From a virus (Duplodnaviria; Caudoviricetes), in the IMG/VR virus record IMGVR_UViG_3300037262_000044, positions 1 to 62,724 of that record: DNA of 62,724 nucleotides. One strand, written 5' to 3'. How positions within the stretch are numbered: the stretch's first letter is position 1; each line of letters opens with the position of its first letter. The translations under genes and the position numbers were made by a program. The notes beneath the pieces are model-generated. The model was given only the letters and a program-made list of their open reading frames with translations, ran no database searches and had not been told where the DNA came from. Positions 1-62,724 of this stretch are shown here, one piece after another.

Positions 1-127
1 GGTGTACGTGATCTATCACAACGTATATATCGCTGGCATCCATGTATTTCAACCGCCTGCACCCGGAGTCATTCTATGGCGGCATCCTGTTCGCAAAAAG
101 CACCATTTCGCCACTGATGAAGAAGGT
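1..127. repeat. 127-bp terminal direct repeat, left copy (circular assembly overlap)
   Basis: 1-127 is identical to 62598-62724; 127 is a common assembler k-mer size. Confidence 0.95.
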
Positions 128-355
128 GGAAGGAATGACGGTAAATGTGATTGGTATTGCGTCCTGTGCGACAATTGCAAATTTCCGGTGCTCATCCCGG
201 AAACTTGTATACAGAATCTTGCTGATCATATACGTGATCAAACCGAATTTTTGGAAATGAACAGGGCCAACATCGGCACCCCGGGATGCAGCGTAGACGT
301 TTTTGACAAGCTGACGCGCTTATTATCATGGGCAAAAGAGTACAATCTAAAGTAA
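2..355 (+). CDS. Hypothetical protein, 3' part; true start at 62566 across the circular junction
   Basis: ATG at 62566 (MWGEKFHSSQK) reads in frame into VYVIYHNVY through the overlap. Confidence 0.7.
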   Translation: MYVIYHNVYIAGIHVFQPPAPGVILWRHPVRKKHHFATDEEGGRNDGKCDWYCVLCDNCKFPVLIPETCIQNLADHIRDQTEFLEMNRANIGTPGCSVDVFDKLTRLLSWAKEYNLK

Positions 356-362
356 GCAAATC

Positions 363-659
363 ATGTCCAACTGTCTGAAAGCATACGTATATACCGAAAC
401 TTATTCGGGTTGTTCGAGATATTACGGGTTCAAGAAATTTTTGTTTTTTAAACTTTGGCTTACAGGCAATTATTGTACAGGCGATTACAAGTTCATATCG
501 AGGAGTTACAGCTTATTCAAATCTAACGCGCTCGTTTTTCAAGAAAAGCAGGAAGTGATCGATTTGTTCAATAAGCATCAGGAATCCACGGGAATACCTG
601 AAATTACTATTGAACGCCTTCAAATAGTCGATATTATAACGGAAAACAACCCATCATGA
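363..659 (+). CDS. Hypothetical protein
   Basis: ATG ORF in a tightly packed + strand run. Confidence 0.55.
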   Translation: MSNCLKAYVYTETYSGCSRYYGFKKFLFFKLWLTGNYCTGDYKFISRSYSLFKSNALVFQEKQEVIDLFNKHQESTGIPEITIERLQIVDIITENNPS

Positions 660-985
660 GTAACTGTCTGAATTGCAACGAACCACTGGAGCAAACCCCC
701 GGAAAGAAGGAGAAGCAGTTCTGCAATGTCTCCTGCCGGTCGAGTTACTGGCAGAAACAAAAGCGGGCGAACGCGAGTGCGGCACCGTTTCAGGAAACCC
801 TGGCCCAGCACAAAAAGGCCATTGTGACCGACGCGCCTATTGAATTCATCCCTTTAGCGCCGGAACCAAAGCAACCAACCAGGCGGGAATTACCCCCCGT
901 GATGCCCCCTGGATTGACTCCTACGCAACAACAGGCATGGAAAGCGGAACAGCGGAAGAAGCTACAGGAGGGGAGATTCAAATAA
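656..985 (+). CDS. Zinc-finger protein
   Basis: CLNC...FCNVSC motif; ATGA overlap with upstream gene. Confidence 0.65.
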   Translation: MSNCLNCNEPLEQTPGKKEKQFCNVSCRSSYWQKQKRANASAAPFQETLAQHKKAIVTDAPIEFIPLAPEPKQPTRRELPPVMPPGLTPTQQQAWKAEQRKKLQEGRFK

Positions 986-998
986 ATAGCGCACAAAG

Positions 999-1030
999 TT
1001 TGGATAGTAGCTACACCCCATGTACATTTG
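999..1030 (+). promoter_or_regulatory. Bacteroidota housekeeping-type promoter
   Basis: TTTG (999-1002), 20 nt spacer, TACATTTG (1023-1030): matches the -33 TTTG / -7 TAnnTTTG consensus. Confidence 0.7.
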
Positions 1031-1037
1031 TAGCGAC

Positions 1038-1232
1038 ATGGCAAAAACAAACCCCATCGGCGTAAGATTCGACATTGACATTCTCGAACGGATCAAATCG
1101 GAATTAGCCCTCAAAACACCGCAGGCGGTCCTGAACTGGCTCATGGAGGATTATGCCAAAAACCCGCCTCCAGGATTGACGGGTCTGGATCTGTCGATCT
1201 GGAAAGCCGAACAAAAAGCAAAAATATCATGA
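1038..1232 (+). CDS. Ribbon-helix-helix-like small regulator
   Basis: MAKTNPIGVRFDIDILERIK: alternating beta-ribbon pattern followed by two helices. Confidence 0.6.
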   Translation: MAKTNPIGVRFDIDILERIKSELALKTPQAVLNWLMEDYAKNPPPGLTGLDLSIWKAEQKAKIS

Positions 1233-1717
1233 TCCACGCAAAAGAGTTAAGAATCGGCAACCTGATCAACGCAATCACTTCATTGGAAAGTGCGCCTACG
1301 GGAATAGTCACCATTAGTGAAATATGCCACGACGGCATAGAGACCGACAAATACATGGAGTATGCGCCGGATTATCCTTTTGGCTATAGCCTTTATCCTT
1401 TTGAAGGATTGGGCCCTATCCCCCTGACGCCTGAGATCCTCGAAAAGTGCGGGTTTGAGGTAAAAGACAAATCTTTTCATAGTCAAGATGGAAAACGGCA
1501 TGAAGTTTTGTTTTATCTATCGCCTTTCTTTGGAGACTGGAAACAAAACAGGCTGCAATGTAGATTTTATGATGATAGAGATCCTTTGTGGTGGCTTGTT
1601 GCCGAAGTCGGTCCGACGCCTACTGGCTTCACTTCGTTAACGAGATTGCCATATCTCCACCAACTCCAAAACCTTTTCTTCGCCCTGAACGGACATGAAT
1701 TAACTATAAAGCCATGA
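1229..1717 (+). CDS. Conserved phage hypothetical protein
   Basis: ELRIGN...PIPLTPEILEKCGF...YLHQLQNLFFAL pattern, recalled as common in Bacteroidota phages. Confidence 0.7.
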   Translation: MIHAKELRIGNLINAITSLESAPTGIVTISEICHDGIETDKYMEYAPDYPFGYSLYPFEGLGPIPLTPEILEKCGFEVKDKSFHSQDGKRHEVLFYLSPFFGDWKQNRLQCRFYDDRDPLWWLVAEVGPTPTGFTSLTRLPYLHQLQNLFFALNGHELTIKP

Positions 1718-1980
1718 ATGATTTACGCGCAGAAAGAGACAAGCAGATAGCCGAGATCACCCTTACCACCGCATTACAGGTAGTGGCAAGTTCCGAAGAC
1801 CTCTCCGGACTTGTCGAATTGCGCAAGGCAACGCCCTGGTGGAGATTGGCCAAGCGCAGGAGGCTGAAAAAGCAAATAGCGGTAAATTCAGCGGTGAATG
1901 CCATGATCGCCGTTATGGGTGCCGCGGAAATCTACAAAGTAATATCTACCCCTATACCAAAATACCCGTCTGGAGCATGA
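1714..1980 (+). CDS. Hypothetical protein
   Basis: ATGA-coupled ORF. Confidence 0.55.
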   Translation: MNDLRAERDKQIAEITLTTALQVVASSEDLSGLVELRKATPWWRLAKRRRLKKQIAVNSAVNAMIAVMGAAEIYKVISTPIPKYPSGA

Positions 1981-2177
1981 AAGTCATCGCCACCTACATC
2001 GTAGAAACCTGGGAAGGCAAAACGCTTCTCTATGAGACAGAAGGCGGCAAATGGTATATCCAGAAAATATCCGAAGACGATCACGGACGTTTTTTGGAGG
2101 TCAGGCTACGGGAAATTTCCGCCGATTCGGCATCTTATTATCTTACCCGAGACGAACCAAAAATCAACAAACCGTGA
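1977..2177 (+). CDS. Hypothetical protein
   Basis: ATGA-coupled start MKVIATYIVETW. Confidence 0.55.
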   Translation: MKVIATYIVETWEGKTLLYETEGGKWYIQKISEDDHGRFLEVRLREISADSASYYLTRDEPKINKP

Positions 2178-2269
2178 AAAATTACCAGCATCTCATCATC
2201 GTGATCGTCCGCTCCCTGGTGATCGGGGCGGCGTTGGCTTATGCGCTTTATATCTTAACTCAAAACTGA
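2174..2269 (+). CDS. Small membrane peptide
   Basis: GTGA-coupled; one hydrophobic helix LIIVIVRSLVIGAALAYALYIL. Confidence 0.45.
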   Translation: MKNYQHLIIVIVRSLVIGAALAYALYILTQN

Positions 2270-2274
2270 AAAAT

Positions 2275-3057
2275 ATGAAAGATGCACTCGGCGATCGCAT
2301 GAAGGCGAACTACGAAAGCAGGACACGCCAGTTTTTGATGCGGCGCAATTACACCGTGATCAGGATTGACGGAAAGGCTTTTCATACTTATACAAAGCAT
2401 TTGCAAAGCCCTTTTGATGACAATCTCATGCATGACATGGATTCAACGGCTGCCATCCTCTGTAAAGAGATTGGCGGGGCAAAGTTCGCATTCGTCCAAA
2501 GCGATGAGATTTCACTGCTCATCACCGACTTTGACGACCTTCAAACCCAGGCCTGGTTCGACTACAACGTGCAAAAAATGGTCAGTGTGAGCGCCAGCGT
2601 TGCAACCGCCGCCTTCAATCAATTCAGACAGCGCCGGGAGACCAATGATGTGTGGGGAATGAAACTGGCGCATTTCGATTCCAGGGTCTTCCAACTCCCG
2701 AACAAAAGCGAAGTGGAGAACTATTTCATCTGGCGCCAGCAGGACACGACCCGAAACAGCATCCTATCCGTTGCGCAAAGCCTATACAGCCACAAGCAAT
2801 TGGAGGGCAAAAACACCAGCGAATTACAGGAGATGATCTTTCAAAAGGGCATCAACTGGAATGATTACAAACCTTACTATAAACGCGGGCGCATGATCAT
2901 GAAAGAAGAATACGAAATTGAGCCCAATCCCTCAATTCCGGAGGCCATTATACAGTTGGCGCCCCCTACACTTCGGACCCGCTGGGTAATGAAGGAAGTC
3001 CCCATATTCACGCAGGAGCGGGAATTTATCAGCAACCTTATACCAGACAATCTATAA
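2275..3057 (+). CDS. thg1: Thg1-like protein (tRNA-His guanylyltransferase family, 3'-5' polymerase)
   Basis: LGDRMK.YE, RIDGKAFH, QSDEISL, FDSRVF and WRQQD motifs; likely start ATG 2275. Confidence 0.92.
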   Translation: MKDALGDRMKANYESRTRQFLMRRNYTVIRIDGKAFHTYTKHLQSPFDDNLMHDMDSTAAILCKEIGGAKFAFVQSDEISLLITDFDDLQTQAWFDYNVQKMVSVSASVATAAFNQFRQRRETNDVWGMKLAHFDSRVFQLPNKSEVENYFIWRQQDTTRNSILSVAQSLYSHKQLEGKNTSELQEMIFQKGINWNDYKPYYKRGRMIMKEEYEIEPNPSIPEAIIQLAPPTLRTRWVMKEVPIFTQEREFISNLIPDNL

Positions 3058-3076
3058 TTCTTAACTCAGGGATAGG

Positions 3077-3709
3077 TCACTTTCTGCGAAATCCCGCGGA
3101 AAGTATATTCCAATCAGTATCCCTTCTCCTCACTATATCCTCATGTTTGGAATAGGCGACCATCCGCCAGTTCATTTTCCACATCCAGCGCCGCATCGAT
3201 TCGAGATCAAAATAGTGCAGGTGCTCATTTTTTTTCAAATGTGGCCAGGTTGAGAACTTTTCGGTCCCTGGAAAGAAAGGCAAGCTGATCACGATGGTTT
3301 CGCACCGCATGGCCTTAACGAATTGAATATTGGGGTAATGTTCCAGCGAATCCCAGAAACAGCAACAATCAACGACAAGGTTGATATCCTGGGTAAAGTC
3401 ACACCCCGCCGGGACCGGTACCCCCGATATGTCATGCCCATATACGACCGGGATTTGCTTTTTAGCGAACTTCATAAAGGCCCCATTGCCAAAGCCTATA
3501 TCCAGGATGGACTGAATCGGCCGGCCATGGACCCCGGTGGCAAATGCCAGGCGCATCCCCTGCAGAAGTTCGTTCTGCCTCACATACTCGGGCGTGTCAT
3601 ATGTTTGAACATAATTCCCGTCGTATAAAAATGGCTGCGGGTCAACCTGGTGGACGACACCATACCGGTCTGTCTTATATTCGGCTCCGTCAATCTTGAA
3701 CTTTCTCAT
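3077..3709 (-). CDS. Class I SAM-dependent methyltransferase
   Basis: ILDIGFGNG motif I, GHDI, FWDSLEH. Confidence 0.85.
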   Translation of the reverse strand: MRKFKIDGAEYKTDRYGVVHQVDPQPFLYDGNYVQTYDTPEYVRQNELLQGMRLAFATGVHGRPIQSILDIGFGNGAFMKFAKKQIPVVYGHDISGVPVPAGCDFTQDINLVVDCCCFWDSLEHYPNIQFVKAMRCETIVISLPFFPGTEKFSTWPHLKKNEHLHYFDLESMRRWMWKMNWRMVAYSKHEDIVRRRDTDWNILSAGFRRK

Positions 3710-4421
3710 ATTGCTTGAAATTATTGAGGTTAAACTCATTCGCTGTTTGCATGATGCAATTGGTCTTTCCGTTTTTAAAAGCGCAAAAATAGTCTTTGCC
3801 CAGTGCTTGGGCCAGAACGAGCGCAACGCCCTGATGGCACCACAAGCCCCGGCAGCCAGCAATCAATGTGGCCATTTCCAAAAGGTCATGTGTCGGCCAC
3901 CATTCAATGGGCCCGACCTCCGATTCCCAAAGTCGATGATCTTCCGGCAGCCCGATGAAGTAAACCGGACGCGGGATGGCCGCATAGACCTTTTTCCAGT
4001 CCACCGTCTCCCGTTCCCGCCAGCGGCAGGTGAGGAAGACCAGACTGTAATTGCCGCGCGTAATGGGGATATTCGTTATCCAGGGACGTTTCCAGCCGTG
4101 GTGATACTTCCGCCAATGGTGGAGCATCGAAAAGATGATGTGATCCCGTCCGCGGTTCCGTTCCACGCGCCAGGCATCGAGGTCGTAATCAAAGCGAATG
4201 CCGGGCTCATATTCTGAAAATGGTAGTCCGCCCTTGGTTGGCAGGCATTCAATCCCCTGGGTGGCCAAGAGAGGCTTTACAGCGGTCAGCATGGACCCGA
4301 ACGGCGGATGATAGAAGTTTTCCTTCACGAAAAGCCTGGTAATGCCGAGCGCGCGCATGATCTGAATGGAATAACAGATATCCCCGATTCCGCCCGTCGT
4401 TGCGCCTGTTTTACCTGTCAT
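3690..4421 (-). CDS. GT-B glycosyltransferase (GT9/heptosyltransferase-like)
   Basis: N-terminal GGIGD motif; C-terminal DLLEMATLIAGC...LAQALGK. Confidence 0.7.
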   Translation of the reverse strand: MTGKTGATTGGIGDICYSIQIMRALGITRLFVKENFYHPPFGSMLTAVKPLLATQGIECLPTKGGLPFSEYEPGIRFDYDLDAWRVERNRGRDHIIFSMLHHWRKYHHGWKRPWITNIPITRGNYSLVFLTCRWRERETVDWKKVYAAIPRPVYFIGLPEDHRLWESEVGPIEWWPTHDLLEMATLIAGCRGLWCHQGVALVLAQALGKDYFCAFKNGKTNCIMQTANEFNLNNFKQYEKVQD

Positions 4422-4954
4422 AGATGCGCAATTAATATTCCATCAATGACCGGGTTTGCCGCCATCGTAAACTTGTACGCCGGGTTGATCTGCAAAATAG
4501 CGTTCTTCACATCGTTCTTCGAATAGCCGACGCGGTCCCTGTAAAAGATATGCCAATCATCCACAATGATCACGTTAGACTTTATTGGGTGCCTGCCGAT
4601 CTGCTCCAGCTCCTTCAACAACGGGAACGGATTGGCGCCAGGGTCTTCGCCTTCGAACATTTGAAAATGGGCGTCTAAAAACAGCGTCATCGGCTCCTCG
4701 ATATCCCGGATCATCTCCCACAGCATCACCGCGCTGTCCCCGGTATAGCATTTGATGTCCAGGTGCGTATTTTTGGTCAGCCAGAACCGATTCGAGCAGA
4801 AGTCGGCCGCATCCGGGTCTATGTCGATGGTGCGGATGTGCTCGAATCCAGCGTCGAGGGCCAGAGCAATTGCATCGCTTCTGAACGTACCCGATTCTAT
4901 GAACCATTTGTTAGGGTATTTGGCCAGCAGGTTGTATGAAGGGGGAAGACTCAT
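4418..4954 (-). CDS. SAM-dependent methyltransferase-like protein
   Basis: FIESGT, TIDID, GDS, FLDAH and IIVDD motifs. Confidence 0.75.
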   Translation of the reverse strand: MSLPPSYNLLAKYPNKWFIESGTFRSDAIALALDAGFEHIRTIDIDPDAADFCSNRFWLTKNTHLDIKCYTGDSAVMLWEMIRDIEEPMTLFLDAHFQMFEGEDPGANPFPLLKELEQIGRHPIKSNVIIVDDWHIFYRDRVGYSKNDVKNAILQINPAYKFTMAANPVIDGILIAHL

Positions 4955-5331
4955 AAGGATTCAATTTGACGTTCTGCAATAAGGGCTGATTCTTGTTGAC
5001 GGCGCCTGCTGGAAATATATTCTTCGAATATTTCCTTCAACCGCTTGTCGAGATCGAAAGTGGACTTATCCCAAAATTCAAGTTCACCGTGGCCTTCGGA
5101 ATAGCTGAACCAACCTATATGCGACGGGTTTATATGAATGAACTGACGCGCCGGCTCTTGCGGTTGTATGAAATCTTCCCGCAACTGGAAGTCAATCTTA
5201 TATGGGTATATGCTCTGCCAAGAATGCCACCATTTTCGTCTTATCTGCAAGCGAGAATGAATTTCTATGCCATCCTGCCAAACAATATGTCTGACCTGTT
5301 CGGAATGCTGAATTACGCGCTTTTTACTCAT
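4951..5331 (-). CDS. Hypothetical protein
   Basis: ORF coupled within the minus-strand operon. Confidence 0.5.
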   Translation of the reverse strand: MSKKRVIQHSEQVRHIVWQDGIEIHSRLQIRRKWWHSWQSIYPYKIDFQLREDFIQPQEPARQFIHINPSHIGWFSYSEGHGELEFWDKSTFDLDKRLKEIFEEYISSRRRQQESALIAERQIESL

Positions 5332-5473
5332 ACTTTTACCAATTTTTAAAAAGCTTGAATCTAATCCCATTTGCGCGATGACCCATTTTTCAACGCCCAA
5401 AAAAACACACATAGAATTCCTAAAATAACAACCATCGCTATCGCATTTGGAATGTTGTCAATTATTATTTTTT

Positions 5474-5710
5474 TCATTTCACCAACTTTTCAAATTCTTC
5501 AATCGTTTCGACCCGGAACATCGCGCACCAAAAGAATACCCACCAAAAAGCACCGTCATACCACAGCGAGATTTCATCCTTGAAGTACGCACTCCCGTCC
5601 TTCTCGTAGCCTTCCCGCTTCAAATAGGCGCCGTTCATCGGCCTGGGAAGTGGGTCGGGATCCTCGTGGAGATATTCCACCAATCCGTGCTTGGTCATCA
5701 CCCTTTTCAT
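5474..5710 (-). CDS. Hypothetical protein
   Basis: ATGA-coupled ORF in the operon. Confidence 0.55.
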   Translation of the reverse strand: MKRVMTKHGLVEYLHEDPDPLPRPMNGAYLKREGYEKDGSAYFKDEISLWYDGAFWWVFFWCAMFRVETIEEFEKLVK

Positions 5711-6564
5711 AACCGATCTTTCAGTTTATAGTTGTCCCGAACCCACCTGAAAATATTCTCCGGCGTCGTAAACTGGCATTCCTTGAAACTCTGGTCAGCG
5801 ATGATCTGAGGATCGGCCCAGGTCGTTCCGAGTTTGGGCAAAGCGGCGGGATAAAACATGACCGATTTGCAATGTAGCATCCCTGACAGTATCCCGAGCC
5901 CAGACGGGAAATAGAACCCATAGGCGAGGCGCTTCATCATTTCGATCACATAGCCCAGTGGTTTGCCGATCGTCGAAATAAACCGGATGCCGTCTTCCCT
6001 GAGGAGGTTTGCCAGATTGGCGGCGAGCGGGCTGTCCCATTCGGCACCGATTAGCACAAAGGTCGCATCCGGGATGTATTCCAGCATCATGCCGCAAAGG
6101 TCCGCCCAGGGGGAGTGATCCCAAAAACCCCAGTTTCTCGCTGTGCTATAAGCACTTGCGTAAATCCCGATGTACGGCCCTCCAGGGAAATCCGTTTTTA
6201 CCACTTCCTCCCACTCTTGCGTCTGAAAGGGGAGGGAATAGCTGGTCGGCAGGTCGGGGAGGAAGGTCTCGATTCTGGCACCAGATTCCAAGTGTTCGTT
6301 CGCCGACAAAAAGAAATCCTGCTCCACAATCATCCGCCAGTACTTTTTCGTCCGCTGGATATTCCGGGGGCCGACGACCGAATAGGGAAGGCCGGGGACG
6401 TATTCGCAGGAGGCTGAAAGCTGCGGCAGCAAATCAAATATCTGCTTGCCCCGACGCGGACTCCCGTCATGTATTTTGAAATTGAATCGTTCGCCAGAAT
6501 TAAAAATCTTCTGAAATATGAAAATCGCGTCACCAATTCCCGGATTCGTTTTAATGACCCGCAT
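5707..6564 (-). CDS. GT-B glycosyltransferase (GT9-like)
   Basis: PGIGDA N-terminal motif; RNW...W..L...FVLIG..WD and FPSGLGILS in the second Rossmann domain. Confidence 0.72.
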   Translation of the reverse strand: MRVIKTNPGIGDAIFIFQKIFNSGERFNFKIHDGSPRRGKQIFDLLPQLSASCEYVPGLPYSVVGPRNIQRTKKYWRMIVEQDFFLSANEHLESGARIETFLPDLPTSYSLPFQTQEWEEVVKTDFPGGPYIGIYASAYSTARNWGFWDHSPWADLCGMMLEYIPDATFVLIGAEWDSPLAANLANLLREDGIRFISTIGKPLGYVIEMMKRLAYGFYFPSGLGILSGMLHCKSVMFYPAALPKLGTTWADPQIIADQSFKECQFTTPENIFRWVRDNYKLKDRL

Positions 6565-6934
6565 TTGTCAAAACTTTATATTTTTCAATCAATTGGGCCG
6601 GATCAGCATGAAAGTTTTCCGCAGTTTTGCACCAACGGGCAAAGTCAATCATGTTGGCATCTCGCCATGAAATTGGAAGAGGCGCAGAAGTGTTGACCAC
6701 AAAGACATTATCGTTCCGGTAGGCGGCAGGCATCCCTTCGAAATCGGAACCCTTCAATTTTTCGGCAAATTCGTCCTTACCAACTACCTCATAGCCGTTG
6801 CTATTCAGAAAGGCTTTGGCACGCCTAAATTCCAACTCAAAGGCCAACTGTTTTTTAGCCCTGGCCAAATTGTCCTCCAAAGTAATAACCTCGTTCACGA
6901 GCCATTCCCGTGTCATATTATCATACTTTCCCAT
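6551..6934 (-). CDS. Hypothetical protein
   Basis: Operon-packed ORF. Confidence 0.55.
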   Translation of the reverse strand: MGKYDNMTREWLVNEVITLEDNLARAKKQLAFELEFRRAKAFLNSNGYEVVGKDEFAEKLKGSDFEGMPAAYRNDNVFVVNTSAPLPISWRDANMIDFARWCKTAENFHADPAQLIEKYKVLTNAGH

Positions 6935-7151
6935 TATCTACAGTTTTTGTTTTCTCCTTAAAAATCCGCTTGCCGGCTGCCCATATCCCCCACCCGATCA
7001 GCACCCCCGGCCAGAACAGCGCTACTCCGATATTGCGGACGTCGAAGTAGGCATCCTTCCGATTCGCCGGTTCCTCTCCATTGCAGATCAGCACCAGGGC
7101 TATCCCGCAGGTGAGGGCGTAGAGGATGGCGGAGAGGATGATCCAGATCAT
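6921..7151 (-). CDS. Small two-TM membrane protein
   Basis: Two hydrophobic stretches. Confidence 0.55.
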   Translation of the reverse strand: MIWIILSAILYALTCGIALVLICNGEEPANRKDAYFDVRNIGVALFWPGVLIGWGIWAAGKRIFKEKTKTVDNGKV

Positions 7152-7306
7152 GAGGGTAGCGGCATGTGTTTTATCTGAAGTAACACCATTGAGCGGGACA
7201 ATACCTTCCGCAGTCTCCTTTTATCCACTTCTGTCCTAATTGGCATCGGTTTGCCCAATACCGTCTGAATTTTACGGGCGCTTGTCCTTTTCCTGTTATT
7301 GCTCAT
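7148..7306 (-). CDS. Small basic protein
   Basis: MSNNRKRTSARK start, coupled to neighbours. Confidence 0.4.
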   Translation of the reverse strand: MSNNRKRTSARKIQTVLGKPMPIRTEVDKRRLRKVLSRSMVLLQIKHMPLPS

Positions 7307-7958
7307 ATCGTGAAGGTTTTGAATACAATTTATCAAAAAGCGGCACCATCTTTTCCACCACTCCGTCCGCCGTGCTAAACCAGGACCGTCCTTTTAGCTC
7401 CTTTGCCGTGAAGGGAGCGCGGAACTTGCAGTCCTCTGTCTGAACGCCGGAAATCCTTGAATAGGAGCAATATGACGACTTCACACAAAATCCAAATGGG
7501 TCCGACCAGCGGAAGACGCGCATTTTCTGAAGGATACCCCGATTCATGACCATTGGACAGTGAACGTCATGGTTATTGCCTTTAGGCGCTATTCTGAGCG
7601 TATTAGCGACTGTCTTTTTGTAGTTGGAGTTCCGGGACAAACTGTAGAATTTGTTCAAGAGGCTGATATCCCAGGCGTATTGCTCCTGCCAGGGGTGCAG
7701 GAGGTAGTGATCGTCATGAACCATTAAAAACTCATTGGATGGGCACAGGAGCAGCTTTTCGAACATATTCCGCTCCCGTTGGTGGGGTTCCGGGCGGTCA
7801 GTCGCCGGGATGTGCTCAACCCCTTGAATCCACTCCGGCAATCCCCCGATAACGTAAATTTTCTCCGGCTTAACGTAAAGTTCCAATCCCCTCAAAGCGT
7901 ACCGAAGATCCAGGAAGTCATTCGTCGATTCGCTTGCCAAAGGGATGCAAATTGTCAT
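7296..7958 (-). CDS. GT-A/Stealth-like sugar(-phosphate) transferase
   Basis: LRYALRGL...IYVIGG.P.W and FLMVHDDHY resemble Stealth CR2-type motifs. Confidence 0.6.
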   Translation of the reverse strand: MTICIPLASESTNDFLDLRYALRGLELYVKPEKIYVIGGLPEWIQGVEHIPATDRPEPHQRERNMFEKLLLCPSNEFLMVHDDHYLLHPWQEQYAWDISLLNKFYSLSRNSNYKKTVANTLRIAPKGNNHDVHCPMVMNRGILQKMRVFRWSDPFGFCVKSSYCSYSRISGVQTEDCKFRAPFTAKELKGRSWFSTADGVVEKMVPLFDKLYSKPSRYEQ

Positions 7959-8030
7959 TCTGTGAGGTTAAAAGTTACATTATGGGCTTAAAATTGACGA
8001 AATGTATTGACTTACCCAAAAAAATCAAAT

Positions 8031-8046
8031 TGTTCCACGCGAAACG
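8031..8046. promoter_or_regulatory. parS-like palindrome
   Basis: TGTTCCACGCGAAACG, 14/16 match to TGTTCCACGTGAAACA, intergenic. Confidence 0.45.
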
Positions 8047-8167
8047 CTTTATTTTTTCATCATGGAAACTCCTAAGAATCAAAAGAGTACATCCACCAAA
8101 AAAATAAGCCCCGTTGTCCAAGCCTATCAGGACCGATTATCCCTCCGACTGAAAAAGCCACGCGTGA

Positions 8168-9619
8168 ATGGGAAATAGCCTCGCCATAGCCAGCCAGAAA
8201 CTTATCCGGGGGTTGTCCGCGAAATGGATCGGCGACCCTTACATTGCCGAGGCGGCCGTCCTGGTTCCTTCTCAGTTCCGCGATAACACCGGCGGTCCGA
8301 ACTGGTTCTTCGGCCCCAATGGGATCGATTACCGGTTCATCTTCGATGGGGCGACCTCGGCCACGAAAGCGTTCAATACGTGCCCGCCATTGGCTGCCAT
8401 CATCGGGCGCAAGGCGCAAGCCTATATTAATGGGAAGACGTTGCTGCTCAACACGAAGGGCAAAGACGCGACAGGTGACCAGGCCAAAAGGATCAGGAAA
8501 CTACTGCGGACTCCCAACCTAACGCAATCTTGGCAAGATTTTGAGGCGCAATTGGAGATTTTCGTCCTGCTGTTCGGATGGTGCCCTATTATGCCGATAT
8601 ACCCAGCCGGCTTCGAGGCGGTCTACGGGAACGACCTATCCCAGGCGTCGAGCATTCATATCATACCTCCGTACATGATTACGGCGATGGAGAATAAGAC
8701 CAAGATGTGGTACAGGGCCGAAAAGCCGAGCGACATTGTCACGAACCTGATTGTGCATTATCAGGATATGCATCAGGAGATCGATATCAATAAGCTGTTC
8801 ATCTTCAAAGACTTTACGCCGTCATTCAGTAGCCAATATTTCCCAGGTTCGCGGGTAAAGCCCTTGGCGATGCCGATTAATAATATTGCATCTGCTTATG
8901 AAGCGCGGAACGAACTGATCAATTACGCGGGCGCCCAGGGGTTGCTGACGCCAACGGTTGACAGCATGGGGCCCATCCCATTGAGAGAAGCCGAGAAAGA
9001 TCAATTACAGGCAGATTTTAAGCGCCAATACGGGAATAAGCGAGGACAATGGCGGCACATCATATCCCCGGCTCCGATGGACTGGAAGGCGATGGGCAAG
9101 CCTACCAAGGATTTAATGCTGTTTGAAGAAGTGGTCGATGACATCATGCGAATTTGTGACGCATACAATTATCCTTCGCCTCTATTGAATACGGAAAAAG
9201 GCCCCAACGTAAGTTCGGCGGACAGTTTCAAAAAGCAGGTCTACGAGGACGGCACCATTCCAGAGTCCATAGCAATGTACGATCAGTGGAACAAGTTTTT
9301 TAAGCTTGACGACAGTCCGATGTCGCTATCGAAGTCTTACGACCACCTGCCGATACTTCAACAGGACCAGGTTTTGATGGGGCAAGCCCGCTTGAACATG
9401 AATCAGGCATTGGAAATTGAGTGGGAAAATAACCTGATCACGTTGAACTATTGGCGGATGCAGAACGGGATAGATCCAACGGAGGATGGCGATATCTATT
9501 ATTACCAGACCCAAGGGCATGCGTCTTTATTGGATCAAGCCCCTGCATTGCCCACGGAGAACCAACCAAAATTTGAGCCGGCTGCGGCTCCGGCAACAGA
9601 AACAGAACCTCAAACATAA
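8168..9619 (+). CDS. Portal protein (HK97-like)
   Basis: LLRTPNLTQSWQDF, ICDAYNYP..LL motifs; size and position before the protease. Confidence 0.88.
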   Translation: MGNSLAIASQKLIRGLSAKWIGDPYIAEAAVLVPSQFRDNTGGPNWFFGPNGIDYRFIFDGATSATKAFNTCPPLAAIIGRKAQAYINGKTLLLNTKGKDATGDQAKRIRKLLRTPNLTQSWQDFEAQLEIFVLLFGWCPIMPIYPAGFEAVYGNDLSQASSIHIIPPYMITAMENKTKMWYRAEKPSDIVTNLIVHYQDMHQEIDINKLFIFKDFTPSFSSQYFPGSRVKPLAMPINNIASAYEARNELINYAGAQGLLTPTVDSMGPIPLREAEKDQLQADFKRQYGNKRGQWRHIISPAPMDWKAMGKPTKDLMLFEEVVDDIMRICDAYNYPSPLLNTEKGPNVSSADSFKKQVYEDGTIPESIAMYDQWNKFFKLDDSPMSLSKSYDHLPILQQDQVLMGQARLNMNQALEIEWENNLITLNYWRMQNGIDPTEDGDIYYYQTQGHASLLDQAPALPTENQPKFEPAAAPATETEPQT

Positions 9620-9629
9620 TTATATCGCC

Positions 9630-10622
9630 ATGCAAACCAAGAAAAGTAAATATAGCCGCCCCGCACTGCCGGTGAACTACAAAAGCCTGCATGAGTACAA
9701 ATACACGTTTGATGAAAACAGTCTGACGGTCAGCGGCTATCTGTCCATATTCAATGTCGTCGACAGCGATTACGACATGATTGTCAAAGGGGCATTTGCG
9801 AAATCGATCACCGAACGGGGACCCAATAGTGATACGCATCGGAAGATCGCTTTCCTCTGGCAACATGATATGGCTGATCCGATCGGCAAGATGACCGTAT
9901 TGAAGGAAGATAATATCGGCCTTTATTTCGAGGCGAAATTAAGCGATCCCGAAGCTGTTCCCAATGCAAAACGCGCACTGGCGCAGCTGAAAGATAACGT
10001 CCTCGACCAATTCAGTATTGGATTTTCTTACGTCTGGGACAAAATGGAGTACGACGAAGCCCTGGATGCCTTTGTCTGCAAAGAAATCAACTTATTCGAG
10101 GGCTCCGTTGTGACCCTCGGTGCGAACGAATACACATTTTTTGACGGCATGAAATCTTCACAAATGAAAGACGCAAAACAAAAACTGCTGAAAGAAACCG
10201 AGAGTTTCATCAAATCCTTACCGGCGGAGCAACAATACGCATGCCGGCAGATCATCACCAAAAACATTCAACTCGCCGCGGCCCGACTCAAAGGCGATAC
10301 GGTCCCGCAGGACCCCGAGCAGGACGATCCGGATGAATCGGAAGACCCCAACATGGACTACATCCACAAATGCCTGGGTGTGCATGCAAAGGGCCTGGAC
10401 CTGATCGATCAATACCAGGGCGCCGTGGATAACGACGACCTCACAGACAGTATGAAAGAGATGAAGGACATACATACCGATTGTATGTCCAAAGTCCTCG
10501 ACATAAAAGCAGATATCCAAGGGGATGGAAAATCACTCCGCCAGCCGCGCCAAAAAGCACTGGATGAGCCGATCAAAGACCTGAAGGCTGCGCTCGAAGA
10601 AACCAATTTTTTCACCAGCTAA
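9630..10622 (+). CDS. HK97-family prohead protease with C-terminal extension
   Basis: GYLSIFNVVDSDYD...GAFAKS, LWQHD...IG, FSIGF, LFEGSVV. Confidence 0.92.
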   Translation: MQTKKSKYSRPALPVNYKSLHEYKYTFDENSLTVSGYLSIFNVVDSDYDMIVKGAFAKSITERGPNSDTHRKIAFLWQHDMADPIGKMTVLKEDNIGLYFEAKLSDPEAVPNAKRALAQLKDNVLDQFSIGFSYVWDKMEYDEALDAFVCKEINLFEGSVVTLGANEYTFFDGMKSSQMKDAKQKLLKETESFIKSLPAEQQYACRQIITKNIQLAAARLKGDTVPQDPEQDDPDESEDPNMDYIHKCLGVHAKGLDLIDQYQGAVDNDDLTDSMKEMKDIHTDCMSKVLDIKADIQGDGKSLRQPRQKALDEPIKDLKAALEETNFFTS

Positions 10623-10631
10623 TTTAACATT

Positions 10632-11939
10632 ATGGCACTGACAGCAGATGAATTAAAGGCTATCAAAGACAAGATAGCCTCGGAATTCGCGCTAAAAGAC
10701 GCGGAATTCCAAAAGAGTGTGCAGACCCAGGTTGATGCGGCCGTTACCAAACTCAGCGCAGGCGCGATCAAAAAAGAGGAGTTCGACGGACTCCTGCAAG
10801 CCGCACTCGCTGATTACGGCACGAAAGCTACCAACCTGGAAAAGGTCCTCCGCGAACAGGGGGAAATTCTGAATGGACTGAAAAACGTCATTGAGGTCAA
10901 GGGAGAACAGCAAACCACGTTGCAGGAAATCCTGAAGCCGCACATGGACGACATCGCCAAAATGCGCAAAGACGGTTCGGGTTTCATCCGGATTGACTTT
11001 AAGGACATTAAGAACCTGAAAACGGTGACTTCTATCGGAAATAGCGTATCGCCGATGGCCGCGCCCCCAACATCGCCTTATGCGCCGGGTATCTCGAATG
11101 AAGCCCTCAGCGTATACGACATCATCCGCAACCCGCTCTTCGTGAGCAATTACGTTGACACGGCGAGCACTGATCTTTCAAGGATGGCGTGGATCAATGA
11201 AACCTCCCTGGTAGGCTTACCGGCCCTCGTATTGGAAGGCGCGCCAAAGCCCAGCTCTTACCGGACTTTTCAGGTCATGTACAGTCAGGCCAAAAAGGTC
11301 GCCGATTACATCCAGATCACCGAAGAATTCGACAAGGATCTGAACTACCTGGCTAATCTGGTCAAAAGCCTGCTTCAGATGGACGTGGCACGTGCGTATG
11401 ACTTGCAGATCCAGGCCGACCTGATTGCCGCAGCTACGCAGTTGAACTTCACCACTCCGCTCGGACCAAATGGATTGACGATCGCTCCGTACAAGGGACA
11501 GATTTTGGATGCCACGATCTGGGACGCTCTCTTTGCGATGGGTACGGCCGTCCGTCTGGCCAACTTCGTGCCGAACGTGAGCCTGCTGAATCCGATCACC
11601 TACGGTAAGATGGTGATGAGCAAGGACCTGTATGGTCGTTACAACGTGCCTCCGGAAGAAATGGTGCAGCAAATCAATCCCAAACAGGGCAATAACGTCT
11701 TCGCGGACTACGCCCTCGTCGGGGATCTGAAGCAGTTCAAGGTCTTCATTTATGAGGATTTCAGCCTGAAAATCGGCTGGATCAATGATGACCTGATCCG
11801 CAACCAGTATACCGTCGTTTCCGAGGTGCGTTTCCATGACTTCATCTCGACGGCCCGGCAGAATGCGATCATGTATGCCGACGCTAAATATATCGCTGAA
11901 CAAATGAATACCAACTCCGCACCGATCATCGGTAGCTAA
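10632..11939 (+). CDS. Major capsid protein (HK97 fold, N-terminal delta domain)
   Basis: Coiled-coil N-terminus, EGAPKP, KKVADYIQITEE, ALVGD; follows the protease. Confidence 0.9.
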   Translation: MALTADELKAIKDKIASEFALKDAEFQKSVQTQVDAAVTKLSAGAIKKEEFDGLLQAALADYGTKATNLEKVLREQGEILNGLKNVIEVKGEQQTTLQEILKPHMDDIAKMRKDGSGFIRIDFKDIKNLKTVTSIGNSVSPMAAPPTSPYAPGISNEALSVYDIIRNPLFVSNYVDTASTDLSRMAWINETSLVGLPALVLEGAPKPSSYRTFQVMYSQAKKVADYIQITEEFDKDLNYLANLVKSLLQMDVARAYDLQIQADLIAAATQLNFTTPLGPNGLTIAPYKGQILDATIWDALFAMGTAVRLANFVPNVSLLNPITYGKMVMSKDLYGRYNVPPEEMVQQINPKQGNNVFADYALVGDLKQFKVFIYEDFSLKIGWINDDLIRNQYTVVSEVRFHDFISTARQNAIMYADAKYIAEQMNTNSAPIIGS

Positions 11940-11941
11940 TC

Positions 11942-12865
11942 ATGAGCCTGATCGATACGTCATATTTCATTGGCCCTTTAACGGTGGCGCAACTGGGACA
12001 GCAGTCCGTGCAGAACAATTTACAACTGTTCATCAACCGCGCGGAACCGCAATTCCTGGAAGCGGCCCTCGGTTACGACCTCTGGCAGGATTTCCTGACG
12101 GGGTTAGCCCAGCCGGTCATTGATCCGCGGTGGCTGGCCCTCCTGAATGGGGTGCAGTTCAAATCGGTTTCGAACTGGCCGAACTGGTACATGGGCTTCA
12201 ATATGTACAATTGGTACTACTGGCTGAATTCTCAACGGGATATGTATTTTCCTGGGTTTGCCACGCAGACGACGTTCGTTTCTCCTACTCCGTTGTCTCC
12301 GACGGTCACGCTGATCGCCGGGAATCCAACAGGAAATCCGACGGCGAATTGGCCGAACCCGGTGGTAGGAGCGAATTCCTACACGTATTCCGGGTTGGCG
12401 AATGCGACATATAGCATCAACCGTCGCGGGGTGGGTCCTCTGATACAAGGGATTGATTACGCATTATCCAACAACAACCAGACATTCACCCTGCTCGCGC
12501 CGGGAGACGTTTGGGGATCTCAGGATGTGCTGATCATCACCATCACCACGGCCAACAACGTCGGGGTGCCGTCAAACCAGTATGTGAGCCCGATAGCGGG
12601 ATATGTGTACTATCTATGGGTCAGAGATCAGATCAGCATGAACACAGGGGCTGGGATCGTTCAGCCGAACCCGGAGAACGCAGAAAGGGCGAATCCTTCC
12701 TGGAGGATGGTGGACGCGTGGAGCCAAATGGTTTTAGACGTCTTCAAACTCTGGCAGTACCTGGAAGCCATGTATGTACAGCAGGGGCCGACCTATTACG
12801 CAAGTTATGACCGGACGAAGATCAATTACCCGTTTTTTCAACCCATCAATCCCTTCAACATATGA
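11942..12865 (+). CDS. Head-tail adaptor with an inserted beta domain
   Basis: LIDTSYF...E..FL..ALG..L and SPIAGYVYY..VRD flank a ~100-aa insert; follows the MCP. Confidence 0.65.
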   Translation: MSLIDTSYFIGPLTVAQLGQQSVQNNLQLFINRAEPQFLEAALGYDLWQDFLTGLAQPVIDPRWLALLNGVQFKSVSNWPNWYMGFNMYNWYYWLNSQRDMYFPGFATQTTFVSPTPLSPTVTLIAGNPTGNPTANWPNPVVGANSYTYSGLANATYSINRRGVGPLIQGIDYALSNNNQTFTLLAPGDVWGSQDVLIITITTANNVGVPSNQYVSPIAGYVYYLWVRDQISMNTGAGIVQPNPENAERANPSWRMVDAWSQMVLDVFKLWQYLEAMYVQQGPTYYASYDRTKINYPFFQPINPFNI

Positions 12866-13446
12866 CGACAAAACCTGTCTATATCGTTGATTTGATTGGG
12901 ACGGTCGTCCAGGCGGTGATCGAGGACGTCCTCGCGACTATTCAGGCTAATGAAACGGCGGCTTTGGGGTCCACGATGATCACGACGATCAATTACCAGT
13001 ATGGTCACTTCCGGGAGTTAATCGTCACGTTGGGACAATGGGATACCAATCCCGCCCAGCGGATGGGTAAATACCCGATGATCTACGTCGTCCAGGATTT
13101 CGTCGAGCACCGCGGGAAGTTGGCCGGAGTCTATGCGGATCTCAGTCTTCAAGTCCTGATCTGTCACCAGACGGAAGATGATTACAAAATCACCGACCGG
13201 TATACGAATGTGTTCAAGCCTGTGCTCTACCCGATTTATTATTCCCTCATGAAAAATCTCGCCCTGAGTAACATGACCTTTCCTTCTTCTCCCGATCTGA
13301 TCTCCCATGACAAGTGGGACCGGTCATTTTGGGGAACGAGCAAGGTAGTGGGTTCAGGCGGGACGGACCGGTCAGTGCTCAACGATTTTGTCGATGCGAT
13401 CGATATTCAAAACCTTCAGTTAAAAATTGATTATCAACCCTGCTAA
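12862..13446 (+). CDS. Tail terminator/neck protein
   Basis: Synteny; KYPMIY, FKPVLYPIY, DFVDAIDI. Confidence 0.6.
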   Translation: MTTKPVYIVDLIGTVVQAVIEDVLATIQANETAALGSTMITTINYQYGHFRELIVTLGQWDTNPAQRMGKYPMIYVVQDFVEHRGKLAGVYADLSLQVLICHQTEDDYKITDRYTNVFKPVLYPIYYSLMKNLALSNMTFPSSPDLISHDKWDRSFWGTSKVVGSGGTDRSVLNDFVDAIDIQNLQLKIDYQPC

Positions 13447-13469
13447 CAAGCAGATAAACAACATTTTTT

Positions 13470-14435
13470 ATGGCACTCATTCACGAATTAAACTGCGCTT
13501 CAACCCGGAAAAACACCGGATTCGGCGCGGGGTGTCCGCTGGATTGGAAGCTCATGGCCGGCGCCATCATCTGGGATCAGCCTATGGTCTTCGAGGCCCA
13601 ATGGCTGGCTAATTTAGCGGTCTTTCTTCAGGCAAATGCCTGGCAGAACCTTCCCGGCGGCGTGTTGGGGGGTGCGCCACGAGGATATCCTATCGGTAAT
13701 TTTCTCAATCCGGAGGATGCTACCGAAAAACCGACCATCCAGACCTTCAGCGACGGCTCCAAAGCCAAAGTAAGGGACGGGACCTACGATTGGTCGTTCG
13801 ATTTTACCTCGGGCGGATTTCCCCTCCTGCAGGCCTTGCAGACCCATGACGGTAATAGTACGGCATACGCGATATTCTATGACAAGAATAACAACGTACT
13901 GGGCTATAACAACAACGGCAAGTTCGCAGCGATTCCGCTTCAGATCTTCGATGCGCTGCCCTGGATGATGAATGACGGCTCAAAGACGGCTAAGTACACC
14001 GTGCATTTTGTGTTCGCAAAAATATACGCGAATGATGTTGCCGAGTACTTCAATGCCGGCTTCAACATGGGCCAGATCGTCGGTCTGCAGGACATTCGTA
14101 TTGTGGTCAACGGCTGGAACCAGGCGACGGGCCTCGCAAACGTCACTTTCCTCACGGAAAACGGCGGCACGAACCTGTATAGCCTATACAGCGCGGAATT
14201 CAACACGACGACCCTGGGCGCGACGAATGGAGATACGGGAGCTGTCCTTCCGATCACTTCCGTCACGCCGATCGTTTCCAACCAGACGTTCAATATTCAG
14301 TTCCCCACCGGGAATGCGAATTACCCGACGGATGGAAACATCGTGCTGGCCTTTGCGCTGCCTTCGGTTCTTGCAGCGAATGGCCTAGTAGGGTTCGCCG
14401 GAGAGTCTGCTATCATGGATGTAACCTCTTCTTAA
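13470..14435 (+). CDS. Major tail tube protein
   Basis: NTG...C N-terminus, beta-rich, followed by a hairpin; synteny. Confidence 0.7.
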   Translation: MALIHELNCASTRKNTGFGAGCPLDWKLMAGAIIWDQPMVFEAQWLANLAVFLQANAWQNLPGGVLGGAPRGYPIGNFLNPEDATEKPTIQTFSDGSKAKVRDGTYDWSFDFTSGGFPLLQALQTHDGNSTAYAIFYDKNNNVLGYNNNGKFAAIPLQIFDALPWMMNDGSKTAKYTVHFVFAKIYANDVAEYFNAGFNMGQIVGLQDIRIVVNGWNQATGLANVTFLTENGGTNLYSLYSAEFNTTTLGATNGDTGAVLPITSVTPIVSNQTFNIQFPTGNANYPTDGNIVLAFALPSVLAANGLVGFAGESAIMDVTSS

Positions 14436-14445
14436 TCATTAAACG

Positions 14446-14476
14446 GGGGCTGACCGTGAGGAAGGCCCCTCCTTTT
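14446..14476 (+). terminator. Hairpin or weak terminator after the major tail gene
   Basis: GGGGCT-GA-CC(GTGA)GG-AA-GGCCCC followed by TCCTTTT. Confidence 0.5.
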
Positions 14477-14479
14477 AAC

Positions 14480-14962
14480 ATGAGCAACATCACCTATTGC
14501 GGGATTCATTTCAATGTGGAAGTGATACAGGAGCAGACCGAGGAAGATTTTGTAAACGCCCCTGAAAACAGACAGCACTGGAAGCAACCCGGTTTTACGA
14601 TCTCCGACAAGGCCCGAAAAGAACGGCTGCGGGAGATTTACCGATTAGTGAACCCTCAAAAAATTCAGCATGCGGACACTCAGCAGCCTGATGCAAGCGG
14701 TGGACAGCCTGAATCTGGACAACCTGATCTTGGAGTCGATGGATCAAGCCTCGCCGACCTACCTGGAACAACAGAAGGAGCAGATGAGTTACGCGGTAAA
14801 CGAGAAGGGGCAGACGATCGGGAAATACCGGAGCGACAGTTACGCGAGGAAAAAGAATCAGATGAATCCGAACGCGGGTTACGGGAACGTGGACTTGCGG
14901 CTGACAGGATCATTCTACGAGGCCATGGAAGCAAAAGCCCAGCCGGAGGGGATGAACATTGA
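14480..14962 (+). CDS. Hypothetical tail-region protein
   Basis: ATG at 14480; C-terminal part overlaps the next gene. Confidence 0.5.
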   Translation: MSNITYCGIHFNVEVIQEQTEEDFVNAPENRQHWKQPGFTISDKARKERLREIYRLVNPQKIQHADTQQPDASGGQPESGQPDLGVDGSSLADLPGTTEGADELRGKREGADDREIPERQLREEKESDESERGLRERGLAADRIILRGHGSKSPAGGDEH

Positions 14963-15104
14963 TAGCACGGACCAGAAATCGCAAATGCTCCAGCAGAAAT
15001 ACGGGAAGGATATTTTCGGCCTATTCGGCGAATGGAAGGAACCGTTTATCGAAAAGCTGCAAACCGCTGTCACTGAATTGCTCACAGAAGAACTTAACCG
15101 GTGA
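14670..15104 (+). CDS. Tail completion/neck protein (HK97 gp10-like)
   Basis: VDLRLTGSFY, DSTDQKS..LQQKYG.DIFGL. Confidence 0.65.
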   Translation: MRTLSSLMQAVDSLNLDNLILESMDQASPTYLEQQKEQMSYAVNEKGQTIGKYRSDSYARKKNQMNPNAGYGNVDLRLTGSFYEAMEAKAQPEGMNIDSTDQKSQMLQQKYGKDIFGLFGEWKEPFIEKLQTAVTELLTEELNR

Positions 15105-15316
15105 ACTGCGGGCATTGTTTGGGATCGGTAATGGACAGATCGGCGGCATTGTATGACCAAAGGTTGTTGGCACAAAAAATAGCAAGTGAAAAAGGGGAAG
15201 CGCAAGCAATTTGTCAAAAAGCAGACGGGACGCTCTTCACCGTTGATGCCGCTGGTGCCATCCAGAACGATCTCCGCATCCTGGAGGTACTTTCGGGATT
15301 GCCGGTTGGAGCTTGA
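15101..15316 (+). CDS. Hypothetical protein
   Basis: GTGA-coupled; N-terminal CxxC. Confidence 0.5.
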   Translation: MNCGHCLGSVMDRSAALYDQRLLAQKIASEKGEAQAICQKADGTLFTVDAAGAIQNDLRILEVLSGLPVGA

Positions 15317-15878
15317 CCGGTTTCTGGACGTGCTCTTTGAGAAGGATTACAGCCGGCTGATCATCGCGGGAGATGTGCCGGAAGATGTGTTAAAGGAGGC
15401 CTGGGCGAGTATTTACCTGCAATACTGTGAACTGACCGGGGAAGGTTCTTACAACGCCCTTTTCGAAAAGACCAAGCAGATCCAGGAGATGAACGGGAAG
15501 ATTACCCTGCTAGATGGAATTGTCCAATACCTACAGATGTGCTATGATTCGGATATGGTGAAGATTGTCAACGAGTTTGGAATCGGCCTTGATCTGAGTG
15601 CAGCCGACGATGCCGCGAAGAAACTGAAGATGGTCCAGGGGTTTATCAAACGGATGATTGTAGACATGGGCATCCTAAAAAAAGAGGTTGAAGCCCTGGA
15701 AGAAGAAGGGAAGACGAATACCGGCCTTGATCACTACGAAGACTGGCTGACCGTGATGAGCAAGACGTATCAATACGCCGTCCGGGCAAAAGATATCAGC
15801 GTCATGCAATTTGTACGCAACCAAAAGAAAATTAACGAACAGGCGATAAAACAGCACCGACATGCAGGAAGAAGTTGA
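15246..15878 (+). CDS. Probable tail assembly chaperone
   Basis: Helical protein upstream of the tape measure; start uncertain (15186 or 15246). Confidence 0.5.
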
Positions 15879-16461
15879 AATATGGGCAGACATTCCAGGT
15901 TTTGAAGGACTTTACCAGGTCAGCAATTTGGCGCGTGTGAGATCATTCCGGCGCGAAAAGGCCATTATTTTGAGGCAGACCAGAAAAACACTTTACCCAA
16001 TGGTTACGCTTCGAAATGGAAACTACGAACCACCCTGCTTAGTTCATAGGTTGGTGGCAACCGCTTTTGTTCCGAACCCTGAAAATAAGCCAGAAGTGAA
16101 TCACGAGGATGGTAATAAATACAATTGTGTTGCTTCGAATTTAAATTGGGCTACAGAGGCTGAGAATATGCAGCACGCGTGGAGAATAGGACTCTGCAAA
16201 CCTAGCTATCACATGGTTGGGAAAAAGCATTCAGAAGAGACTAAACAAAAAATGAGAATTGCCCGGAAGGGGAAAATAATTTCTCCGGAGCAGTGTCGCA
16301 AAATAAGTGAGGCCAAAAAGGGCATTCCGCTTCATGAAAATACCAGAAAGGCGCAGGCCGAATATTTAAAAAATCGAGGGCCGGTTTCAGATGAAACAAG
16401 GAGGCGGTTGAGTGAGAGCGCCAAACTTGATTGGGCAAAAAGAAAAAATAAGGCCGCATGA
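15862..16461 (+). CDS. NUMOD4-HNH-NUMOD3 homing endonuclease
   Basis: [49 protein letters not shown]. Confidence 0.92.
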
Positions 16462-19400
16462 TTGACAAAATCGAGTCATTTTTTGACCTCCCCGCCATTC
16501 AGCAGGAATTCGCGGCCATCAAGACGGGGCTCGGGGAATCTCAATCCAGTTTGGTCGGCCTTTACAATGTCATCAAAGGCTTTAAAGATACCTCCATCAG
16601 CACCCTGGCCGCGAATACTGACCAACTTTCGACCGCCATCAACGGCTCAGTGCAGGCCACCACGAAGGCGAAATCCTCCTACGATGACCTCACCCAAAAG
16701 ATCACCGCCCAGGTGAAGGCGGTCAACGAAAGCATTACCTCCCTTAACGAAAATTCTGAAGCCTACGATCAATTGATCAAACAGGCCGTAAAAAATAAGA
16801 TCGCCAATGATGATCTGGCCGCATCCGCGAATGCCCTGAAAAAGGCTTACCAGGGCGGACAGACTTCCCTTGATCAGTACCAAGAGTCCCTGGCTGACAT
16901 CAAGGAAGCCCAGGTAACCCTCAAAACCTCCAATGCTGACGTTACCCGCGCGCTGAACAACATGGAAAAGCAGGCGCAATCCTCAGCCACCGCCGCCGAC
17001 GGGCTGAGCGCTAAACTGAATTTGCTCCGCCAGGCCTACTATAAAATGAGCGAAGCTGAACAGCAAACAGAAGTCGGGACCGGTCTTCTTCAAAATATAA
17101 AGGATACGGATGTCGCCTTACAGAAGATCAAAAATTCTGCTCGTGATTTCAAGGATAATGTAGGAAACTACGCCGAATCCCTTACCCCTGCATTTGATGG
17201 CCTTAAAGAGCAACTGGCGACCATCAACAAGGAACTGGCCAATATAGAGACCCGCGGGAAGACCTCAGTTCAAAACCTAAATCCCATCGGATTCAAGACC
17301 GCAGCGCAAAGACAGCAGGAGGGGCTTTCTGACCAGGCCGGCAGCGGTCCGACGAATTTGGCCGGCGGTGCGAATCAGGTGAGCGTTTTAAACCAGGATG
17401 CCGAGGCCTATCAAAAGTTGACTCTTCAGCAAAAAGTACTCGAAGGGGCCCTTCAAAGACAGACCATTGGGTTTAAGACGGCCAATCAGGAAATGCGCAG
17501 CGTAAGAAATACGCTCGACACAATGACTCTGGCCGGCCTTCAAGACACGGAGGCTTTTGAAAAGTTGGGTATAGCCTATGCTCAAAATGAGCAGAAGATA
17601 AAGGATCTACATCGGGAACAAGCGATATTGACCGGAGATGCCCCGGGGATTACCGCTCTCACAGGCGTAGCGAGGGGATTGGGTGGTGCATATGCTTTCG
17701 GAGCGGGGGCCGCTCAGTTATTGGCGACAGGCGATGAAAAGCTCGATAAGGAATTAAATCACCTCGTTGCGGTAATGACGCTGCTTCAGGGATTGGAACA
17801 GGCCGTTGCGGTTTTAAAGGATAAAAATGCCATCATCACTGCTTTGGAAACAGAAGCCCAAAAAGGACTGAACGCTGTTAAGGCGATAGAAGTCTCCATT
17901 TTTGGGAAATCGAAGATTGCACAAGAGACAGATGCCGCAGCGAAAGCGTTAAATACGACGGCCACCGAGGAAAGCACCGTTGCCACCGTGGCGAATGCCG
18001 AGGCGACCGACGCTATGACCATCGCTACGGAGGGGGCGGAAGTGGCCGCAATAGGATTACGCACCGCACTAGTAGCTACAGGTATAGGAGCGATTATCGT
18101 CGGTATAGGCGTTTTGGTAGCGGAAATAATTCAATGGACGGAGGCAGAAAATAAAGCCGCGCAAAATTCAGCCGAATTAGCCGACGCCATGGAAAAGGTC
18201 AACGAGATTCTGATGGCCAGGATAAAATTGTCTGATGAGGACGCCGAGCATACCAAAAAGAACCTTGAAGATGCTCTTACTCTATCCGATAAGAACAAGG
18301 AAAGTTATAATGCCCTGTTTAGCATAAGGAAGGCCCAGGCTGACCTCGATCAGAAAACTGCGGAGAATGACCTGAAAAAAGCCGCTAATACGCAAGATAT
18401 CGGAGCGGCCTACCGGTCTGTCGATGGAGATGTAAAAACATTGACGGCTGGAATGGATCCGTTATTAACCAAACAGCAGCGGTTGCTCGATATCACCAAT
18501 ATCTGGCTTCTGGTTCAACAAAAAAAGATCAACAGCAGTGAGGCTTATTTTCAAATATATCAGAAATATGGCACCAATACCGATGAGGCAGATGCTAAAA
18601 CTCAACTGGACGCGGTTCAAAAGGAAATTGCCTCTAATCAGACGGTCATTGATGCCAAGAAAAAAATGAGAGATGCTTATAACCAGTCAGTCATCAACTC
18701 CGAAGGACTTACCATTGAAAGAATTGAGCACGAAGCCGAGCAGGAGCGCAAACTCGCCTTGGAAACCGGCCTAATCTTAGTAGCCGCTGTTAAAGACCGG
18801 AATTCGAAAATACTGGCGGATGCACGTTCAACATCTGCCCAACGGCTGGCGGCCATCAAATCAGACCGAGATCAGGAAATTAAAGACGCACAATTAGAGC
18901 GTAATAGCCTCGATCCCAGTGCAACCCCGCAGGAAGTACTGATTGCCGACGCCAAACTTCGCGCCGCCAAAGTGCAGGCCAACCGGGATTTCAATGAAAA
19001 GACCAGGGTGGAAAACCGTAAGGAATATGAAAAGGATCGCGATGCACGGCTGGAAATATTCCGCGACGCGAATACGCAGTCCCAGGCTATTGAGGAAGAT
19101 ACTCTTAGTAGAAATATTGGCCGCCGGACCGGAGATACCACCGGAGATAAAAAGCTCCAGGCTTTAAAGTCTCAGTATCAGGAACAAAAAAACCTCAATG
19201 AGCAGAATCGAATAGAAGATCTTGACGCCGAAGGATTGAATCAGGAGCAGAAACTCGCCATCAATAAAAAGTACGACGTTCAACTCGAAGACCTGCAGTT
19301 GAAGTACCTCAAAAACCTCCAGGGCATACAGCGGGAAATCCAGAAAGCTGCGTTGGATGACCTGGAGCAATATTATGAGGACAGGAAAACGGAGATAGAA

Positions 19401-20498
19401 AAAGGCAACAACGCTGAAATGGCAGCGTTGGAAAAGCGTCTCAAAGATGGACATATCACGGAAGAAAGATACCGGGAATTGCGGCGCCGTCAGGAAGAGA
19501 AAACCGCCCAGCATGTTATTGATTCACAGGTAAATAAAGATTACTCCGTCGTTGACTCTACCAAAGCCGGAACCAAGGAAAGGTCGGACGCGGAAGCGCA
19601 ACTGACAACCGATTTAGGAAAACAACAGGATACCCGAAGCGGTAATGATCAGGCAGACAAAGACGAAAGGCTCGCTCATTTACAGGAGGTAGCCGGTAAA
19701 ATACAGGCAGAAGGGCAAGCCTACGGCAAAGCCGCTGAGGCCATTTTCGATATTGGATATAACCGGCAGGTAGTTGATCTGGAAAATCTTGAAAAAAGGC
19801 AGACCCGCGCCTATGAGGTCCAATCCAAGCAAATACAGGATACATCCGCCAGCCAGGAGCAAAAAGCTCTCCGGCAGAAAATCCTCGATGATCAGAAAGC
19901 GGCAGAAGATGTCAAGAATGCCCGGAAGCAAAAACAACTGGATATTGACAAGGCGAAATTCGACAAGGATAAATCCATTATGGATATCATCCTGAATACA
20001 GGAGTGGCTGTCGTAAAAGCCCTCCCGAATATCCCTCTCGCAATTGCGGTGGGAATTGAAGGCGCCGCGGAACTCGCCGTAGCGATCGCTACCCCATTAC
20101 CGAAGTATAAACATGGAGCGGGCATAGGCGGTCGTCCGGCGCACAAGGGCGGCTTAGGTGTCGTCGGGGATGCCTATGTGCCAGAGTTGATAGCCGAGCC
20201 AGGGAAGGCCCCTTTCTGGTCGCCTGCGGTGCCATCCGTACTCGATATGGCACCCGGAGCAAAGATTTACCCGGCTGAGGAGATCAATCGGATGATCAGC
20301 AGCGGCATGTTCGTCAATCAATTCGGGATCATCCAGCAAAAAGAGACCAACCGGGACATGCTTGAGATAAAGCAGGCCATTGTATGGCAAACCGGGAGAA
20401 TCGAACGGGCTTTAGCCAAAAACAAGCCTAAAGTGATCAATAACATAAGATTGGACACCAAATTCGGAGAACATATTCATAAATCAGTCTTCAGGTAA
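16458..20498 (+). CDS. Tape measure protein
   Basis: 1346-aa Ala/Gln/Lys-rich helical protein; NVGNY; C-terminal PLPKYKHG...VGD...E. Confidence 0.9.
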
Positions 20499-23400
20499 TG
20501 CCCATAAGTCGCAGATATTTCTTGCATTTTTTGACCAATCCGGCCGTTGCAAATTCTGCCTGGGTATGCGATAGCATGGGAAATCCGCAACTGCAAAATG
20601 TAACATCTGGCATTGACTGCTCCTTGCCTCAATCTCCTGACGGCTGGGCTGACATTCAGATCAGCTTCGGACGAAACTCCCATTACTGGGGCCTTTCCCG
20701 CACGTTTACGCTCCCCATGAAGTTCGTAGGAGACGGAGCGAAGATCGTCCGGAACGCTCTTTATACCGGTCGGGGAATTGAATCTCCCATGGGTTACATC
20801 GTTCTGAAATGGAACCCCGATACCGGGATTTTCGAATTGTACTATACAGGACTGCTCGATCTCAGCCAGGCGAGTGATCTTGTGGAAGAAGGGGTGACGG
20901 TGAACGTCATGGAAGGAGGGGCGGCCCAGTTTATTAAAGCCTATGAAAATACGATGATCCCCATTCCCTGTAATGGTTCCATCCCTCAGAACAAAAAGAT
21001 ACTAGCCGATGGGATTGAATTTACGGATACCTTTCTCTACCAGATCCTTACTACTCAAAGTCCTTACGCGGGAGATCAGCCTCTCCCGTGCGCCTTCGTA
21101 AGTAATACCGGGGATAATATCGGGGTGACTCATAGTGATCAGCAACTGGACAATCCTTACGCGGGGTATTATCAAATGGCGACTAATTTCCTCTTTACCA
21201 GTGTAGGGGCAATCACGGGTATGGTGATCGAAGGTCAGATTACGGTGCTCTCTGATTTCAGGGTGACGAACACCCTGTTTTATCTACATACAGCAACCAG
21301 TCTATCCGTTCCCATATCCGTCGGGGCTCCGGAGATAACCAACGCGTACGGTCTTGTACTTCCGGCAGCACCGATTGACGGCTGGGAACCCATCCAAAGT
21401 CAGGTCAATATCAACGGGCAGCGCACCTTTGCCTTCAGCGCCACAATCAACCTCGCGGCGAATGAAAACCTGTTCATCTTCTTTTTCAACGATTTCGCGG
21501 CCAACCCCATTACGATACAGGGCGGACAATTCACGCTGAAATTCAATTCAAGGTATCAAGCGTCCCGGGTGTGGGGAATGTCTTTGTTCGATGTCGGGGC
21601 CTATCTCATCAACGCGCTGAACAGTCTATCCAGCAACTTCCTGCAGGTCTTCAACTTCGGATTCAATAGTACGTTCTTACAGGGGAAACTCAACTGGATG
21701 GTGACAAGCGGAGACGCGATTCGGGCCTCCACGGACCCGGAGTATTTTCAATATTTCAACCAGGCGACCGTTAACCCGGACAACCCATCCAATCAATTCT
21801 ACGAACAATTTTCCTTCCAAGGGCCGGCTTTAAAGACATCTTTATCCGACTTTTTCGACGCGGTGAACGCTATAGGAAATTGCGCTCTGGGCAATCAATT
21901 GCTTCCTGGTTCTCCTGAGAGCATCTTTCTGGAAGCCAAAAACTATGCGCTGAACTCCTCCGTCATTACGATGTCCCTGGATAAGATTTCCAATTTTCGG
22001 GTTTCAATCGCACTGGAATATTATTTCAACTGGCTGGAAGTGGGTTATCCTACCCAGCAGTACGATGAAGAAGCAGGTAAGTATGAATACAACTGTAAAT
22101 TCTCCTGGCAGGCCCCAATCAAAACGATTGTGCAAAAACTTTCTCTCATCAGCAAATATAGGGCTGATTCTTACGGATTTGAATATACCCGGTGGAATAC
22201 CCAAGGCGGTAAGTCAACGACTTTCAACGACAGCGACAACGATGTTTTCCTGGTCAACGTCGATCTCAATAGCACGAGCCTGGATTTCTACATGGCCTCT
22301 TTCATCTCGGGCGTTCCCTTACCGACAAGTCCGACGAATACAGACCAGAAACTCATCGTGAATAAAGCCTTTCAGCCATTGTACATGGCTACGCTCAACG
22401 GGGAGTATTTCACACAAAGCAATGATTTCGCCATCTTTATAGTGAACTATCTTGTTAGTGCTTCGCCAGTGGTCTATACCGTGAATGCGGTAATCTTACT
22501 CAACGGGCTCATAGGAGACTCGGCTATGGTCTCGATGTGGGTAAATGGAACCTTAGGCGGCCAATGGCCTCAAGCTATCACCGGAGTCAATACGCCGCTG
22601 ACCATTAACTTTTCGTCTTCCCGGGTCTGGGCCAAAGGAGACTGCATTTATTTCACCCTGGATACTGTCAGAACTTGTACGGGGACTTATCAATCCTTTC
22701 AACTCAACGTGAACGGCTATTTCACGGCTTATTCAACAGGCGCTGATGTGATCAATGCCGGGCAATCCCAACAGTTGGTGAATCTGCCTGTGATAACCGC
22801 GACAACGGAAGACATTGACGGAGTGGCTGTCCCTGTCGTCTCTTATGGATTTCAATATTTTCAATTCCTTTCTCCTGTACAGGATACCAGTTTTACTACT
22901 TCCTTTACAGTGGCAGGGTATTACCAGGGCGGCGGCGGGGATACGACTAATTTCAACCTGTGGAGAAAGGGGGAGATCATAGGAAGTTCGCCGGTTTACA
23001 CAGCCACCGGATCGGGAGCGGCCATTCCTTTTAACCAGGGGGCAAATCCAGGACAGGATGCGGCCTCGATCTTTTTCGATGAGCTATTGGCCTATAATAG
23101 CCCCCAGCCGAATATTCCCGGAACGGCCCCGGATTTGGTGTGGATAACCGGGTCTGTCACAAATATGTCCTCCTGGATTTCCTATATCAACCTGACGATG
23201 CAGTCAGGGACCATCGAAGCCTTCGGGTTCAATAGACCGGCATTCAGTAATGTATCAGGAATACCGAATCCAGCTTCCGCTTTCAATATCCCCGATTTCA
23301 CCCCGAAGCAAATGCTACTCGCCAATGGGTCGATTCTATCGCCGGCGCTTTACACGCTTTCTCCCTCGGTTCTTTCCTTTCAAACCACAGATAAGAACCA

Positions 23401-24667
23401 GTTTTTGAGTACCACCCTGGACGGAGTGACGACAACAGAGAATGCGAACGTGAATATCCATGATCTTGCGGCCCCAGCCTTCCTTCCCTGGATCTTCGAA
23501 TTTGACACGGAAGTGCCTATCAACTTTGCGGACCTCTTAAATTACACGGCTAATGGCCACATAGAATTCACCTACAATGGAGTACAACTCTACGGCTTCC
23601 CGATAGAAGTAAGCAGCAAGCCGGCTTTTAACGAGTCTCAGACCTGGAAATTACTTTGTTCACCCGCTACAAACCTTGCCGATCTGGTTGACCTGGAATC
23701 GACGGGATTGGTTCAATTAACACTTATGGATACCTCAATCCCTCTTATCTGCCCGCTGCATTTTGTGCCGCTGGGTTACACCAAAGCTCCTCAGTATAAG
23801 AACTATACGATGGATCAGGATTGGTATAAAAATCGTGTCACCCAGTGGATCGATCAGTCGAATTATTACGCTCCCTGGGAGTCGGATGATGTGATTCAAT
23901 TGCAATGTCAGACCTTTGGGCTTTCTCCTGTCAATGTGCAGATCATCAACCAATTGGGCCAAAATGTCGGGGGACTGATTAATATTCCCCTGGACACTTC
24001 CCCGTCTATACCTTCAGGGCAATCCCTTTTTACCGGATCTGTGAGTCTTTCGGGACTGACAGGAATTTATTATCTGATCTGGACCATGGGGACCGGACCG
24101 GCTACGGCGACTTTTATCAGCGAAGGGATCAACGTGCAACCTTCCTGGGATAATAATACCATCAGGTTCGACTATTCGAACAGTACCAATAAATTAGCTG
24201 CCGTTTTTAACTCGACCGCCGGTTATTTACCGTGTCTTCGTATCCCCGGCCAGATCAACGGGTACGTACCTAAGAGCAAGTTTACCACGTTCGTGGATCA
24301 GCCGCAGGATATCGATCTCCTGAACGCCATCCCTTACGATACCTGGACCTTGGAAGTCGGGAGAGGATCGGGGCTGCCTGATTACCTTATGCGCAAGATC
24401 GACCGAATTATGTTGCTGAATACGGTGCTAATCGACGGGGATCAATATTCCAGGGATGCAGATGCCCAATGGGAGGTACAGACCTTTCCCGGCCAGGCCA
24501 AAACATACATGACGCTGGCCATCCGGAGATCGAAGAATGAGGACGCGATCACGCTGAACACTGCGGGGCAGTTGGATCAATCGCCTTTTGGAGGATATAT
24601 GTTCGATGCAAGCGCCTTCGGACAAAGCAATTCTGGTCAAAACCTAATTCAAGTGGAGGGCTCATAA
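20498..24667 (+). CDS. Large tail tip/baseplate hub protein
   Basis: 1389-aa beta-rich protein directly after the TMP; PDGW...R...YWG..R.FT.P..FV.DGA. Confidence 0.72.
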   Translation: MPISRRYFLHFLTNPAVANSAWVCDSMGNPQLQNVTSGIDCSLPQSPDGWADIQISFGRNSHYWGLSRTFTLPMKFVGDGAKIVRNALYTGRGIESPMGYIVLKWNPDTGIFELYYTGLLDLSQASDLVEEGVTVNVMEGGAAQFIKAYENTMIPIPCNGSIPQNKKILADGIEFTDTFLYQILTTQSPYAGDQPLPCAFVSNTGDNIGVTHSDQQLDNPYAGYYQMATNFLFTSVGAITGMVIEGQITVLSDFRVTNTLFYLHTATSLSVPISVGAPEITNAYGLVLPAAPIDGWEPIQSQVNINGQRTFAFSATINLAANENLFIFFFNDFAANPITIQGGQFTLKFNSRYQASRVWGMSLFDVGAYLINALNSLSSNFLQVFNFGFNSTFLQGKLNWMVTSGDAIRASTDPEYFQYFNQATVNPDNPSNQFYEQFSFQGPALKTSLSDFFDAVNAIGNCALGNQLLPGSPESIFLEAKNYALNSSVITMSLDKISNFRVSIALEYYFNWLEVGYPTQQYDEEAGKYEYNCKFSWQAPIKTIVQKLSLISKYRADSYGFEYTRWNTQGGKSTTFNDSDNDVFLVNVDLNSTSLDFYMASFISGVPLPTSPTNTDQKLIVNKAFQPLYMATLNGEYFTQSNDFAIFIVNYLVSASPVVYTVNAVILLNGLIGDSAMVSMWVNGTLGGQWPQAITGVNTPLTINFSSSRVWAKGDCIYFTLDTVRTCTGTYQSFQLNVNGYFTAYSTGADVINAGQSQQLVNLPVITATTEDIDGVAVPVVSYGFQYFQFLSPVQDTSFTTSFTVAGYYQGGGGDTTNFNLWRKGEIIGSSPVYTATGSGAAIPFNQGANPGQDAASIFFDELLAYNSPQPNIPGTAPDLVWITGSVTNMSSWISYINLTMQSGTIEAFGFNRPAFSNVSGIPNPASAFNIPDFTPKQMLLANGSILSPALYTLSPSVLSFQTTDKNQFLSTTLDGVTTTENANVNIHDLAAPAFLPWIFEFDTEVPINFADLLNYTANGHIEFTYNGVQLYGFPIEVSSKPAFNESQTWKLLCSPATNLADLVDLESTGLVQLTLMDTSIPLICPLHFVPLGYTKAPQYKNYTMDQDWYKNRVTQWIDQSNYYAPWESDDVIQLQCQTFGLSPVNVQIINQLGQNVGGLINIPLDTSPSIPSGQSLFTGSVSLSGLTGIYYLIWTMGTGPATATFISEGINVQPSWDNNTIRFDYSNSTNKLAAVFNSTAGYLPCLRIPGQINGYVPKSKFTTFVDQPQDIDLLNAIPYDTWTLEVGRGSGLPDYLMRKIDRIMLLNTVLIDGDQYSRDADAQWEVQTFPGQAKTYMTLAIRRSKNEDAITLNTAGQLDQSPFGGYMFDASAFGQSNSGQNLIQVEGS

Positions 24668-24668
24668 T

Positions 24669-26159
24669 ATGGCTAATGAAAATCTTTGGCAACAGACTTT
24701 TCCGGTAAGCGCAGGCAATTCCTTGGTGATGGCGATTTATAAAGCCTCGGCCCCGTCTATTCTCATATCTTCCTATCAGCTTCCTGGTCCATATATCGGT
24801 CAAACTCAACTTCATACGTTTACCGGGCTGCAGGCAGTCCTTTACATTTACATTCTTTACGAATCTCCCGATGGGGGGGCAGACGGAGCGCAACTCAATT
24901 CCTTCACTTTTCAGCCTGGCAGCAACGCATATAATACTCGGGATCCGCTTACCCTTCTGGCCAACACATCTCCGTATTTCGCCAGCGGCACCAATTTCTA
25001 CGGACCGGACCCATCCCTCATCGGCTGGAACTGGTATCCGGACATCCCAGGAGGTATCGGCATCTTGACCTATGGGGTTGATTACGTAAAAACAGTGAAC
25101 GGAACCCCCACTACGCAGGACGATACGACAGCAAACGGTTACCAATATTTGGCCGCGGGATATTCCATCGGAGATGAGGAAAAGGCGGTTCTGGTGTTTC
25201 TCCCCCAATTGGCGGCTTCTACCAGCGTCAGCGGGACCATTGTAAGCGCCACGACCTTATTGACGGCGAATACTACCCTGACTAACTCGGCGGCAGGGCA
25301 GGCATTCCTCCTGCAAGGAGCCGCTCCGGCTCTCGGGATAACGTTTCCTGCTACCTCAACAATGCCCGACAATGAGCCGATATTCATCAACTCGGCCGGT
25401 GGAACGCATGTCAACGCTGGGTTATTGGCTGCAGCAGGAGATACTTTTGAATGGTATAACAATGCTACCCTCCTGGGATCGGCCACAAGGGCAACAAGCC
25501 TATATCTCGGGCAGTGTGAATCCATAGGACTTTACAAATGGACCTACCCCAGCGGGGCGCGCAGGTGGCTCATCTTTCAAGGTGGTGAGGGGATGAGAAT
25601 GGTGGGAGAAATCATTTACGATTATTCCATGATCCCGCTGAATACAGTTTTCTGCAATGGTCAATTGCTCAGCCGTACCGCCTATGCGAGACTCTGGGCC
25701 TGGGTGCAGGCCAGTGGAACGACGATTGTCTCCGACAGTGCGTGGAACAATACAGCGACATATAACGGGGTAACTTACCAGGCAAACCAGGGTTATTTCA
25801 GCCAGGGAGATGGCAGCACCACTTTCCGGGTGCCTAAACTTTGGTCCTACTCTTACCTCAGATTAAAAGCGGGTACAGCTGGTTTCGGGTACGGCTATGG
25901 CTTTTCCGGGGATTTCAACCCACCATATGTGCAACCCCATGATGCACCGACGCATGGTGGCGGGGTTATTACCGGCGGAGGTGGCAGTCTATATCTTTCC
26001 CGTGTAAGCGGTGGCCGGTATTCAGGCGGAGGGAGTGATACATTTGGAGGCTCCGCTGCCGTGGACATAACGATGCGGACGGGCCCAGCCAGCACGGCAA
26101 GTACAACGGGGGAAAATTTGACAGCGGGGTTCGGGGTCTATGCGCTCCTAAGAACGTAG
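24669..26159 (+). CDS. Tail fibre protein with collar-like domain
   Basis: FCNGQLLSRTAYARLW and GDGSTTFRVP tail-collar motifs. Confidence 0.8.
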   Translation: MANENLWQQTFPVSAGNSLVMAIYKASAPSILISSYQLPGPYIGQTQLHTFTGLQAVLYIYILYESPDGGADGAQLNSFTFQPGSNAYNTRDPLTLLANTSPYFASGTNFYGPDPSLIGWNWYPDIPGGIGILTYGVDYVKTVNGTPTTQDDTTANGYQYLAAGYSIGDEEKAVLVFLPQLAASTSVSGTIVSATTLLTANTTLTNSAAGQAFLLQGAAPALGITFPATSTMPDNEPIFINSAGGTHVNAGLLAAAGDTFEWYNNATLLGSATRATSLYLGQCESIGLYKWTYPSGARRWLIFQGGEGMRMVGEIIYDYSMIPLNTVFCNGQLLSRTAYARLWAWVQASGTTIVSDSAWNNTATYNGVTYQANQGYFSQGDGSTTFRVPKLWSYSYLRLKAGTAGFGYGYGFSGDFNPPYVQPHDAPTHGGGVITGGGGSLYLSRVSGGRYSGGGSDTFGGSAAVDITMRTGPASTASTTGENLTAGFGVYALLRT

Positions 26160-26263
26160 CAAAATGCGCGATTGTGGTTTAAAAACGACGAAATGATCAG
26201 TGAATCCACTTATTGGGACAACTATATTAACGTTTTTTTGACAATAGTGTAATTTTAAATTAT

Positions 26264-29200
26264 ATGAAGCGATTATCCCTGCTTTTGATCGTTCTGACGC
26301 TTTCCCTGGTGGGATATAGCCAAATTATCGTCTACCCGAACTCGGGCATTTACGGAGTAGGATATAACAGGATTGTTCCCCTCAATACCCTCTGGTTGCC
26401 TACCGGCTGCGGCGTTCCTACCGGAAAGACTTCTTTAAACGCACCCGGAACCAATCCGCGGCAGGCGGCCGTCTATACCGACACCTGCGGGCATCACATT
26501 TATTGGTATGATCCAAGCGACTCCGGATGGTCGCGCATTGATACCGGAGGGGGCGGAGGCGGCGCTGGAACGGTCACGGCCATTCTCATCAGCAATGACA
26601 GCCTTTATTATACCACTTCTTCGGGGAACACCTTTGTGGCCATTATTCTGGAGCAATATGATTCGACCATTAAATATGTCACGCCGACCCAACTGAATAA
26701 CAGCATTGCCGCGCTGCCATCAGTCTATAATGATCGAACCGATCCAGCCTCAGATTCCGTGGGTGGATCTGTTTCTGGCAGCGCACTTCCCTTAAGGGGG
26801 ATTAAAGACACTTCCTTAGACGGATCTGTGACTATTTCAGTTATTTCGAATCCTCATACCATTTATCATAATTTCAGCGCCTCCGGAGGCGGATCATCAC
26901 CTCCTTTCAGCGACGCCAATCCCATAGCGAAGAATGCATCAGATGCCACCAAGTTATTTCAATATAGCCTCGGCGGCCTCACTACCGGCACAACAGTCGT
27001 GGAAACCATTCCGGCTTCCAGCTATACGTCTGCAGGGATTAATCTTAACCAGACATGGAGCGGGAAGCCAACCCTTACGGCTGGGCTACAGTTAAACAGC
27101 AACGTGACCTACGGAACAACCAACGCCTACCAGATAGGAAGCAGCGGGAATGTGAGTACGCAGGTATGGTCCAGAAGTTTCAATTCAGATGGGCAACTAA
27201 CTTTATCGGCACCTGCAGGAGCTACTATTCAGGGGCAGATCAATGGGGTTCCGAAATTTGAGGTGCTGAATACGGGACAGATCCAGCTGGGGGGCTATGG
27301 ATCGGGAGCTTTCACCGGTACGGCTGTTTATGCAATAGGAGAAACATCGGCAGGCAATTTAATAGAAACATCTTTGGGAGGGATCATACCGCCTAATATC
27401 GGAACGGGCGTAAACGTCTATGCTCCGCAGATCCCGGGATTCAGGCGAATAACTGCTTTAGCTCCGTTGACAGCCGATACCACGACGACAACTAACTCGA
27501 TAACCATCCAGGCCGACACGGCCAGTTCCACGCTAACCAACCTCGCATCGTATCAATGGATACTCAACCAGGGCTACACCAACTTCTTATGGGTCAACGT
27601 GAAAAGCGCCCCCTATAATGCCTATGGAGATGGGATACACGACGACACTTATGCAATTCAGATGGCGGCGGCGGCATGTGGATCGGGAGGAGCCGTTCTT
27701 TATTTCCCCCCGGGGAGGTATATTGTTTCTGGAACGATCAGGCTTCCCTATAAAGTCCAGGTCCTGGGGTGCGGGGGTTCAAATGCCGGGATCTTCAATT
27801 CGGTAACTCCTTCAACCGCTTTTTACCGTGACTCCACGACGGACATTACCCAGATCTGGTCTACGTCAGCCTCTGATACTGTCTTTGTGCTCGGCGGCAG
27901 CGGCAGTTCGATATCGGGGATGAATATTGTTCTCGCTCCGGGTGTCACGGCAACGTCTACTAACGTCGGCATTTATGGTGCCGGCACTTCTTTGAAACTA
28001 AAAGATATGGGCGTCGGTAGCTTTTATAACTGCGTCGACGATACGGCAGCGGTAGAAGTCACCATAAGTGACGTCTTTATCTGGAATCCCGTCAACTACG
28101 GCATCTGGATGCAAAACCGGAAAAATGCGGACGGCGGGGATAACAGTTGTATTCAGTCCTTCTTTTACGCCGGCAACAACAATACGCGTGCGATGGTCAG
28201 GCTGGAAAATGGCGGATGGAAGTTCATGCAAAATAAGTGGAACGCCAATGCGGGTTATAGTGGCGAAGCCCAAATAGGCATATGGCTTGAGATCTATGGC
28301 TCTGCCGGAAGCACATCTGATTTGAACCTGTCAGGAAATAGCTATGAGAACATAAGCGATACGGTCATTTATTTACATGCCAGCGGGGGGGGTATTTTTT
28401 ACAATGCTCAAATCGAAGGTGAACAAATATCCACCTATTCCTCAACCAGTTCGGGAGTGGTGGAAAATGGACTGTCCGGGTGGAAAATGGATAATTGTAT
28501 CGTCAACGAAGGCACTGGTGCCGGAACGATCGGCGTGAATGCTACTGATCCGCCTCAAACTTTCGTTGCAAATCTAGTGAACGGATACGCGACGGCAGTT
28601 ACCCCTGCGGTTAGTACCTCTTCTTTCTTCATGAGCAATGTCACCGGACTGAATACCCTTCTTAACTTATCCGGAAGCTACAGCGGACTGATGAACGCCG
28701 GTATTACAAACACCAGCGCTTCTGGTTATATTTCCTGGAATGTATTCGGCAGCGGCAGCAACGGAGCTATCATCCGCACCTACGGACCCAGTTTCAGCGT
28801 ATCGAGTCTTCGAAATATAGCCCTTTTCAGCGGCACACAAAATGTCATGCTCGGGTCCATTACTTCTGGATACCCCACCAACATCGTGGGAGGGAGTACC
28901 ACGCCGTTGATTACGGCTACTGGTGCATTAGTTCAATTCCCTCAGATTGCTTCGAATATAATCGACTCCACGAATTTTAAAGTAGCGGTCATTCGACAGT
29001 CCGATCAGTCGATTTTCCAAACCAACTGGCCGACTTTCGGGAGTGGCGGCAGCGGAGTGACATCCTTTGGTACTCCAACTACCTCATACGCTAATGGCGC
29101 TACCGTTTCAGGGACTACGGCATATTTGGGATTAGCAAGCTCTAGCAATCCGGGAATTATTGCCGGTTCGGGTGCTCAGACATTAGGGGCTACTCTTACT

Positions 29201-29623
29201 CTTTCCAATGCTTTGACGGTTAACGCTGCTATTTCAACATCAAGCACTCATGGGGTAAACATATCAGCCAAAAACGATTTAACCAGCCAAAGCGGAGCCG
29301 GGACTATAACGTCTTACGCGGTGCCGGGAAGCGGAAGCAATAATAACTTTCAGATATCCGCTTACATAAATATTTTATCCATTGTAACGGATATTCTACA
29401 AGTTCAAGTGACATTTACAGGGGAAGACAACGCTAGTCATACAGTGACATTCTATTCCCAGGGAGTAACGTCTGCAAATCTTACCAGTACGGGATATTAC
29501 CCGTTTCCTCCTATTTTTGTTTCAGTTAAACAAGGAACTACTATTACAGCGTCGGTGGTGTTTACAACAGGAACCGGCTCCGTAACCTATGATGCGGGAG
29601 CTATTATAACACAGATGTATTAA
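26264..29623 (+). CDS. Tailspike-like beta-helix protein (pectate lyase 3-like) with a Sec signal peptide
   Basis: VNVKSAPYNAYGDGIHDDT.AIQ.A...LYFPPGRY; N-terminal MKRLSLLLIVLTLSLVGYS|Q. Confidence 0.8.
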   Translation: MKRLSLLLIVLTLSLVGYSQIIVYPNSGIYGVGYNRIVPLNTLWLPTGCGVPTGKTSLNAPGTNPRQAAVYTDTCGHHIYWYDPSDSGWSRIDTGGGGGGAGTVTAILISNDSLYYTTSSGNTFVAIILEQYDSTIKYVTPTQLNNSIAALPSVYNDRTDPASDSVGGSVSGSALPLRGIKDTSLDGSVTISVISNPHTIYHNFSASGGGSSPPFSDANPIAKNASDATKLFQYSLGGLTTGTTVVETIPASSYTSAGINLNQTWSGKPTLTAGLQLNSNVTYGTTNAYQIGSSGNVSTQVWSRSFNSDGQLTLSAPAGATIQGQINGVPKFEVLNTGQIQLGGYGSGAFTGTAVYAIGETSAGNLIETSLGGIIPPNIGTGVNVYAPQIPGFRRITALAPLTADTTTTTNSITIQADTASSTLTNLASYQWILNQGYTNFLWVNVKSAPYNAYGDGIHDDTYAIQMAAAACGSGGAVLYFPPGRYIVSGTIRLPYKVQVLGCGGSNAGIFNSVTPSTAFYRDSTTDITQIWSTSASDTVFVLGGSGSSISGMNIVLAPGVTATSTNVGIYGAGTSLKLKDMGVGSFYNCVDDTAAVEVTISDVFIWNPVNYGIWMQNRKNADGGDNSCIQSFFYAGNNNTRAMVRLENGGWKFMQNKWNANAGYSGEAQIGIWLEIYGSAGSTSDLNLSGNSYENISDTVIYLHASGGGIFYNAQIEGEQISTYSSTSSGVVENGLSGWKMDNCIVNEGTGAGTIGVNATDPPQTFVANLVNGYATAVTPAVSTSSFFMSNVTGLNTLLNLSGSYSGLMNAGITNTSASGYISWNVFGSGSNGAIIRTYGPSFSVSSLRNIALFSGTQNVMLGSITSGYPTNIVGGSTTPLITATGALVQFPQIASNIIDSTNFKVAVIRQSDQSIFQTNWPTFGSGGSGVTSFGTPTTSYANGATVSGTTAYLGLASSSNPGIIAGSGAQTLGATLTLSNALTVNAAISTSSTHGVNISAKNDLTSQSGAGTITSYAVPGSGSNNNFQISAYINILSIVTDILQVQVTFTGEDNASHTVTFYSQGVTSANLTSTGYYPFPPIFVSVKQGTTITASVVFTTGTGSVTYDAGAIITQMY

Positions 29624-32600
29624 TTGAAGAAACTTATTACGATACTGTTTCTTTGTCCCATTATGGCTTTCTGTCAGGATGGACAAGTCGGACCCGGAGA
29701 ATATCAAGGGGGATACATCCGACAATCGGATGGGACACTATGGGCCTACACAAATGCATTGGGTAATGTGGGTAGTGGCGGATCAGGAACTATCGGATTG
29801 CCTATTCAAGTCGTAGTATCTCCGTCGAATCTTCAGTTTGCCTATGTCGCTGGTGGATTACATGGGCTCGCCGCCATAGACGTAAATGGATATGTCTGGA
29901 CAACCGGGGACAATAGTACCTGCTCTCTGGGAAGCGGAACCAGCAGCACGGTAGCGACAAATGCCTATAAAATCACCGTGGATAGTTCTGGAAACGCCTT
30001 CAATAGCGTTGCTTCATTGGCTGCGTTTTTTGTTGGGAATGCCTATCAAGGTTGGTTAGCGATCAAATCAAACGGAACTTTATGGACTTGGGGCGGCGAT
30101 ACACTCGGAATGAAAGGAAACGGTTCTTTGGGAAATGCTTGTTCTGCTCCTGTTCAAATACTCATTCCTGGGGGTAGATTGGCTAAACAGATCATCGGGG
30201 GGGCTTATGGAATGGTTCTTTGTACCGACGGTACTGTTTTCACATGGGGCAATACCAGTTGGAGTGGTGCCGAGCTTTATTATCCACTTGGGTACACAGG
30301 CTCAGGAACGCAATACACCCTCTTACATCAAATCGCTAATGCCAGCGCTAACATAACCATGATAGCAGGCGGAAATCATTTCAACTTCGCCTTAGCTGCT
30401 AATGATACAATATGGACATGGGGGGTATATGGCAACATGATGGGCGGCATTAACTCAGGAGGTGATCCGACCGGAAACGGAGGAACCGTACCCCTGCCGG
30501 TAAATGCCCGCGATAGTATCACCGGTTATCTGGATGCCCCTGTATCGGATATCGTTACCTCGATGGGGTCCACACATATCATCACTACCAATGGAACTTT
30601 ATGGGGGTTCGGAGATCAGGCGCAAGGGGAAGTGGGAGTAGGTCCTGAATTGAATTACTACGACTCCGCTATCTCAACATGGCCGGGAACGTATGGACTG
30701 GCTCTCATTAAGCACCCCGTACAGGTCACCTATAAAACGAACTGGACGAATATTTATTCCGGGGCTACCTTTCAAAGATACGTAGTTGTCAAAGATGCCT
30801 TGGATTCTCTCTATGCCTGCGGACGAAACAAAGGAACAGTTGTCATCAATGGTATCAATGGGGGGGATCTAAGCGGCAATCAGGGCAGCAGCTATCCGAA
30901 TGGCTGGGATGTGCCGACAATTGCGCCGGTTAGCTTATGGGCTATCGGGGGGCAAGGAGGGCCATGGAAATCAATGGCCAAGTATTGCGCCTTCAATCCG
31001 ACAGCTACTTATTGTTCCAATTACACCCCGCCCGCCGAAAGCCCACCCGTCGCCAATGCCGGGGGTAACCAGAGCATCAGCGGCACCACTACCACGCTCA
31101 ACGGATCATCCAGTACAGCAACCTATCACATTTCTTATTGGATGTGGACTCAGGTATCTGGACCAACCGCAGCCAAAATTCAAGTCTCCGGCGCGTCCAT
31201 TACCTCAGTATCTAACCTGACTACGGGCACCTACGTTTTTAAATTGGGCATTACGGACAACGAGTGGGATAGCAGTTCGGCCACGATGAACGTAGTAGTG
31301 AACTCCACCACACAGACCAATTTTTACTTCTCCGGCGCCGGGTCCGGCACCTCCTGCACATCTGGTGCGCCGTGTGCAATTTCTTATCTTTCCAGTGCCG
31401 GGATTACTTCCGGGGATACAGTAAGCCTTAATCGTGGCGATGTCTTTTATACCGAGATCATCCCTGTGTCAGGGGTGTACTATACCGCTTATGGGACCGG
31501 AGCCATGCCAAAGGTATTGGGCATGACCGCGCTATCTTTTACGAACGTGAGCGGTAACGAGTACCAGGCCACCTATTCCGGGGTTACTCCGCAGCTACTG
31601 GTCATGGACGGCTACCTGAAGAGCATAGCCATGACACCGAATAAAAGCAGCCCGGCCTTTGTTTTCGCGCCCGCTTCCAGCAGTACGACCACGGTATATG
31701 ATGCTGTCAACGCACCCAAAGCGCCGGTAGGTACCAAATTGGTCGTCTACAGCAGCGCCTATACCCGGGATACCTGTAGAGTGACAGGCCAGACATCGAC
31801 GATCCTGACTGTCGCGCCGGCCGTCAGTTATGTCAATGTCGGCGGTGACGGCTGGCGGATACTGAATAATTTCCCGGATAGCGCCTTCGAATGGCAGGAT
31901 ACCAACAGTGTGATCCGGATGAACCTGCCCGGCGGAACGTCCGGTCACACGTTCTCCGTTCCCAACCAGGGATACGTCATCAAATCGACGGCCTCTAACT
32001 TTACGATTGATCACTGGGATATCCAGGGAGCTGATACAGCCTTGGTTCTCCTATCGTCAGGTAGTAATATCTCCTTCACCAATGACAGCCTGTTATACGG
32101 CTTTGACGGGATATGGAGTCTCGCGTATAATGTGAAAGTAAAAAACTGCTTCATCGGCCGCATCACCGATAATGGCTTCACGTCGTATGGGAATACCGCC
32201 ATTAAAGACAGTATTCTATCCTCAACCTTCCTGGATATCGGCATGACCGTGGGTATGGGCGGCAGTAGCGCAGCCGGCCAGTATATGGCTATCAATACCA
32301 TCTACAACCAACCCAGTACCTATGCCGGTGCCGGGGATAGCACGGTCGTTAAATACTGCAGCATCAATTATGTTGGCTATATGCCCATTTATTTCTCCGG
32401 CAACAACTCGCATGCGGATAGTAACAGTGTGGGCAATTATGACCAAAATCACGAGGACGGAGGCGGCATTTATATGCACGAGCATGCGGTAGTCGCCTTC
32501 CCGATCAAAAGCACCATCGCCGGAAATTATATCTATAAGGGCGGCAGCATCATGTCTCAGGACGGCACCACTACCGGGCCGCTAACTAACGGGGTATATC

Positions 32601-33202
32601 TGGATGCATCCAGGGATAGCGTCCTGGTCTCTTATAATACCGTCGACACCGTTGATAATGCCTCCTACTATAATCATGGTCCCGGAAACTCCTTCCTGTA
32701 TAATACCAGTCTCGGAAGCGCCCTGGAAGAGTTCGAGTCCTTTGAATTCAGCGGGGGCCCGACGATTACAGGGTTGAAAGTCAAGCACAATATCTTCTCT
32801 GGGAATACTTCCGGCTCCCAGGTTATCCACTTAGAAACTGTTAATAACGACATCACCACCTTCGGGACGATTGACAGCAATTATTTCAATCATTCCTCCA
32901 ATTCGACCGCTTTCTACAAAAAGGATAATACCGGCGGCGGGGTAAGTATGTCCTTCTCAGCCTGGAAAACGACCTACACGGGTTATGACCAGCACAGCAG
33001 CTTCCAGCAATGGCCCTTCACCCTGATTGGGGTTCCGGGGACGGCTTCTCAGACGATCTGGCTTCCCGGTATTTATGTAACGCCCGGCGGTCTGGTCTAT
33101 GGAAGTTTTGTCTTACCTTCCTATCAAAGTACGCTCGGGTCACTTCAAAGTTCGGGGACTCGAATTAGAATCAAAACCGTCTCGTCAATGGGACACCCAT
33201 AA
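29624..33202 (+). CDS. RCC1/BLIP-II repeat + PKD + right-handed beta-helix protein with a Sec signal peptide
   Basis: TTG start MKKLITILFLCPIMAFC|Q; repeated G.VWTWG; PPVANAGGNQSI...WTQVSGP (PKD); EDGGGIY. Confidence 0.8.
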   Translation: MKKLITILFLCPIMAFCQDGQVGPGEYQGGYIRQSDGTLWAYTNALGNVGSGGSGTIGLPIQVVVSPSNLQFAYVAGGLHGLAAIDVNGYVWTTGDNSTCSLGSGTSSTVATNAYKITVDSSGNAFNSVASLAAFFVGNAYQGWLAIKSNGTLWTWGGDTLGMKGNGSLGNACSAPVQILIPGGRLAKQIIGGAYGMVLCTDGTVFTWGNTSWSGAELYYPLGYTGSGTQYTLLHQIANASANITMIAGGNHFNFALAANDTIWTWGVYGNMMGGINSGGDPTGNGGTVPLPVNARDSITGYLDAPVSDIVTSMGSTHIITTNGTLWGFGDQAQGEVGVGPELNYYDSAISTWPGTYGLALIKHPVQVTYKTNWTNIYSGATFQRYVVVKDALDSLYACGRNKGTVVINGINGGDLSGNQGSSYPNGWDVPTIAPVSLWAIGGQGGPWKSMAKYCAFNPTATYCSNYTPPAESPPVANAGGNQSISGTTTTLNGSSSTATYHISYWMWTQVSGPTAAKIQVSGASITSVSNLTTGTYVFKLGITDNEWDSSSATMNVVVNSTTQTNFYFSGAGSGTSCTSGAPCAISYLSSAGITSGDTVSLNRGDVFYTEIIPVSGVYYTAYGTGAMPKVLGMTALSFTNVSGNEYQATYSGVTPQLLVMDGYLKSIAMTPNKSSPAFVFAPASSSTTTVYDAVNAPKAPVGTKLVVYSSAYTRDTCRVTGQTSTILTVAPAVSYVNVGGDGWRILNNFPDSAFEWQDTNSVIRMNLPGGTSGHTFSVPNQGYVIKSTASNFTIDHWDIQGADTALVLLSSGSNISFTNDSLLYGFDGIWSLAYNVKVKNCFIGRITDNGFTSYGNTAIKDSILSSTFLDIGMTVGMGGSSAAGQYMAINTIYNQPSTYAGAGDSTVVKYCSINYVGYMPIYFSGNNSHADSNSVGNYDQNHEDGGGIYMHEHAVVAFPIKSTIAGNYIYKGGSIMSQDGTTTGPLTNGVYLDASRDSVLVSYNTVDTVDNASYYNHGPGNSFLYNTSLGSALEEFESFEFSGGPTITGLKVKHNIFSGNTSGSQVIHLETVNNDITTFGTIDSNYFNHSSNSTAFYKKDNTGGGVSMSFSAWKTTYTGYDQHSSFQQWPFTLIGVPGTASQTIWLPGIYVTPGGLVYGSFVLPSYQSTLGSLQSSGTRIRIKTVSSMGHP

Positions 33203-33214
33203 AAAATAAAAAAT

Positions 33215-34111
33215 ATGCCTACGGTATCTACTTCAACGATTTCGATCATCCCGGCTCCGGGAATGGCCGCGGAAACGGCTAACATCATGACATATGAATA
33301 TACGGGATATGAGCCGGGCCAGCCGGTGGTATTGATTATTGGCAGCCCCGGCGCGGGGGAAATTGGGACCAATGCCGCTCTTATGCTCAATGCCGGCCCT
33401 TTTACAGCTTTAAAACAGGGAGTGGATTTGGGACTTCCCGGTATCGTCTGCGTAGAGATTCAGAACACAGAACAAGATCCAAGGCCGAAGGAAATGCAGG
33501 GCATGATAAACGCCCTGAAAGCAATATATACCAATATCGTCGCTATCGGAGTCACCGGGTACTCACGTTCCGGGCAGGACTGGGATTGGTTCGCAGGGTT
33601 TGCCGAAACGGATCTTGCAGAAATTAAGTTCATGTTCGAGATCAGTTCGGAAGGACCCGTTATCGGAGAGGCCGGCCTTCCTGGGTCATGGGAGCCTGCG
33701 TGGTTCTTACAATCCGGCGTTCAGTGGTGGGGCGTATGCGGGGATCAGGATTCGTTCTACAATTCGAATTCCAATTCCATGCTTCCGCGTTATAACCAGC
33801 TTAAAGCCGTGGCACCCAATCAGGCCTATTTTACCGTCATGCCGGGCTTGGGACATTCCGGCGCGGTCTGGAATACAGCCTATGCGGTGGGCGGAGTAAA
33901 GAACGCGGCCGGTCAGGATTTCTGGACATGGGCTGCCTCTTTTGCTCCCGCTGTTGTTGCACCTCCGGTTGTTGTCGCTCCTGCCGCTGGACTGCAATTG
34001 GTATCAGCTACAACCGCTCAATTAGCGCTGGTAACGCCTACAGCTGGCCTTACTTACTTCAATTCAACGACTGGAAAAATAACCGTCGGTAACGGGACGA
34101 TCTGGCAATGA
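33215..34111 (+). CDS. Alpha/beta-hydrolase (esterase-like) with a fibre-type C-terminal motif
   Basis: VTGYSRSG nucleophile elbow, CGDQD, PGLGH. Confidence 0.65.
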   Translation: MPTVSTSTISIIPAPGMAAETANIMTYEYTGYEPGQPVVLIIGSPGAGEIGTNAALMLNAGPFTALKQGVDLGLPGIVCVEIQNTEQDPRPKEMQGMINALKAIYTNIVAIGVTGYSRSGQDWDWFAGFAETDLAEIKFMFEISSEGPVIGEAGLPGSWEPAWFLQSGVQWWGVCGDQDSFYNSNSNSMLPRYNQLKAVAPNQAYFTVMPGLGHSGAVWNTAYAVGGVKNAAGQDFWTWAASFAPAVVAPPVVVAPAAGLQLVSATTAQLALVTPTAGLTYFNSTTGKITVGNGTIWQ

Positions 34112-34473
34112 AAGACAAGGTCAATCAATATGATCTTTTGCGGGAAATGATTGCTGGATTGCGGCGCGAGATGGCACTCAAAGATCAACAGTTGATATTG
34201 CAGGCTAAGGAATATGAACGCCGGTTGCTGGACCTAAATCATGAAAATGACAGGATTAAAGAGGTTCAAAAGTTGTCGGTATTAAGAGAGGTTTTCGATC
34301 GGGAAACGGGTAACATAAACGCTAAAACGCAGATCAATACCGACTACATCAATACGGTGAAAGGGAAGGGAACCGGGATGAATTCCTTGTGGGTGATTGC
34401 AGTGGCGGCAGTTTTAGGGATATGCGCCGTTGTGACGGTGATAATCGTAATCCTGACTTACCTGAAAAAATAG
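34108..34473 (+). CDS. Coiled-coil protein with C-terminal TM (lysis region)
   Basis: Heptad region then LWVIAVAAVLGICAVVTVIIVIL. Confidence 0.65.
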   Translation: MKDKVNQYDLLREMIAGLRREMALKDQQLILQAKEYERRLLDLNHENDRIKEVQKLSVLREVFDRETGNINAKTQINTDYINTVKGKGTGMNSLWVIAVAAVLGICAVVTVIIVILTYLKK

Positions 34474-34487
34474 TATTTTTAGAAATC

Positions 34488-34739
34488 ATGAAACCGAAGC
34501 TAACAGAAAAGGAAGCCCTTCAGAAAGCGATCAGCGAGGCGGTGAAATACCTGACCCGCGAACAGAAAAAGAAAGTGTTGGAGCAGATCCGGCTCCTGCG
34601 GGGGGAATGGAATGGCGAACTGAATGAAGGGATTGCCCTCCTGACACTCGAACAGTGTAAGGCTGTCCTGGAATTCATCGCGCTGATGCCGGGCGAAGGA
34701 AAGGGCAGGATTTATCCGGAAGACAAACCGCTTTTATAA
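34488..34739 (+). CDS. Hypothetical protein
   Basis: ATG after an AT-rich leader. Confidence 0.55.
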   Translation: MKPKLTEKEALQKAISEAVKYLTREQKKKVLEQIRLLRGEWNGELNEGIALLTLEQCKAVLEFIALMPGEGKGRIYPEDKPLL

Positions 34740-34760
34740 ACCTTTAAAAAATAAACCTTT

Positions 34761-34973
34761 ATGGGCTGGTGTATTAAATCAACCGATGGTCAGTACATTT
34801 CCGGCATGGAAGACGGAGAGGCGCAATGGACAGACGATTTTCAAAAATCCTGGTGGTGGGACTGCGAGGATGACGCGCAGTGGTACATTGATGAAAACGA
34901 CATCGAGGACGCAGATCCCGAGGATTCCAATGGCTCCAGCCCTCCCGGTAATGGTCAACCAGGCAAGCCGTGA
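34761..34973 (+). CDS. Small acidic Trp-rich protein
   Basis: 70 aa, AT-rich leader, GTGA-coupled to the next gene. Confidence 0.6.
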   Translation: MGWCIKSTDGQYISGMEDGEAQWTDDFQKSWWWDCEDDAQWYIDENDIEDADPEDSNGSSPPGNGQPGKP

Positions 34974-35365
34974 GGAACCGGATAGCCGAGGCGCTGATGT
35001 TTCTCAGTTGGCCCGTCTGCCTCATTCACCGGTATTGGCAAAGCGCCCCCTATCACCCGGTTAGATGGGTGGTTTATGACAAAACCGTGTTGGAGGATTT
35101 CAGATGGCCGATTTATCATGTTGAGCTTTGGCTGTCCGCTGTTTTTGTTCTTTTGGCCTGGTTAATCTCTACCTGCAAAACGCCGACCCTTCGAATTCTA
35201 CTCTTGGCGAACCTCTTGATCAGTGTGGTAGACATTGTGCATTACTGGCTCTTTTTCCGGCGCAACGAATGGTTTTTAGGTGGAGAGGGCACGGTAATGG
35301 TAGTAGCAACGGTTATAATTACTTACAATGCTTCAACAACAAAAAGACATGAAAAAGCCCGTTGA
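34970..35365 (+). CDS. Multi-pass membrane protein
   Basis: About four hydrophobic segments. Confidence 0.6.
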   Translation: MRNRIAEALMFLSWPVCLIHRYWQSAPYHPVRWVVYDKTVLEDFRWPIYHVELWLSAVFVLLAWLISTCKTPTLRILLLANLLISVVDIVHYWLFFRRNEWFLGGEGTVMVVATVIITYNASTTKRHEKAR

Positions 35366-35633
35366 GTGGTGGCACCTTATCTTTCAGACAGCCTTATTCG
35401 TCGCCGCTTTGGGGGGAATGTTGTGGAATTTTTCGACAAATACCCAGCAACAGAAAGATGACATCCTATTCCTGAAACAGCGAATGGACAATCTGGAACA
35501 CGTCCGGCACGATGACTTCCTTTTGCAGAAAGCAGACATGGATGAATTGAAGGGGAACATCAAGGAGTTGAATCAGAAAGTGGATGATGTAAGGGTTATT
35601 TTGCAAAATAAAGTTGACCGGCAAAACAAATAA
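35349..35633 (+). CDS. N-terminal TM + coiled-coil protein (holin/XhlA-like)
   Basis: WWHLIFQTALFVAALGGMLW then heptads. Confidence 0.55.
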   Translation: MKKPVEWWHLIFQTALFVAALGGMLWNFSTNTQQQKDDILFLKQRMDNLEHVRHDDFLLQKADMDELKGNIKELNQKVDDVRVILQNKVDRQNK

Positions 35634-35637
35634 AAAT

Positions 35638-36267
35638 ATGGCGTCAGGCATCGATTATACTAGGTATTTGGGGAAAAAATTCAACCGTCTGACAGTCTTG
35701 TCTTTTGAGATGAAATGGGATGGCTGTATTTTTATGGCAGAATGCGAATGTGGAATAAAAAAATGGTATGATGCCGGCAGTGTGCTCACTGGACATACCA
35801 AATCTTGCGGGTGCCTAAAAATAGAAATTGCCACCAAACGAATGACTACTCACGGAAATTCTTCGCACCCCCTAAGAGGAGTAATGGCAAGCATGTATTC
35901 CAGATGTTACTGCGAAAAACATGGGTCATACCCGAATTATGGCGGTAGAGGAATTGGCATCTGCCAAGAATGGTTGGATAATTTTTTGCTCTTTTTTGAA
36001 TGGGCAATAAGGAACGGATGGGAAAGAGGACTTCAAATTGATAGGATAGATAATGACAAGGATTATGGTCCAGAAAATTGCAGAATAGTTACCAGGCATC
36101 AGCAAAACAGAAATAAAAGGAATAATATCAACATCACATTCAACGGTGAAACGAAGTGTCTTAAGGATTGGGCTGATCAAATAGGAATTAATAGCTGTGC
36201 ATTGAAATACAGGCTAAAGACGTGGGATTTAGAAAGGGCCATGACAACCCCTAACTTGCAGCATTAA
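35638..36267 (+). CDS. HNH homing endonuclease
   Basis: CECG...SCGC, YGGRGI.ICQEW, IDRIDND.DY.PENCR. Confidence 0.9.
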   Translation: MASGIDYTRYLGKKFNRLTVLSFEMKWDGCIFMAECECGIKKWYDAGSVLTGHTKSCGCLKIEIATKRMTTHGNSSHPLRGVMASMYSRCYCEKHGSYPNYGGRGIGICQEWLDNFLLFFEWAIRNGWERGLQIDRIDNDKDYGPENCRIVTRHQQNRNKRNNINITFNGETKCLKDWADQIGINSCALKYRLKTWDLERAMTTPNLQH

Positions 36268-36309
36268 GCCGATAGGGCGAAATAGATTTTTTAACTTAAA
36301 CAATATACA

Positions 36310-36744
36310 ATGACACAGGACAATTTATTGAGCTTTCTCCGGGCGCTTTTGATTATGGTCGGCTCCTATGTGGTCGGGCACAATGTTTTCGGACATCCCG
36401 TTGACTCTTCGACCTGGCAGATCATCGCTGGGGCCATCGTTACGGTTGCCAGTACTATATGGGGGATAGCGGCCAAAACTTCCAATATCGAAGGGATTGA
36501 AAGCGCCGTCCGATCTGTCATCACCTCGGTCGGAGGATTGTTCGTATCCGCCGGTGTACTCTCGGGAGATAACCTGAATGCTATTCTCGGGCTGGTGACC
36601 GCTATTGCCCCGGCTCTGCAAAGCGCCCTGAGCAAATCTAAGAACCAGCAGATTGCAGCAGGGACGGTCACGCCCACGGCCACCGGAAAGGCAACAACTG
36701 CAGTTCAGGGCACCCCTCCATCCCTTTCATCGGCAACGAAATGA
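36310..36744 (+). CDS. Putative holin, four TM, internally duplicated
   Basis: Two similar R..L...G...V..G two-helix units; upstream of the endolysin. Confidence 0.65.
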   Translation: MTQDNLLSFLRALLIMVGSYVVGHNVFGHPVDSSTWQIIAGAIVTVASTIWGIAAKTSNIEGIESAVRSVITSVGGLFVSAGVLSGDNLNAILGLVTAIAPALQSALSKSKNQQIAAGTVTPTATGKATTAVQGTPPSLSSATK

Positions 36745-36860
36745 CAGAGCGCGACCAAAAGATCGTACTTTTGGTCATCCTCGGGTGCGTCGGGATCGTC
36801 GGCCTCGGGGCGGTGATCGGCTACCTGTTAGGCCTTGTTTTTGATTCGCCCTTTCGATAA
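36741..36860 (+). CDS. 39-aa single-TM peptide (absent from the ORF track)
   Basis: ATGA overlap with holin stop; MTERDQKIVLLVILGCVGIVGLGAVIGYLLGLVFDSPFR. Confidence 0.55.
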   Translation: MTERDQKIVLLVILGCVGIVGLGAVIGYLLGLVFDSPFR

Positions 36861-36885
36861 TTATTCACACATAAAATTCAAACAA

Positions 36886-37416
36886 ATGGGATTATTTTCA
36901 AAAACCGGCTTCTTTGGCAAAATATGGGGCGGCATCAAAAGTGCGGTATCCACAGTTTTCAAAGACGCGCAGGTTGAGTTTTTACCCGAAATCATTACGA
37001 TCACCGAGGACATTAACCAAGCGGTTAATTCCGGAGTGGTCGAAGACATTGTGGCCGCCCTCAGTCCTGAACTCGCAGGGGTGCCCGCGGCGATTTTAAA
37101 AGGCGCCCAGATATTAGGCCCTAAGATTTTGGCAACCGAGTTGGGGTTGGAAGCCTTGGGAGAGGCCCCGACAGAGGCAGCAACAGCGGCCTGGGTACAG
37201 TCCGTTATTGCCGCCTATGCAAAAGCGTCCATTGCCACTACGTCTAAAATCTGGATCAGCTTGGCGACCTCCCTTACCGTTCTGTATAACCAGGGGAAAG
37301 CAGAGAACGCCACATGGAACGAGTGGGAAAATCTCGCTCAGCAGGCCTTTAACCAGGTTCAGGCCGCTATTGCCGCCGCTAAAGCTAATCCGGCGAATGC
37401 GACTGCGGCTTCTTAA
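36886..37416 (+). CDS. Ala-rich helical lysis-region protein
   Basis: ATG at 36886; amphipathic N-terminus. Confidence 0.65.
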   Translation: MGLFSKTGFFGKIWGGIKSAVSTVFKDAQVEFLPEIITITEDINQAVNSGVVEDIVAALSPELAGVPAAILKGAQILGPKILATELGLEALGEAPTEAATAAWVQSVIAAYAKASIATTSKIWISLATSLTVLYNQGKAENATWNEWENLAQQAFNQVQAAIAAAKANPANATAAS

Positions 37417-37434
37417 CCTCAAAATCTTTGTAAC

Positions 37435-38070
37435 ATGCCAACCGTAAAGCAAGCGACCGCCGGCGCAGGATTTGACGTGAATCAGCCCCTCTCGGGCGCA
37501 CAAGCCGCCGCATTTAAGGCTGCAGGCATGGATTTCTGTATCCGCTACCTACCCAGAACGCCGGCGCTGATTTCCGGAAACCTGACCGCAAAAGAAATAG
37601 AGATCATTCTTACCGCAGGCCTCTCGTTAATGGCTGTTCAACATGTCGCCATGCCCGGCTGGGAGCCTAATGCCGCCCTCGGGCTGGAATATGGCTCCTA
37701 CGCCGCCCAATACGCTAAAGAAATCAGCCTTGCGCCCGGAATCAACCTCTGGCTTGATCTGGAAGGGGTGGGACGGCGGGTAAAAGCCGAAGATGTGATT
37801 GCCTATTGCCAGGCGTGGTATACCGCCGTCAGTGCATCTGGCTACGTGCCGGGTCTTTACGTAGGCTGGAATGTGGTCCTTTCGGATCAGCAACTGTACG
37901 ACTTGCCCTTTGCTCATTACTGGAAGGCCTATAATTGCGATCAAAGCATTCCAACAGAGGGATGGCAGATTTTGCAGCATCCGCAATTAAGGATGAGCGG
38001 AATAGAATACGACCCGGATACCATTCAGGCCGACGAATTGGGGGATTTGCCGGTTTGGGTCAGCGCATAA
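37435..38070 (+). CDS. Endolysin, DUF1906/GH25-like muramidase
   Basis: GFD, FCIRY, NLTAKE, WLDLE, GYVPGLY. Confidence 0.85.
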   Translation: MPTVKQATAGAGFDVNQPLSGAQAAAFKAAGMDFCIRYLPRTPALISGNLTAKEIEIILTAGLSLMAVQHVAMPGWEPNAALGLEYGSYAAQYAKEISLAPGINLWLDLEGVGRRVKAEDVIAYCQAWYTAVSASGYVPGLYVGWNVVLSDQQLYDLPFAHYWKAYNCDQSIPTEGWQILQHPQLRMSGIEYDPDTIQADELGDLPVWVSA

Positions 38071-38098
38071 CTTTTTCTTGTTCATGGGTTTTGGAGGT

Positions 38099-38125
38099 GC
38101 CCCGGGAGTGATCTCGGGGCTTTTT
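38099..38125 (+). terminator. Intrinsic terminator closing the late operon
   Basis: GCCCCGGGA-GTGA-TCTCGGGGC then TTTTT. Confidence 0.8.
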
Positions 38126-38270
38126 CGTAGCTTCGCCTCGGCTTTTAATAGGATATTTGATTTTAGAGAACGGGCCGGGGATTCTTCCTCAGGCCCTTTT
38201 TGTATAATCCGTTGAAATTTTGCGAATAATCTTTTGTATAAATGCAAATAATTTTGCAGAATTTTAGGGT

Positions 38271-38504
38271 ATGCTCGATTTGCACCCACGTCAGATTGAA
38301 TTTCTCCGTCTTGTGGTAGAGGATATTACCTATCAAGAAATCGCCGACCGCATGTTTGTCAGCAAAAGGACCGTTGATGGGTACGCTGAAGATCTTCTTT
38401 TCCAATTCAATCTTCGTTCCCGGATAGGACTTATTCGATTTTCTGTCTCTCACGGTATCGGGGTTATTCCCATTCTAGCTCCTGCATCATCTGCGCTTTT
38501 GTGA
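38271..38504 (+). CDS. Stand-alone LuxR/GerE-type HTH regulator
   Basis: LHPRQIEFLRL...TYQEIADRMFVSKRTVDGY...SRIGL; TAATTTTG -7 box at 38249-38256. Confidence 0.85.
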   Translation: MLDLHPRQIEFLRLVVEDITYQEIADRMFVSKRTVDGYAEDLLFQFNLRSRIGLIRFSVSHGIGVIPILAPASSALL

Positions 38505-38590
38505 TCGACTTGCATTTTCAGCGGGAAATCTTTCTTTTCCTGGCCAAATCATAACCGCACGGCGCATGAGCCGCACTAAAGAGGACGTTG

Positions 38591-38620
38591 GCCCCGGCAA
38601 TCTGGTCGGGGCTGCTTTAT
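38591..38620 (+). terminator. GC-rich hairpin, possible terminator
   Basis: GCCCCGGC/GTCGGGGC stem with an imperfect T tail. Confidence 0.45.
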
Positions 38621-38722
38621 TCTACCCAGTTCCACTATTTTTACACTTTTTTACAAATAATCAACAAAAAATTAAGATTATAACAAATCCTACCATATCT
38701 TTACAACATCAAACAACGCAAA

Positions 38723-38995
38723 ATGAAAAACATATTCTCAACTCCCGAATATAACACTGGTCGCTTTTGGTACTTCGATAATGGGCAATACGCCGAAAAA
38801 TTAGAGATTAAGGAACAGGATCATTACGAAATACTTTATAGTTCTAAAGACGGCAGTGAATTGGGGTTGCGCCATTGGAAAAGTAATGACACAGGGAATA
38901 ATCATTTTGGGGGCGGCCTTTATTCCATATCCGGTCTGACTGGCAAAATGAAAGAAATTTACGAAAATCTTAAAGAGGCTATAGCGGTGGTTTAG
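38723..38995 (+). CDS. Hypothetical protein
   Basis: ATG after an A-rich leader. Confidence 0.6.
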   Translation: MKNIFSTPEYNTGRFWYFDNGQYAEKLEIKEQDHYEILYSSKDGSELGLRHWKSNDTGNNHFGGGLYSISGLTGKMKEIYENLKEAIAVV

Positions 38996-39108
38996 AGGTA
39001 TCCGGCCACAACAGCGACCTCTTCATTCAGAGACGAACGCGGATCGGCGATAAGATACTGCCGGACAGCTTGGGTAACACCGGGCTTTCGGCGGCAAAAG
39101 ACGACAGT

Positions 39109-39345
39109 ATGCAAATACCCGACGAACTGATAGAAAAATGGAAGACGCTCCGCAGTACCGGCGATGATGAGGCCATCGGCAAAAAGCTGAAACGATCGGC
39201 GGCATCTATATCGACGGCAGTGTGGCGGGCCTTCAGGGAAAAGAAGTGCGGTGACCAATTGTTCAAGGCCCTGCGAGACTTTTACGCCAAAAAGGAATCT
39301 GATCTTTTACCAGCAAAAACCCAATCTCATGAACCCAATCTTTGA
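39109..39345 (+). CDS. Small HTH-like protein
   Basis: GDDEAIGKKLKRSAASIS helix-turn-helix-like pattern. Confidence 0.45.
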   Translation: MQIPDELIEKWKTLRSTGDDEAIGKKLKRSAASISTAVWRAFREKKCGDQLFKALRDFYAKKESDLLPAKTQSHEPNL

Positions 39346-39619
39346 ACCACAGGCCCAGGACCTCGCGATGGCGACTTTCCGGGAGGCATTCGATACCCCT
39401 TTGATCCGCTGCCATGTCGTCAAGGACGGCAAGCTGATGCGCTTTCGGTTGAGTTCCGACCGACTCGCGACTCAATACTGGCTGAAGGCGAACCACGTGA
39501 TCGCCCAGCAAGGATTGCCCCTGACCGCCGAAATTGATGAGTGGAAGGTCAGCGGCGTGGTCTTCGATCGGTGGTTGGTCATCGAATTTGACGCCTCAAA
39601 ACTGCCGGTATGCTACTAA
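39329..39619 (+). CDS. Hypothetical protein
   Basis: Operon-packed ORF. Confidence 0.55.
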   Translation: MNPIFEPQAQDLAMATFREAFDTPLIRCHVVKDGKLMRFRLSSDRLATQYWLKANHVIAQQGLPLTAEIDEWKVSGVVFDRWLVIEFDASKLPVCY

Positions 39620-39840
39620 AATCCGTGCCCCTCCACAAATACGAAGTCCGCTTCCTGCTCTCCTGCGTGACCAACCGAGGCCCCTGGGGAGACGCCATCC
39701 GAATGACGCTGAAGAAAGGCCCGAAGGCGGATCTGGATGAGTTGATCGGGCAATTGCGAACGCAGGCGGCTGATCTGCCTGAAATGATGCGGGGGATTCT
39801 GGGGAATGAAGTGTACGAGAAATTGATTGGAACGATATAA
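39610..39840 (+). CDS. Hypothetical protein
   Basis: Operon-packed ORF. Confidence 0.55.
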   Translation: MLLKSVPLHKYEVRFLLSCVTNRGPWGDAIRMTLKKGPKADLDELIGQLRTQAADLPEMMRGILGNEVYEKLIGTI

Positions 39841-39996
39841 AGAAGCGTGTCCGGGTCGCGCCCGACAAGCGAGGGAGGAAATGTAAGTTGATCACTTAAG
39901 TAGTACTCCTTCTCTTTTAACTTTTTAATGGCAGCAATCGTTAAGCCGGGGTGGTTCGCCCATCTCGGCTCTATTTAACTCGAAAAAATCATCACA

Positions 39997-40251
39997 ATGG
40001 ATAATCTCAAATCACCGGCCGCTCCTGTTGTCATAGCTAATGAGGCAAACCGAAAGGATAACGGCCACCAAATGGGCACCTATGAATTTCAGAAATATGG
40101 CTTCACGAAACTCGAATTGGCTTCTCTTGTGATAGCTCAGGGGATGTTGGCTAATTCACCAGATTGGTCGGAAAAAGACACGTCAATAAATTGGGTATCG
40201 ATTAACTCAGTGAAATACGCCAAAGCCGTTCTTGAAGAAGCCAATAAATAA
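39997..40251 (+). CDS. Conserved small phage protein
   Basis: PAAP...GFTKLE......QGMLAN...SVKYAKAVL.E pattern. Confidence 0.65.
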   Translation: MDNLKSPAAPVVIANEANRKDNGHQMGTYEFQKYGFTKLELASLVIAQGMLANSPDWSEKDTSINWVSINSVKYAKAVLEEANK

Positions 40252-40269
40252 CTGCTAAAATCCTAAACC

Positions 40270-40494
40270 ATGTTCTACATCTTCCTTTATATCGCCCTTC
40301 TCGCCCTGGCCCTCCTATTCTGCCGCTGGCTCTTCACTGGTCGCCTCTTTGGGGTATGGTACGCGGTATGCGTTATTTCCGGGGCGTTTCTCGATGTCTT
40401 GTGCCAGGCGTGGATCGATATTTCGGGATTGTGGAAGAGGCGCCGGAAACCCAAGGTTGAGGAATTCGAAGATCATTTTCATCGGGACTGTTGA
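40270..40494 (+). CDS. Small membrane protein
   Basis: Hydrophobic N-terminal half. Confidence 0.55.
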   Translation: MFYIFLYIALLALALLFCRWLFTGRLFGVWYAVCVISGAFLDVLCQAWIDISGLWKRRRKPKVEEFEDHFHRDC

Positions 40495-40576
40495 GATAAA
40501 AAACGGCCGACTCATCACTGCCGGCCGCTCCAATTAAATCAAAAAAGAAAATCACTCAAAAAATAATAATTATGTC

Positions 40577-40876
40577 ATGGCTAAGTTAAGAAGAAAATTT
40601 GAGTTCGGGATGCCCGTTACCAGCAAAGACAAAACTGGGGGCCTTTTCTCTATCCGGAATATCGGGCAGCTGTGGATAACTGCCAAGGCGCTGGTAGACC
40701 CAGAATTAACGCGCCTGCCAGAGGATCAACCCGAAGGGGTCAGTATCGCCATTGAATCCGTCAAGTGGCAGGAGGTGGATATCCTACCCATTATACAACA
40801 GCCGGAATGGAAGGCTATTTTGGCGTCGTTCACGAAGGCTGCTTACAACAATTTACAGTCAATTTTGAGCGAATAA
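40577..40876 (+). CDS. Hypothetical protein
   Basis: ATG after an AT-rich leader. Confidence 0.6.
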   Translation: MAKLRRKFEFGMPVTSKDKTGGLFSIRNIGQLWITAKALVDPELTRLPEDQPEGVSIAIESVKWQEVDILPIIQQPEWKAILASFTKAAYNNLQSILSE

Positions 40877-40957
40877 ATATCGACGGAAACCCTTGTGAAT
40901 ACTAGCTTTTATTCGTAAATTTAATTCCTTTTTCTCCATCAAAATCAATCTAATTTT

Positions 40958-41653
40958 ATGACTTCTTTAAACAATTCCAGCATGAAAACGATAGTCGAAA
41001 CTTTCATTGTTGAGGAAACCCAGGAGCTTATCTATGATAACGAAAAGTTCGATCAGTGGAATGATCTTGTTAATGCCCTTGGTTTAAAAGGACAGACCAA
41101 AATCTGCGCTCCTGAGAAATCCCCTATTCCATTCCTGCCTATGAAAAGGAATATCGAAAATGCCATTGCAACGCTTTGCCCAGTCAAGGTGGGGATTTCC
41201 GATTATGACAAGTCGCCAATCCCTGTCGAAATCCTTTCGCTCGTTTCTCTCTCTTTGAAGGAGGGGCATTTCCAGAAGGTGGAAATCTGGTACGACGATA
41301 AGATGCCGGACCCGGCCTGTATAGGGTTGGTTGGTGAATGGATCTGTTATGATCGGAATTATTCCAGGGTTGCCGTTTTCTTTTCCGAAATCGAAGCGCA
41401 ATCCCTGAAAAAGGCCGATACTTCGGTCTATAATGTTTCATTCAATCCCACGCAGAAGTACCTCATTGGCCGCTGGGGTGATGTGAAGATGAATTTTGCC
41501 GCCCTAATAGAAAAGGCAAAGGAACTTTTCAAAGCCGAAAGGAAGAATGCGATTCTTACCGAAATTAAGGAGGCCCAGCGGAAATTGGAAGATCTGGACA
41601 TAGATGCTGATCGGCAGTTTGGTACGGCGGCGGCCAGCAATCTACCCTTCTGA
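40958..41653 (+). CDS. Conserved phage hypothetical protein
   Basis: LGLKGQ...SPIPF..M, LCP.K, IWYDDK.PDP, YLIGRWG. Confidence 0.7.
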   Translation: MTSLNNSSMKTIVETFIVEETQELIYDNEKFDQWNDLVNALGLKGQTKICAPEKSPIPFLPMKRNIENAIATLCPVKVGISDYDKSPIPVEILSLVSLSLKEGHFQKVEIWYDDKMPDPACIGLVGEWICYDRNYSRVAVFFSEIEAQSLKKADTSVYNVSFNPTQKYLIGRWGDVKMNFAALIEKAKELFKAERKNAILTEIKEAQRKLEDLDIDADRQFGTAAASNLPF

Positions 41654-41683
41654 TTCCCCTTCATCACTCAAAAATCATCACAA

Positions 41684-42430
41684 ATGTCCGATCAATTGCC
41701 TGCTAAACAGCAGAAGTTTCAACTCCCCAAATTACAGGATCTTTACGAACAGCAGGAAATCGAACTGCTTTCGAAGTTCAATGACTTCAATAAGCTGCTG
41801 AATGCCCCTCCCAAAAAGGAATGGCTTTTCCCTCACCCAACGGCGACCAAAGAAATCATGAACGCCCAGGGCGGCAAAGAGAAGATCCCTGTAGAATACA
41901 TTCCCATAGGCATTATAGAATATCTTCTGACCTCCCTTTTTATCAAATGGAAGCCAGAGATCCTGAAATCGGAGGTCATGGCCAATTCCATTGTGCTGAC
42001 CGTCCGCGTTCATGTGCTCAATCCGGTGACGATGGAGTGGGAATGGGCTGATGGGATTGGCGCAGCTCCCATTCGCACCAACAAAGGAGCGGCCGCAACG
42101 GATTTCTCGCAGGTGCAAAGTTCGGCGGTTCAAACTGGTGCTCCTGCAGCCAAAAGTTTTGCCATCAAAGATGCCTGCGAATGCTTTGGAAAAATTTTCG
42201 GTAAGGACCTGAACAGGAATATCGAAATGGATTACCAGGCCATGCAGGAAGCAAAGTTCAAAGAACTCCCACCGAAGGATATCCCTGTCGAACTCGCTGT
42301 GGTGATATCCGAAGCCGATGCCGATGGTCTTGATGCCGTTATCAACAGTAACCCGGAATACCACGCTTTGCCGGCCTTCACCAATGCGATTCTAAACCGC
42401 CGTGCTTTACTCAAAAAATTCAGCGCCTAA
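41684..42430 (+). CDS. Rad52/Sak-family single-strand annealing protein
   Basis: YIPI..IE..L..LF, DGIGA, A.S.A.KDA...FG..FG.DLNR. Confidence 0.75.
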   Translation: MSDQLPAKQQKFQLPKLQDLYEQQEIELLSKFNDFNKLLNAPPKKEWLFPHPTATKEIMNAQGGKEKIPVEYIPIGIIEYLLTSLFIKWKPEILKSEVMANSIVLTVRVHVLNPVTMEWEWADGIGAAPIRTNKGAAATDFSQVQSSAVQTGAPAAKSFAIKDACECFGKIFGKDLNRNIEMDYQAMQEAKFKELPPKDIPVELAVVISEADADGLDAVINSNPEYHALPAFTNAILNRRALLKKFSA

Positions 42431-43344
42431 TGGAAACAGCAGAAGAATTAAAGCCCGGCGTTGAGCCCATGCCTTCGCGGGTGGATTTAATGATCCCTAT
42501 TATCAAAAAGATAATGAGCGGCGAAATGAGGTTGTCTTATACTGCGCTGAGCAATTTCATGGATAGTCCCAAGGATTTCGCCGATTATAAGCTCCAAAAA
42601 AAGGAACCGACTCCGGCGATGATCTACGGCGGAATGCTGCACTGTCTTATCCTTGAACCGGGAAAGTTCGATGAACGATATTTTGCTTTCGATGATTCCG
42701 ATAAGGTTGAGGAACTGAGGCAGGGAGGTTCGAAGAACCCGCGGGCGACCAAAGCCTATAAAGAATGGCGATTCATAGCTTGTGGTCAGGCCGGAGACCG
42801 GACGATCGTTTCGCCAAAAGAGCATGCGCACGCCAAAATAGTGGCCTTAAATGTGATTCACAATCGGGCCTCCGCCAGGATCATGCGCGCTTGCCCAAAA
42901 CGTGAGACGCCTATCGACTGGGAGTGGTTCAATTTTTTCTTTCACGGCGTTATCGATCTTTTAGGAGACGAAGATATGGCTGACGTTAAGAGCATGCCGG
43001 ATGCCCAGCAGGATAAAGTGCAGCGCGAGATATGGTATCGAAAACTCTACCTTCAGGCTGTTATTTACCTGACTGGCCTGAAAATCATTGAAGAACTTGC
43101 CGGACTCCCTTGGAAACAGCGGAAATATCATATCATTGCCGTCGATAAGTTGGGCGGTATTAGCGTTCACACGCTCAATGAGCGGCTTTTAAAGCATGGG
43201 ATCCAGGAGATGGAATATTACATGAAACGGTTCAATTACGCCATCCTAACCGAAGCCTGGGACCAATCATACGACTTTTGGAGCGATCAATGGACGGGGC
43301 TATTCATGTGCGACAAAGCTGGTTGGATGTATGACAAAGATTGA
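42430..43344 (+). CDS. PD-(D/E)XK exonuclease (RecE/DUF3799-like)
   Basis: LSYTAL, AMIYG...HC.ILEP, G.IDL...ADVKS, Y.LQA..Y. Confidence 0.82.
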   Translation: METAEELKPGVEPMPSRVDLMIPIIKKIMSGEMRLSYTALSNFMDSPKDFADYKLQKKEPTPAMIYGGMLHCLILEPGKFDERYFAFDDSDKVEELRQGGSKNPRATKAYKEWRFIACGQAGDRTIVSPKEHAHAKIVALNVIHNRASARIMRACPKRETPIDWEWFNFFFHGVIDLLGDEDMADVKSMPDAQQDKVQREIWYRKLYLQAVIYLTGLKIIEELAGLPWKQRKYHIIAVDKLGGISVHTLNERLLKHGIQEMEYYMKRFNYAILTEAWDQSYDFWSDQWTGLFMCDKAGWMYDKD

Positions 43345-43759
43345 GGCATACGGAAAAGTAGAGGGGGGCCGCATGACGCTCCATAATCGGAAACGCTTCG
43401 AGCAGGAGCTTATGACGGTGAAGGACTGCGAGATAATCCTAACGATCAAAAAGCGGGGGCTGCGATCGAACCAGCAAAACCGATATCTCTTTGGGGTCGT
43501 CTACGCCGAGTGCAGGCACGCCTTCCTTGACCTCGGCTACCGCATGACGGCTGATCAATGCCATAACTTTTTCAAGCGAATGTTCCTGCCTGAAAACATC
43601 GTAGATAAGGATGGAACGGTGATCGGGGAATGGGAGGGGAGCAGCGCCGAATTGAACAAAGAGGAATTTTCGCAGTATATTGAAAGCATCCGGGCGTTCG
43701 CCGCTGAGAATCTTTCGATCGACATTCCTGATGCGGACAAATCGTTATCAATTTTTTAA
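43331..43759 (+). CDS. NinB-like recombination protein
   Basis: RSNQQNRYL.G, SSAELNKEEFSQYIE.I. Confidence 0.75.
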   Translation: MTKIEAYGKVEGGRMTLHNRKRFEQELMTVKDCEIILTIKKRGLRSNQQNRYLFGVVYAECRHAFLDLGYRMTADQCHNFFKRMFLPENIVDKDGTVIGEWEGSSAELNKEEFSQYIESIRAFAAENLSIDIPDADKSLSIF

Positions 43760-43777
43760 ACAATCAACCGCTATAAA

Positions 43778-44371
43778 ATGAAAAAAATATTTGACAGTTA
43801 TTCCGACTTCCTTCAACGCCAGGATAAAGTTGACGAAGAATGGGTCTCGGTGATCGGCTTTGAAGGTCTTTATGAGGTATCGGATATGGGGGAAATAAAG
43901 TCACTCGGTAGGGTGAATATCTACGGGCGCCTCCTTGCCCCTAGGATTTTGCGCAGCCGGAACCTAAAAGAATATCGTTCCGTAACATTATATTTCAGGG
44001 ATGGAAGCAGATCGCAAAGACTTGTTCATCGAATTGTTGGGGTTGCATTTCTGGAAAATCCGTTTAATAAACCTTATGTCAATCATTTGAATGGTAAAAA
44101 ATGGGACAATAGAAAAGTAAATATAGCTTGGTCCACGCAAAAGGAAAATATGGTTCATGCATCAGAAATAGGTCTTTTGGCGGATCAACAGGGCTCAAAT
44201 AATAGTAACTGCAAATTAACGGCTGTTGACGCCATTGCCATAAAAAACAGCGTCTTAAGATCTGATGATCTTGCGGCCAGATATAATATTTCTGTCGGAC
44301 ATGTAAAAGATATTAGGGGTGGTAGGAAGTGGAAATGTGCTGAGGAAGAAGCAGCAATTGTGAAAGAATAG
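43778..44371 (+). CDS. NUMOD4-HNH homing endonuclease
   Basis: WVSVIGFEGLYEVSD.G.IKS, VHRIV...F, VNHLNGKKWDN. Confidence 0.9.
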   Translation: MKKIFDSYSDFLQRQDKVDEEWVSVIGFEGLYEVSDMGEIKSLGRVNIYGRLLAPRILRSRNLKEYRSVTLYFRDGSRSQRLVHRIVGVAFLENPFNKPYVNHLNGKKWDNRKVNIAWSTQKENMVHASEIGLLADQQGSNNSNCKLTAVDAIAIKNSVLRSDDLAARYNISVGHVKDIRGGRKWKCAEEEAAIVKE

Positions 44372-44448
44372 TTTGATAAGGTCTAATGGTTAAAGCCGGG
44401 GTGTTCTCGCCCTGGCTCTTATAAACGGTAAACGGTTGAAAATAACCA

Positions 44449-44808
44449 ATGGTCAAAAGCGAAAATAAGAAAAAGCTCGAAAAGCCTTTCCGGTCAACAC
44501 ACAACCTCCCTTTCGAGGTCGGAGAGCCCTTCCGTTGGGATCCGACATATACAAACTTCCGGGTAGGTACAGTGACGGGATTATGGAAAACGGAAGACAG
44601 ATCTTATGTTATTTTGGCTATCTTGAACCACCAACCGGGGAACCATCATTTAGACGATATGTTTGAATGGTTCGAGAACAGCGCCAGGCGAGACGGCTAC
44701 AGTTTTAAAATCATAGAGATCCTTGAAAAACGCTTCATGGATCACCTTATTAACAAACGGGGGTTCAAGGAATTAACCAGCAATAGCGTTGTAAAATTGT
44801 TCACCTAA
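44449..44808 (+). CDS. Hypothetical protein (possibly GNAT-like)
   Basis: ILAILNHQPGNH...HLINKRGF. Confidence 0.5.
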   Translation: MVKSENKKKLEKPFRSTHNLPFEVGEPFRWDPTYTNFRVGTVTGLWKTEDRSYVILAILNHQPGNHHLDDMFEWFENSARRDGYSFKIIEILEKRFMDHLINKRGFKELTSNSVVKLFT

Positions 44809-44818
44809 TATATCACTT

Positions 44819-44989
44819 ATGAAAGGATTATCACTGCTCGCGGCTGCTGCTGTTTTGGCGCAGCCCATTGCCTCCGCTCCTGCACGCATTCCGCCTTGTC
44901 TTAAAAGCATCATGCCCAAAAAGGATTGGAATCGCCGGCAAGCACGAAATAAAATGGCGAAGGCTTCGCGTAAAAGGAACCGGGCGTAA
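44819..44989 (+). CDS. Small basic protein
   Basis: MKGLSLLAAAAV...KMAKASRKRNRA. Confidence 0.5.
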   Translation: MKGLSLLAAAAVLAQPIASAPARIPPCLKSIMPKKDWNRRQARNKMAKASRKRNRA

Positions 44990-45017
44990 TTACTAACTTT
45001 CATCTAAAATAATCAAT

Positions 45018-45686
45018 ATGACTAAAGAACAGGAGCAATACGAGGTGCGTTCGGTAAAGCTCAAAAAAAAGGACAAGGATGAATTCACTCCCGAGATCGT
45101 CCTTTGGGATCCCGTTCGCAAACGCAACGAGAAATTCGAGAATTGCAGCAATCTGGTTCATAAGGATTTTCTGAAGGCTGTCACCCGGTTGGCCGACCAC
45201 ATGGTTATTCTTTGGAATGCCGATGCGGTGGACAACTTCGAACGATCCGAAGTGACGCAGCAATTCGAAGCCAGAGGCTATTCCCTGAGCGGCAGGGATG
45301 AAGAATTGAAAATCACGCTGAAAGGCCACCGGCTGACCGCTTTCGCAGGGGCCATGACTTCAAACGCCACTATCCTCCTGGACCAGGACATGGACGAAGA
45401 AGGCGCCTATCCTTACTGCCAGGATCTTCAGGGCAAGATCAAAGTCATAGAGTCTGAAGTGCTTGCCTATTGCTTCGAAGGGCGTTGTTATGAAAATCCT
45501 CAATTGTCCCTGAACATGCCAGAACCCGAGGACCCCAAAAATAAAGTGACCAAAGCCAAGATAGCCGAACCGACCACCCCGGAATCAGTCGTCAAGGATA
45601 TCGTGGACGCGGCCAACGGAAAAGGGAAGGGCGGACGGAAAAAGGTACCTCAGAGTCAGCAACATCCGTCGGGGGAAGCAGAATGA
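45018..45686 (+). CDS. Hypothetical protein
   Basis: 222-aa ORF with an AT-rich leader. Confidence 0.7.
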   Translation: MTKEQEQYEVRSVKLKKKDKDEFTPEIVLWDPVRKRNEKFENCSNLVHKDFLKAVTRLADHMVILWNADAVDNFERSEVTQQFEARGYSLSGRDEELKITLKGHRLTAFAGAMTSNATILLDQDMDEEGAYPYCQDLQGKIKVIESEVLAYCFEGRCYENPQLSLNMPEPEDPKNKVTKAKIAEPTTPESVVKDIVDAANGKGKGGRKKVPQSQQHPSGEAE

Positions 45687-46252
45687 TCAGCGCCCTGTAC
45701 GTCCGAAAGGATTCGATCTACAAGACCCTTGGTGTCGATTGTTGGGACGCTGACCGGGATGCTCGGAACTGGCCAGGCGGCAACCCGGTGATTGCTCACC
45801 CGCCTTGCAGGGCATGGGGCCAATTGTCTCACATGGCCAAACCCCGGGCCGACGAAAAAGACGTGGCTTTGCGGGCGGTTACGGAGGTACGGAGGTACGG
45901 AGGTATTTTGGAGCATCCTGCGACTTCGAAGCTCTGGGCGGCAGCTGGATTGCCAAAGCCCGGAAAGGTGGATAATTTCGGAGGATATACAATTTGTGTC
46001 AATCAGTCCTGGTTCGGCCATAAGGCTTTGAAAAAGACCTTTTTGTATATTGTCGGGTGCCCTCATTGGCATTTACCTCCTATTCCGATAAAATTCGACG
46101 CAATCGAATATACAATCTCCTCTAAAATTAAGAAGAAAAGCGGAAGGCGGGTAAAGCGGGAGGTGACTAAAATTGAGCGCGAGGAAACACCCCCCGACCT
46201 GGCAAGATGGCTGATTGCCGTGGCGGAAAAATGCAATAACCGATCAACCTGA
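45683..46252 (+). CDS. Minimal C5-cytosine methyltransferase-like protein
   Basis: AHPPC (motif IV), LEHP (VI), Q..FGH...K.T (VIII). Confidence 0.7.
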   Translation: MISALYVRKDSIYKTLGVDCWDADRDARNWPGGNPVIAHPPCRAWGQLSHMAKPRADEKDVALRAVTEVRRYGGILEHPATSKLWAAAGLPKPGKVDNFGGYTICVNQSWFGHKALKKTFLYIVGCPHWHLPPIPIKFDAIEYTISSKIKKKSGRRVKREVTKIEREETPPDLARWLIAVAEKCNNRST

Positions 46253-46286
46253 GGGATTAAAGAATGAGCAAAAAAATCGAACAAAA

Positions 46287-46886
46287 ATGAGCGGACTAAA
46301 GAAAGGCGGCTTTTTCCCTGCTGATGAGGAATCTGCAAAAACATCAGAAGGCGAGAAATGGCTCACGGATTTTCAGACACCGGTACCGGTCTGCAACTAC
46401 ATGGCCGAAATGATCCCATTTGGCGCGAGAACGATTTTAGAGCCTACCGCAGGCCTCTGGAATCTGGTGAGGGCTATCCCGCCGGAATATCACGTAACGG
46501 CCCCTGCGGACTTCTTTGCCATGCCTCCGGGAAGATTTGACTGCGTGCTGACCAATCCGCCCTTTTCCAGCCGGTACGCCTTCGGGGTGCCTCCTGAGCT
46601 GAATAAATACGGCATGCGACTTGGATATCACATCCTGCAGGAGTGCATGAAGATGAGCGACGATGTGATCGCCCTGATGCCCTGGTTTACCATCAGCGAT
46701 AGCGATGTGAGACTACGCGCCCTGAAACGGTGGGGATTGCTCACGGTCACGGCCTTACCGCGGGCGACTTTTCAATACGCCAGGATCCAGACGGTGATCC
46801 TGCAGCTACGGAAGGGCTTTGACGGGGATACTATCTTTCGGGTGTTCGATTTGCGGAATGATCATAAAAAACAGTCGCTTTTTTGA
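46287..46886 (+). CDS. N6-adenine DNA methyltransferase
   Basis: FQTP, ILEPTAG, DF, LTNPPF. Confidence 0.8.
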   Translation: MSGLKKGGFFPADEESAKTSEGEKWLTDFQTPVPVCNYMAEMIPFGARTILEPTAGLWNLVRAIPPEYHVTAPADFFAMPPGRFDCVLTNPPFSSRYAFGVPPELNKYGMRLGYHILQECMKMSDDVIALMPWFTISDSDVRLRALKRWGLLTVTALPRATFQYARIQTVILQLRKGFDGDTIFRVFDLRNDHKKQSLF

Positions 46887-46986
46887 TGAAAGTCAACAGT
46901 CGCGGTCCTCCGGGAGAGATCCGGCCGGGATAGGCATACGGTGATCCCCGTTCCCGGCCAAATTTTTGTAAAAAGTTCTTTGGAAA

Positions 46987-47018
46987 TTGTTTAATTGGAA
47001 AAGGCTTTCGTACATTTG
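46987..47018 (+). promoter_or_regulatory. Bacteroidota-type promoter of the replication operon
   Basis: TTG at 46987 and TACATTTG at 47011-47018. Confidence 0.65.
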
Positions 47019-47034
47019 AAATCACATAGCGCGG

Positions 47035-47125
47035 TCCATTAATATCGGTGAGGGTAATAATGGATTTTATCTTTCAAAGGACAACCTTTCAAAGAGCCGT
47101 TCCTCTCACCAGGGCGGCTTTTTTT
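47035..47125 (+). promoter_or_regulatory. Two-hairpin leader ending in an intrinsic terminator (attenuator-like)
   Basis: Hairpin 47035-47064; terminator AGCCGTTCCT-CTCACC-AGGGCGGCT plus T tract. Confidence 0.65.
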
Positions 47126-47144
47126 ATGTCCAAAATCGAAATTA

Positions 47145-47960
47145 ATGGCTAAAGACCCGGCTTTCCTTTTTTACCCTAACGACTGGCATGGCGGCACAAT
47201 GTATTTTACCCATGAGCAAAAAGGGGCTTATATAGATCTTCTGATCCTCCAATTCAATTCTGGCAAATTCACCTTAGCACAAGCTAAGCAAGTGCTGAGC
47301 ATATGCTTTGCACAAGTTTGGCCGATTTTGAAACCGAAGTTTAAAACAGAGGATAATCTTTTTTGGAATGAACGATTGCTTAATGAAATGCAAAAACGAT
47401 CAAAGTATTCAGAATCACGCCGTAATAACGCTTTAATGGGTAAAAAAGACCCTAAAAACGGCCCAGCATATGCTGGCGCTATGCCAGCGCATATGGAAGA
47501 TGAAAATGAAAATAGAAATACAGATGTAAATAAAACTGGAAATAGAAAGCCGCGCGCGAAGAAAAAGGCTGAGGAAATGGGAATTTGGGAATTGTGCGTA
47601 AAAACTTGGTTCGACTTCTACGAAAGTAAGTTCAAAGAAAAACCCTCCTTTGCCGGCCGCGATCCCGCTTCTATGAAAAAGCTCCTGGAATTGGTCAGCC
47701 AGCGGGTAATTGGGAAAAACTTCGAGTGGACGGCCATAACCTGCTCTGATCATTTCCTGAAGTTTCTGCAACGAGCCTACGCTGATCCTTGGCTATCGCA
47801 AAACTTTCTCTTACAAAACCTTTGTTCTCAGTTCGATAAAATCATCGTCAATGGAAAAAATGGAAAGATCAACGGAAAGGAACCTACCGGCGGAAACGTG
47901 GACGTTGCATCCGCATTCGAAAAAATTGATCGGATGTTTAGTAAAACTGGAAATTCCTGA
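47145..47960 (+). CDS. Replication initiator (YdaU/DUF1376-like N-terminus)
   Basis: KDPAFLFYPNDW..GT...T.EQKGAYIDLL, N.RL..E..KR. Confidence 0.8.
   Translation: MAKDPAFLFYPNDWHGGTMYFTHEQKGAYIDLLILQFNSGKFTLAQAKQVLSICFAQVWPILKPKFKTEDNLFWNERLLNEMQKRSKYSESRRNNALMGKKDPKNGPAYAGAMPAHMEDENENRNTDVNKTGNRKPRAKKKAEEMGIWELCVKTWFDFYESKFKEKPSFAGRDPASMKKLLELVSQRVIGKNFEWTAITCSDHFLKFLQRAYADPWLSQNFLLQNLCSQFDKIIVNGKNGKINGKEPTGGNVDVASAFEKIDRMFSKTGNS
47275..47549. repeat. 11-bp iteron-like repeats plus an A-rich tract (candidate origin)
   Basis: Four units at 47275-47318, three at 47464-47496, then an A-rich stretch. Confidence 0.5.
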
Positions 47961-48516
47961 CCTTAAAACAGACGGGAAGCTCGAGCTAATGAGCATCACC
48001 GGCGATCTCATGCCGGGTGGCGTGCCTTTCTTTCCCATAATTCGCACATTTCCGCCAATTGCCGAGCTTCTTATCCACAACGCCCCGGGTATCAGCAAAG
48101 CGGTTTTTCTACTCGTCAGGGACTTTTGCGCCTCCCTCAATGTGGTCAGGAATATGAATGAGGATCAGATGATTGAAGCATCTGGACTTCTTATCCAGGA
48201 GTGCAGGAACCTACGGTTGGAAGATTATGTTATCATGTTTTCTATGGCCAAACGGGGTGAATTGGTGGACATCCACGACCGTGTGGATCTTCAAATAATT
48301 ACCAGGATAGCGGACACCTATTGGAGTGTGCGACATTTGGAGGGGCAAAAGGAGCGTGATAAAGATTTCCACGAGACTTTGTACATCGGACCGTCAGAAC
48401 GTGCGCAAGAAAGCCTTAATCCTCAGCAGTTGCAGTTGATGGACAAGGCAGATAATCTGAATGGGGCAATCGGCGACCTTAAAAATACATTCAAAGCATG
48501 GAGGGATGAAAATTGA
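47851..48516 (+). CDS. Replication-associated hypothetical protein
   Basis: Overlaps the initiator 3' end; helical. Confidence 0.6.
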   Translation: MEKMERSTERNLPAETWTLHPHSKKLIGCLVKLEIPDLKTDGKLELMSITGDLMPGGVPFFPIIRTFPPIAELLIHNAPGISKAVFLLVRDFCASLNVVRNMNEDQMIEASGLLIQECRNLRLEDYVIMFSMAKRGELVDIHDRVDLQIITRIADTYWSVRHLEGQKERDKDFHETLYIGPSERAQESLNPQQLQLMDKADNLNGAIGDLKNTFKAWRDEN

Positions 48517-48818
48517 CGCCCATCACTTCAGGATATATAACCCTTGGTTACAAACAAGCCGCTTTATGCGCCGAAAACCCCGAGGCATATATTCGCACCC
48601 TTGTAAACTATGGAAGCCAAAGGAGCGTCTTATACACCGTTTACCGCGCCTTGGTGATCTCCGGCCGCCTTCCCCGGATTGAGGACCTGCCGGAGGAAAA
48701 GAAACGCTACTGGTGGACCGAAGTGCAGCAGGACGCGGGCGGATTGCTACCGAAAGACAAACTTACCCTGTTCGCAAAATGCCTTTATACGATCGATTAT
48801 CTTATACAAACTTATTAA
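48513..48818 (+). CDS. Hypothetical protein
   Basis: TTGA-coupled ORF. Confidence 0.5.
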   Translation: MTPITSGYITLGYKQAALCAENPEAYIRTLVNYGSQRSVLYTVYRALVISGRLPRIEDLPEEKKRYWWTEVQQDAGGLLPKDKLTLFAKCLYTIDYLIQTY

Positions 48819-48821
48819 AAT

Positions 48822-50462
48822 ATGCAAAATATCAACATCGGCATTCCCATTGATTTACAAAAATTGCTTGACACCCGGTTGCTTTTACAGGCGGGATCCG
48901 GTGGCGGAAAATCTTACGCTCTCCGAAAACTGATTGAATCTATCGGTAACCAGGTTCAACAAATTATCATTGATCCCGAAGGGGAGTTTGTAACGTTGCG
49001 GGAAAAGTTTGATTTTGCGCTGGTCAGCAAGGGGGGTGATATTCCACTGAGTTTGAAGTATGCCGAGACCCTGGCGCACAAGATTCTTGAAACCGGCATA
49101 TCGGTCATTATAGACTTGTACGAATTGCAGAAACACGAACGTCCAATCTTCGTAAAGCGATTCCTTCAGGCCATTGTGAACGCCCCAAAAGAGTTATGGC
49201 ACCCTTGTTTTATCCACATTGATGAGGCGCACACATTTTGCCCGGAAAACGGTCAATCAGAAAGCGCGAGTGCTGTTATCGACTTATGTACACGCGGAAG
49301 GAAAAGAGGGTATTGCGCTGTGCTGGCAACTCAGCGTCTTCCAAAACTGAGTAAGGACGCGACCGCTGAGTGCAACAACAAGCTGATTGGTAGGAGCGCA
49401 CAAGATATTGACCGTCGCCGCGCCGGGGAGGAATTAGGAATGAATACCAAGTCCGATATTTTGTCACTCCGAGACCTTCAGCCTGGAACATTTTACGCTT
49501 TCGGGCCGGCCATCAGCAATGAGGTAATAAAATTCAAGGTTTCGGCTGTCATTACCACACATTTGCAATCCGGCAAAAGGATGATCTCGGCGCCTCCCAC
49601 CCCTTCCGCCATTAAAAAAATTCTTGATAAACTTTCCGACATTCCCGAAGAGGCAGAAAAGGAGTTAGCCACCAAACAGCAATTTCAGGCGGAGATTTCA
49701 CGGCTCAAAACTGAGTTATCAAAGGCTAAGCGACCGGAATCGGCGCCGAATGAGAAGGCTATTCAACAAGTTCGGGACCAGGTCAAAAAGGAATATACTT
49801 CTATTATCAAAGACAAAGATGTTATGTTTTACGCTTCTCAGGCACAGGTTAAGAAGTTGCAGGGCGTCTTAAGTAAAATAGCAGCCCTCAGCGGAACCGA
49901 AATACATTTTCCCATCGCGAATGTAGCCAAGCAACCTGAAGTAAAATCGGTAAAGATTGAGCCGAAACTGGAAAAGAAAATAACTCACCATAATGGAGAA
50001 AAGGTTGAACTCCCCTTAGCGGAAGGCAAGATATTGACCGCTTGTGCACAATTTCCGGACGGTTTGCGGCGCGATCAACTGACGGTGCTCATCGGTTATA
50101 AGCGGTCGAGTCGGGATGCATATCTTCAGCGGCTTAGGCAAAAAGGAATGATTGAACAGAAGGGAGATAAAATTTACCCTAGTGACTTAGGCCTGGAAAC
50201 CCTTGGACCGGATTTCGAACCACTCCCTACGGGCGCAGAATTACAGGAGTATTGGTTGGAAAATTTGCCAGAAGGGGAAAAGAAGATTCTTCGGGTGCTG
50301 ATTGATGCCTATCCCAACGCCGTTCCAAGGGATACTATAAGCGATTCAACCGGTTATCTTCGCAGTAGCCGAGATGCATATATACAACGAATGACCAGCA
50401 AGGAAATAATCAGTTTCGAAGGACGGGGAATGGTGAAAGCTTCTGAAAATCTTTTCAATTGA
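48822..50462 (+). CDS. HerA/FtsK-superfamily ATPase (DUF87-like) with coiled coil and C-terminal wHTH-like repeats
   Basis: AGSGGGKS Walker A, IIDPEGE, IDEAH Walker B, RGRKRG, ATQR; duplicated GY.RSSRDAY.QR. Confidence 0.88.
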   Translation: MQNINIGIPIDLQKLLDTRLLLQAGSGGGKSYALRKLIESIGNQVQQIIIDPEGEFVTLREKFDFALVSKGGDIPLSLKYAETLAHKILETGISVIIDLYELQKHERPIFVKRFLQAIVNAPKELWHPCFIHIDEAHTFCPENGQSESASAVIDLCTRGRKRGYCAVLATQRLPKLSKDATAECNNKLIGRSAQDIDRRRAGEELGMNTKSDILSLRDLQPGTFYAFGPAISNEVIKFKVSAVITTHLQSGKRMISAPPTPSAIKKILDKLSDIPEEAEKELATKQQFQAEISRLKTELSKAKRPESAPNEKAIQQVRDQVKKEYTSIIKDKDVMFYASQAQVKKLQGVLSKIAALSGTEIHFPIANVAKQPEVKSVKIEPKLEKKITHHNGEKVELPLAEGKILTACAQFPDGLRRDQLTVLIGYKRSSRDAYLQRLRQKGMIEQKGDKIYPSDLGLETLGPDFEPLPTGAELQEYWLENLPEGEKKILRVLIDAYPNAVPRDTISDSTGYLRSSRDAYIQRMTSKEIISFEGRGMVKASENLFN

Positions 50463-51097
50463 TCAGCATGGCAAAATCAGTCAAAAAGCTGCCCCCCTTC
50501 CAGATTCCCAAAGCGGAGGAAGTGCAAGCATTCATGAACCTCTGCAAACCAGACTGGCCAACTGCTTTCCTGCAGTACTATAGTCAACGCTGGATGGACC
50601 ACTACATGGCTAATGGTTTTGTGGTTGGACGGGTTAAAATGAAGGACTGGAAAAGCTGCGTCCGCGGGCAATGGCTCCAGCTCAAATTCAGGGAGGATAA
50701 GGAGCGATTGGAGGCAGATCTCAAATCCTGGCAGCACAAGGTTCTGCTTGACGAAAAAAGGCGCAAATCGGCCGGCCTGTTCGCGGTCGTTGAAGGCGCC
50801 GGTCCTACTCCTTTCGACCGCTATCTCGAATCGATGGACGAGATCTTTCACGCCTGGCAGGTGGGGAATGCTTCGGATGGTCAGCTGAGGGCAGCCGCGG
50901 AATCCCTGAGAAAGAATAACTTCCTTTTGCTCCCGAAGAGCCAGATTGAGCAGATCAAGGCCGACCAGGGAAATAATGCGGATCTCGGGAAACTTTTAGC
51001 TGTTCGCCAGTTCTTCGCCAATCTGAAACAAAGAGGGATGACCGTATCCGCTTTTATTCGATCTAAAACCGGCTCTCCGGAGCAAAAAACAGCATAG
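50459..51097 (+). CDS. Protein with a replisome-organiser-like motif
   Basis: F..P..EEV...HY.ANGF.VG...MKDWK..VR.W. Confidence 0.55.
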   Translation: MISMAKSVKKLPPFQIPKAEEVQAFMNLCKPDWPTAFLQYYSQRWMDHYMANGFVVGRVKMKDWKSCVRGQWLQLKFREDKERLEADLKSWQHKVLLDEKRRKSAGLFAVVEGAGPTPFDRYLESMDEIFHAWQVGNASDGQLRAAAESLRKNNFLLLPKSQIEQIKADQGNNADLGKLLAVRQFFANLKQRGMTVSAFIRSKTGSPEQKTA

Positions 51098-51098
51098 C

Positions 51099-51323
51099 AT
51101 GAATCTCAGCACCGATGACAACAAGGTAGAATTGACAGTTAATCCAGCGGCGGAGGCTTATTTCAAAGAAGTGTTCGAAATAGAAATGCTACAAGGTATC
51201 AGAAAGCCGCTGCCCAATGGACAGATTTATTACGAATTCGAGATTTCGGACGAGAAAATGAAACTCCTAAAAAAATGGTGGTTCGATTATTTGAAACAGG
51301 ATCTTCCCAAAATAGACAATTAG
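51099..51323 (+). CDS. Hypothetical protein
   Basis: Operon-packed ORF. Confidence 0.55.
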   Translation: MNLSTDDNKVELTVNPAAEAYFKEVFEIEMLQGIRKPLPNGQIYYEFEISDEKMKLLKKWWFDYLKQDLPKIDN

Positions 51324-51324
51324 C

Positions 51325-51771
51325 ATGAAACGCGGCTTTACCATAAGAGACAACAAAATCATCGCCGATGAGGACCGGGTGCATTACCAGGTGGTGAAGT
51401 ACCTGAAACTGCGCTGGCCAAAAGTTCTTTTCCACACGGACAGTGCCGGGGAGCTGATGTTCGAGAGCCAGCGGATGCGCCAGGGGAAATTGAATCACTC
51501 GGGCATTTCATTCCCGGACCTTCAAATCCTGGATGCAAGGGGTGGCTTTCTGGGCCTGCTTATTGAAATGAAGCGGGAAGGGGAGAATTTGTACAATTCC
51601 GCCGGGCTATTCAAAAACGAGCATCTTTCGCGTCAAAACGCCACCCTGAAAGCCTTGACCGATAGGAATTATCTGGCGGTATTCGCCAAGGGTTTCGATG
51701 CAATAAGGAAGGTGATCGACGATTATATGGCCCTTCCGCCGACAAAGATTTCTAAACCTAAAAAGAAATAG
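51325..51771 (+). CDS. VRR-NUC-type nuclease/resolvase
   Basis: E...H..VV.YL, FPDL, GLLIEMK, Q......L...Y. Confidence 0.8.
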   Translation: MKRGFTIRDNKIIADEDRVHYQVVKYLKLRWPKVLFHTDSAGELMFESQRMRQGKLNHSGISFPDLQILDARGGFLGLLIEMKREGENLYNSAGLFKNEHLSRQNATLKALTDRNYLAVFAKGFDAIRKVIDDYMALPPTKISKPKKK

Positions 51772-51772
51772 C

Positions 51773-52081
51773 ATGAGAAATCGCCCTGCAAGTTTCACCG
51801 ACGCCCAGGAAAGGTACATCATCGAAAATGCCTCAGCGCATACGGCTAAAGAACTGGCCACATCCTTCGGGCTGACACAGGCTGTCGTCTATGGCATCGG
51901 CTATCGCCACCACCTGGAATTCAAGCGGATGAACCGAAAGGTGAAGGAGAGCCCGCCCATCCGGGAGAGGCGACCGGTTCCCGCGGGTCTTTTACCGGAT
52001 CCTCCCGCGCCTAAGATTGTCCGTGCCCCGGCCGAATACTCTAATCATGGATTTCAGGAAGTTAAACGGAAATATTTATGA
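51773..52081 (+). CDS. HTH-containing hypothetical protein
   Basis: FTDAQERYI.EN...TAKELA..FG. Confidence 0.55.
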   Translation: MRNRPASFTDAQERYIIENASAHTAKELATSFGLTQAVVYGIGYRHHLEFKRMNRKVKESPPIRERRPVPAGLLPDPPAPKIVRAPAEYSNHGFQEVKRKYL

Positions 52082-52254
52082 CGATCGCTGAAAAAGAAGA
52101 ACTTATGCAGGCATTATTGAATATTTTGCCTTCTGCAACCGTCGGCCATTTTGTTCAATGCATAGCCGCTTTCGACAACAAAAAGATCGCAGAGATTCAT
52201 ACGGAGTCATTGCGGCATATTGCGCTGCGGGAGCCTAAAAAATTCAGTTTATGA
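52078..52254 (+). CDS. Hypothetical protein (58 aa)
   Basis: ATGA-coupled at both ends. Confidence 0.5.
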   Translation: MTIAEKEELMQALLNILPSATVGHFVQCIAAFDNKKIAEIHTESLRHIALREPKKFSL

Positions 52255-52433
52255 ATTATCGATATTTAGGGGATAAGTTCACTGATCCGGCGTTGAAGGG
52301 CCAAACCTGCCGCGCTATCCGCGCCATTGACGGAAAGTGCATCCGTGGAAAGAACGGCAATATGCTGGTATCATTTGACGGCAAACCTGTGGTGGTGATT
52401 GCGAGATTACTTCGAAAAATCAAGAGTTTATGA
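52251..52433 (+). CDS. Hypothetical protein
   Basis: ATGA-coupled. Confidence 0.6.
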   Translation: MNYRYLGDKFTDPALKGQTCRAIRAIDGKCIRGKNGNMLVSFDGKPVVVIARLLRKIKSL

Positions 52434-52642
52434 TGCTTGAAATCCCCATACTCGAACGGGGCCAGGAAACCGCCTATGTTTATACTCTGGAAAAGATGAA
52501 ATTCGAATATAAAAGGATCGAAAAGGGGCGGAAAATAGTAGCCATTATCGTAACTTATGAGGAACCAATGGACCTCGTTTACTTCGGTATGACGCTCAGT
52601 GCCGACATGATTGGAATCTTTAAAACAGGAATAACAAGATGA
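52430..52642 (+). CDS. Hypothetical protein
   Basis: ATGA-coupled. Confidence 0.55.
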   Translation: MMLEIPILERGQETAYVYTLEKMKFEYKRIEKGRKIVAIIVTYEEPMDLVYFGMTLSADMIGIFKTGITR

Positions 52643-52947
52643 GCCATGATCCTGACAACCGATTCCGCCCGAGCAATAGCGATGACGGCCTTTACTTCAT
52701 CGATAAGTTCTGCGTAAATTGCGTAAGGGGGAAATACGAGCACAGCCAGGACACTACAGACAACCCCTGCGAGATCCTTTCCCGGTCTTTCCTGGAAGGC
52801 GAGACGGCGGAATGGGTATACGACGAGCAGGGGCACCCGACTTGCACCCATTTTAAGCGGTGGAAATGGGAGAAAGACGGCGACGGGAATTGGATTGAAC
52901 CGGCTTACGTGTCAGACGATCCGAATCAGTTAAAATTACCTTTATGA
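52639..52947 (+). CDS. Cys-containing conserved phage protein
   Basis: FRPSN..DG..F...FC.NC...CEIL...EW...P.C..F. Confidence 0.65.
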   Translation: MSHDPDNRFRPSNSDDGLYFIDKFCVNCVRGKYEHSQDTTDNPCEILSRSFLEGETAEWVYDEQGHPTCTHFKRWKWEKDGDGNWIEPAYVSDDPNQLKLPL

Positions 52948-53387
52948 GCACATACCTGGAAATGAGGCGCGATTTGAAAAATGGGATCAGGACCGACACA
53001 AACCGGCCAAAATCGGGCGATGTCCAGAAATCTGAGGGGAAGGACGCCCCGGCAAAGAAAACGAGCCAAGAGGCTAAAAAGCCTGTCAGGGGGAAGATTA
53101 AGCGGGAAAGCAAAAAGCGGGCGAAGCAGAACAGGCAATACAAGCCCATTCAGCGCAAATTCCTGCGCGAGAACCCTGTGTGCGATCTCAAATTGCCTGG
53201 TTGCACCGGAAATTCAACACAGGTCCACCACGCGGCCGGCCGTGAAAATGACCGACTTTTGCGGGTAGAGGACTTCAAAGCCGCCTGTTCGAACTGTCAT
53301 AAAATTGCAACCGAACATAGCCGCCAGGCCATAGCGGCCGGAAACTCGAAAACAAGATTGGGGAAACCCAAAAAACCAACTATATGA
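52944..53387 (+). CDS. Small HNH nuclease
   Basis: FL.ENP.C....C...STQVHH..GR...C.NCH. Confidence 0.75.
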   Translation: MSTYLEMRRDLKNGIRTDTNRPKSGDVQKSEGKDAPAKKTSQEAKKPVRGKIKRESKKRAKQNRQYKPIQRKFLRENPVCDLKLPGCTGNSTQVHHAAGRENDRLLRVEDFKAACSNCHKIATEHSRQAIAAGNSKTRLGKPKKPTI

Positions 53388-53632
53388 CTGATCAGGGAGT
53401 ACAACAAACAATCGGCCAAATATTGAAGCAAGTTCGGGAGGCCAGGGACTTATCGCCCGATGAGGTTTTGGAGGACACCGGCGTGTCTAACGAATATCTC
53501 AGGCGATTAGAGGCTGACGAAATTAAAAAGCCATCTGCATCCGTGCTGTGGATATTGTGCGAATATTATAATATTGATTTTAAGCCAATTGGAATAATGG
53601 CGGGAATCATCATAAAAAAACAACGACCATGA
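53384..53632 (+). CDS. XRE-family HTH regulator
   Basis: IGQILKQVREARDLS...TGVSNEYL.RLE...KPS. Confidence 0.85.
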   Translation: MTDQGVQQTIGQILKQVREARDLSPDEVLEDTGVSNEYLRRLEADEIKKPSASVLWILCEYYNIDFKPIGIMAGIIIKKQRP

Positions 53633-54174
53633 ATACAGAATCTAAACCCCAGGATGGGCAGATACCAGAAGAATTCTTAAAGCTCTGTATTGAGGCAGCA
53701 AGAGAGACAACGCCTTCGTTCTGGTTCAATGAAGACTCTGCCAAACAAGCGACTATCGCCGCCTACCGCCATCTCTCTAGCTCATTGGGAGGGCCATCTA
53801 TGAGCGAGCAGGTGATAAAAGCTCTGAAAGAGTGGAAGGACGAAGCGAGTCGTAGGAAAGATTTTACATGGGAGTGGATGGACGTTGTTAGAAGAATCAA
53901 CAGCGTTTTGCCTATTGAAGGACAATCATCCCCAGCACAACCGGATGATGGATGGATAAGCGTGGACACGGGGCTGCCGGATTACGATGTGCCGGTTCTA
54001 TGGCTGCGTGAGGATGGGATTTGCTTCGTGCGCGAAATCGATAAAGACGATCCTGTGTGGTGGCGTGGCGACAAGGAGGCGGACGAACTATTTGGGGTCG
54101 GCTCGAAATGCACTCATTGGAGATTCTTACCAGCCGCTCCTATTAACCCTCAGACCGATAACTCAGAAAAATAA
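53629..54174 (+). CDS. DUF551-like protein
   Basis: WISVDTGLP...VL...THWRFLP..P. Confidence 0.7.
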   Translation: MNTESKPQDGQIPEEFLKLCIEAARETTPSFWFNEDSAKQATIAAYRHLSSSLGGPSMSEQVIKALKEWKDEASRRKDFTWEWMDVVRRINSVLPIEGQSSPAQPDDGWISVDTGLPDYDVPVLWLREDGICFVREIDKDDPVWWRGDKEADELFGVGSKCTHWRFLPAAPINPQTDNSEK

Positions 54175-54180
54175 AACGTT

Positions 54181-54484
54181 ATGCCAAATTTCATTGAACA
54201 TATAGCAGGCGAGTATCGGGGTGGCCTACAGCAATGTATTCTTTGCGGCGCTGTCATCATTGACGACATGGGGATGATCGGTCCTTCCGGTCAGCCTGAG
54301 CGAAAAAGGATACGAACCCGGACCGGTGCAGATTTCAGACGGAAACCCACGTATCACTACAGTATCCTCCGATCTCGATTGGGAAGGGAAAGAAGATTTG
54401 ATTGCGAAGGTAAAGGAGTTGGAAAAGCGGGTTGCGGCCCTTGAAGGATATCACAACTCGCATAATGTAAAATTCGGTTCATAA
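54181..54484 (+). pseudogene. Probably frameshifted small gene
   Basis: Removing one A from the A5 run at 54303-54307 gives a more protein-like product ending at TAA 54484. Confidence 0.45.
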
Positions 54485-54503
54485 ATCATTAAAAATAAAT
54501 ACA

Positions 54504-54812
54504 ATGGGACTAACTACCGATCCAAACAATCCAGATTTGAAACGCTATACAGGCCCAGAAGAGCCAGCCCCGCAAAACAAGGTCTATCTGGTGCTGTCGG
54601 ATGAAGAATTGGCAAAAGGCTTTGTAAGACCCGTCCGGACGGCTTACGTTCACAAAAAGTGCGGGAGCCTGACCACCATGGGACAGAAGCTATCTGAAAC
54701 CTACGCCCGTGATCCAAAGTTTTACGGAGCCACCTACTGTTGCGCTTGCAGTGCTCATTTCCCGGTATCCGAATTTCTTTGGGACGGAACAGATCAGGAG
54801 GTAGGATCATGA
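54504..54812 (+). CDS. Conserved small Zn-binding phage protein
   Basis: YLVLS.EE.AKGFVRPVR..Y.H..CG..T.M...ETYARDP.FY..TYC..C..H. Confidence 0.75.
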   Translation: MGLTTDPNNPDLKRYTGPEEPAPQNKVYLVLSDEELAKGFVRPVRTAYVHKKCGSLTTMGQKLSETYARDPKFYGATYCCACSAHFPVSEFLWDGTDQEVGS

Positions 54813-55012
54813 AAAAGATAGCCATCGGCGCTGACAATTACAAGGTGAATCGGTTCAAAAAAGAACTGACGAAAGCGGGCTTTACCGACTTCAGCATTAG
54901 CCCGTTCACGCCGGATGTATCGTTAATAAGCGTCAATGTCGAAGACGACAAGGTAAATGAGGTCAACAAAATTTGCCAAAAAATTGAATTACACTTTAAA
55001 AGATCAAACTAA
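54809..55012 (+). CDS. Hypothetical protein
   Basis: ATGA-coupled. Confidence 0.6.
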   Translation: MKKIAIGADNYKVNRFKKELTKAGFTDFSISPFTPDVSLISVNVEDDKVNEVNKICQKIELHFKRSN

Positions 55013-55431
55013 TGACACTGATTCCGAAATTCAGGCATGATGATCATATCTGTGAAAAGCACAACTGTCGAGGCTTTTGTCAGGAATGCTTTGCTGATAT
55101 GATAAGAGCGCCTTTAGAAGCGCGCATAAAAGAACTTGAAGCCACCGCCCCCGTTCAAGTAGACAATACCTCCGATCTCTCGGAAGGGGAAAAGAGATTG
55201 CCTGCATGCGGCTGTACAAGTGGAGAGGATTGTAATGCAGACTGTCTCATACCTGTTTGGGTAGCAAAATATCTTTTGGCAGCCAGGGATGCCTTGATCC
55301 TCAACGATGTCAATGAGGCGAATATCATGGAAACAAACTTCAATAGAAATACAGGGAAATCAATCAAGCCGATTCGTCCGTCATGGATAACTCGCGTGAT
55401 ACAAAAACTAAAAACCTTTTTTAAACAATAG
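55012..55431 (+). CDS. Hypothetical Cys-rich protein
   Basis: TAATG-coupled. Confidence 0.5.
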   Translation: MTLIPKFRHDDHICEKHNCRGFCQECFADMIRAPLEARIKELEATAPVQVDNTSDLSEGEKRLPACGCTSGEDCNADCLIPVWVAKYLLAARDALILNDVNEANIMETNFNRNTGKSIKPIRPSWITRVIQKLKTFFKQ

Positions 55432-55434
55432 ATC

Positions 55435-56655
55435 ATGAGCGAGAATAAAAGCCCATTCCATTACAGCGGACGCGAAGGATATTGCAATCTTCATCATCAA
55501 TCATATATCGGTACCTGCCCCATTTGCACAACATCCCCCCCAATAGAGCCACTATCCCCTGATCTGCCGGTCCTGCGGTGGGTGAAGGCTGATAAACGGA
55601 TGCCGCCTGTCGGTGAGTTCTGTGGAAAATGCGAAGGGAAGCCCGCTAAGATTAAAAATGAAATGGAAGGTGGAAATTATCTTATTGCCAATGGCAATAT
55701 TGTTTCTCCGCGATACGTCGAATGGCTGGAAGAGACTACCGTCCCCCTTCAAGCCCCCATGCCAGATGAAGCATGGTTCGAAGAACAGCGAAAAAAAATC
55801 ATTGAAAGGGTTCAAGCCTCCCATAAGACAGAAGGGGAAGGAAATTGGATAGCGATAGACCAATATAGGCCCGGTCGAGATATGGAAGTGGAGTTTAAAA
55901 TCAGTTACGGGGATGTGTATATTGGGCGATGGGATCACAAAGATGTGTGTTTTTATGTCAAAGGCTATCACGCGGCCGCCCTTGACGTAACGCATTGGCG
56001 ACCCACTAAAGCAGACTCTAGTCAAACACTTACGGCGGCCTTTAATCATGCCGCAACTGGCCCCAACGATAAGTATGCTCATATTCGGCAGGAATCTTTT
56101 ATTTCCGGATCGGATTGGGCTTTTAGTCAACTAGCGCAAAGATTAGAAGAAACTGAAAGGCAATTGGCTATCCACGAACAGGATTTGACCGACGCTGCCG
56201 GGGAACTAATGATACAAGTTCCTGAACCCGGAACAGATATCGCCAAGATGATGCACGCAAACAGAATGCTAAAATATCAAATCGACGATAAGAGGGAAGA
56301 AATACGAGACCTAAAAGCCCGGCTGTCCGACATCGAAACCAATTCAGAATCTAAGCCATCAACGGCCGCCCCCTCCCCGGCAATACCTGATAAAGGATCG
56401 GAGACAGAACCAGGAAAGACGCCAAGGACCCCGCAACAAATTTGGTATTCCCGTAATCCTTGCCATGATTTTGATGATGCCGGAATCGACAGGTTTTATA
56501 GGACCGCATTCATGTGCATGCAGGATTATGCCGACCAAGAAACAGCCGCCGCCAACGCCCGCATAAAGGCGCTCGAAGCCGAGCGGGACGTCTACAGGGC
56601 AGCCCTGGAAGACCTGCAGATCATTTTAACGCCTCATTTCAGAATAACCCCGTAA
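55435..56655 (+). CDS. Mosaic protein with DUF551-like segments
   Basis: WVKA..RMP and WIAI...P...VTHWRP modules plus coiled coils. Confidence 0.6.
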   Translation: MSENKSPFHYSGREGYCNLHHQSYIGTCPICTTSPPIEPLSPDLPVLRWVKADKRMPPVGEFCGKCEGKPAKIKNEMEGGNYLIANGNIVSPRYVEWLEETTVPLQAPMPDEAWFEEQRKKIIERVQASHKTEGEGNWIAIDQYRPGRDMEVEFKISYGDVYIGRWDHKDVCFYVKGYHAAALDVTHWRPTKADSSQTLTAAFNHAATGPNDKYAHIRQESFISGSDWAFSQLAQRLEETERQLAIHEQDLTDAAGELMIQVPEPGTDIAKMMHANRMLKYQIDDKREEIRDLKARLSDIETNSESKPSTAAPSPAIPDKGSETEPGKTPRTPQQIWYSRNPCHDFDDAGIDRFYRTAFMCMQDYADQETAAANARIKALEAERDVYRAALEDLQIILTPHFRITP

Positions 56656-56666
56656 ATTACATTCTC

Positions 56667-57197
56667 ATGTCACACCTCATAGAACGGCTGAAAAAAGAAC
56701 TTGAAGAGGCCAAACGGCGCCTGGAAGAGCATTTCGGCCATCACCGGAGGGTTAGACAATTCATCTGCGTCATTATTAACAAAACCAAATATATCCCCAT
56801 GGGTAACATTGTCATCCCGATGCCGCAGGCAGGCCAGCCCGCGATGTCAACGCCTCTCGTCGCCGTCCTGGACGATGCGGAAAGTCTTCAGCAGATCCCC
56901 GGATCAGTCGCAACACTGGTTAGCGTCACCTCCGACAATCCGCTGGTCGCCGTCCCCGACTCGAACGGTAACGCCCTTCCTGTCGGTCCCGGTACCTGTA
57001 ATTTCACAGAGGTGAATTCCTGGGCCTATACCGACGAGGACGACCAACTGCCCGTCACAGGGAAGATCGAGTCCAGCACGATCGGTATTACGGTCACCAG
57101 CGGACCTGAGCAGGTCGTCCAGCAGCTGAGCGCCGGCACCCCGGTTCCCGCAGGAACGCCGACGGCCGGAACCTTCACGGCCGGCCAGACGAGCTAA
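56667..57197 (+). CDS. Ig-like (Big_2-type) domain protein
   Basis: TSDNPLVA.PDSNG...PVGPGT; start 56667 or 56799. Confidence 0.5.
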   Translation: MSHLIERLKKELEEAKRRLEEHFGHHRRVRQFICVIINKTKYIPMGNIVIPMPQAGQPAMSTPLVAVLDDAESLQQIPGSVATLVSVTSDNPLVAVPDSNGNALPVGPGTCNFTEVNSWAYTDEDDQLPVTGKIESSTIGITVTSGPEQVVQQLSAGTPVPAGTPTAGTFTAGQTS

Positions 57198-57205
57198 GAG
57201 AATTT

Positions 57206-57221
57206 TTTTCCACGTGGAACC
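57206..57221. promoter_or_regulatory. parS-like palindrome
   Basis: TTTTCCACGTGGAACC, 14/16 match to TGTTCCACGTGGAACA, intergenic. Confidence 0.5.
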
Positions 57222-57245
57222 TCACCCAAAAGGTGGGGTTTTTTT
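57218..57245 (+). terminator. Intrinsic terminator
   Basis: AACCTCACC-CAAAA-GGTGGGGTT then a T run. Confidence 0.8.
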
Positions 57246-57280
57246 GTTGATAGTCACGAAAGTTGGCTAATTTCGACATA

Positions 57281-57823
57281 ATGAAAAAAGATGCCATTCA
57301 ATGGGAACCGAAAAAGGTCAAGGTAGAGGACTTGATCGAAAATCCGAAGAACCCTAAAACATTGAATAAAACGGGAAAAAAGCGGCTGCAAAAATCCCTC
57401 AGCAAATTCGGGTTGGCTGGAACGATTATCTGCAATTCCGATCTGACTATCATCGATGGCCATTCCAGGAAGCAGGAACTTATTGCTGCAGGAATAGAAG
57501 AGGTTTATGTCAGTATGCCTTCCCGGGCACTGACCGATCAGGAGTACAAAGAGTTCAACGCTATCATCGATCTTGCGCAGGCCGGCGACCCCAATTCCGC
57601 CGCCCCGATTGCGGGCTGGTTCAAATGTACCGAGTTGACGGAATCCACTACGCTACGGAGTTTCATTATGCACTTGGCAGAACTACGGGTCGCGGTTTGT
57701 ATGCTGGTAAAGAAATTGAGGTGCTTGCTAAATAATCCTGCAGTTTACCTGCAAAGTTTCTGCAGGCTGCCGCCCCGCCCCAACAAGGCGGGGTTTCGCA
57801 GCAAAAAAACTTTGCATTTATGA
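57281..57823 (+). CDS. ParB/Srx N-terminal domain protein, C-terminus possibly scrambled
   Basis: L..NPKNPK...L.KSL.KFG...IIDGHSR. Confidence 0.75.
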   Translation: MKKDAIQWEPKKVKVEDLIENPKNPKTLNKTGKKRLQKSLSKFGLAGTIICNSDLTIIDGHSRKQELIAAGIEEVYVSMPSRALTDQEYKEFNAIIDLAQAGDPNSAAPIAGWFKCTELTESTTLRSFIMHLAELRVAVCMLVKKLRCLLNNPAVYLQSFCRLPPRPNKAGFRSKKTLHL

Positions 57824-58161
57824 AACCTCTCTTTATCATCCTCAAAGGCGAATACTTCCACCAGATCGCCGCCGGCACCAAGACCGAAGAATACCGCATC
57901 ACTTCCGACTACTGGGCCAAAAAGATCATTGATCGCCATTACTCGCGCATCGTCTTCCAGCTCGGCTACTCGGCCACCGCTCCCAGAATGACCGTCGAAT
58001 ATTTGGGATACAAGAAAAAAGTCATACCTTCCGTTGTCTATAACGGTCAGGTTGAAGTCTTTGCGCTGAAACTAGGCCAAATCACCGAAATCAGCAATTA
58101 TGCAGGACACGGGAAAGCCACGGGAGAAGAGAAAAGATGTCGGACCGGGCAAACCGCCTAA
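57820..58161 (+). CDS. ASCH-domain protein
   Basis: LKGEYF..I..G.K.EEYR....YW. Confidence 0.8.
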   Translation: MKPLFIILKGEYFHQIAAGTKTEEYRITSDYWAKKIIDRHYSRIVFQLGYSATAPRMTVEYLGYKKKVIPSVVYNGQVEVFALKLGQITEISNYAGHGKATGEEKRCRTGQTA

Positions 58162-58513
58162 AGACAAGCAGTTCAGTTCCACGCGGCAACCGACTCCCCA
58201 GGCGAAAAGCAACGGGCTACTGAAAAAGAAAACCGGCGTGGAACTGGCCCGGGCAATATTGCAACTCTCGTTTGAAGGCGCGAAAGATTCGCCACTCAAA
58301 AAAGCCGCCGCAGATTACTTCAAAATCTCCGAGCAAGAAATCACGGTCGAAATGATGTTGATGTTCCGCCAGGCCGAGAAGGCGGTTCAAAAAGGCGATA
58401 CACGGGCCTTTGAAGCGGTCATGGATCGGGCGTTTGGCAAGCCAAAGCAGGAAACTAAGATAAATGGCACTCTTGATCTTAATCTTTCCGATCTGTCAAT
58501 CACTTTCAAATAA
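58100..58513 (+). CDS. terS: Terminase small subunit
   Basis: VG.GKPPK..QF, KA.KGD.RA...MDR.FGKPKQ; upstream of TerL. Confidence 0.7.
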   Translation: MQDTGKPREKRKDVGPGKPPKDKQFSSTRQPTPQAKSNGLLKKKTGVELARAILQLSFEGAKDSPLKKAAADYFKISEQEITVEMMLMFRQAEKAVQKGDTRAFEAVMDRAFGKPKQETKINGTLDLNLSDLSITFK

Positions 58514-59154
58514 TGAAGTTAAAGGACATTAAGGGACAACGTTTCGGTAAGCTTTCTGTTATCGAATATGCCGGCAAGAATCGAACTTCCGCACAATGGC
58601 TTTGTGAATGCGATTGCGGAAACATTTGCATTGTAGTTGGAAATAAATTAAGATCCGGCCATACCAAAAGTTGTTCATGTGGACAAAAAGAAGCGGCCAG
58701 TATCGGCAATTTCATTCATGGCATGAAAGATACATCAGAATATGGAAGTTGGCAAGCCATGAAAGAAAGGTGTTATAACCCGAATAGCGCTAGTTACCAA
58801 TATTATGGAGGCAAGGGCATCATCGTTTGCCCTGAATGGAAAGATGATTTTTTAGCGTTTTTTGCTGACATGGGGCTAAAACCAGATCCATCCTATACAA
58901 TAGAGCGAACGTATAATTCATTGAATTATGGGCCAGAGAACTGTTATTGGGCCTCTAAGATGGCGCAAGGGGCTAATACTTCGAGAAATAGAAGGATTTC
59001 ATTTAATGGCGAAGTGAAAATACTTGCAGAATGGATGAGGTATTTCCAAGTTTCCCCTCAATATTTTTACATATTAGAACGAAAAAACGGAGTTGAAGGC
59101 GCATTTTCAATCCTTTATGCCAAAAGTAATCGTAGAATCTCTACAGCCATATAA
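58513..59154 (+). CDS. HNH homing endonuclease
   Basis: GQRFGKL.V, WLCECDCG, SCSCG, W.AMK.RC.NP, YGGKGI.VC.EW, Y.PENC.WA. Confidence 0.9.
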   Translation: MKLKDIKGQRFGKLSVIEYAGKNRTSAQWLCECDCGNICIVVGNKLRSGHTKSCSCGQKEAASIGNFIHGMKDTSEYGSWQAMKERCYNPNSASYQYYGGKGIIVCPEWKDDFLAFFADMGLKPDPSYTIERTYNSLNYGPENCYWASKMAQGANTSRNRRISFNGEVKILAEWMRYFQVSPQYFYILERKNGVEGAFSILYAKSNRRISTAI

Positions 59155-60505
59155 GCCTCTTTATGATCTGCCGATCGATACCAATCTAATTATTCTCATC
59201 GGCGGCCGTGGGTCTGGCAAGACTTATGAAGCCTCAAAATGGATAACCTTTCAAGCTTGTATCAAGAAAAAGCGCTGCGTAATTCTGCGGGACGAAAAAG
59301 CCCTAATCCGGGAAAGTATCCTAAATGAAGTCATGTTGAGATATGAGACTGCCAATGAAAGCGGTGTCTTAGACCGGTTTTATCAAAAATTAGAAACTGG
59401 CATAAAAGACATGCAATCATCTGAAATGTTGGTATTTACAAAAGGTTTTCGTGCCAGTAGAACAGACAAAAAGGCACATATGAAATCTATATCCAACATC
59501 GATTATTGCATTATCGAAGAAATGGAGGATATTGTTGATCAAGACGCGTTTAACTCCCTTGTTGATGGAATCAGGAATGAAGGGAGTATTGTCATGCTTA
59601 TTCTGAATACTCCACACATTTCACATTTTGTTATTACTCGGTATTTTACCCTTGAAAAGGTCGAAGACGGTTATTACGACGTTATCCCCAAACAAATCCC
59701 CGGCCTGGTCGTCATCAAAACCAATTTTGAGGATAATCCATATTTGCCACCGACGATCGTCGAACGGTATAAGGCCTATGGGGATCCCGCCAGCCATCTA
59801 TTCAACAAGCATTACTACCTGACGGCCATCAAGGGCCTGGCCAGCACCGGCCGCAAAGGACAAATATTCAGCGGGTGGAAGAGCATTACCAATCAGCAGT
59901 TCAACGAGATTGATGCCCGGTCCATCTTCGGGCAGGACTTCGGAACTACTTCACCCGCTGCCCTGGTGGAGGCAAAGATCATCAACAACCGGATTTACAT
60001 CCGCCAACACAGTTACGTGGGCATGACCGAAAAACAGATCGGAATCCTCTATTGCCGGCTGGGAATCAAAGAAGAGGTGATCATCGCGGACTCCGCCGAA
60101 CCCATGGCGATACGCCGCCTGCGGTCTGGCTGGTCACTCAGTGAGCTATCGGACGAAGAGCGGGCGGATTATGCCGCATGGCAGGGAGAGGCGCTTAAAC
60201 CGGCTGTAATGACCCCACACGCTGTGCCTGTTGAGATAAAACCATGGAAATATGCCCGGCTTTTGACCGGGTTTCACATCTTCCCGGCATTCAAAGGCCC
60301 CGGAACGGTGATTGCGGGGATCAAAAAGGTAATGGATTATGAGGTGTTCGTGACCGAAGATTCGACGGATATTTGGTTTGAATACGCGAATTATGTATGG
60401 GCTGTAGACCGGCATGGCTTAACCCTGGATGAGCCGGAAGATGCCCATAATCATTGCGCTGACTGCATCAGGTACCTAATCTCTGGTAAAGGAAGATACT
60501 ATTAA
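59117..60505 (+). CDS. terL: Terminase large subunit (PBSX-type)
   Basis: GGRGSGKT Walker A, IIEE Walker B, ILN, DNPYL, GQDFG, ADSAEP, D.HNHCAD.IRY. Confidence 0.93.
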   Translation: MPKVIVESLQPYKPLYDLPIDTNLIILIGGRGSGKTYEASKWITFQACIKKKRCVILRDEKALIRESILNEVMLRYETANESGVLDRFYQKLETGIKDMQSSEMLVFTKGFRASRTDKKAHMKSISNIDYCIIEEMEDIVDQDAFNSLVDGIRNEGSIVMLILNTPHISHFVITRYFTLEKVEDGYYDVIPKQIPGLVVIKTNFEDNPYLPPTIVERYKAYGDPASHLFNKHYYLTAIKGLASTGRKGQIFSGWKSITNQQFNEIDARSIFGQDFGTTSPAALVEAKIINNRIYIRQHSYVGMTEKQIGILYCRLGIKEEVIIADSAEPMAIRRLRSGWSLSELSDEERADYAAWQGEALKPAVMTPHAVPVEIKPWKYARLLTGFHIFPAFKGPGTVIAGIKKVMDYEVFVTEDSTDIWFEYANYVWAVDRHGLTLDEPEDAHNHCADCIRYLISGKGRYY

Positions 60506-60545
60506 ATAATGCTCAAAGATACATAATTACTTTGTAAATTGAAGC

Positions 60546-61211
60546 ATGAAAAATAATGAAAAAATTCCTGCCGGATGCATTATCAAATATGGCCAAGATG
60601 AATACCCTTTCCAGGAATTCAATGGCAAAAGATATCATCTTTACACTGGCGAACGATATTATTCCAGGGGCACAAAAAGGCTTCATGTAACTATATATAA
60701 ATTCTATTACGGGGCCGTCCCGAAAGGATATCATGTTCACCATAAAGACGAAAACCCACTCAACAATCATCCGCTAAATTTGGAAATGATGCTTGGAAGG
60801 GATCACCTGGCATATCACATGAAGGATAGAGATAAGGAAGAAATGCGTAAAACAATGAACTATGCCAGAACTTTTGCAGACAAATGGCATGGAACTGAAG
60901 AGGGGCTGGCATGGCATCGGGCGCACGCAAAAAACTCCTTGAAGAAAAAAGAGGTTCATAAAATATGCGCTAACTGCGGAAAGCCATTTAAGACTATTGC
61001 CGTCAACGATAAGGGGCATGCCAAATTTTGTTCCGACAATTGTAAAAATACCTCTCGTTTCAGAAGCGGAGTGGATAATATTGAAACGACTTGTCCAATA
61101 TGCGGAAAGAAAAAAATGCGAAACAAATATTCAAAATCAGTTACTTGCGGGAAATCATGCGGCCGGAAACTATTAAAACAGCGTAAAGCTAATTCAGTCT
61201 CAACTCCTTAA
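60546..61211 (+). CDS. HNH homing endonuclease with C-terminal zinc ribbons
   Basis: RLH...G.VPKGYHVHHKD.N.LNN...NL; CANCGK, FCSDNC, CPICGK. Confidence 0.88.
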   Translation: MKNNEKIPAGCIIKYGQDEYPFQEFNGKRYHLYTGERYYSRGTKRLHVTIYKFYYGAVPKGYHVHHKDENPLNNHPLNLEMMLGRDHLAYHMKDRDKEEMRKTMNYARTFADKWHGTEEGLAWHRAHAKNSLKKKEVHKICANCGKPFKTIAVNDKGHAKFCSDNCKNTSRFRSGVDNIETTCPICGKKKMRNKYSKSVTCGKSCGRKLLKQRKANSVSTP

Positions 61212-61497
61212 ACCCGATTTCCTCCTTTTCCCACAAAAGCATGTCCGCTTCCGCCGGCCGGAAGCGCTTCACATCAAACCACCAGGTTCCATCATCGTAG
61301 AGCCTCCCGCAGCCGCAAACAACCTGGAACCGCACCCGATCCAGGGTTATCCCCACATCCACGAAGATCGCCCCGCAGCGGCAGCGTTTAAGCCCCTGGA
61401 CGCGGTATTCGGTCCCCCTGGTGAGCGGGCATCGGAGGATGTCCGTTTTGAGGGTCCGATTGTTGACGCAAAGAATGAGCTGGGAGAGGCTGATCAT
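61189..61497 (-). CDS. Hypothetical Cys-rich protein
   Basis: CRCG and CGCG motifs; ATG at 61497. Confidence 0.55.
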   Translation of the reverse strand: MISLSQLILCVNNRTLKTDILRCPLTRGTEYRVQGLKRCRCGAIFVDVGITLDRVRFQVVCGCGRLYDDGTWWFDVKRFRPAEADMLLWEKEEIGFKELRLN

Positions 61498-61528
61498 GGC
61501 CCGAAAATAAAGAAAAGCGCAAGAATTA

Positions 61529-61560
61529 TTTGATAATTGAATATTTACCATTTACTTTTA
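61529..61560 (+). promoter_or_regulatory. Bacteroidota-type promoter (variant -7 box)
   Basis: TTTG (61529-61532), 20 nt spacer, TACTTTTA (61553-61560). Confidence 0.55.
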
Positions 61561-61585
61561 CGATTACATTAAAACTCAAATCTCA

Positions 61586-62209
61586 ATGGACAAAATGACC
61601 ATTCACCGCGCACTCAGCGAGTTAAAGCTGATCGACGCGAAGATCGAAAAGGCAACTGCCCAGGTAAATCCGTCCGGTATCTATCAGAAGGGTCGGCATA
61701 TCAACGGCTCCATCCCAGAGGAAGATTTCAAGACCTTGGCGCAATCGACCTACGATTCCTGCATCGGGCTGATGGGCCGCAAAACCGCTATCAAATCGGC
61801 TATCGTTCAATCAAATGGGAAAACGACCGTTAAGATCGGCGACAAGGTAATGACCGTTGCCGACGCCATTACCGCCAAAGCGATCATTAAGTTCAAAAAG
61901 GCGTTCATAGCCAATTTGACCAACCGGCACCGTGCCCAGGTAGCAGCGTTGAACACCAACAACTCGGTAGTGATGCAGAATGCCCAAAAACTTCTGGAAG
62001 CCGCTATGGGGAAGGATAACACGAAGGTGACGAAGGAGGACGTCGAGGCAATCCGCAAGCCTTTTATCGACAACAACGAATTCCACTTGTTCGACCCGCT
62101 GAAGATCGAAGACAAAATCAAGGTCCTGGAAAAAGAGGTCGGCGACTTCGAGGCGGATGTCGATGCGGTCCTGTCCGAGTCCAACGCCGTGACATTCATT
62201 GAATTCTAA
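61586..62209 (+). CDS. Coiled-coil hairpin protein of unknown function (loosely DIP1984-like)
   Basis: MTIHRALSELKLIDAKI...MTVADAI..K...DPL...DVDAVLSESNA.T.IEF. Confidence 0.8.
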   Translation: MDKMTIHRALSELKLIDAKIEKATAQVNPSGIYQKGRHINGSIPEEDFKTLAQSTYDSCIGLMGRKTAIKSAIVQSNGKTTVKIGDKVMTVADAITAKAIIKFKKAFIANLTNRHRAQVAALNTNNSVVMQNAQKLLEAAMGKDNTKVTKEDVEAIRKPFIDNNEFHLFDPLKIEDKIKVLEKEVGDFEADVDAVLSESNAVTFIEF

Positions 62210-62212
62210 CAA

Positions 62213-62546
62213 TATTGGCCGGTCTTACGAAAATGGTAAATTCTATTCCCGCTGATCCTTCTGGGTTAAAAAGGATCATCCAATTGTTAACTGGACAATC
62301 TTTGTATTCTAGGTTCGAATCCTGGCATCGGTCTTAAAAACCGACGTGGCGGAACGGTAAACGCAAAAGACAAACAACCTAAAAGCTCACGGCTCAAAGG
62401 TTAAAGGTCAAACCTCACCGCTCAAAGTTCTTTCCGATCAAAGATGAAACCTTAAAACGCAAAGCTCTTTCAAACCCTGTATAAATTTTCATGGGGACTA
62501 ATAGATCACCCCTGCCGTTTGATCCAGGCTGTAGGATCGGCCAATA
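62213..62546 (+). ncRNA. Candidate structured ncRNA with a permuted tRNA-like domain and heptamer repeats
   Basis: 62213-62228 pairs with 62531-62546 (16 bp, two G-U); internal hairpins; T-arm and D-arm motifs; no ORF of 60 aa or more. Confidence 0.75.
62375..62467 (+). repeat. Degenerate 7-nt tandem repeat (consensus about AAAGCTC)
   Basis: About 12 units read directly, with one 9-nt interruption. Confidence 0.8.
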
Positions 62547-62565
62547 CTTTTTAAAAATATTAACT

Positions 62566-62724
62566 ATGTGGGGAGAAAAATTTCATAGCAGTCAAAAGGT
62601 GTACGTGATCTATCACAACGTATATATCGCTGGCATCCATGTATTTCAACCGCCTGCACCCGGAGTCATTCTATGGCGGCATCCTGTTCGCAAAAAGCAC
62701 CATTTCGCCACTGATGAAGAAGGT
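62566..62724 (+). CDS. 5' part of the junction-spanning hypothetical gene
   Basis: In frame with 2..355. Confidence 0.65.
   Translation, partial: MWGEKFHSSQKVYVIYHNVYIAGIHVFQPPAPGVILWRHPVRKKHHFATDEEG
62598..62724. repeat. 127-bp terminal direct repeat, right copy
   Basis: Identical to 1-127. Confidence 0.95.

Follow-up and report, generated by a model that had tools for sequence, protein, structure and literature searches.

A selected, circularly permuted tRNA cloverleaf in the variable slot of a ~335-nt phage RNA

Introduction

The closest described systems to the element reported here are the YrlA Y RNAs (Rfam RF02553). The parts of PMC4201824 and bioRxiv 10.1101/312249 that deal with their tRNA-like domain describe a T arm, a closed acceptor-like stem-loop and a D arm, with an anticodon-like stem as the link to the rest of the RNA. 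There is neither an anticodon loop nor a CCA end, tertiary pairs are retained, and the domain is likened to circularly permuted tRNAs. According to the same parts of the two sources, TruB and DusA recognize this closed permuted fold. In the section of PMC4201824 on Mycobacterium smegmatis YrlA, the 7-position acceptor arm is cited as an RNase P determinant, and the supplement of that paper lists YrlA loci in phages. A second point of comparison is GOLLD, for which bioRxiv 10.1101/2024.12.08.627333 describes, in the portion concerned with its architecture, a variable linker to which tRNAs are in some cases covalently joined.

In this work, we analyzed a tRNA-like module near the end of a phage genome record. 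We refer to the whole stretch of DNA analyzed, 62,724 nucleotides long, as the window. A sequence-only reading of the window had proposed that positions 62299-62370 form a tRNA mimic in circularly permuted order, open at the anticodon loop and closed by an acceptor-like hairpin. We find that the tRNA cloverleaf of 62299-62370 is real, circularly permuted and under selection, and that it is one domain of a structured RNA of ~335 nt rather than a free-standing small RNA.

The permuted module

Re-reading the sequence placed each segment of the proposed module exactly where the sequence-only reading had put it. The segments, in 5' to 3' order, are:

62299-62303, + strand: anticodon-stem 3' strand TCTTT, pairing with AAAGA
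62304-62308, + strand: variable loop GTATT, 5 nt, read from the sequence
62309-62325, + strand: T arm CTAGG-TTCGAAT-CCTGG, 5 bp with one G-U among them, loop TTCGAAT
62326-62332 and 62340-62346, + strand: acceptor-like hairpin CATCGGT / ACCGACG, 6 of 7 positions paired, without CCA
Between 62332 and 62340, + strand: hairpin loop CTTAAAA, closing the stem in place of a CCA end
62347-62364, + strand: U8-G9 (TG) and D arm GCGG-AACGGTAA-ACGC, read from the sequence
62365, + strand: A26, between the D arm and the anticodon stem
62366-62370, + strand: anticodon-stem 5' strand AAAGA, the partner of 62299-62303

All tRNA elements are therefore encoded on the + strand of 62299-62370, minus the anticodon loop and the free acceptor end. 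The coordinates bear out the proposal that tRNA spacings survive the permutation: 2 nt separate the acceptor strand from the D arm and 1 nt the D arm from the anticodon stem, the variable loop is 5 nt long, and the T arm abuts the acceptor strand (0 nt). It was likewise correct that the module has neither an anticodon nor a free acceptor end, the acceptor strands being joined by CTTAAAA. The canonical tRNA core (U8, A14, G18-G19, A21, T54-T55-C56, A58 and the 15:48 and 19:56 pairs) is present in full in the window. The acceptor-like stem contains one C-A mismatch and, without a CCA, a C3-G70 pair. The module departs from a canonical tRNA in its order of elements and in having no 7-nt anticodon loop and no free 3' acceptor end. 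In place of an anticodon loop, the mouth of the anticodon-like stem is the central junction of the larger RNA, where AAAGA continues into CAAACAACC.

Evidence for the cloverleaf

The check suggested by the sequence-only reading was to re-permute the sequence and score it against shuffled controls. When modules were re-permuted by script, ARAGORN called a tRNA in all 23 homologous modules; in native order it called none of the 23, and none of 900 shuffles (300 dinucleotide shuffles each of the window, L025 and L029) was called. Standard searches in native order are silent at this position. ARAGORN reports 0 tRNA genes in the window, an Rfam search at gathering cut-offs returned 0 matches, and the sole window match to the tRNA model RF00005 was truncated and not significant (14.3 bits, E 1.3), with a neighboring hairpin (H3, below) aligned as the anticodon arm. 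A covariance model of the permuted cloverleaf (R1) has a single match in the window, at exactly 62299-62370 and with 64.4 bits, the window being part of its seed.

Covariation was assessed on 28 distinct homologous sequences, which are related to one another and whose alignment was fitted to the model. In this set, 97.6% of cells are paired, compared with 66.3 +/- 1.4% after shuffling; none of 500 shuffles reached as high a value, and slid controls gave 31-45%. Double changes occur at 18 of the 21 module pairs and support all four helices. The anticodon-like helix (TCTTT/AAAGA) is 100% paired with 5/5 pairs doubly changed, the T stem 97.9% paired with covariation at 4/5 pairs, the acceptor-like stem 95.6% paired with covariation at 7/7 pairs, and the D stem 97.3% paired. 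Across parsed modules, the acceptor strands span 7 positions and form at least 6 pairs in 23/23, and several homologues cap this stem with a 3-4-nt loop. In the close relative L003, the acceptor-like stem is entirely different in sequence, with complementarity kept.

The tertiary core is similarly constrained. U8, A14, A21, T54-T55 and A58 are invariant in 28/28 sequences. For the 19:56 pair, C56 occurs with the D-loop GG in 23/28; the exceptions include A56 with U19 in three sequences and U56 with A19 in one, position 19 being our own assignment. The 15:48 pair is G:C in 25/28 and A:U in two, namely L003 and the window (A15-T48). Because 19:56 and 15:48 covary, the sequences support an intact D/T-loop elbow, as had been predicted. 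Taken with the re-permutation result, the covariation upholds the identification of the module as an anticodon-loop-opened, acceptor-closed permuted tRNA mimic. The 72-nt module folded alone is not thermodynamically special: its minimum free energy (MFE) structure lacks the cloverleaf, its z-score is +0.40, and 125/200 shuffles are equally stable.

These data bear directly on whether the likeness to a tRNA could be due to chance, to an attP-type tRNA fragment or to the point where two decaying tandem tRNA genes meet. Junctions between tandem tRNA genes do match the permuted model (L033 and L027, 31-49 bits), and permuted tRNAs of this kind probably originated from tandem tRNA genes. The window, however, has no tRNA genes, its acceptor strands pair across a 7-nt loop, compensatory changes are found in 28 distinct sequences, and 0/900 shuffles pass; this explanation is contradicted already and we give it almost no credence. 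The attP or tRNA-fragment version is ruled out since both halves exist, pair with each other and covary.

The host RNA

The module lies within an RNA whose features are as follows:

62213-62546, + strand: whole RNA, followed by a T run and closed by a covarying terminal helix
62213-62228, + strand: 5' strand of the terminal helix P1, beginning 4 nt past the stop codon of a 207-aa ORF
62531-62546, + strand: P1 3' strand, pairing with 62213-62228 (16 bp, 2 G-U among them)
62548-62552, + strand: T run, where the RNA probably ends; most homologues likewise have a T run after P1
62229-62233, + strand: junction motif GAAAA, directly 3' of P1; [C/T]GAAAA in all homologues used
62248-62250 and 62263-62265, + strand: stem 1 (CCC/GGG) of a candidate H-type pseudoknot spanning 62248-62278, found by eye
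62253-62260 and 62271-62278, + strand: stem 2 (TGATCCTT/AAGGATCA) of the candidate pseudoknot, found by eye
62279-62295, + strand: core hairpin H3, TCCA/TGGA, loop ATTGTTAAC in the window and TGCTAA in most homologues
62378-62464, + strand: A-rich heptad array, 11 units ending in AAAG, from the 42-RNA alignment
62378-62427, + strand: heptad block 1, 7 units, from the alignment
62428-62436, + strand: heptad spacer TTCTTTCCG, from the alignment
62437-62464, + strand: heptad block 2, 4 units, from the alignment
62465-62479, + strand: conserved CTCTTTCAAACCC motif, leading into P2, from the alignment
62476-62479, + strand: P2 5' strand CCTG (RNAalifold)
62525-62530, + strand: P2 3' strand CAGG (62525-62528) and the CT of the conserved GGCTG junction (RNAalifold)
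62493-62496 and 62509-62512, + strand: P3 hairpin GGGG/CCCC, loop ACTAATAGATCA (RNAalifold)

The [C/T]GAAAA motif was used as an anchor for the homologues, and the RNA ranges from 242 to 475 nt across the loci read. P1 has 37 different sequences among 42 distinct homologous RNAs. Over 504 positions in these RNAs, 437 are Watson-Crick, 47 G-U, 8 A-C and 12 other, with the locus filter for this set scoring G-U as paired. P1 appears in the MFE fold of the whole RNA, for which z = -2.18. At the other end of the structure, RNAalifold on 34 sequences shows that P2 covaries, with its positions 3 and 4 changed on both sides in 21/34 and 19/34 sequences, as does P3, where three of the four pairs are doubly changed.

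The AAAG-heptad array is the most sequence-conserved region among the 42 aligned RNAs. Positions 62371-62532 of the window are nearly identical to L003, for which the neighboring ORF has just 86.2% DNA identity. H3 is found in RNAs both with and without the tRNA module. For the candidate pseudoknot, stem 2 appears by eye to vary in sequence and keep its complementarity in L021, L022, L027, L029 and L042; a permissive pseudoknot search gave no separation between real sequences (mean 10.3) and shuffles (9.2), and RNAalifold returned 0 pairs for the 5' domain on a poor MAFFT alignment.

No Rfam 15 family reaches its gathering score on the host RNA, and a blastn search with 62200-62600 found no match among the phages of the GenBank collection. 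An initial DNA pattern scan returned just two relatives that were already known, and otherwise chance matches in coding DNA. Neither the ~335-nt RNA nor the role of its tRNA-like domain fits a described family. The RNA may figure among the ~10,000 viral candidate RNAs listed in the supplement of PMC10690425.

A variable slot for tRNA bodies

The position occupied by the module is variable among the 42 distinct RNAs. It holds an anticodon-open permuted module in 21, a variable-arm-open permuted module in 4, a normal-order tRNA in 6 and no module in 11, where there is a plain hairpin instead. The variable-arm-open type is a permuted Leu-type tRNA with its anticodon arm intact. The clearest pair is L046 and L089, which share identical sequence over 81 nt on the 5' side and 164 nt on the 3' side and differ solely in carrying an 84-nt module and a 32-nt hairpin, respectively. 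The sequence-only reading had asked whether the module is variably present among homologous RNAs, which it is. Because 11/42 RNAs have none, the module is not required for the core function; the existence of three plug-in topologies for a tRNA shape suggests that the shape itself is wanted. In five homologues (L024, L025, L026, L048 and L063), NCCA stands directly 3' of the acceptor 3' strand, and a mini-hairpin comes next, ahead of G1. This arrangement hints at processing to a free end in some members of the family, in contrast to our proposal for the window.

Comparison with described RNA families

The window module has the YrlA order of T arm, closed acceptor-like hairpin and D arm, with linkage through an anticodon-like stem; the T-before-D topology noted in the sequence-only reading agrees with the descriptions of this domain in PMC4201824 and 10.1101/312249. 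Both RNAs also have a terminal helix formed from their 5' and 3' ends. The phage RNA might then be a divergent Y RNA, with its terminal helix and CGAAAA junction binding host Ro60/Rsr and the tRNA-like module binding an effector, and the Rfam YrlA model does align full-length to L025 (33.4 bits, E 5e-4) and L022 (30.9 bits). These scores are, however, far under the 69-bit cut-off, and the model matches the window neither at gathering nor at E<=10, the latter also in a 131-nt segment. The window RNA is also about three times as long as a Y RNA (~335 nt versus 80-130 nt), with its AAAG-heptad array and other helices. Its module is an optional part, in three topologies, of a phage RNA, and P1 is unconserved in sequence (the 37 variants above). 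The Ro60-binding motif GNCGAAN(0-1)G, which belongs to the 5' strand of the Y RNA terminal stem, is unmatched: the window has TTACGAAAATGG after P1, with CGAA alone in common.

The absence of a Ro60/TROVE gene, already remarked upon, held in a wider search. PF05731 is found 0 times in the window and in 0/16 related phage records, and not in G017, a genome that holds an identical contig; one of five candidate host genomes has a match. The same search detected TROVE in control genomes. Membership in YrlA was rejected because of the score, the missing Ro60 gene, the size and the unmatched binding motif, and we consider the divergent Y RNA explanation improbable.

The permuted tmRNA (RF04321) resembles the window RNA in its succession of T arm, acceptor 3' strand, loop, acceptor 5' strand and D-like region, and in an anticodon-stem-equivalent helix that opens into a long downstream domain. 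The window differs in having a full D stem and no tag reading frame, G3:U70 or CCA; G3:U70 is missing from most homologues too, and in relatives no frame of the heptad region is free of stops. ARAGORN finds no tmRNA in the window or at the RNA in 15 loci, and the Rfam tmRNA models have no window match, tmRNA_permuted matching only in part, in L029 at E 3. Identity with tmRNA was rejected, there being no significant Rfam or ARAGORN call. Elsewhere, the L027 record also encodes a true permuted tmRNA (59.6 bits).

Permuted tmRNA and M. smegmatis YrlA are also the parallels for a processing or charging handle, in which RNase P would cut 5' of 62340, the loop would be trimmed and CCA added, leaving a two-piece RNA that may be aminoacylated. 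The 7-position acceptor arm, an RNase P determinant in the YrlA section of PMC4201824, and the NCCA of the five homologues named above speak for such a route. It is opposed by the lack of CCA and the C-A mismatch in the window, by the 3-4-nt loops of homologues, which leave no trailer room, and by contigs from three RNA runs that bridge the acceptor-like loop. With G3:U70, a tag frame and any tmRNA call missing as well, we think it a poor prospect for the window RNA.

Red-algal and archaeal permuted tRNA genes give rise to normal decoding tRNAs through a circular intermediate generated by the splicing endonuclease. As in the window, the 3' half precedes the 5' half and the acceptor ends are bridged by a short insert, a likeness documented in part in PMC3978253. 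The window type differs in having no anticodon loop, in open ends that run into a larger RNA and in its bacteriophage setting; the missing anticodon loop argues against maturation into a decoding tRNA.

GOLLD and ROOL are, in the portions of the literature that describe them, large structured RNAs that phages and prophages encode, often next to tRNA islands, and GOLLD resembles the present RNA in its conserved core with a variable slot able to hold a tRNA. The present RNA is much smaller (242-475 nt) and its slot mostly holds permuted closed tRNA mimics, not excisable tRNAs. The models of GOLLD (RF01998) and ROOL (RF03087) matched neither the window nor the homologous loci searched, whether at the gathering cut-off or at E<=5. 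By analogy with these RNAs, the module could be an architectural brick, a rigid L-fold inside a larger and possibly multimeric assembly (compare the ROOL and GOLLD cages) with no partner in trans. A slot that tolerates a plain hairpin in 11/42 RNAs, as L089 does beside L046, is consistent with this, as are the covalently linked tRNAs in the GOLLD linker (10.1101/2024.12.08.627333, section cited above). A mere spacer, on the other hand, needs neither invariant U8, A14, A21, T54-T55 and A58 nor a fixed 7-position acceptor arm, and the three modes of plugging in suggest that the tRNA shape is wanted; we regard the brick as unlikely.

RAGATH-27 (RF03100) touches the 5' domain. Its consensus, …CGAAAA…AAACUAUAAU…, aligns to that domain in a distant subgroup (L031 53.1 bits, L033 30 bits; cut-off 76.1 bits), and the GAAAA junction of the window overlaps the consensus CGAAAA. 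The model covers ~86 nt of the 5' domain, has no tRNA module and has no match in the window, and a full-text search for RAGATH-27 by name found no literature.

Genomic context and expression

In a wide range of phages and prophages, among them cultivable Lysinibacillus and Sporosarcina prophages, the host RNA lies directly 3' of the conserved 207-aa gene phrog_1491. The structure predicted for the 207-aa protein is helical (pLDDT 88); compared with the PDB it has no match at E<=0.001, and the best one, 3kdq (function unknown, E 4.8e-3), offers no clue to RNA binding.

Metatranscriptome contigs from four runs in four studies cover 62236-62544, and one RNA-library contig terminates at 62544. DNA may be present in RNA libraries, and contigs reveal neither RNA ends nor circles nor strand. 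Contigs from these libraries are absent over the upstream ORF and past 62544, and missing cover carries no evidential weight. Promoter and terminator scans gave counts not above shuffles.

The sequence-only reading had suggested that the module might decoy tRNA-targeting defense nucleases. The RNA is phage-borne, phage tRNA arrays adjoin it in L004, L027, L033 and L035, and the window phage carries a gene for a Thg1-like, tRNA-repair-type enzyme (2032-3057). That gene is peculiar to the window phage and was rejected as a family feature, being absent from 16/16 related records that carry the RNA. The module has no anticodon loop, so anticodon nucleases cannot be drawn to it; it is dispensable in 11/42 RNAs, and no defense or anti-defense context is seen. 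The decoy suggestion found no support, and we rate its probability as very low.

Proposed function

The module cannot decode or be charged. Its most likely function is that of a closed elbow mimic docking a tRNA-recognizing partner, and for the whole proposal, a real permuted cloverleaf in the variable slot of a ~335-nt RNA that serves as such a closed docking mimic, we put the chances at slightly better than even. The module would plug into the central junction of the RNA through its anticodon stem, so that an L-shaped body projects, its elbow canonical and its 12-bp acceptor/T minihelix capped at the end. Most probably the window module is not cleaved. It would offer a docking surface to a host or phage factor that reads tRNA shape, that is, the elbow and the length of the minihelix, and would tether either this factor to the conserved core of AAAG heptads or the core to the factor. 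The closed permuted fold of YrlA, bound by TruB and DusA in the accounts of PMC4201824 and 10.1101/312249 cited above, is the precedent. The 11/42 RNAs without a module, the unexceptional stability of the 72-nt piece and the NCCA in five homologues count against the docking proposal.

A broader and more tentative reading, possible but to our minds doubtful as a whole, is that the RNA belongs to a class of phage 'ornate' RNA not described before, similar to GOLLD and ROOL but smaller, and widespread among the phages and prophages that are linked to Bacteroidota and Bacillota. Set into the core of this class, which comprises the terminal helix, the hairpins of the 5' and 3' sides and the eleven AAAG heptads, would be a universal slot where tRNA bodies have been captured in at least three ways: by way of the anticodon stem, of the variable arm or of the acceptor stem. 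As a covalently attached adaptor, the module would bring the heptads to the machinery of translation or tRNA handling, and cleavage of the CCA variants would yield two-piece tRNA-like molecules that can be charged.

Significance

Closed permuted tRNA mimics were previously known from YrlA Y RNAs, which accompany Ro60. What is new is the same fold, clearly under selection, in a different and much larger phage RNA without a Ro60 gene, where one slot holds tRNA bodies in three topologies or none. Pairs of RNAs that are alike but for the module, such as L046 and L089, provide a natural comparison for use of the tRNA elbow outside translation. With cultivable Lysinibacillus and Sporosarcina prophages among the carriers and metatranscriptome cover from four runs, the RNA is directly testable. 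If the 'ornate' RNA reading is true, the family would be a case of natural RNA domain shuffling via circular permutation.

A permuted tRNA-like module

The module at window 62299-62370 (+) contains every segment that the sequence-only reading had named, each at its place and with tRNA spacings kept. In native order, ARAGORN found no genes in the window and Rfam gave no matches at gathering thresholds; at E<=10, Rfam returned only an 11-nt tmRNA T-loop match and a truncated 14.3-bit tRNA match. Folded alone, the 72-nt piece is thermodynamically not special (z +0.40), as 125 of 200 shuffles were equally stable. Re-permuted scoring had been called for in that reading. When the halves were re-ordered by script, ARAGORN called a tRNA in the window and in all homologous modules (23/23), against 0/23 in native order and 0/300 dinucleotide shuffles each for the window and for homologous loci L025 and L029. 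Nineteen modules opened at the anticodon loop were given an artificial 7-nt loop beforehand, and the resulting ‘Cys’ label is an artefact of that loop, not a natural identity.

Covariation and the predicted elbow

From 19 seed sequences, including the window, we derived R1, a covariance model for the permuted cloverleaf. It produced 48 matches over 74 sources, with 62299-62370 (64.4 bits) as its sole match in the window; weaker matches include tandem tRNA gene junctions, a known kind of false positive. Covariation was assessed on the 28 distinct matches of at least 59 bits, which are related sequences in an alignment fitted to the model. In this model-fitted alignment, standard pairs fill 97.6% of 574 cells versus 66.3 +/- 1.4% in shuffles, and changes on both sides occur in 18 of the 21 module pairs across the 28 related sequences. 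None of the covariation measures was reached in shuffles (0/500), and a control with the partner strand slid was 31-45% paired. The helix equivalent to TCTTT/AAAGA is 100% paired in the 28 sequences, and all five of its pairs covary.

U8, A14, A21, T54-T55 and A58 are invariant (28/28). The 15:48 pair is G:C in 25 sequences, A:U in the window and its close relative L003, and A-C in L081. Position 56 is C in 24 of the 28, accompanied by a D-loop GG in 23 of those and AG in L021. Under our own assignment of D-loop position 19, the three sequences with A56 (L047, L049 and L067) have U there and the one with U56 (L046) has A. Together, these patterns are comparative evidence for the D/T-loop contact for which the sequence-only reading had proposed probing.

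The RNA that contains the module

In the window, the module forms one domain within an RNA of ~335 nt (62213-62546, then a T run), whose other parts are as follows.

62213-62228 with 62531-62546: terminal helix P1, with 37 different sequences among 42 distinct RNAs
Directly 3' of the P1 5' strand: junction motif [C/T]GAAAA
5' of the slot (the variable site holding the module or an alternative): candidate pseudoknot and conserved hairpin H3, both proposed by eye
62378-62464: eleven AAAG-ending heptads, 7 + 4
3' helices: P2 and P3, which covary
3' part of the RNA: junction GGCTG

Across the 42 RNAs, 504 P1 positions comprise 437 Watson-Crick pairs, 47 G-U and 8 A-C; the G-U excess favours a + strand RNA, with the locus filter itself counting G-U as paired. 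The whole-RNA fold beats shuffles (z = -2.18; 2/100 as good). Statistical attempts gave no support for the candidate pseudoknot and H3. The H3 loop (62279-62295) is TGCTAA in most homologues, and the window version holds the palindrome GTTAAC. In the window and homologues it is complementary to a split TTAG…GCA of the adjacent pseudoknot region, which could reflect an alternative or intermolecular pairing. The heptads are the most conserved sequence of the RNA, and a TTCTTT-type segment follows each block. Read by eye, several homologues show complementarity between the first CTTTAC-type segment and the last GTAAAG unit, and the changes there compensate (ACGC/GCGT versus ACAC/GTGT).

Genome setting

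The window (62,724 nt) constitutes a complete phage record, and its final 127 nt exactly copy its initial 127 nt (1-127 and 62598-62724); the assembly is therefore circular. The repeat is most simply explained as overlap left by assembling a circular or circularly permuted genome, not as a biological terminal repeat. The module lies in an intergenic stretch running on across the record ends, with these genes nearby.

58513-59154 and 60546-61211 (+): two HNH endonuclease genes, one each side of the large terminase gene (phrog_374, 4.7e-63; Pfam HNH_3, 2.5e-11)
59093-60505: large terminase gene, 5' of the intergenic stretch
61586-62209: 207-aa ORF upstream of the ~335-nt RNA (phrog_1491, annotated ‘tail fiber protein’, 1.3e-56)

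An identical copy of the 207-aa gene occurs on a contig (L104) of a metagenome-assembled genome labelled Chitinophagaceae, a weak hint that the phage host may belong to Bacteroidota. Elsewhere in the window, a 341-aa ORF (2032-3057, +) matches Pfam Thg1 (2.2e-28) and, more weakly, Thg1C (3.3e-4, 21.3 bits, under the 26.3-bit cut-off); the phage-encoded product is a Thg1-like, tRNA-repair-type 3'-5' nucleotidyltransferase. The gene is missing from all 16 related phage records, the close relative of L003 included.

Homologous loci

Relatives of the 207-aa protein number at least 489. Eighteen were aligned (A1), and this alignment served as the query for fetching loci, 16 from viral contigs, 68 from metagenomes and 52 from genomes. 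Nearly all loci with sufficient DNA downstream have the same structured RNA after the stop codon of the gene, at a distance of a few to ~150 nt (<60 nt in most). A search with an RNA-only pattern found the gene directly upstream in 11 of 12 evaluable RNA loci; L160 is without it, the upstream DNA of L161 is too short for a call, and L159 matched by chance. Between the window and L003, the ORF is 86.2% identical at the DNA level and the heptad and 3' region are nearly identical; the RNA differences fall mostly in helices and are compensatory, and the acceptor-like hairpin is wholly replaced.

L160 (reverse strand, ~8940-9420 of the turned locus) carries two permuted tRNA-like modules in tandem and the conserved 3' domain; its 5' region is different, with no recognisable P1 5' strand, and the 207-aa gene is absent within 14.5 kb. 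In L027, a true permuted tmRNA (1983-2363; Rfam RF04321, 59.6 bits; ARAGORN tmRNA with tag peptide) and five tRNA genes lie just upstream of the 207-aa gene, and a homologue of the structured RNA lies downstream of it as well.

Among genome contigs (L110-L155), prophages of cultivated Lysinibacillus, Sporosarcina and related Bacillota carry both the gene and the RNA core; Tenacibaculum (L108) also has both. These cores have the junction GGCAG in place of GGCTG, and no tRNA-like module was seen in the Lysinibacillus and Sporosarcina versions inspected by eye. Rfam found no family at the RNA core of the genome-contig prophages.

The variable slot

Whether the module is variably present among homologous RNAs had been raised from the sequence, and it is: 11 of the 42 distinct RNAs lack any. 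In half (21/42), including the window, the slot is occupied by a permuted module open at the anticodon loop; one of these RNAs, L039, retains an intact long variable-arm hairpin. Four (L004, L026, L029 and L076) hold a permuted Leu- or Ser-type module open at the variable arm with the anticodon arm complete. The other six have a tRNA or tRNA-like insert in normal order, called by ARAGORN in L030, L033 and L034, at a relaxed threshold only in L059, and by eye in L066 and L072. The sole difference between L046 and L089, which match exactly over 81 nt at the 5' end and 164 nt at the 3' end, is an 84-nt module in one and a 32-nt hairpin in the other. The core RNA can do without the module.

In L024, L025, L026, L048 and L063, NCCA directly follows the acceptor 3' strand, succeeded by a mini-hairpin and then G1. 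This arrangement is consistent with descent from tandem tRNA genes, and some variants may be processed into two-piece molecules.

Comparison with known RNA families

The YrlA-type topology proposed for the module is upheld, being the same as that of YrlA in PMC4201824 and bioRxiv 10.1101/312249; the former also states that RNase P cleaves the M. smegmatis YrlA, which has a 7-bp stem, and that CCA is added to it. Membership of YrlA was rejected by every test run on the RNA. Rfam gave no YrlA match in the window, the YrlA model reached at most 33.4 bits in homologues (cut-off, 69 bits), and the GNCGAAN(0-1)G motif was not found in the RNA, which differs from YrlA in its variable terminal helix and ~3x size. 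The absence of a Ro60/TROVE gene extends from the window to 16 related phage records and the genome with the identical contig. As an identity for this RNA, permuted tmRNA was excluded with ARAGORN and Rfam in the window and homologous loci.

For the whole RNA, GOLLD and ROOL are the nearest kind: like it, they are phage-borne and lie beside tRNA islands, and the variable linker of GOLLD holds tRNAs in some cases (bioRxiv 10.1101/2024.12.08.627333). Their models gave no match to the RNA. In a distant subgroup, the 5' domain gives matches to Rfam RAGATH-27 that stay under its 76.1-bit cut-off (L031 3165-3251, 53.1 bits; L033 3139-3205, 30 bits); RAGATH-27 may describe part of the same class of RNA. 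A full-text literature search returned nothing on RAGATH-27. Among the papers listed on permuted tRNAs and noncoding RNA of phages, and on circularly permuted tRNAs of bacteria, there was no such phage RNA, the ~10,000 viral candidate RNAs of PMC10690425 lying outside this comparison.

RNA-library evidence and proposed mode of action

Of the RNA-library runs that a search found to contain parts of 62100-62600, four metatranscriptomes from four studies were compared with the window. Run X5 contains an insert of 62236-62479, 100% identical, with adapter sequence on both sides and a depth of 59. X14 covers 62296-62527, X18 covers 62288-62522 with a different, L003-like acceptor hairpin, and X17 covers 62356-62544 in three contigs. 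The acceptor loop is spanned by contigs from X5, X14 and X18. Since RNA libraries may contain DNA and their contigs show neither ends nor strand, this is no more than moderate evidence that an uncleaved form is present in such libraries.

We propose that the module would be anchored in the central junction of the RNA through its anticodon stem, leaving exposed a canonical elbow along with an acceptor/T arm of 12 bp whose end is capped. Because it has no CCA, has a stem mismatch and is bridged across its loop by RNA-library contigs, the window module is most likely a closed mimic that would dock a tRNA-shape-recognising partner and be neither charged nor used in decoding. Obvious leads are offered by the AAAG heptads, with their strong conservation, and by the 207-aa gene as a constant neighbour, for the role of the core RNA, which the prophages of Lysinibacillus, Sporosarcina and related Bacillota make available in cultivable systems.

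What the first reader, a model, noticed from the sequence alone, without database searches (positions are those of the whole stretch)
62375..62467. 7-nt periodic, A-rich tract inside the RNA
Seen: CAACCTA AAAGCTC ACGGCTC AAAGGTT AAAGGTC AAACCTC ACCGCTC AAAGTTC [TTTCCGATC] AAAGATG AAACCTT AAAACGC AAAGCTC. The register is strictly kept while the sequence drifts, unlike a recent slippage microsatellite, and a period of 7 cannot come from codons. Inference: one protein subunit binds per heptamer, as in TRAP or nucleocapsid-like polymers, so the repeat count could set oligomer size.
Basis: partly seen in the sequence, partly recalled or inferred. Interest (0 to 1): 0.8.

Follow-up and report, generated by a model that had tools for sequence, protein, structure and literature searches.

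The report
Heptad-repeat loop in new phage RNA
The 7-base periodic stretch is real and is the most conserved part of a previously unannotated, expressed non-coding RNA that many tailed phages, including phage T5, carry next to one uncharacterised gene; it most likely serves as a fixed-length landing strip for a protein.

Summary
Observation confirmed. Window 62382-62467 holds 7 + 4 heptads (AAAGnUn) split by a 9-nt spacer. Lag-7 identity is 0.56 against 0.27 in shuffles (0 of 5000 reach it).

The tract lies inside a ~332-nt RNA (62214-62545). Its core (closing helix, two long-range pseudoknots, an H-type pseudoknot) is backed by covariation: 33 of 40 pairs show double changes. No tract column covaries with anything.

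The RNA follows a 207-aa gene (phrog_1491, T5.085 family). Of 56 protein-anchored loci, 50 have lag-7 >=0.50 downstream. By eye a similar RNA follows the gene in 11 distant isolates (T5-like, Bcp1, phage G and others). No Rfam family matches and no record seen annotates it.

Unit count is fixed: block 1 is 49 nt in 51 of 53, the spacer 9 nt in 46 of 53, block 2 28 nt in 53 of 53. Metatranscriptome contigs from 4 studies cover only the RNA.

Tract-like heptads also abut the protein's start codon (27 of 50 against 6 of 111 control ORF starts). Best model, about 0.5: a fixed-count single-stranded binding array, probably for the co-encoded protein, with a 5'UTR mimic for feedback. Binding is untested. 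One complete phage has the RNA without the protein.

The parts
61571..61584 (+). Two tract-like heptads (AAAACUC AAAUCUC) in the 5' leader, ending one base before the start codon of the upstream gene
   Evidence: Read. Part of the second lag-7 region of the window. AAAGnUn units lie within 30 nt of this gene's start in 27 of 50 relatives against 6 of 111 control ORF starts.
61586..62209 (+). Gene for a 207-aa protein, phrog_1491 / T5.085 family, function unknown ('tail fiber protein' label unsupported)
   Evidence: PHROGs E 1.3e-56. AF2 pLDDT 91.7, long-helix bundle. Only structural match is the unknown-function chain 3kdq. 738 phage records hold homologues.
62214..62229 (+). P1, 5' strand of the closing helix
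   Evidence: Pairs with 62530-62545. 14 of 16 pairs show changes on both sides.
62230..62236 (+). P2, 5' strand (AAAAnnn), pairs with 62515-62521; crosses P3 (pseudoknot)
   Evidence: MI/APC top pairs 35-433, 36-432, 37-431. 3 of 7 pairs show double changes.
62242..62247 (+). PKa, 5' strand (UCUAUU), pairs with the P3a loop at 62500-62505
   Evidence: 6 of 6 pairs show changes on both sides, 96% paired.
62248..62278 (+). H-type pseudoknot: S1 62248-50 / 62263-65; S2 62253-60 / 62271-78
   Evidence: S1: 3 of 3 pairs show double changes. S2: at least 9 compensatory variants read by eye in the A5 alignment; not counted formally.
62299..62375 (+). Optional, circularly permuted tRNA-like insert. 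Anticodon-stem 3' strand 62299-303, T-arm 62309-25, acceptor hairpin 62326-46, D-arm 62349-64, anticodon-stem 5' strand 62366-70
   Evidence: Read. T-loop GGUUCGAAUCC is the only Rfam echo. ARAGORN calls no tRNA. Absent from about a third of relatives.
62382..62430 (+). Heptad block 1: seven AAAGnUn units
   Evidence: 49 nt in 51 of 53 aligned RNAs. Logo. Unpaired in RNAalifold consensus. No Watson-Crick covariation.
62431..62439 (+). Conserved 9-nt spacer (UUUCCGAUC here; UUACGCUUU / UUUACGAUU in relatives)
   Evidence: 9 nt in 46 of 53.
62440..62467 (+). Heptad block 2: four units, the last invariant AAAG
   Evidence: 28 nt in 53 of 53. Unit 11 is AAAG in 55 of 55.
62468..62479 (+). Conserved UUUCAAAC plus P3 5' strand (62476-79), pairs with 62525-62528
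   Evidence: P3: 3 of 4 pairs show double changes, 99% paired; strongest MI pairs of the alignment.
62493..62545 (+). 3' domain: P3a hairpin 62493-96 / 62509-12 with the PKa 3' strand in its loop, P2 3' strand, P3 3' strand, GGCUG, P1 3' strand
62546..62552 (+). U-run after the closing helix (terminator-like end)
   Evidence: T-runs follow P1 in the window and relatives. Not tested otherwise.

Best explanation
The tract is the single-stranded working part of a structured phage non-coding RNA. A pseudoknotted core, made from the RNA's 5' and 3' ends, closes an 86-nt loop. The loop presents eleven AAAGnU units at a strict 7-nt pitch: seven units, a 9-nt spacer, then four. The loop acts as a fixed-count, sequence-specific binding array for a protein. 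The most likely partner is the self-associating helical protein encoded directly upstream (T5.085 / phrog_1491 family). Two or three copies of the same heptad lie against that gene's start codon. They would act as a low-copy mimic of the tract, so that protein not taken up by the RNA represses its own translation.

Shown here: the periodicity, its conservation, the fixed count, the covarying core, the absence of pairing signal in the tract, RNA-level presence, linkage to the gene, and the leader heptads.

Inferred: that a protein binds, which protein, the stoichiometry, and the feedback loop. The biological role of the particle is open. Its neighbours (tRNA arrays, a Thg1-like gene, tRNA-like inserts) point towards tRNA biology.
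For: 1. Periodicity. Lag-7 is 0.56 against 0.27 +/- 0.05 in shuffles, 0 of 5000.
2. Conservation without ascertainment on the RNA. Loci were fetched by the protein alone. 50 of 56 have best lag-7 >=0.50 within 480 nt downstream, against 0 of 56 (max 0.43) inside the gene itself.
3. Logo over 55 RNAs x 11 units: A .95, A .95, A .87, G .70, n, U .72, n. Fixed letters alternate with free ones, as for direct read-out of single strands.
4. Fixed geometry. The tract is 86 nt in 44 of 53; block 1 is 49 nt in 51 of 53; the spacer is 9 nt in 46 of 53; block 2 is 28 nt in 53 of 53.
5. The tract is flanked by helices with strong covariation. Cells paired are 91.3% against 69.0% in shuffles (0 of 500), 33 of 40 pairs show double changes, and slid controls give 33-47%. 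RNAalifold leaves the tract unpaired. None of the 45 top MI/APC pairs is a Watson-Crick pair touching the tract.
6. RNA-level presence. Contigs of 4 metatranscriptome runs from 4 studies cover 62236-62544 only, with nothing on 60500-62224 or 62600-62724. One is a 100%-identical 244-nt insert at depth 59 with adapters on both sides.
7. Partner clues. The gene-RNA pair recurs in 11 of 11 distant isolates examined. The protein is predicted to self-associate: ipSAE 0.54, best control 0.00; this mark was reached by 20 of 30 proteins solved as pairs of one chain and 1 of 23 solved as single chains; runs agree in at least 84% of contacts; partner pLDDT at least 81.
8. Leader heptads. AAAGnUn lies within 30 nt of the gene's start in 27 of 50 against 6 of 111 control ORF starts. 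In-register doublets occur in 14 of 50 against 1 of 111, Fisher p 2e-7. Cronobacter phage CsaP_009 shares a 15-nt word between leader and tract.
Against: - No binding was tested or modelled.
- The predicted protein interface is symmetric: the same residues appear on both copies. That fits dimers, not a head-to-tail polymer with one subunit per heptad.
- G001, a complete 64.6-kb phage, has the tract and 3' domain but no homologue of the protein at E <=1, while three positive controls score about 1e-90. Its RNA 5' part looks rearranged. L176 also lacks the gene upstream, but that record is only 44% complete.
- Thermodynamic folding does not mark the tract as unusually open. Unpaired probability is 0.45 against 0.43 for the rest and 0.47 after shuffling, over 28 RNAs.
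- The leader-tract exact-word test stands out in only 1 of 12 phages.
- The leader enrichment is not corrected for relatedness, and the control ORFs include uncalled or spurious frames.
- The protein fold gives no RNA-binding precedent.
- In distant lineages the units are less regular: best lag-7 >=0.50 in 7 of 11 isolates.
Confidence: 0.5

Rival explanations
1. The tract is a sponge or decoy for a host factor rather than for the phage protein. Candidates are a single-strand RNA-binding protein of the translation or decay machinery, or a tRNA-directed defence nuclease. The co-encoded protein would then help or act separately.
For: The RNA occurs without the protein in one complete phage. The module sits beside tRNA arrays in Bcp1, Bennett, phiCDIF1296T and Jenst. 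The window phage encodes a Thg1-like tRNA enzyme. tRNA-like inserts occur in several lineages. The RNA appears in many metatranscriptomes, as expected for a titrating RNA.
Against: Hosts span Bacteroidota, Proteobacteria and Bacillota, so the target would have to be near-universal. The unit differs by lineage: AAAG in most, UUAAG in Vibrio phage Bennett and phage G. Heptads on the start codon are specific to this one gene, 27 of 50 against 6 of 111. That fits a dedicated partner better than a general factor. No candidate host factor with a 7-nt pitch was identified here.
Confidence: 0.2
2. The tract is RNA architecture. The periodic adenosines would make tertiary or intermolecular RNA-RNA contacts, so the RNA folds or multimerises on its own, as reported for other large phage-associated RNAs.
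For: The core is highly knotted. A/U-rich units can form many weak pairs, and predicted openness is no higher than for shuffled letters. RNA-only multimers of ornate bacterial and phage RNAs exist (abstract of bioRxiv 10.1101/2024.12.08.627333, seen in the listing).
Against: No covariation involves any tract column. The only plausible local helix (unit 7 AAAG + CUU with unit 11 AAG + CUUU) is not kept in Bcp1, KIL4 or T5-like RNAs. The U-rich partner positions 5 and 7 are not conserved. This model does not explain the leader heptads.
Confidence: 0.12
3. The tract is read as a message or template: a tmRNA-like tag frame next to the tRNA-like domain, or a template for a polymerase.
For: The topology (T-arm, acceptor, D-arm, then an A-rich open stretch closed by a long helix) matches permuted two-piece tmRNA genes. 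Five relatives keep N-CCA plus an intervening hairpin after the acceptor 3' strand: L042, L043, L063, L076, L081. The window's tract has one open frame.
Against: 49 of 59 tracts carry stops in all three frames. ARAGORN finds no tmRNA. Rfam tmRNA matches only the 11-nt T-loop at E 9. The tRNA-like domain is absent from about a third of the RNAs while the tract is always kept. The window's acceptor stem is closed by a loop and lacks G3:U70. No reverse transcriptase was looked for.
Confidence: 0.05
4. The periodicity works at the DNA level (packaging, replication or promoter iterons) or is a decayed slippage satellite.
For: It lies about 2 kb from the large terminase gene in an intergenic gap.
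Against: A 7-bp pitch does not match the DNA helical repeat. The tract is enclosed by RNA helices with compensatory changes. It is found as RNA while its flanks are not. In T5 and Bcp1 it sits far from packaging genes. Each unit position keeps its own identity across relatives, and lengths are fixed, unlike a satellite.
Confidence: 0.03

Closest known systems
TRAP binding sites in the Bacillus trp leader (recalled, not from a call)
   Same: A run of 11 short purine-rich motifs at fixed pitch in single-stranded RNA, read by a multimeric protein. The count matches the number of subunits.
   Different: The motif is (G/U)AG with 2-3-nt spacers (pitch 5-6), not AAAGnU at pitch 7. The array here is split 7 + 4 by a 9-nt spacer and lies in a loop of a folded RNA. 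There is no TRAP gene in the phage (PF02081).
HutP antiterminator sites (recalled)
   Same: Triplets repeated every 7 nt in single-stranded RNA, read by a ring-shaped oligomer.
   Different: Those sites are two sets of three UAG triplets in an mRNA leader. Here there are eleven AAAG units in a stand-alone RNA. HutP was not searched for.
T4 gene 32 translational operator (recalled)
   Same: A pseudoknot plus an A/U-rich unstructured stretch with repeated (U)UAAA. It is bound cooperatively by a protein whose site size is about 7 nt, giving autogenous translational control. The leader heptads here suggest the same logic.
   Different: That is a 5' leader only, with no separate RNA. No gp32 homologue is present in this phage (PF08804). 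The protein here has a different fold.
CsrB / RsmZ-type sponge RNAs (recalled)
   Same: A non-coding RNA carrying many copies of a motif that also overlaps start sites of target mRNAs; it titrates the binding protein.
   Different: Those carry GGA motifs in hairpin loops at irregular spacing and variable number. Here pitch and count are strict and there are no hairpins.
YrlA bacterial Y RNAs (PMC4201824, passages read)
   Same: A tRNA-like module in the order T-arm, closed acceptor stem, D-arm, joined to the rest through the anticodon-stem position. Some members are cut by RNase P and receive CCA. They also occur in phages. A CGAA-containing motif lies near the 5' end.
   Different: YrlA is about 100-130 nt, lies within 4 kb of an Ro60/TROVE gene and has no heptad tract. 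No TROVE gene is present here and there is no RF02553 match. The tRNA-like module is optional in this family.
Permuted (two-piece) tmRNA genes (recalled)
   Same: The acceptor 3' half lies upstream of the 5' half. An open A-rich region sits between the tRNA-like domain and a long closing helix.
   Different: There is no conserved tag frame, no detection by ARAGORN or Rfam, and no alanine identity pair in the window.
ROOL / GOLLD large phage-associated RNAs (abstract seen)
   Same: Large structured RNAs of unknown function, often in phages and near tRNA genes.
   Different: No Rfam match to either. This RNA is smaller (about 250-340 nt) and has a co-conserved protein gene and a periodic single-stranded tract.

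Membership tests
Any Rfam 15 family | Covariance-model score at or above the gathering threshold | tested here: not met
   0 matches in the whole window. At E <=10 only an 11-nt tmRNA T-loop echo. Nothing over the RNA in the KIL4 and Bcp1 loci at E <=1.
tRNA / tmRNA | ARAGORN call; cloverleaf with free acceptor ends; for tmRNA a tag frame ending in a stop | tested here: not met
   ARAGORN: 0 genes. The arms are in permuted order and the acceptor is closed by a 7-nt loop. 49 of 59 tracts have stops in all frames.
YrlA / Y RNA | Ro60 (TROVE) gene within about 4 kb | tested here: not met
   PF05731: no match in the complete phage at E <=1, with controls positive.
YrlA / Y RNA | T-arm, closed acceptor stem, D-arm in this order | tested here: met
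   Window 62309-62364. The order is as described in PMC4201824. The module is missing in about a third of family members.
YrlA / Y RNA | GNCGAAN0-1G motif near the 5' end | tested here: inconclusive
   The family has an invariant CGAAAA after P1. The leading G of the YrlA motif is not kept, and here the A-run pairs with a U-run (P2).
TRAP-type RNA target | (G/U)AG triplets at 5-6-nt pitch and a TRAP (TrpBP) protein | tested here: not met
   The pitch is 7 and the motif AAAGnU. PF02081 is absent. The defining features are recalled, not from a call.
Slippage microsatellite / minisatellite | Near-identical tandem units, with copy number varying between relatives | tested here: not met
   TRF sees 2.7 copies only. 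Unit count and length are fixed across 53 RNAs. Each unit position has its own consensus.
Protein-coding sequence | An open frame kept among relatives, with period 3 | tested here: not met
   Period 7. Stops in all three frames in 49 of 59.
phrog_1491 / T5.085 protein family (the neighbour) | Full-length profile match | tested here: met
   E 1.3e-56 over residues 1-207. 489 homologues. 738 phage records.
Tail fibre protein (database label of the neighbour) | Structural likeness to known fibres, or position among tail genes | tested here: inconclusive
   No fibre among the structural matches; the best match is the unknown-function chain 3kdq. In T5 the gene lies among early genes. No virion proteomics were seen.

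The most novel reading that the evidence does not exclude
This is a new, ancient class of phage ribonucleoprotein. The RNA is shared by T5-like, Bastille-like, rV5-like, jumbo and Bacteroidota phages. Its heptad loop of eleven or twelve registers measures out a fixed number of copies of the T5.085-family protein (for instance six dimers) into a closed assembly. Output would be set by a leader that mimics the loop. The particle would work on or alongside the phage's tRNA supply, with the exchangeable permuted tRNA-like insert as its handle. Possible roles are protecting, repairing or decoying tRNAs during host counter-attack.
Probability: 0.25. Interest if true: 0.9.

Novelty: categorically new. 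Interest (0 to 1): 0.82.

Why it matters
If the reading holds, a conserved RNA-protein module has gone unannotated in hundreds of sequenced phages. These include the model phage T5: 440 T5-like records hold the RNA at 80% identity or more (438 of them at 90% or more), and in the 40 rows listed the only features named under the match are protein and promoter labels.

It would add a new way of counting protein copies on RNA, through a strict 7-nt pitch and a fixed 7 + 9 nt + 4 layout. It would also be a natural example of a circularly permuted tRNA-like domain grafted into a larger RNA.

Because T5 and E. coli K-12 are standard laboratory tools, the function is directly testable. The link with tRNA arrays, a Thg1-like enzyme and RNA ligase neighbours makes it relevant to how phages defend their translation supply.

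The novelty claim has limits:
- It rests on Rfam 15 and eight literature searches that found nothing.
- Supplementary catalogues of candidate phage RNAs, such as that of PMC10690425, could not be opened and may list it.

Tried and rejected
- tRNA/tmRNA and Rfam scans: nothing.
- DNA search of the phage collection with the window's 1.2 kb: no match.
- Pattern scans of viral contigs were mostly chance hits; 34 stretches, 3 distinct true loci; 86 listed and 80 read, of which 9 have lag-7 >=0.5, plus L177, which has the protein.
- Sequence search of solved structures with the protein profile: only a chance-level hit at E 0.23.
- Fold searches (PDB Foldseek, BFVD, VIA-wide) and the ESM Atlas gave only uncharacterised relatives or generic helical bundles.
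- A helix between unit 7 + CUU and unit 11 + CUUU, predicted on a subset, was rejected. It is invariant in Bacteroidota phages and is not kept in Bcp1, KIL4 or T5-like RNAs.
- ViennaRNA accessibility of the tract: no difference from the rest or from shuffles, so it is uninformative.
- Longest common word between leader and RNA: informative in only 1 of 12 phages.
- A full-length covariance model was not built. The RNA exceeds the practical size limit, so the likeness of the 11 distant isolates' RNAs rests on motif order read by eye and on lag-7 (>=0.50 in 7 of 11).
- Metatranscriptome contigs cannot give true ends or levels. Uncovered flanks are only a hint.
- Gene absences in the window phage: TROVE, gp32 and TRAP genes are not present.
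- Four divergent RNAs (L071, L103, L108, L115) were left out of the logo. The accessibility test used the window plus every second RNA, 28 of 55.
Full report
WHAT THE WINDOW IS. The window is a complete viral record of 62,724 bases. Its last 127 bases repeat the first 127. The same sequence minus the repeat sits in a Chitinophagaceae metagenome bin (L045). Relatives lie in Chitinophagales, Saprospiraceae and a Tenacibaculum isolate genome. This is therefore a tailed phage of Bacteroidota.

Around the finding lie:
- a large terminase at 59093-60505 and two HNH endonucleases;
- a 207-aa gene at 61586-62209, matching phrog_1491 ('tail fiber protein', E 1.3e-56);
- a 281-nt gap.

Further on are a Thg1-like tRNA-His guanylyltransferase (2032-3054, E 1.4e-86), the portal, the protease and the capsid genes.

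THE OBSERVATION. The quoted letters are there.
- Lag-7 identity over 62375-62467 is 0.558.
- Dinucleotide shuffles give 0.269 +/- 0.050. None of 5000 reaches the observed value, and none of 2000 reaches it at any lag from 2 to 20.
- It is the best lag-7 stretch of the genome.
- Tandem Repeats Finder sees only 2.7 copies, so the units are old and diverged.

IT IS PART OF A CONSERVED RNA. Loci were collected with the upstream protein only, so the RNA did not bias the sample. They comprised 6 viral loci, 6 genome loci and 71 metagenome loci.
- Of 56 distinct loci with enough flank, 50 have a 90-nt stretch with lag-7 >=0.50 within 480 nt after the stop codon.
- The control, 480 nt of the gene itself, gives 0 of 56 (maximum 0.43).
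- The six below 0.50 are L004, L064, L065, L066, L071 and L103.

An alignment of 53 RNAs (A5) folds into a closing helix P1, a helix P3, a hairpin P3a and stem S1 of an H-type pseudoknot. 24 of the 29 predicted pairs show compensatory changes. Mutual information adds two long-range helices:
- P2, an A-run plus three bases pairing with three bases plus a U-run;
- PKa, the 5' joining region pairing with the P3a loop.

Counting all 40 pairs gives 91.3% paired against 69.0% in shuffles (0 of 500). 33 pairs show changes on both sides, and slid controls give 33-47%. Stem S2 of the pseudoknot shows at least nine compensatory variants by eye. I did not count it formally because the aligner shifts it.

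In the window the RNA runs from 62214 to 62545 and is followed by a U-run. No Rfam family matches and ARAGORN finds nothing.

ANATOMY OF THE TRACT. Across 55 RNAs the pooled unit is A .95, A .95, A .87, G .70, n, U .72, n. Four divergent RNAs were dropped from this logo. Units keep individual identities:
- unit 1 is AAAAGUU;
- unit 6 usually lacks the G;
- unit 8 is AAAGAUU;
- unit 11 is AAAG in 55 of 55.

Lengths are nearly invariant:
- block 1 is 49 nt in 51 of 53;
- the spacer is 9 nt in 46 of 53;
- block 2 is 28 nt in 53 of 53;
- the whole tract is 86 nt in 44 of 53.

RNAalifold leaves the tract unpaired. None of the 45 strongest covarying pairs is a Watson-Crick pair involving it. 49 of 59 tracts have stops in all three frames.

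A weak local helix suggested on a subset is not kept in distant relatives. Single-sequence thermodynamics is uninformative: unpaired probability is 0.45 for the tract, 0.43 for the rest and 0.47 for shuffled letters. The evidence for single-strandedness is therefore comparative, not energetic.

EXPRESSION. Twenty metatranscriptome runs from 19 studies hold part of 62205-62560. Contigs of four runs from four studies were laid on 60500-62724.
- They cover 62236-62544 only. Nothing lies on the terminase-side genes or beyond 62600.
- One contig is 100% identical, at depth 59. It is a 244-nt insert (62236-62479) with sequencing adapter on both sides. It runs from the last base of P2's 5' strand to the last base of P3's 5' strand.
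- Contigs cannot prove ends or levels, and DNA carry-over cannot be excluded. Even so, four independent libraries that hold the RNA and not its neighbours point to a stable, abundant RNA.

AN OPTIONAL tRNA-LIKE INSERT. Between the pseudoknot and the tract, about two thirds of the RNAs carry a tRNA-like domain in circularly permuted order: anticodon-stem 3' strand, variable loop, T-arm, acceptor stem, D-arm, anticodon-stem 5' strand. In the window this is 62299-62375.
- In the window the acceptor stem is closed by a loop.
- In L042, L043, L063, L076 and L081 the 3' strand is followed by N-CCA and a small hairpin.
- L043, L098 and L004 keep a whole anticodon arm.
- L074 and L086 carry the insert in normal order.
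- A third of the RNAs have only small hairpins there.

The topology matches YrlA Y RNAs (passages of PMC4201824). However, the phage has no Ro60/TROVE gene and the YrlA model does not match.

THE FAMILY IS MUCH WIDER THAN BACTEROIDOTA PHAGES. The protein has 489 relatives in the large protein collection. tblastn matches it in 738 phage records at 28-39% identity. These include T5-like phages, Pseudomonas KIL/phiPsa phages, Bastille-like Bacillus phages, Vibrio Thalassavirus, rV5-like phages, Bacillus phage G, jumbo Erwinia and Ralstonia phages, and a C. difficile phage.

In 11 of 11 isolates inspected, the gene is followed by 300-640 nt with no same-strand gene. By eye these gaps show the same order of motifs: closing helix, CGAA, pseudoknot with GGUUA, heptads, AAAYCC, helix, GCUG.
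- Best lag-7 is >=0.50 in 7 of the 11.
- Bcp1 keeps CAAAG mostly at 14-nt spacing.
- Vibrio phage Bennett and phage G use UUAAG units.
- This likeness was not tested with a covariance model.

In T5 the RNA lies between T5.085 and T5.084. 440 T5-like records hold it at 80% identity or more (438 of them at 90% or more). In the 40 rows listed, the only features named under the match are protein and promoter labels.

tRNA genes lie directly upstream of the gene in Bcp1 (about 20), Bennett, phiCDIF1296T and Jenst. Erwinia phage Special G also has the permuted tRNA-like insert.

THE NEIGHBOURING PROTEIN.
- AlphaFold gives a confident long-helix bundle with a small sheet (pLDDT 91.7).
- The only structural match that stands out is an unknown-function protein, 3kdq (Foldseek E 3e-3; VIA Z 10.0, rmsd 7.5 over 150 residues). 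The other matches are generic helical bundles, uncharacterised phage proteins or unnamed clusters.
- The 'tail fiber' label has no support that I could find. In T5 the gene is among early genes.
- Four copies folded together score ipSAE 0.54, with a best control of 0.00. This mark was reached by 20 of 30 proteins solved as pairs of one chain and 1 of 23 solved as single chains. Runs agree in at least 84% of contacts, and partner pLDDT is at least 81. The job used my own alignment and four copies, unlike the calibration.
- The contact uses the same residues on both copies, so it looks like a symmetric dimer. This supports self-association; it does not show it.

HEPTADS ON THE GENE'S OWN START. 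The second lag-7 region of the window is the leader of this gene. Two units, AAAACUC and AAAUCUC, end one base before the AUG. In many relatives the leader reads ...UUUAAAGUUUAAAGAUU-AUG.
- At least one AAAGnUn unit lies within 30 nt of the start in 27 of 50 distinct leaders, against 6 of 111 other ORF starts in the same loci.
- In-register doublets occur in 14 of 50 against 1 of 111 (Fisher p 2e-7).
- This is not corrected for relatedness, and the control ORFs are mechanical calls.
- T5, KIL4, SSE121, Special G and CsaP_009 leaders also look heptad-like by eye.
- An exact-word test stands out only for CsaP_009, with a 15-nt word shared with its tract.

LINKAGE FROM THE RNA SIDE. A pattern for unit 11 and its 3' flank found 80 readable loci in viral contigs. 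Nine have a periodic tract, and L177 also has the protein.
- Where enough flank exists, the gene is upstream in L147, L149, L177, L183 and L200, with part of it in L210.
- It is missing in L165 and L176.
- L165's record is a complete 64.6-kb phage with no homologue at E <=1, while three positive controls score about 1e-90.
- Its RNA has an unusual 5' part with tandem tRNA-like units, so it may be a rearranged copy.

HOW IT MOST LIKELY WORKS. The core ties both ends of the 86-nt tract together. The tract is therefore a closed loop presenting eleven sequence-defined registers, or twelve counting the spacer, at a strict pitch. Four features fit direct protein read-out of single-stranded RNA with a set stoichiometry:
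- fixed letters alternate with free ones;
- there is no pairing signal;
- lengths are fixed;
- each position has its own identity.

The co-inherited, self-associating protein is the obvious candidate. Copies of the motif on its start codon suggest feedback of the kind known for ribosomal proteins, T4 gp32 and CsrA (these comparisons are recalled, not from calls). I put this at about 0.5.

Rivals:
- a host-factor sponge or decoy, 0.2;
- RNA-only architecture, 0.12;
- a message or template, 0.05;
- a DNA-level site or satellite, 0.03.

What the particle does is unknown. The recurring tRNA context is the best lead.

NOVELTY. I found no Rfam family and no paper describing this RNA or T5.085. From them I read passages of PMC10690425 and PMC4201824 and the listed abstracts. 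Supplementary catalogues were closed and could list it.

The mechanism has analogues: TRAP, HutP, the gp32 operator and CsrB. The RNA itself, its 7 + 9 nt + 4 layout, its knotted core and its exchangeable permuted tRNA-like insert have no known counterpart.

Noticed in passing
window 2032-3054 (+): The phage encodes a Thg1-like tRNA-His guanylyltransferase (phrog_4717, E 1.4e-86), about 2 kb downstream of the RNA across the genome junction.
   Followed up: partly
window 62299-62375; L042, L043, L063, L076, L081; L074, L086; L130: A circularly permuted tRNA-like domain is grafted into the RNA through its anticodon stem. Five relatives keep N-CCA plus an intervening hairpin, which looks like a segment cut from a tandem tRNA pair. 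Two relatives carry the insert in normal order. The jumbo Erwinia phage Special G has a permuted one too.
   Followed up: partly
window 62491-62724 continuing to 355: The mechanical ORF starting at 62491 overlaps the RNA's 3' domain (62493-62545). In the 99%-identical relative L003 a different gene starts after the RNA. The true start of the downstream gene is probably later.
   Followed up: no
window 58513-59154 and 60546-61211: Two HNH endonuclease genes flank the large terminase gene. The first overlaps its start by about 60 nt.
   Followed up: no
window 61189-61551 (-): A 120-aa minus-strand ORF between the HNH gene and the 207-aa gene has no PHROG or Pfam match. It is conserved at the DNA level in L003 but is of unknown reality.
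   Followed up: no
L165 (record G001), minus strand about 5150-5650: A complete 64.6-kb phage carries the tract and 3' domain. They are preceded by two tandem permuted tRNA-like units and repeated GCGA-A/GGGUUAC segments. No homologue of the protein is present and no P1 5' strand was seen.
   Followed up: partly
L125 (phage T5, NC_005859 43140-43510, minus strand): The model phage T5 holds the RNA between T5.085 and T5.084. The record marks only a promoter there. T5.081 nearby is labelled tRNA amidotransferase.
   Followed up: partly
L123 255-2454 (Bacillus phage Bcp1): About 20 tRNA genes run directly into the T5.085-family gene. An annotated 'hypothetical protein' (2172-2486) overlaps several of these tRNAs and is probably not a gene.
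   Followed up: no
window 62236-62479: One metatranscriptome contig is an exact 244-nt insert with adapters at both ends. It spans from the end of P2's 5' strand to the end of P3's 5' strand. It could be a processed or protected core fragment, or a library artefact.
   Followed up: no
relatives L042, L073, L077, L105, L118 just after the RNA: The gene after the RNA in many relatives starts MAKDRESITID... and ends with an ...RSFSGMIEY... motif. It looks like a ribbon-helix-helix regulator; this was not searched.
   Followed up: no
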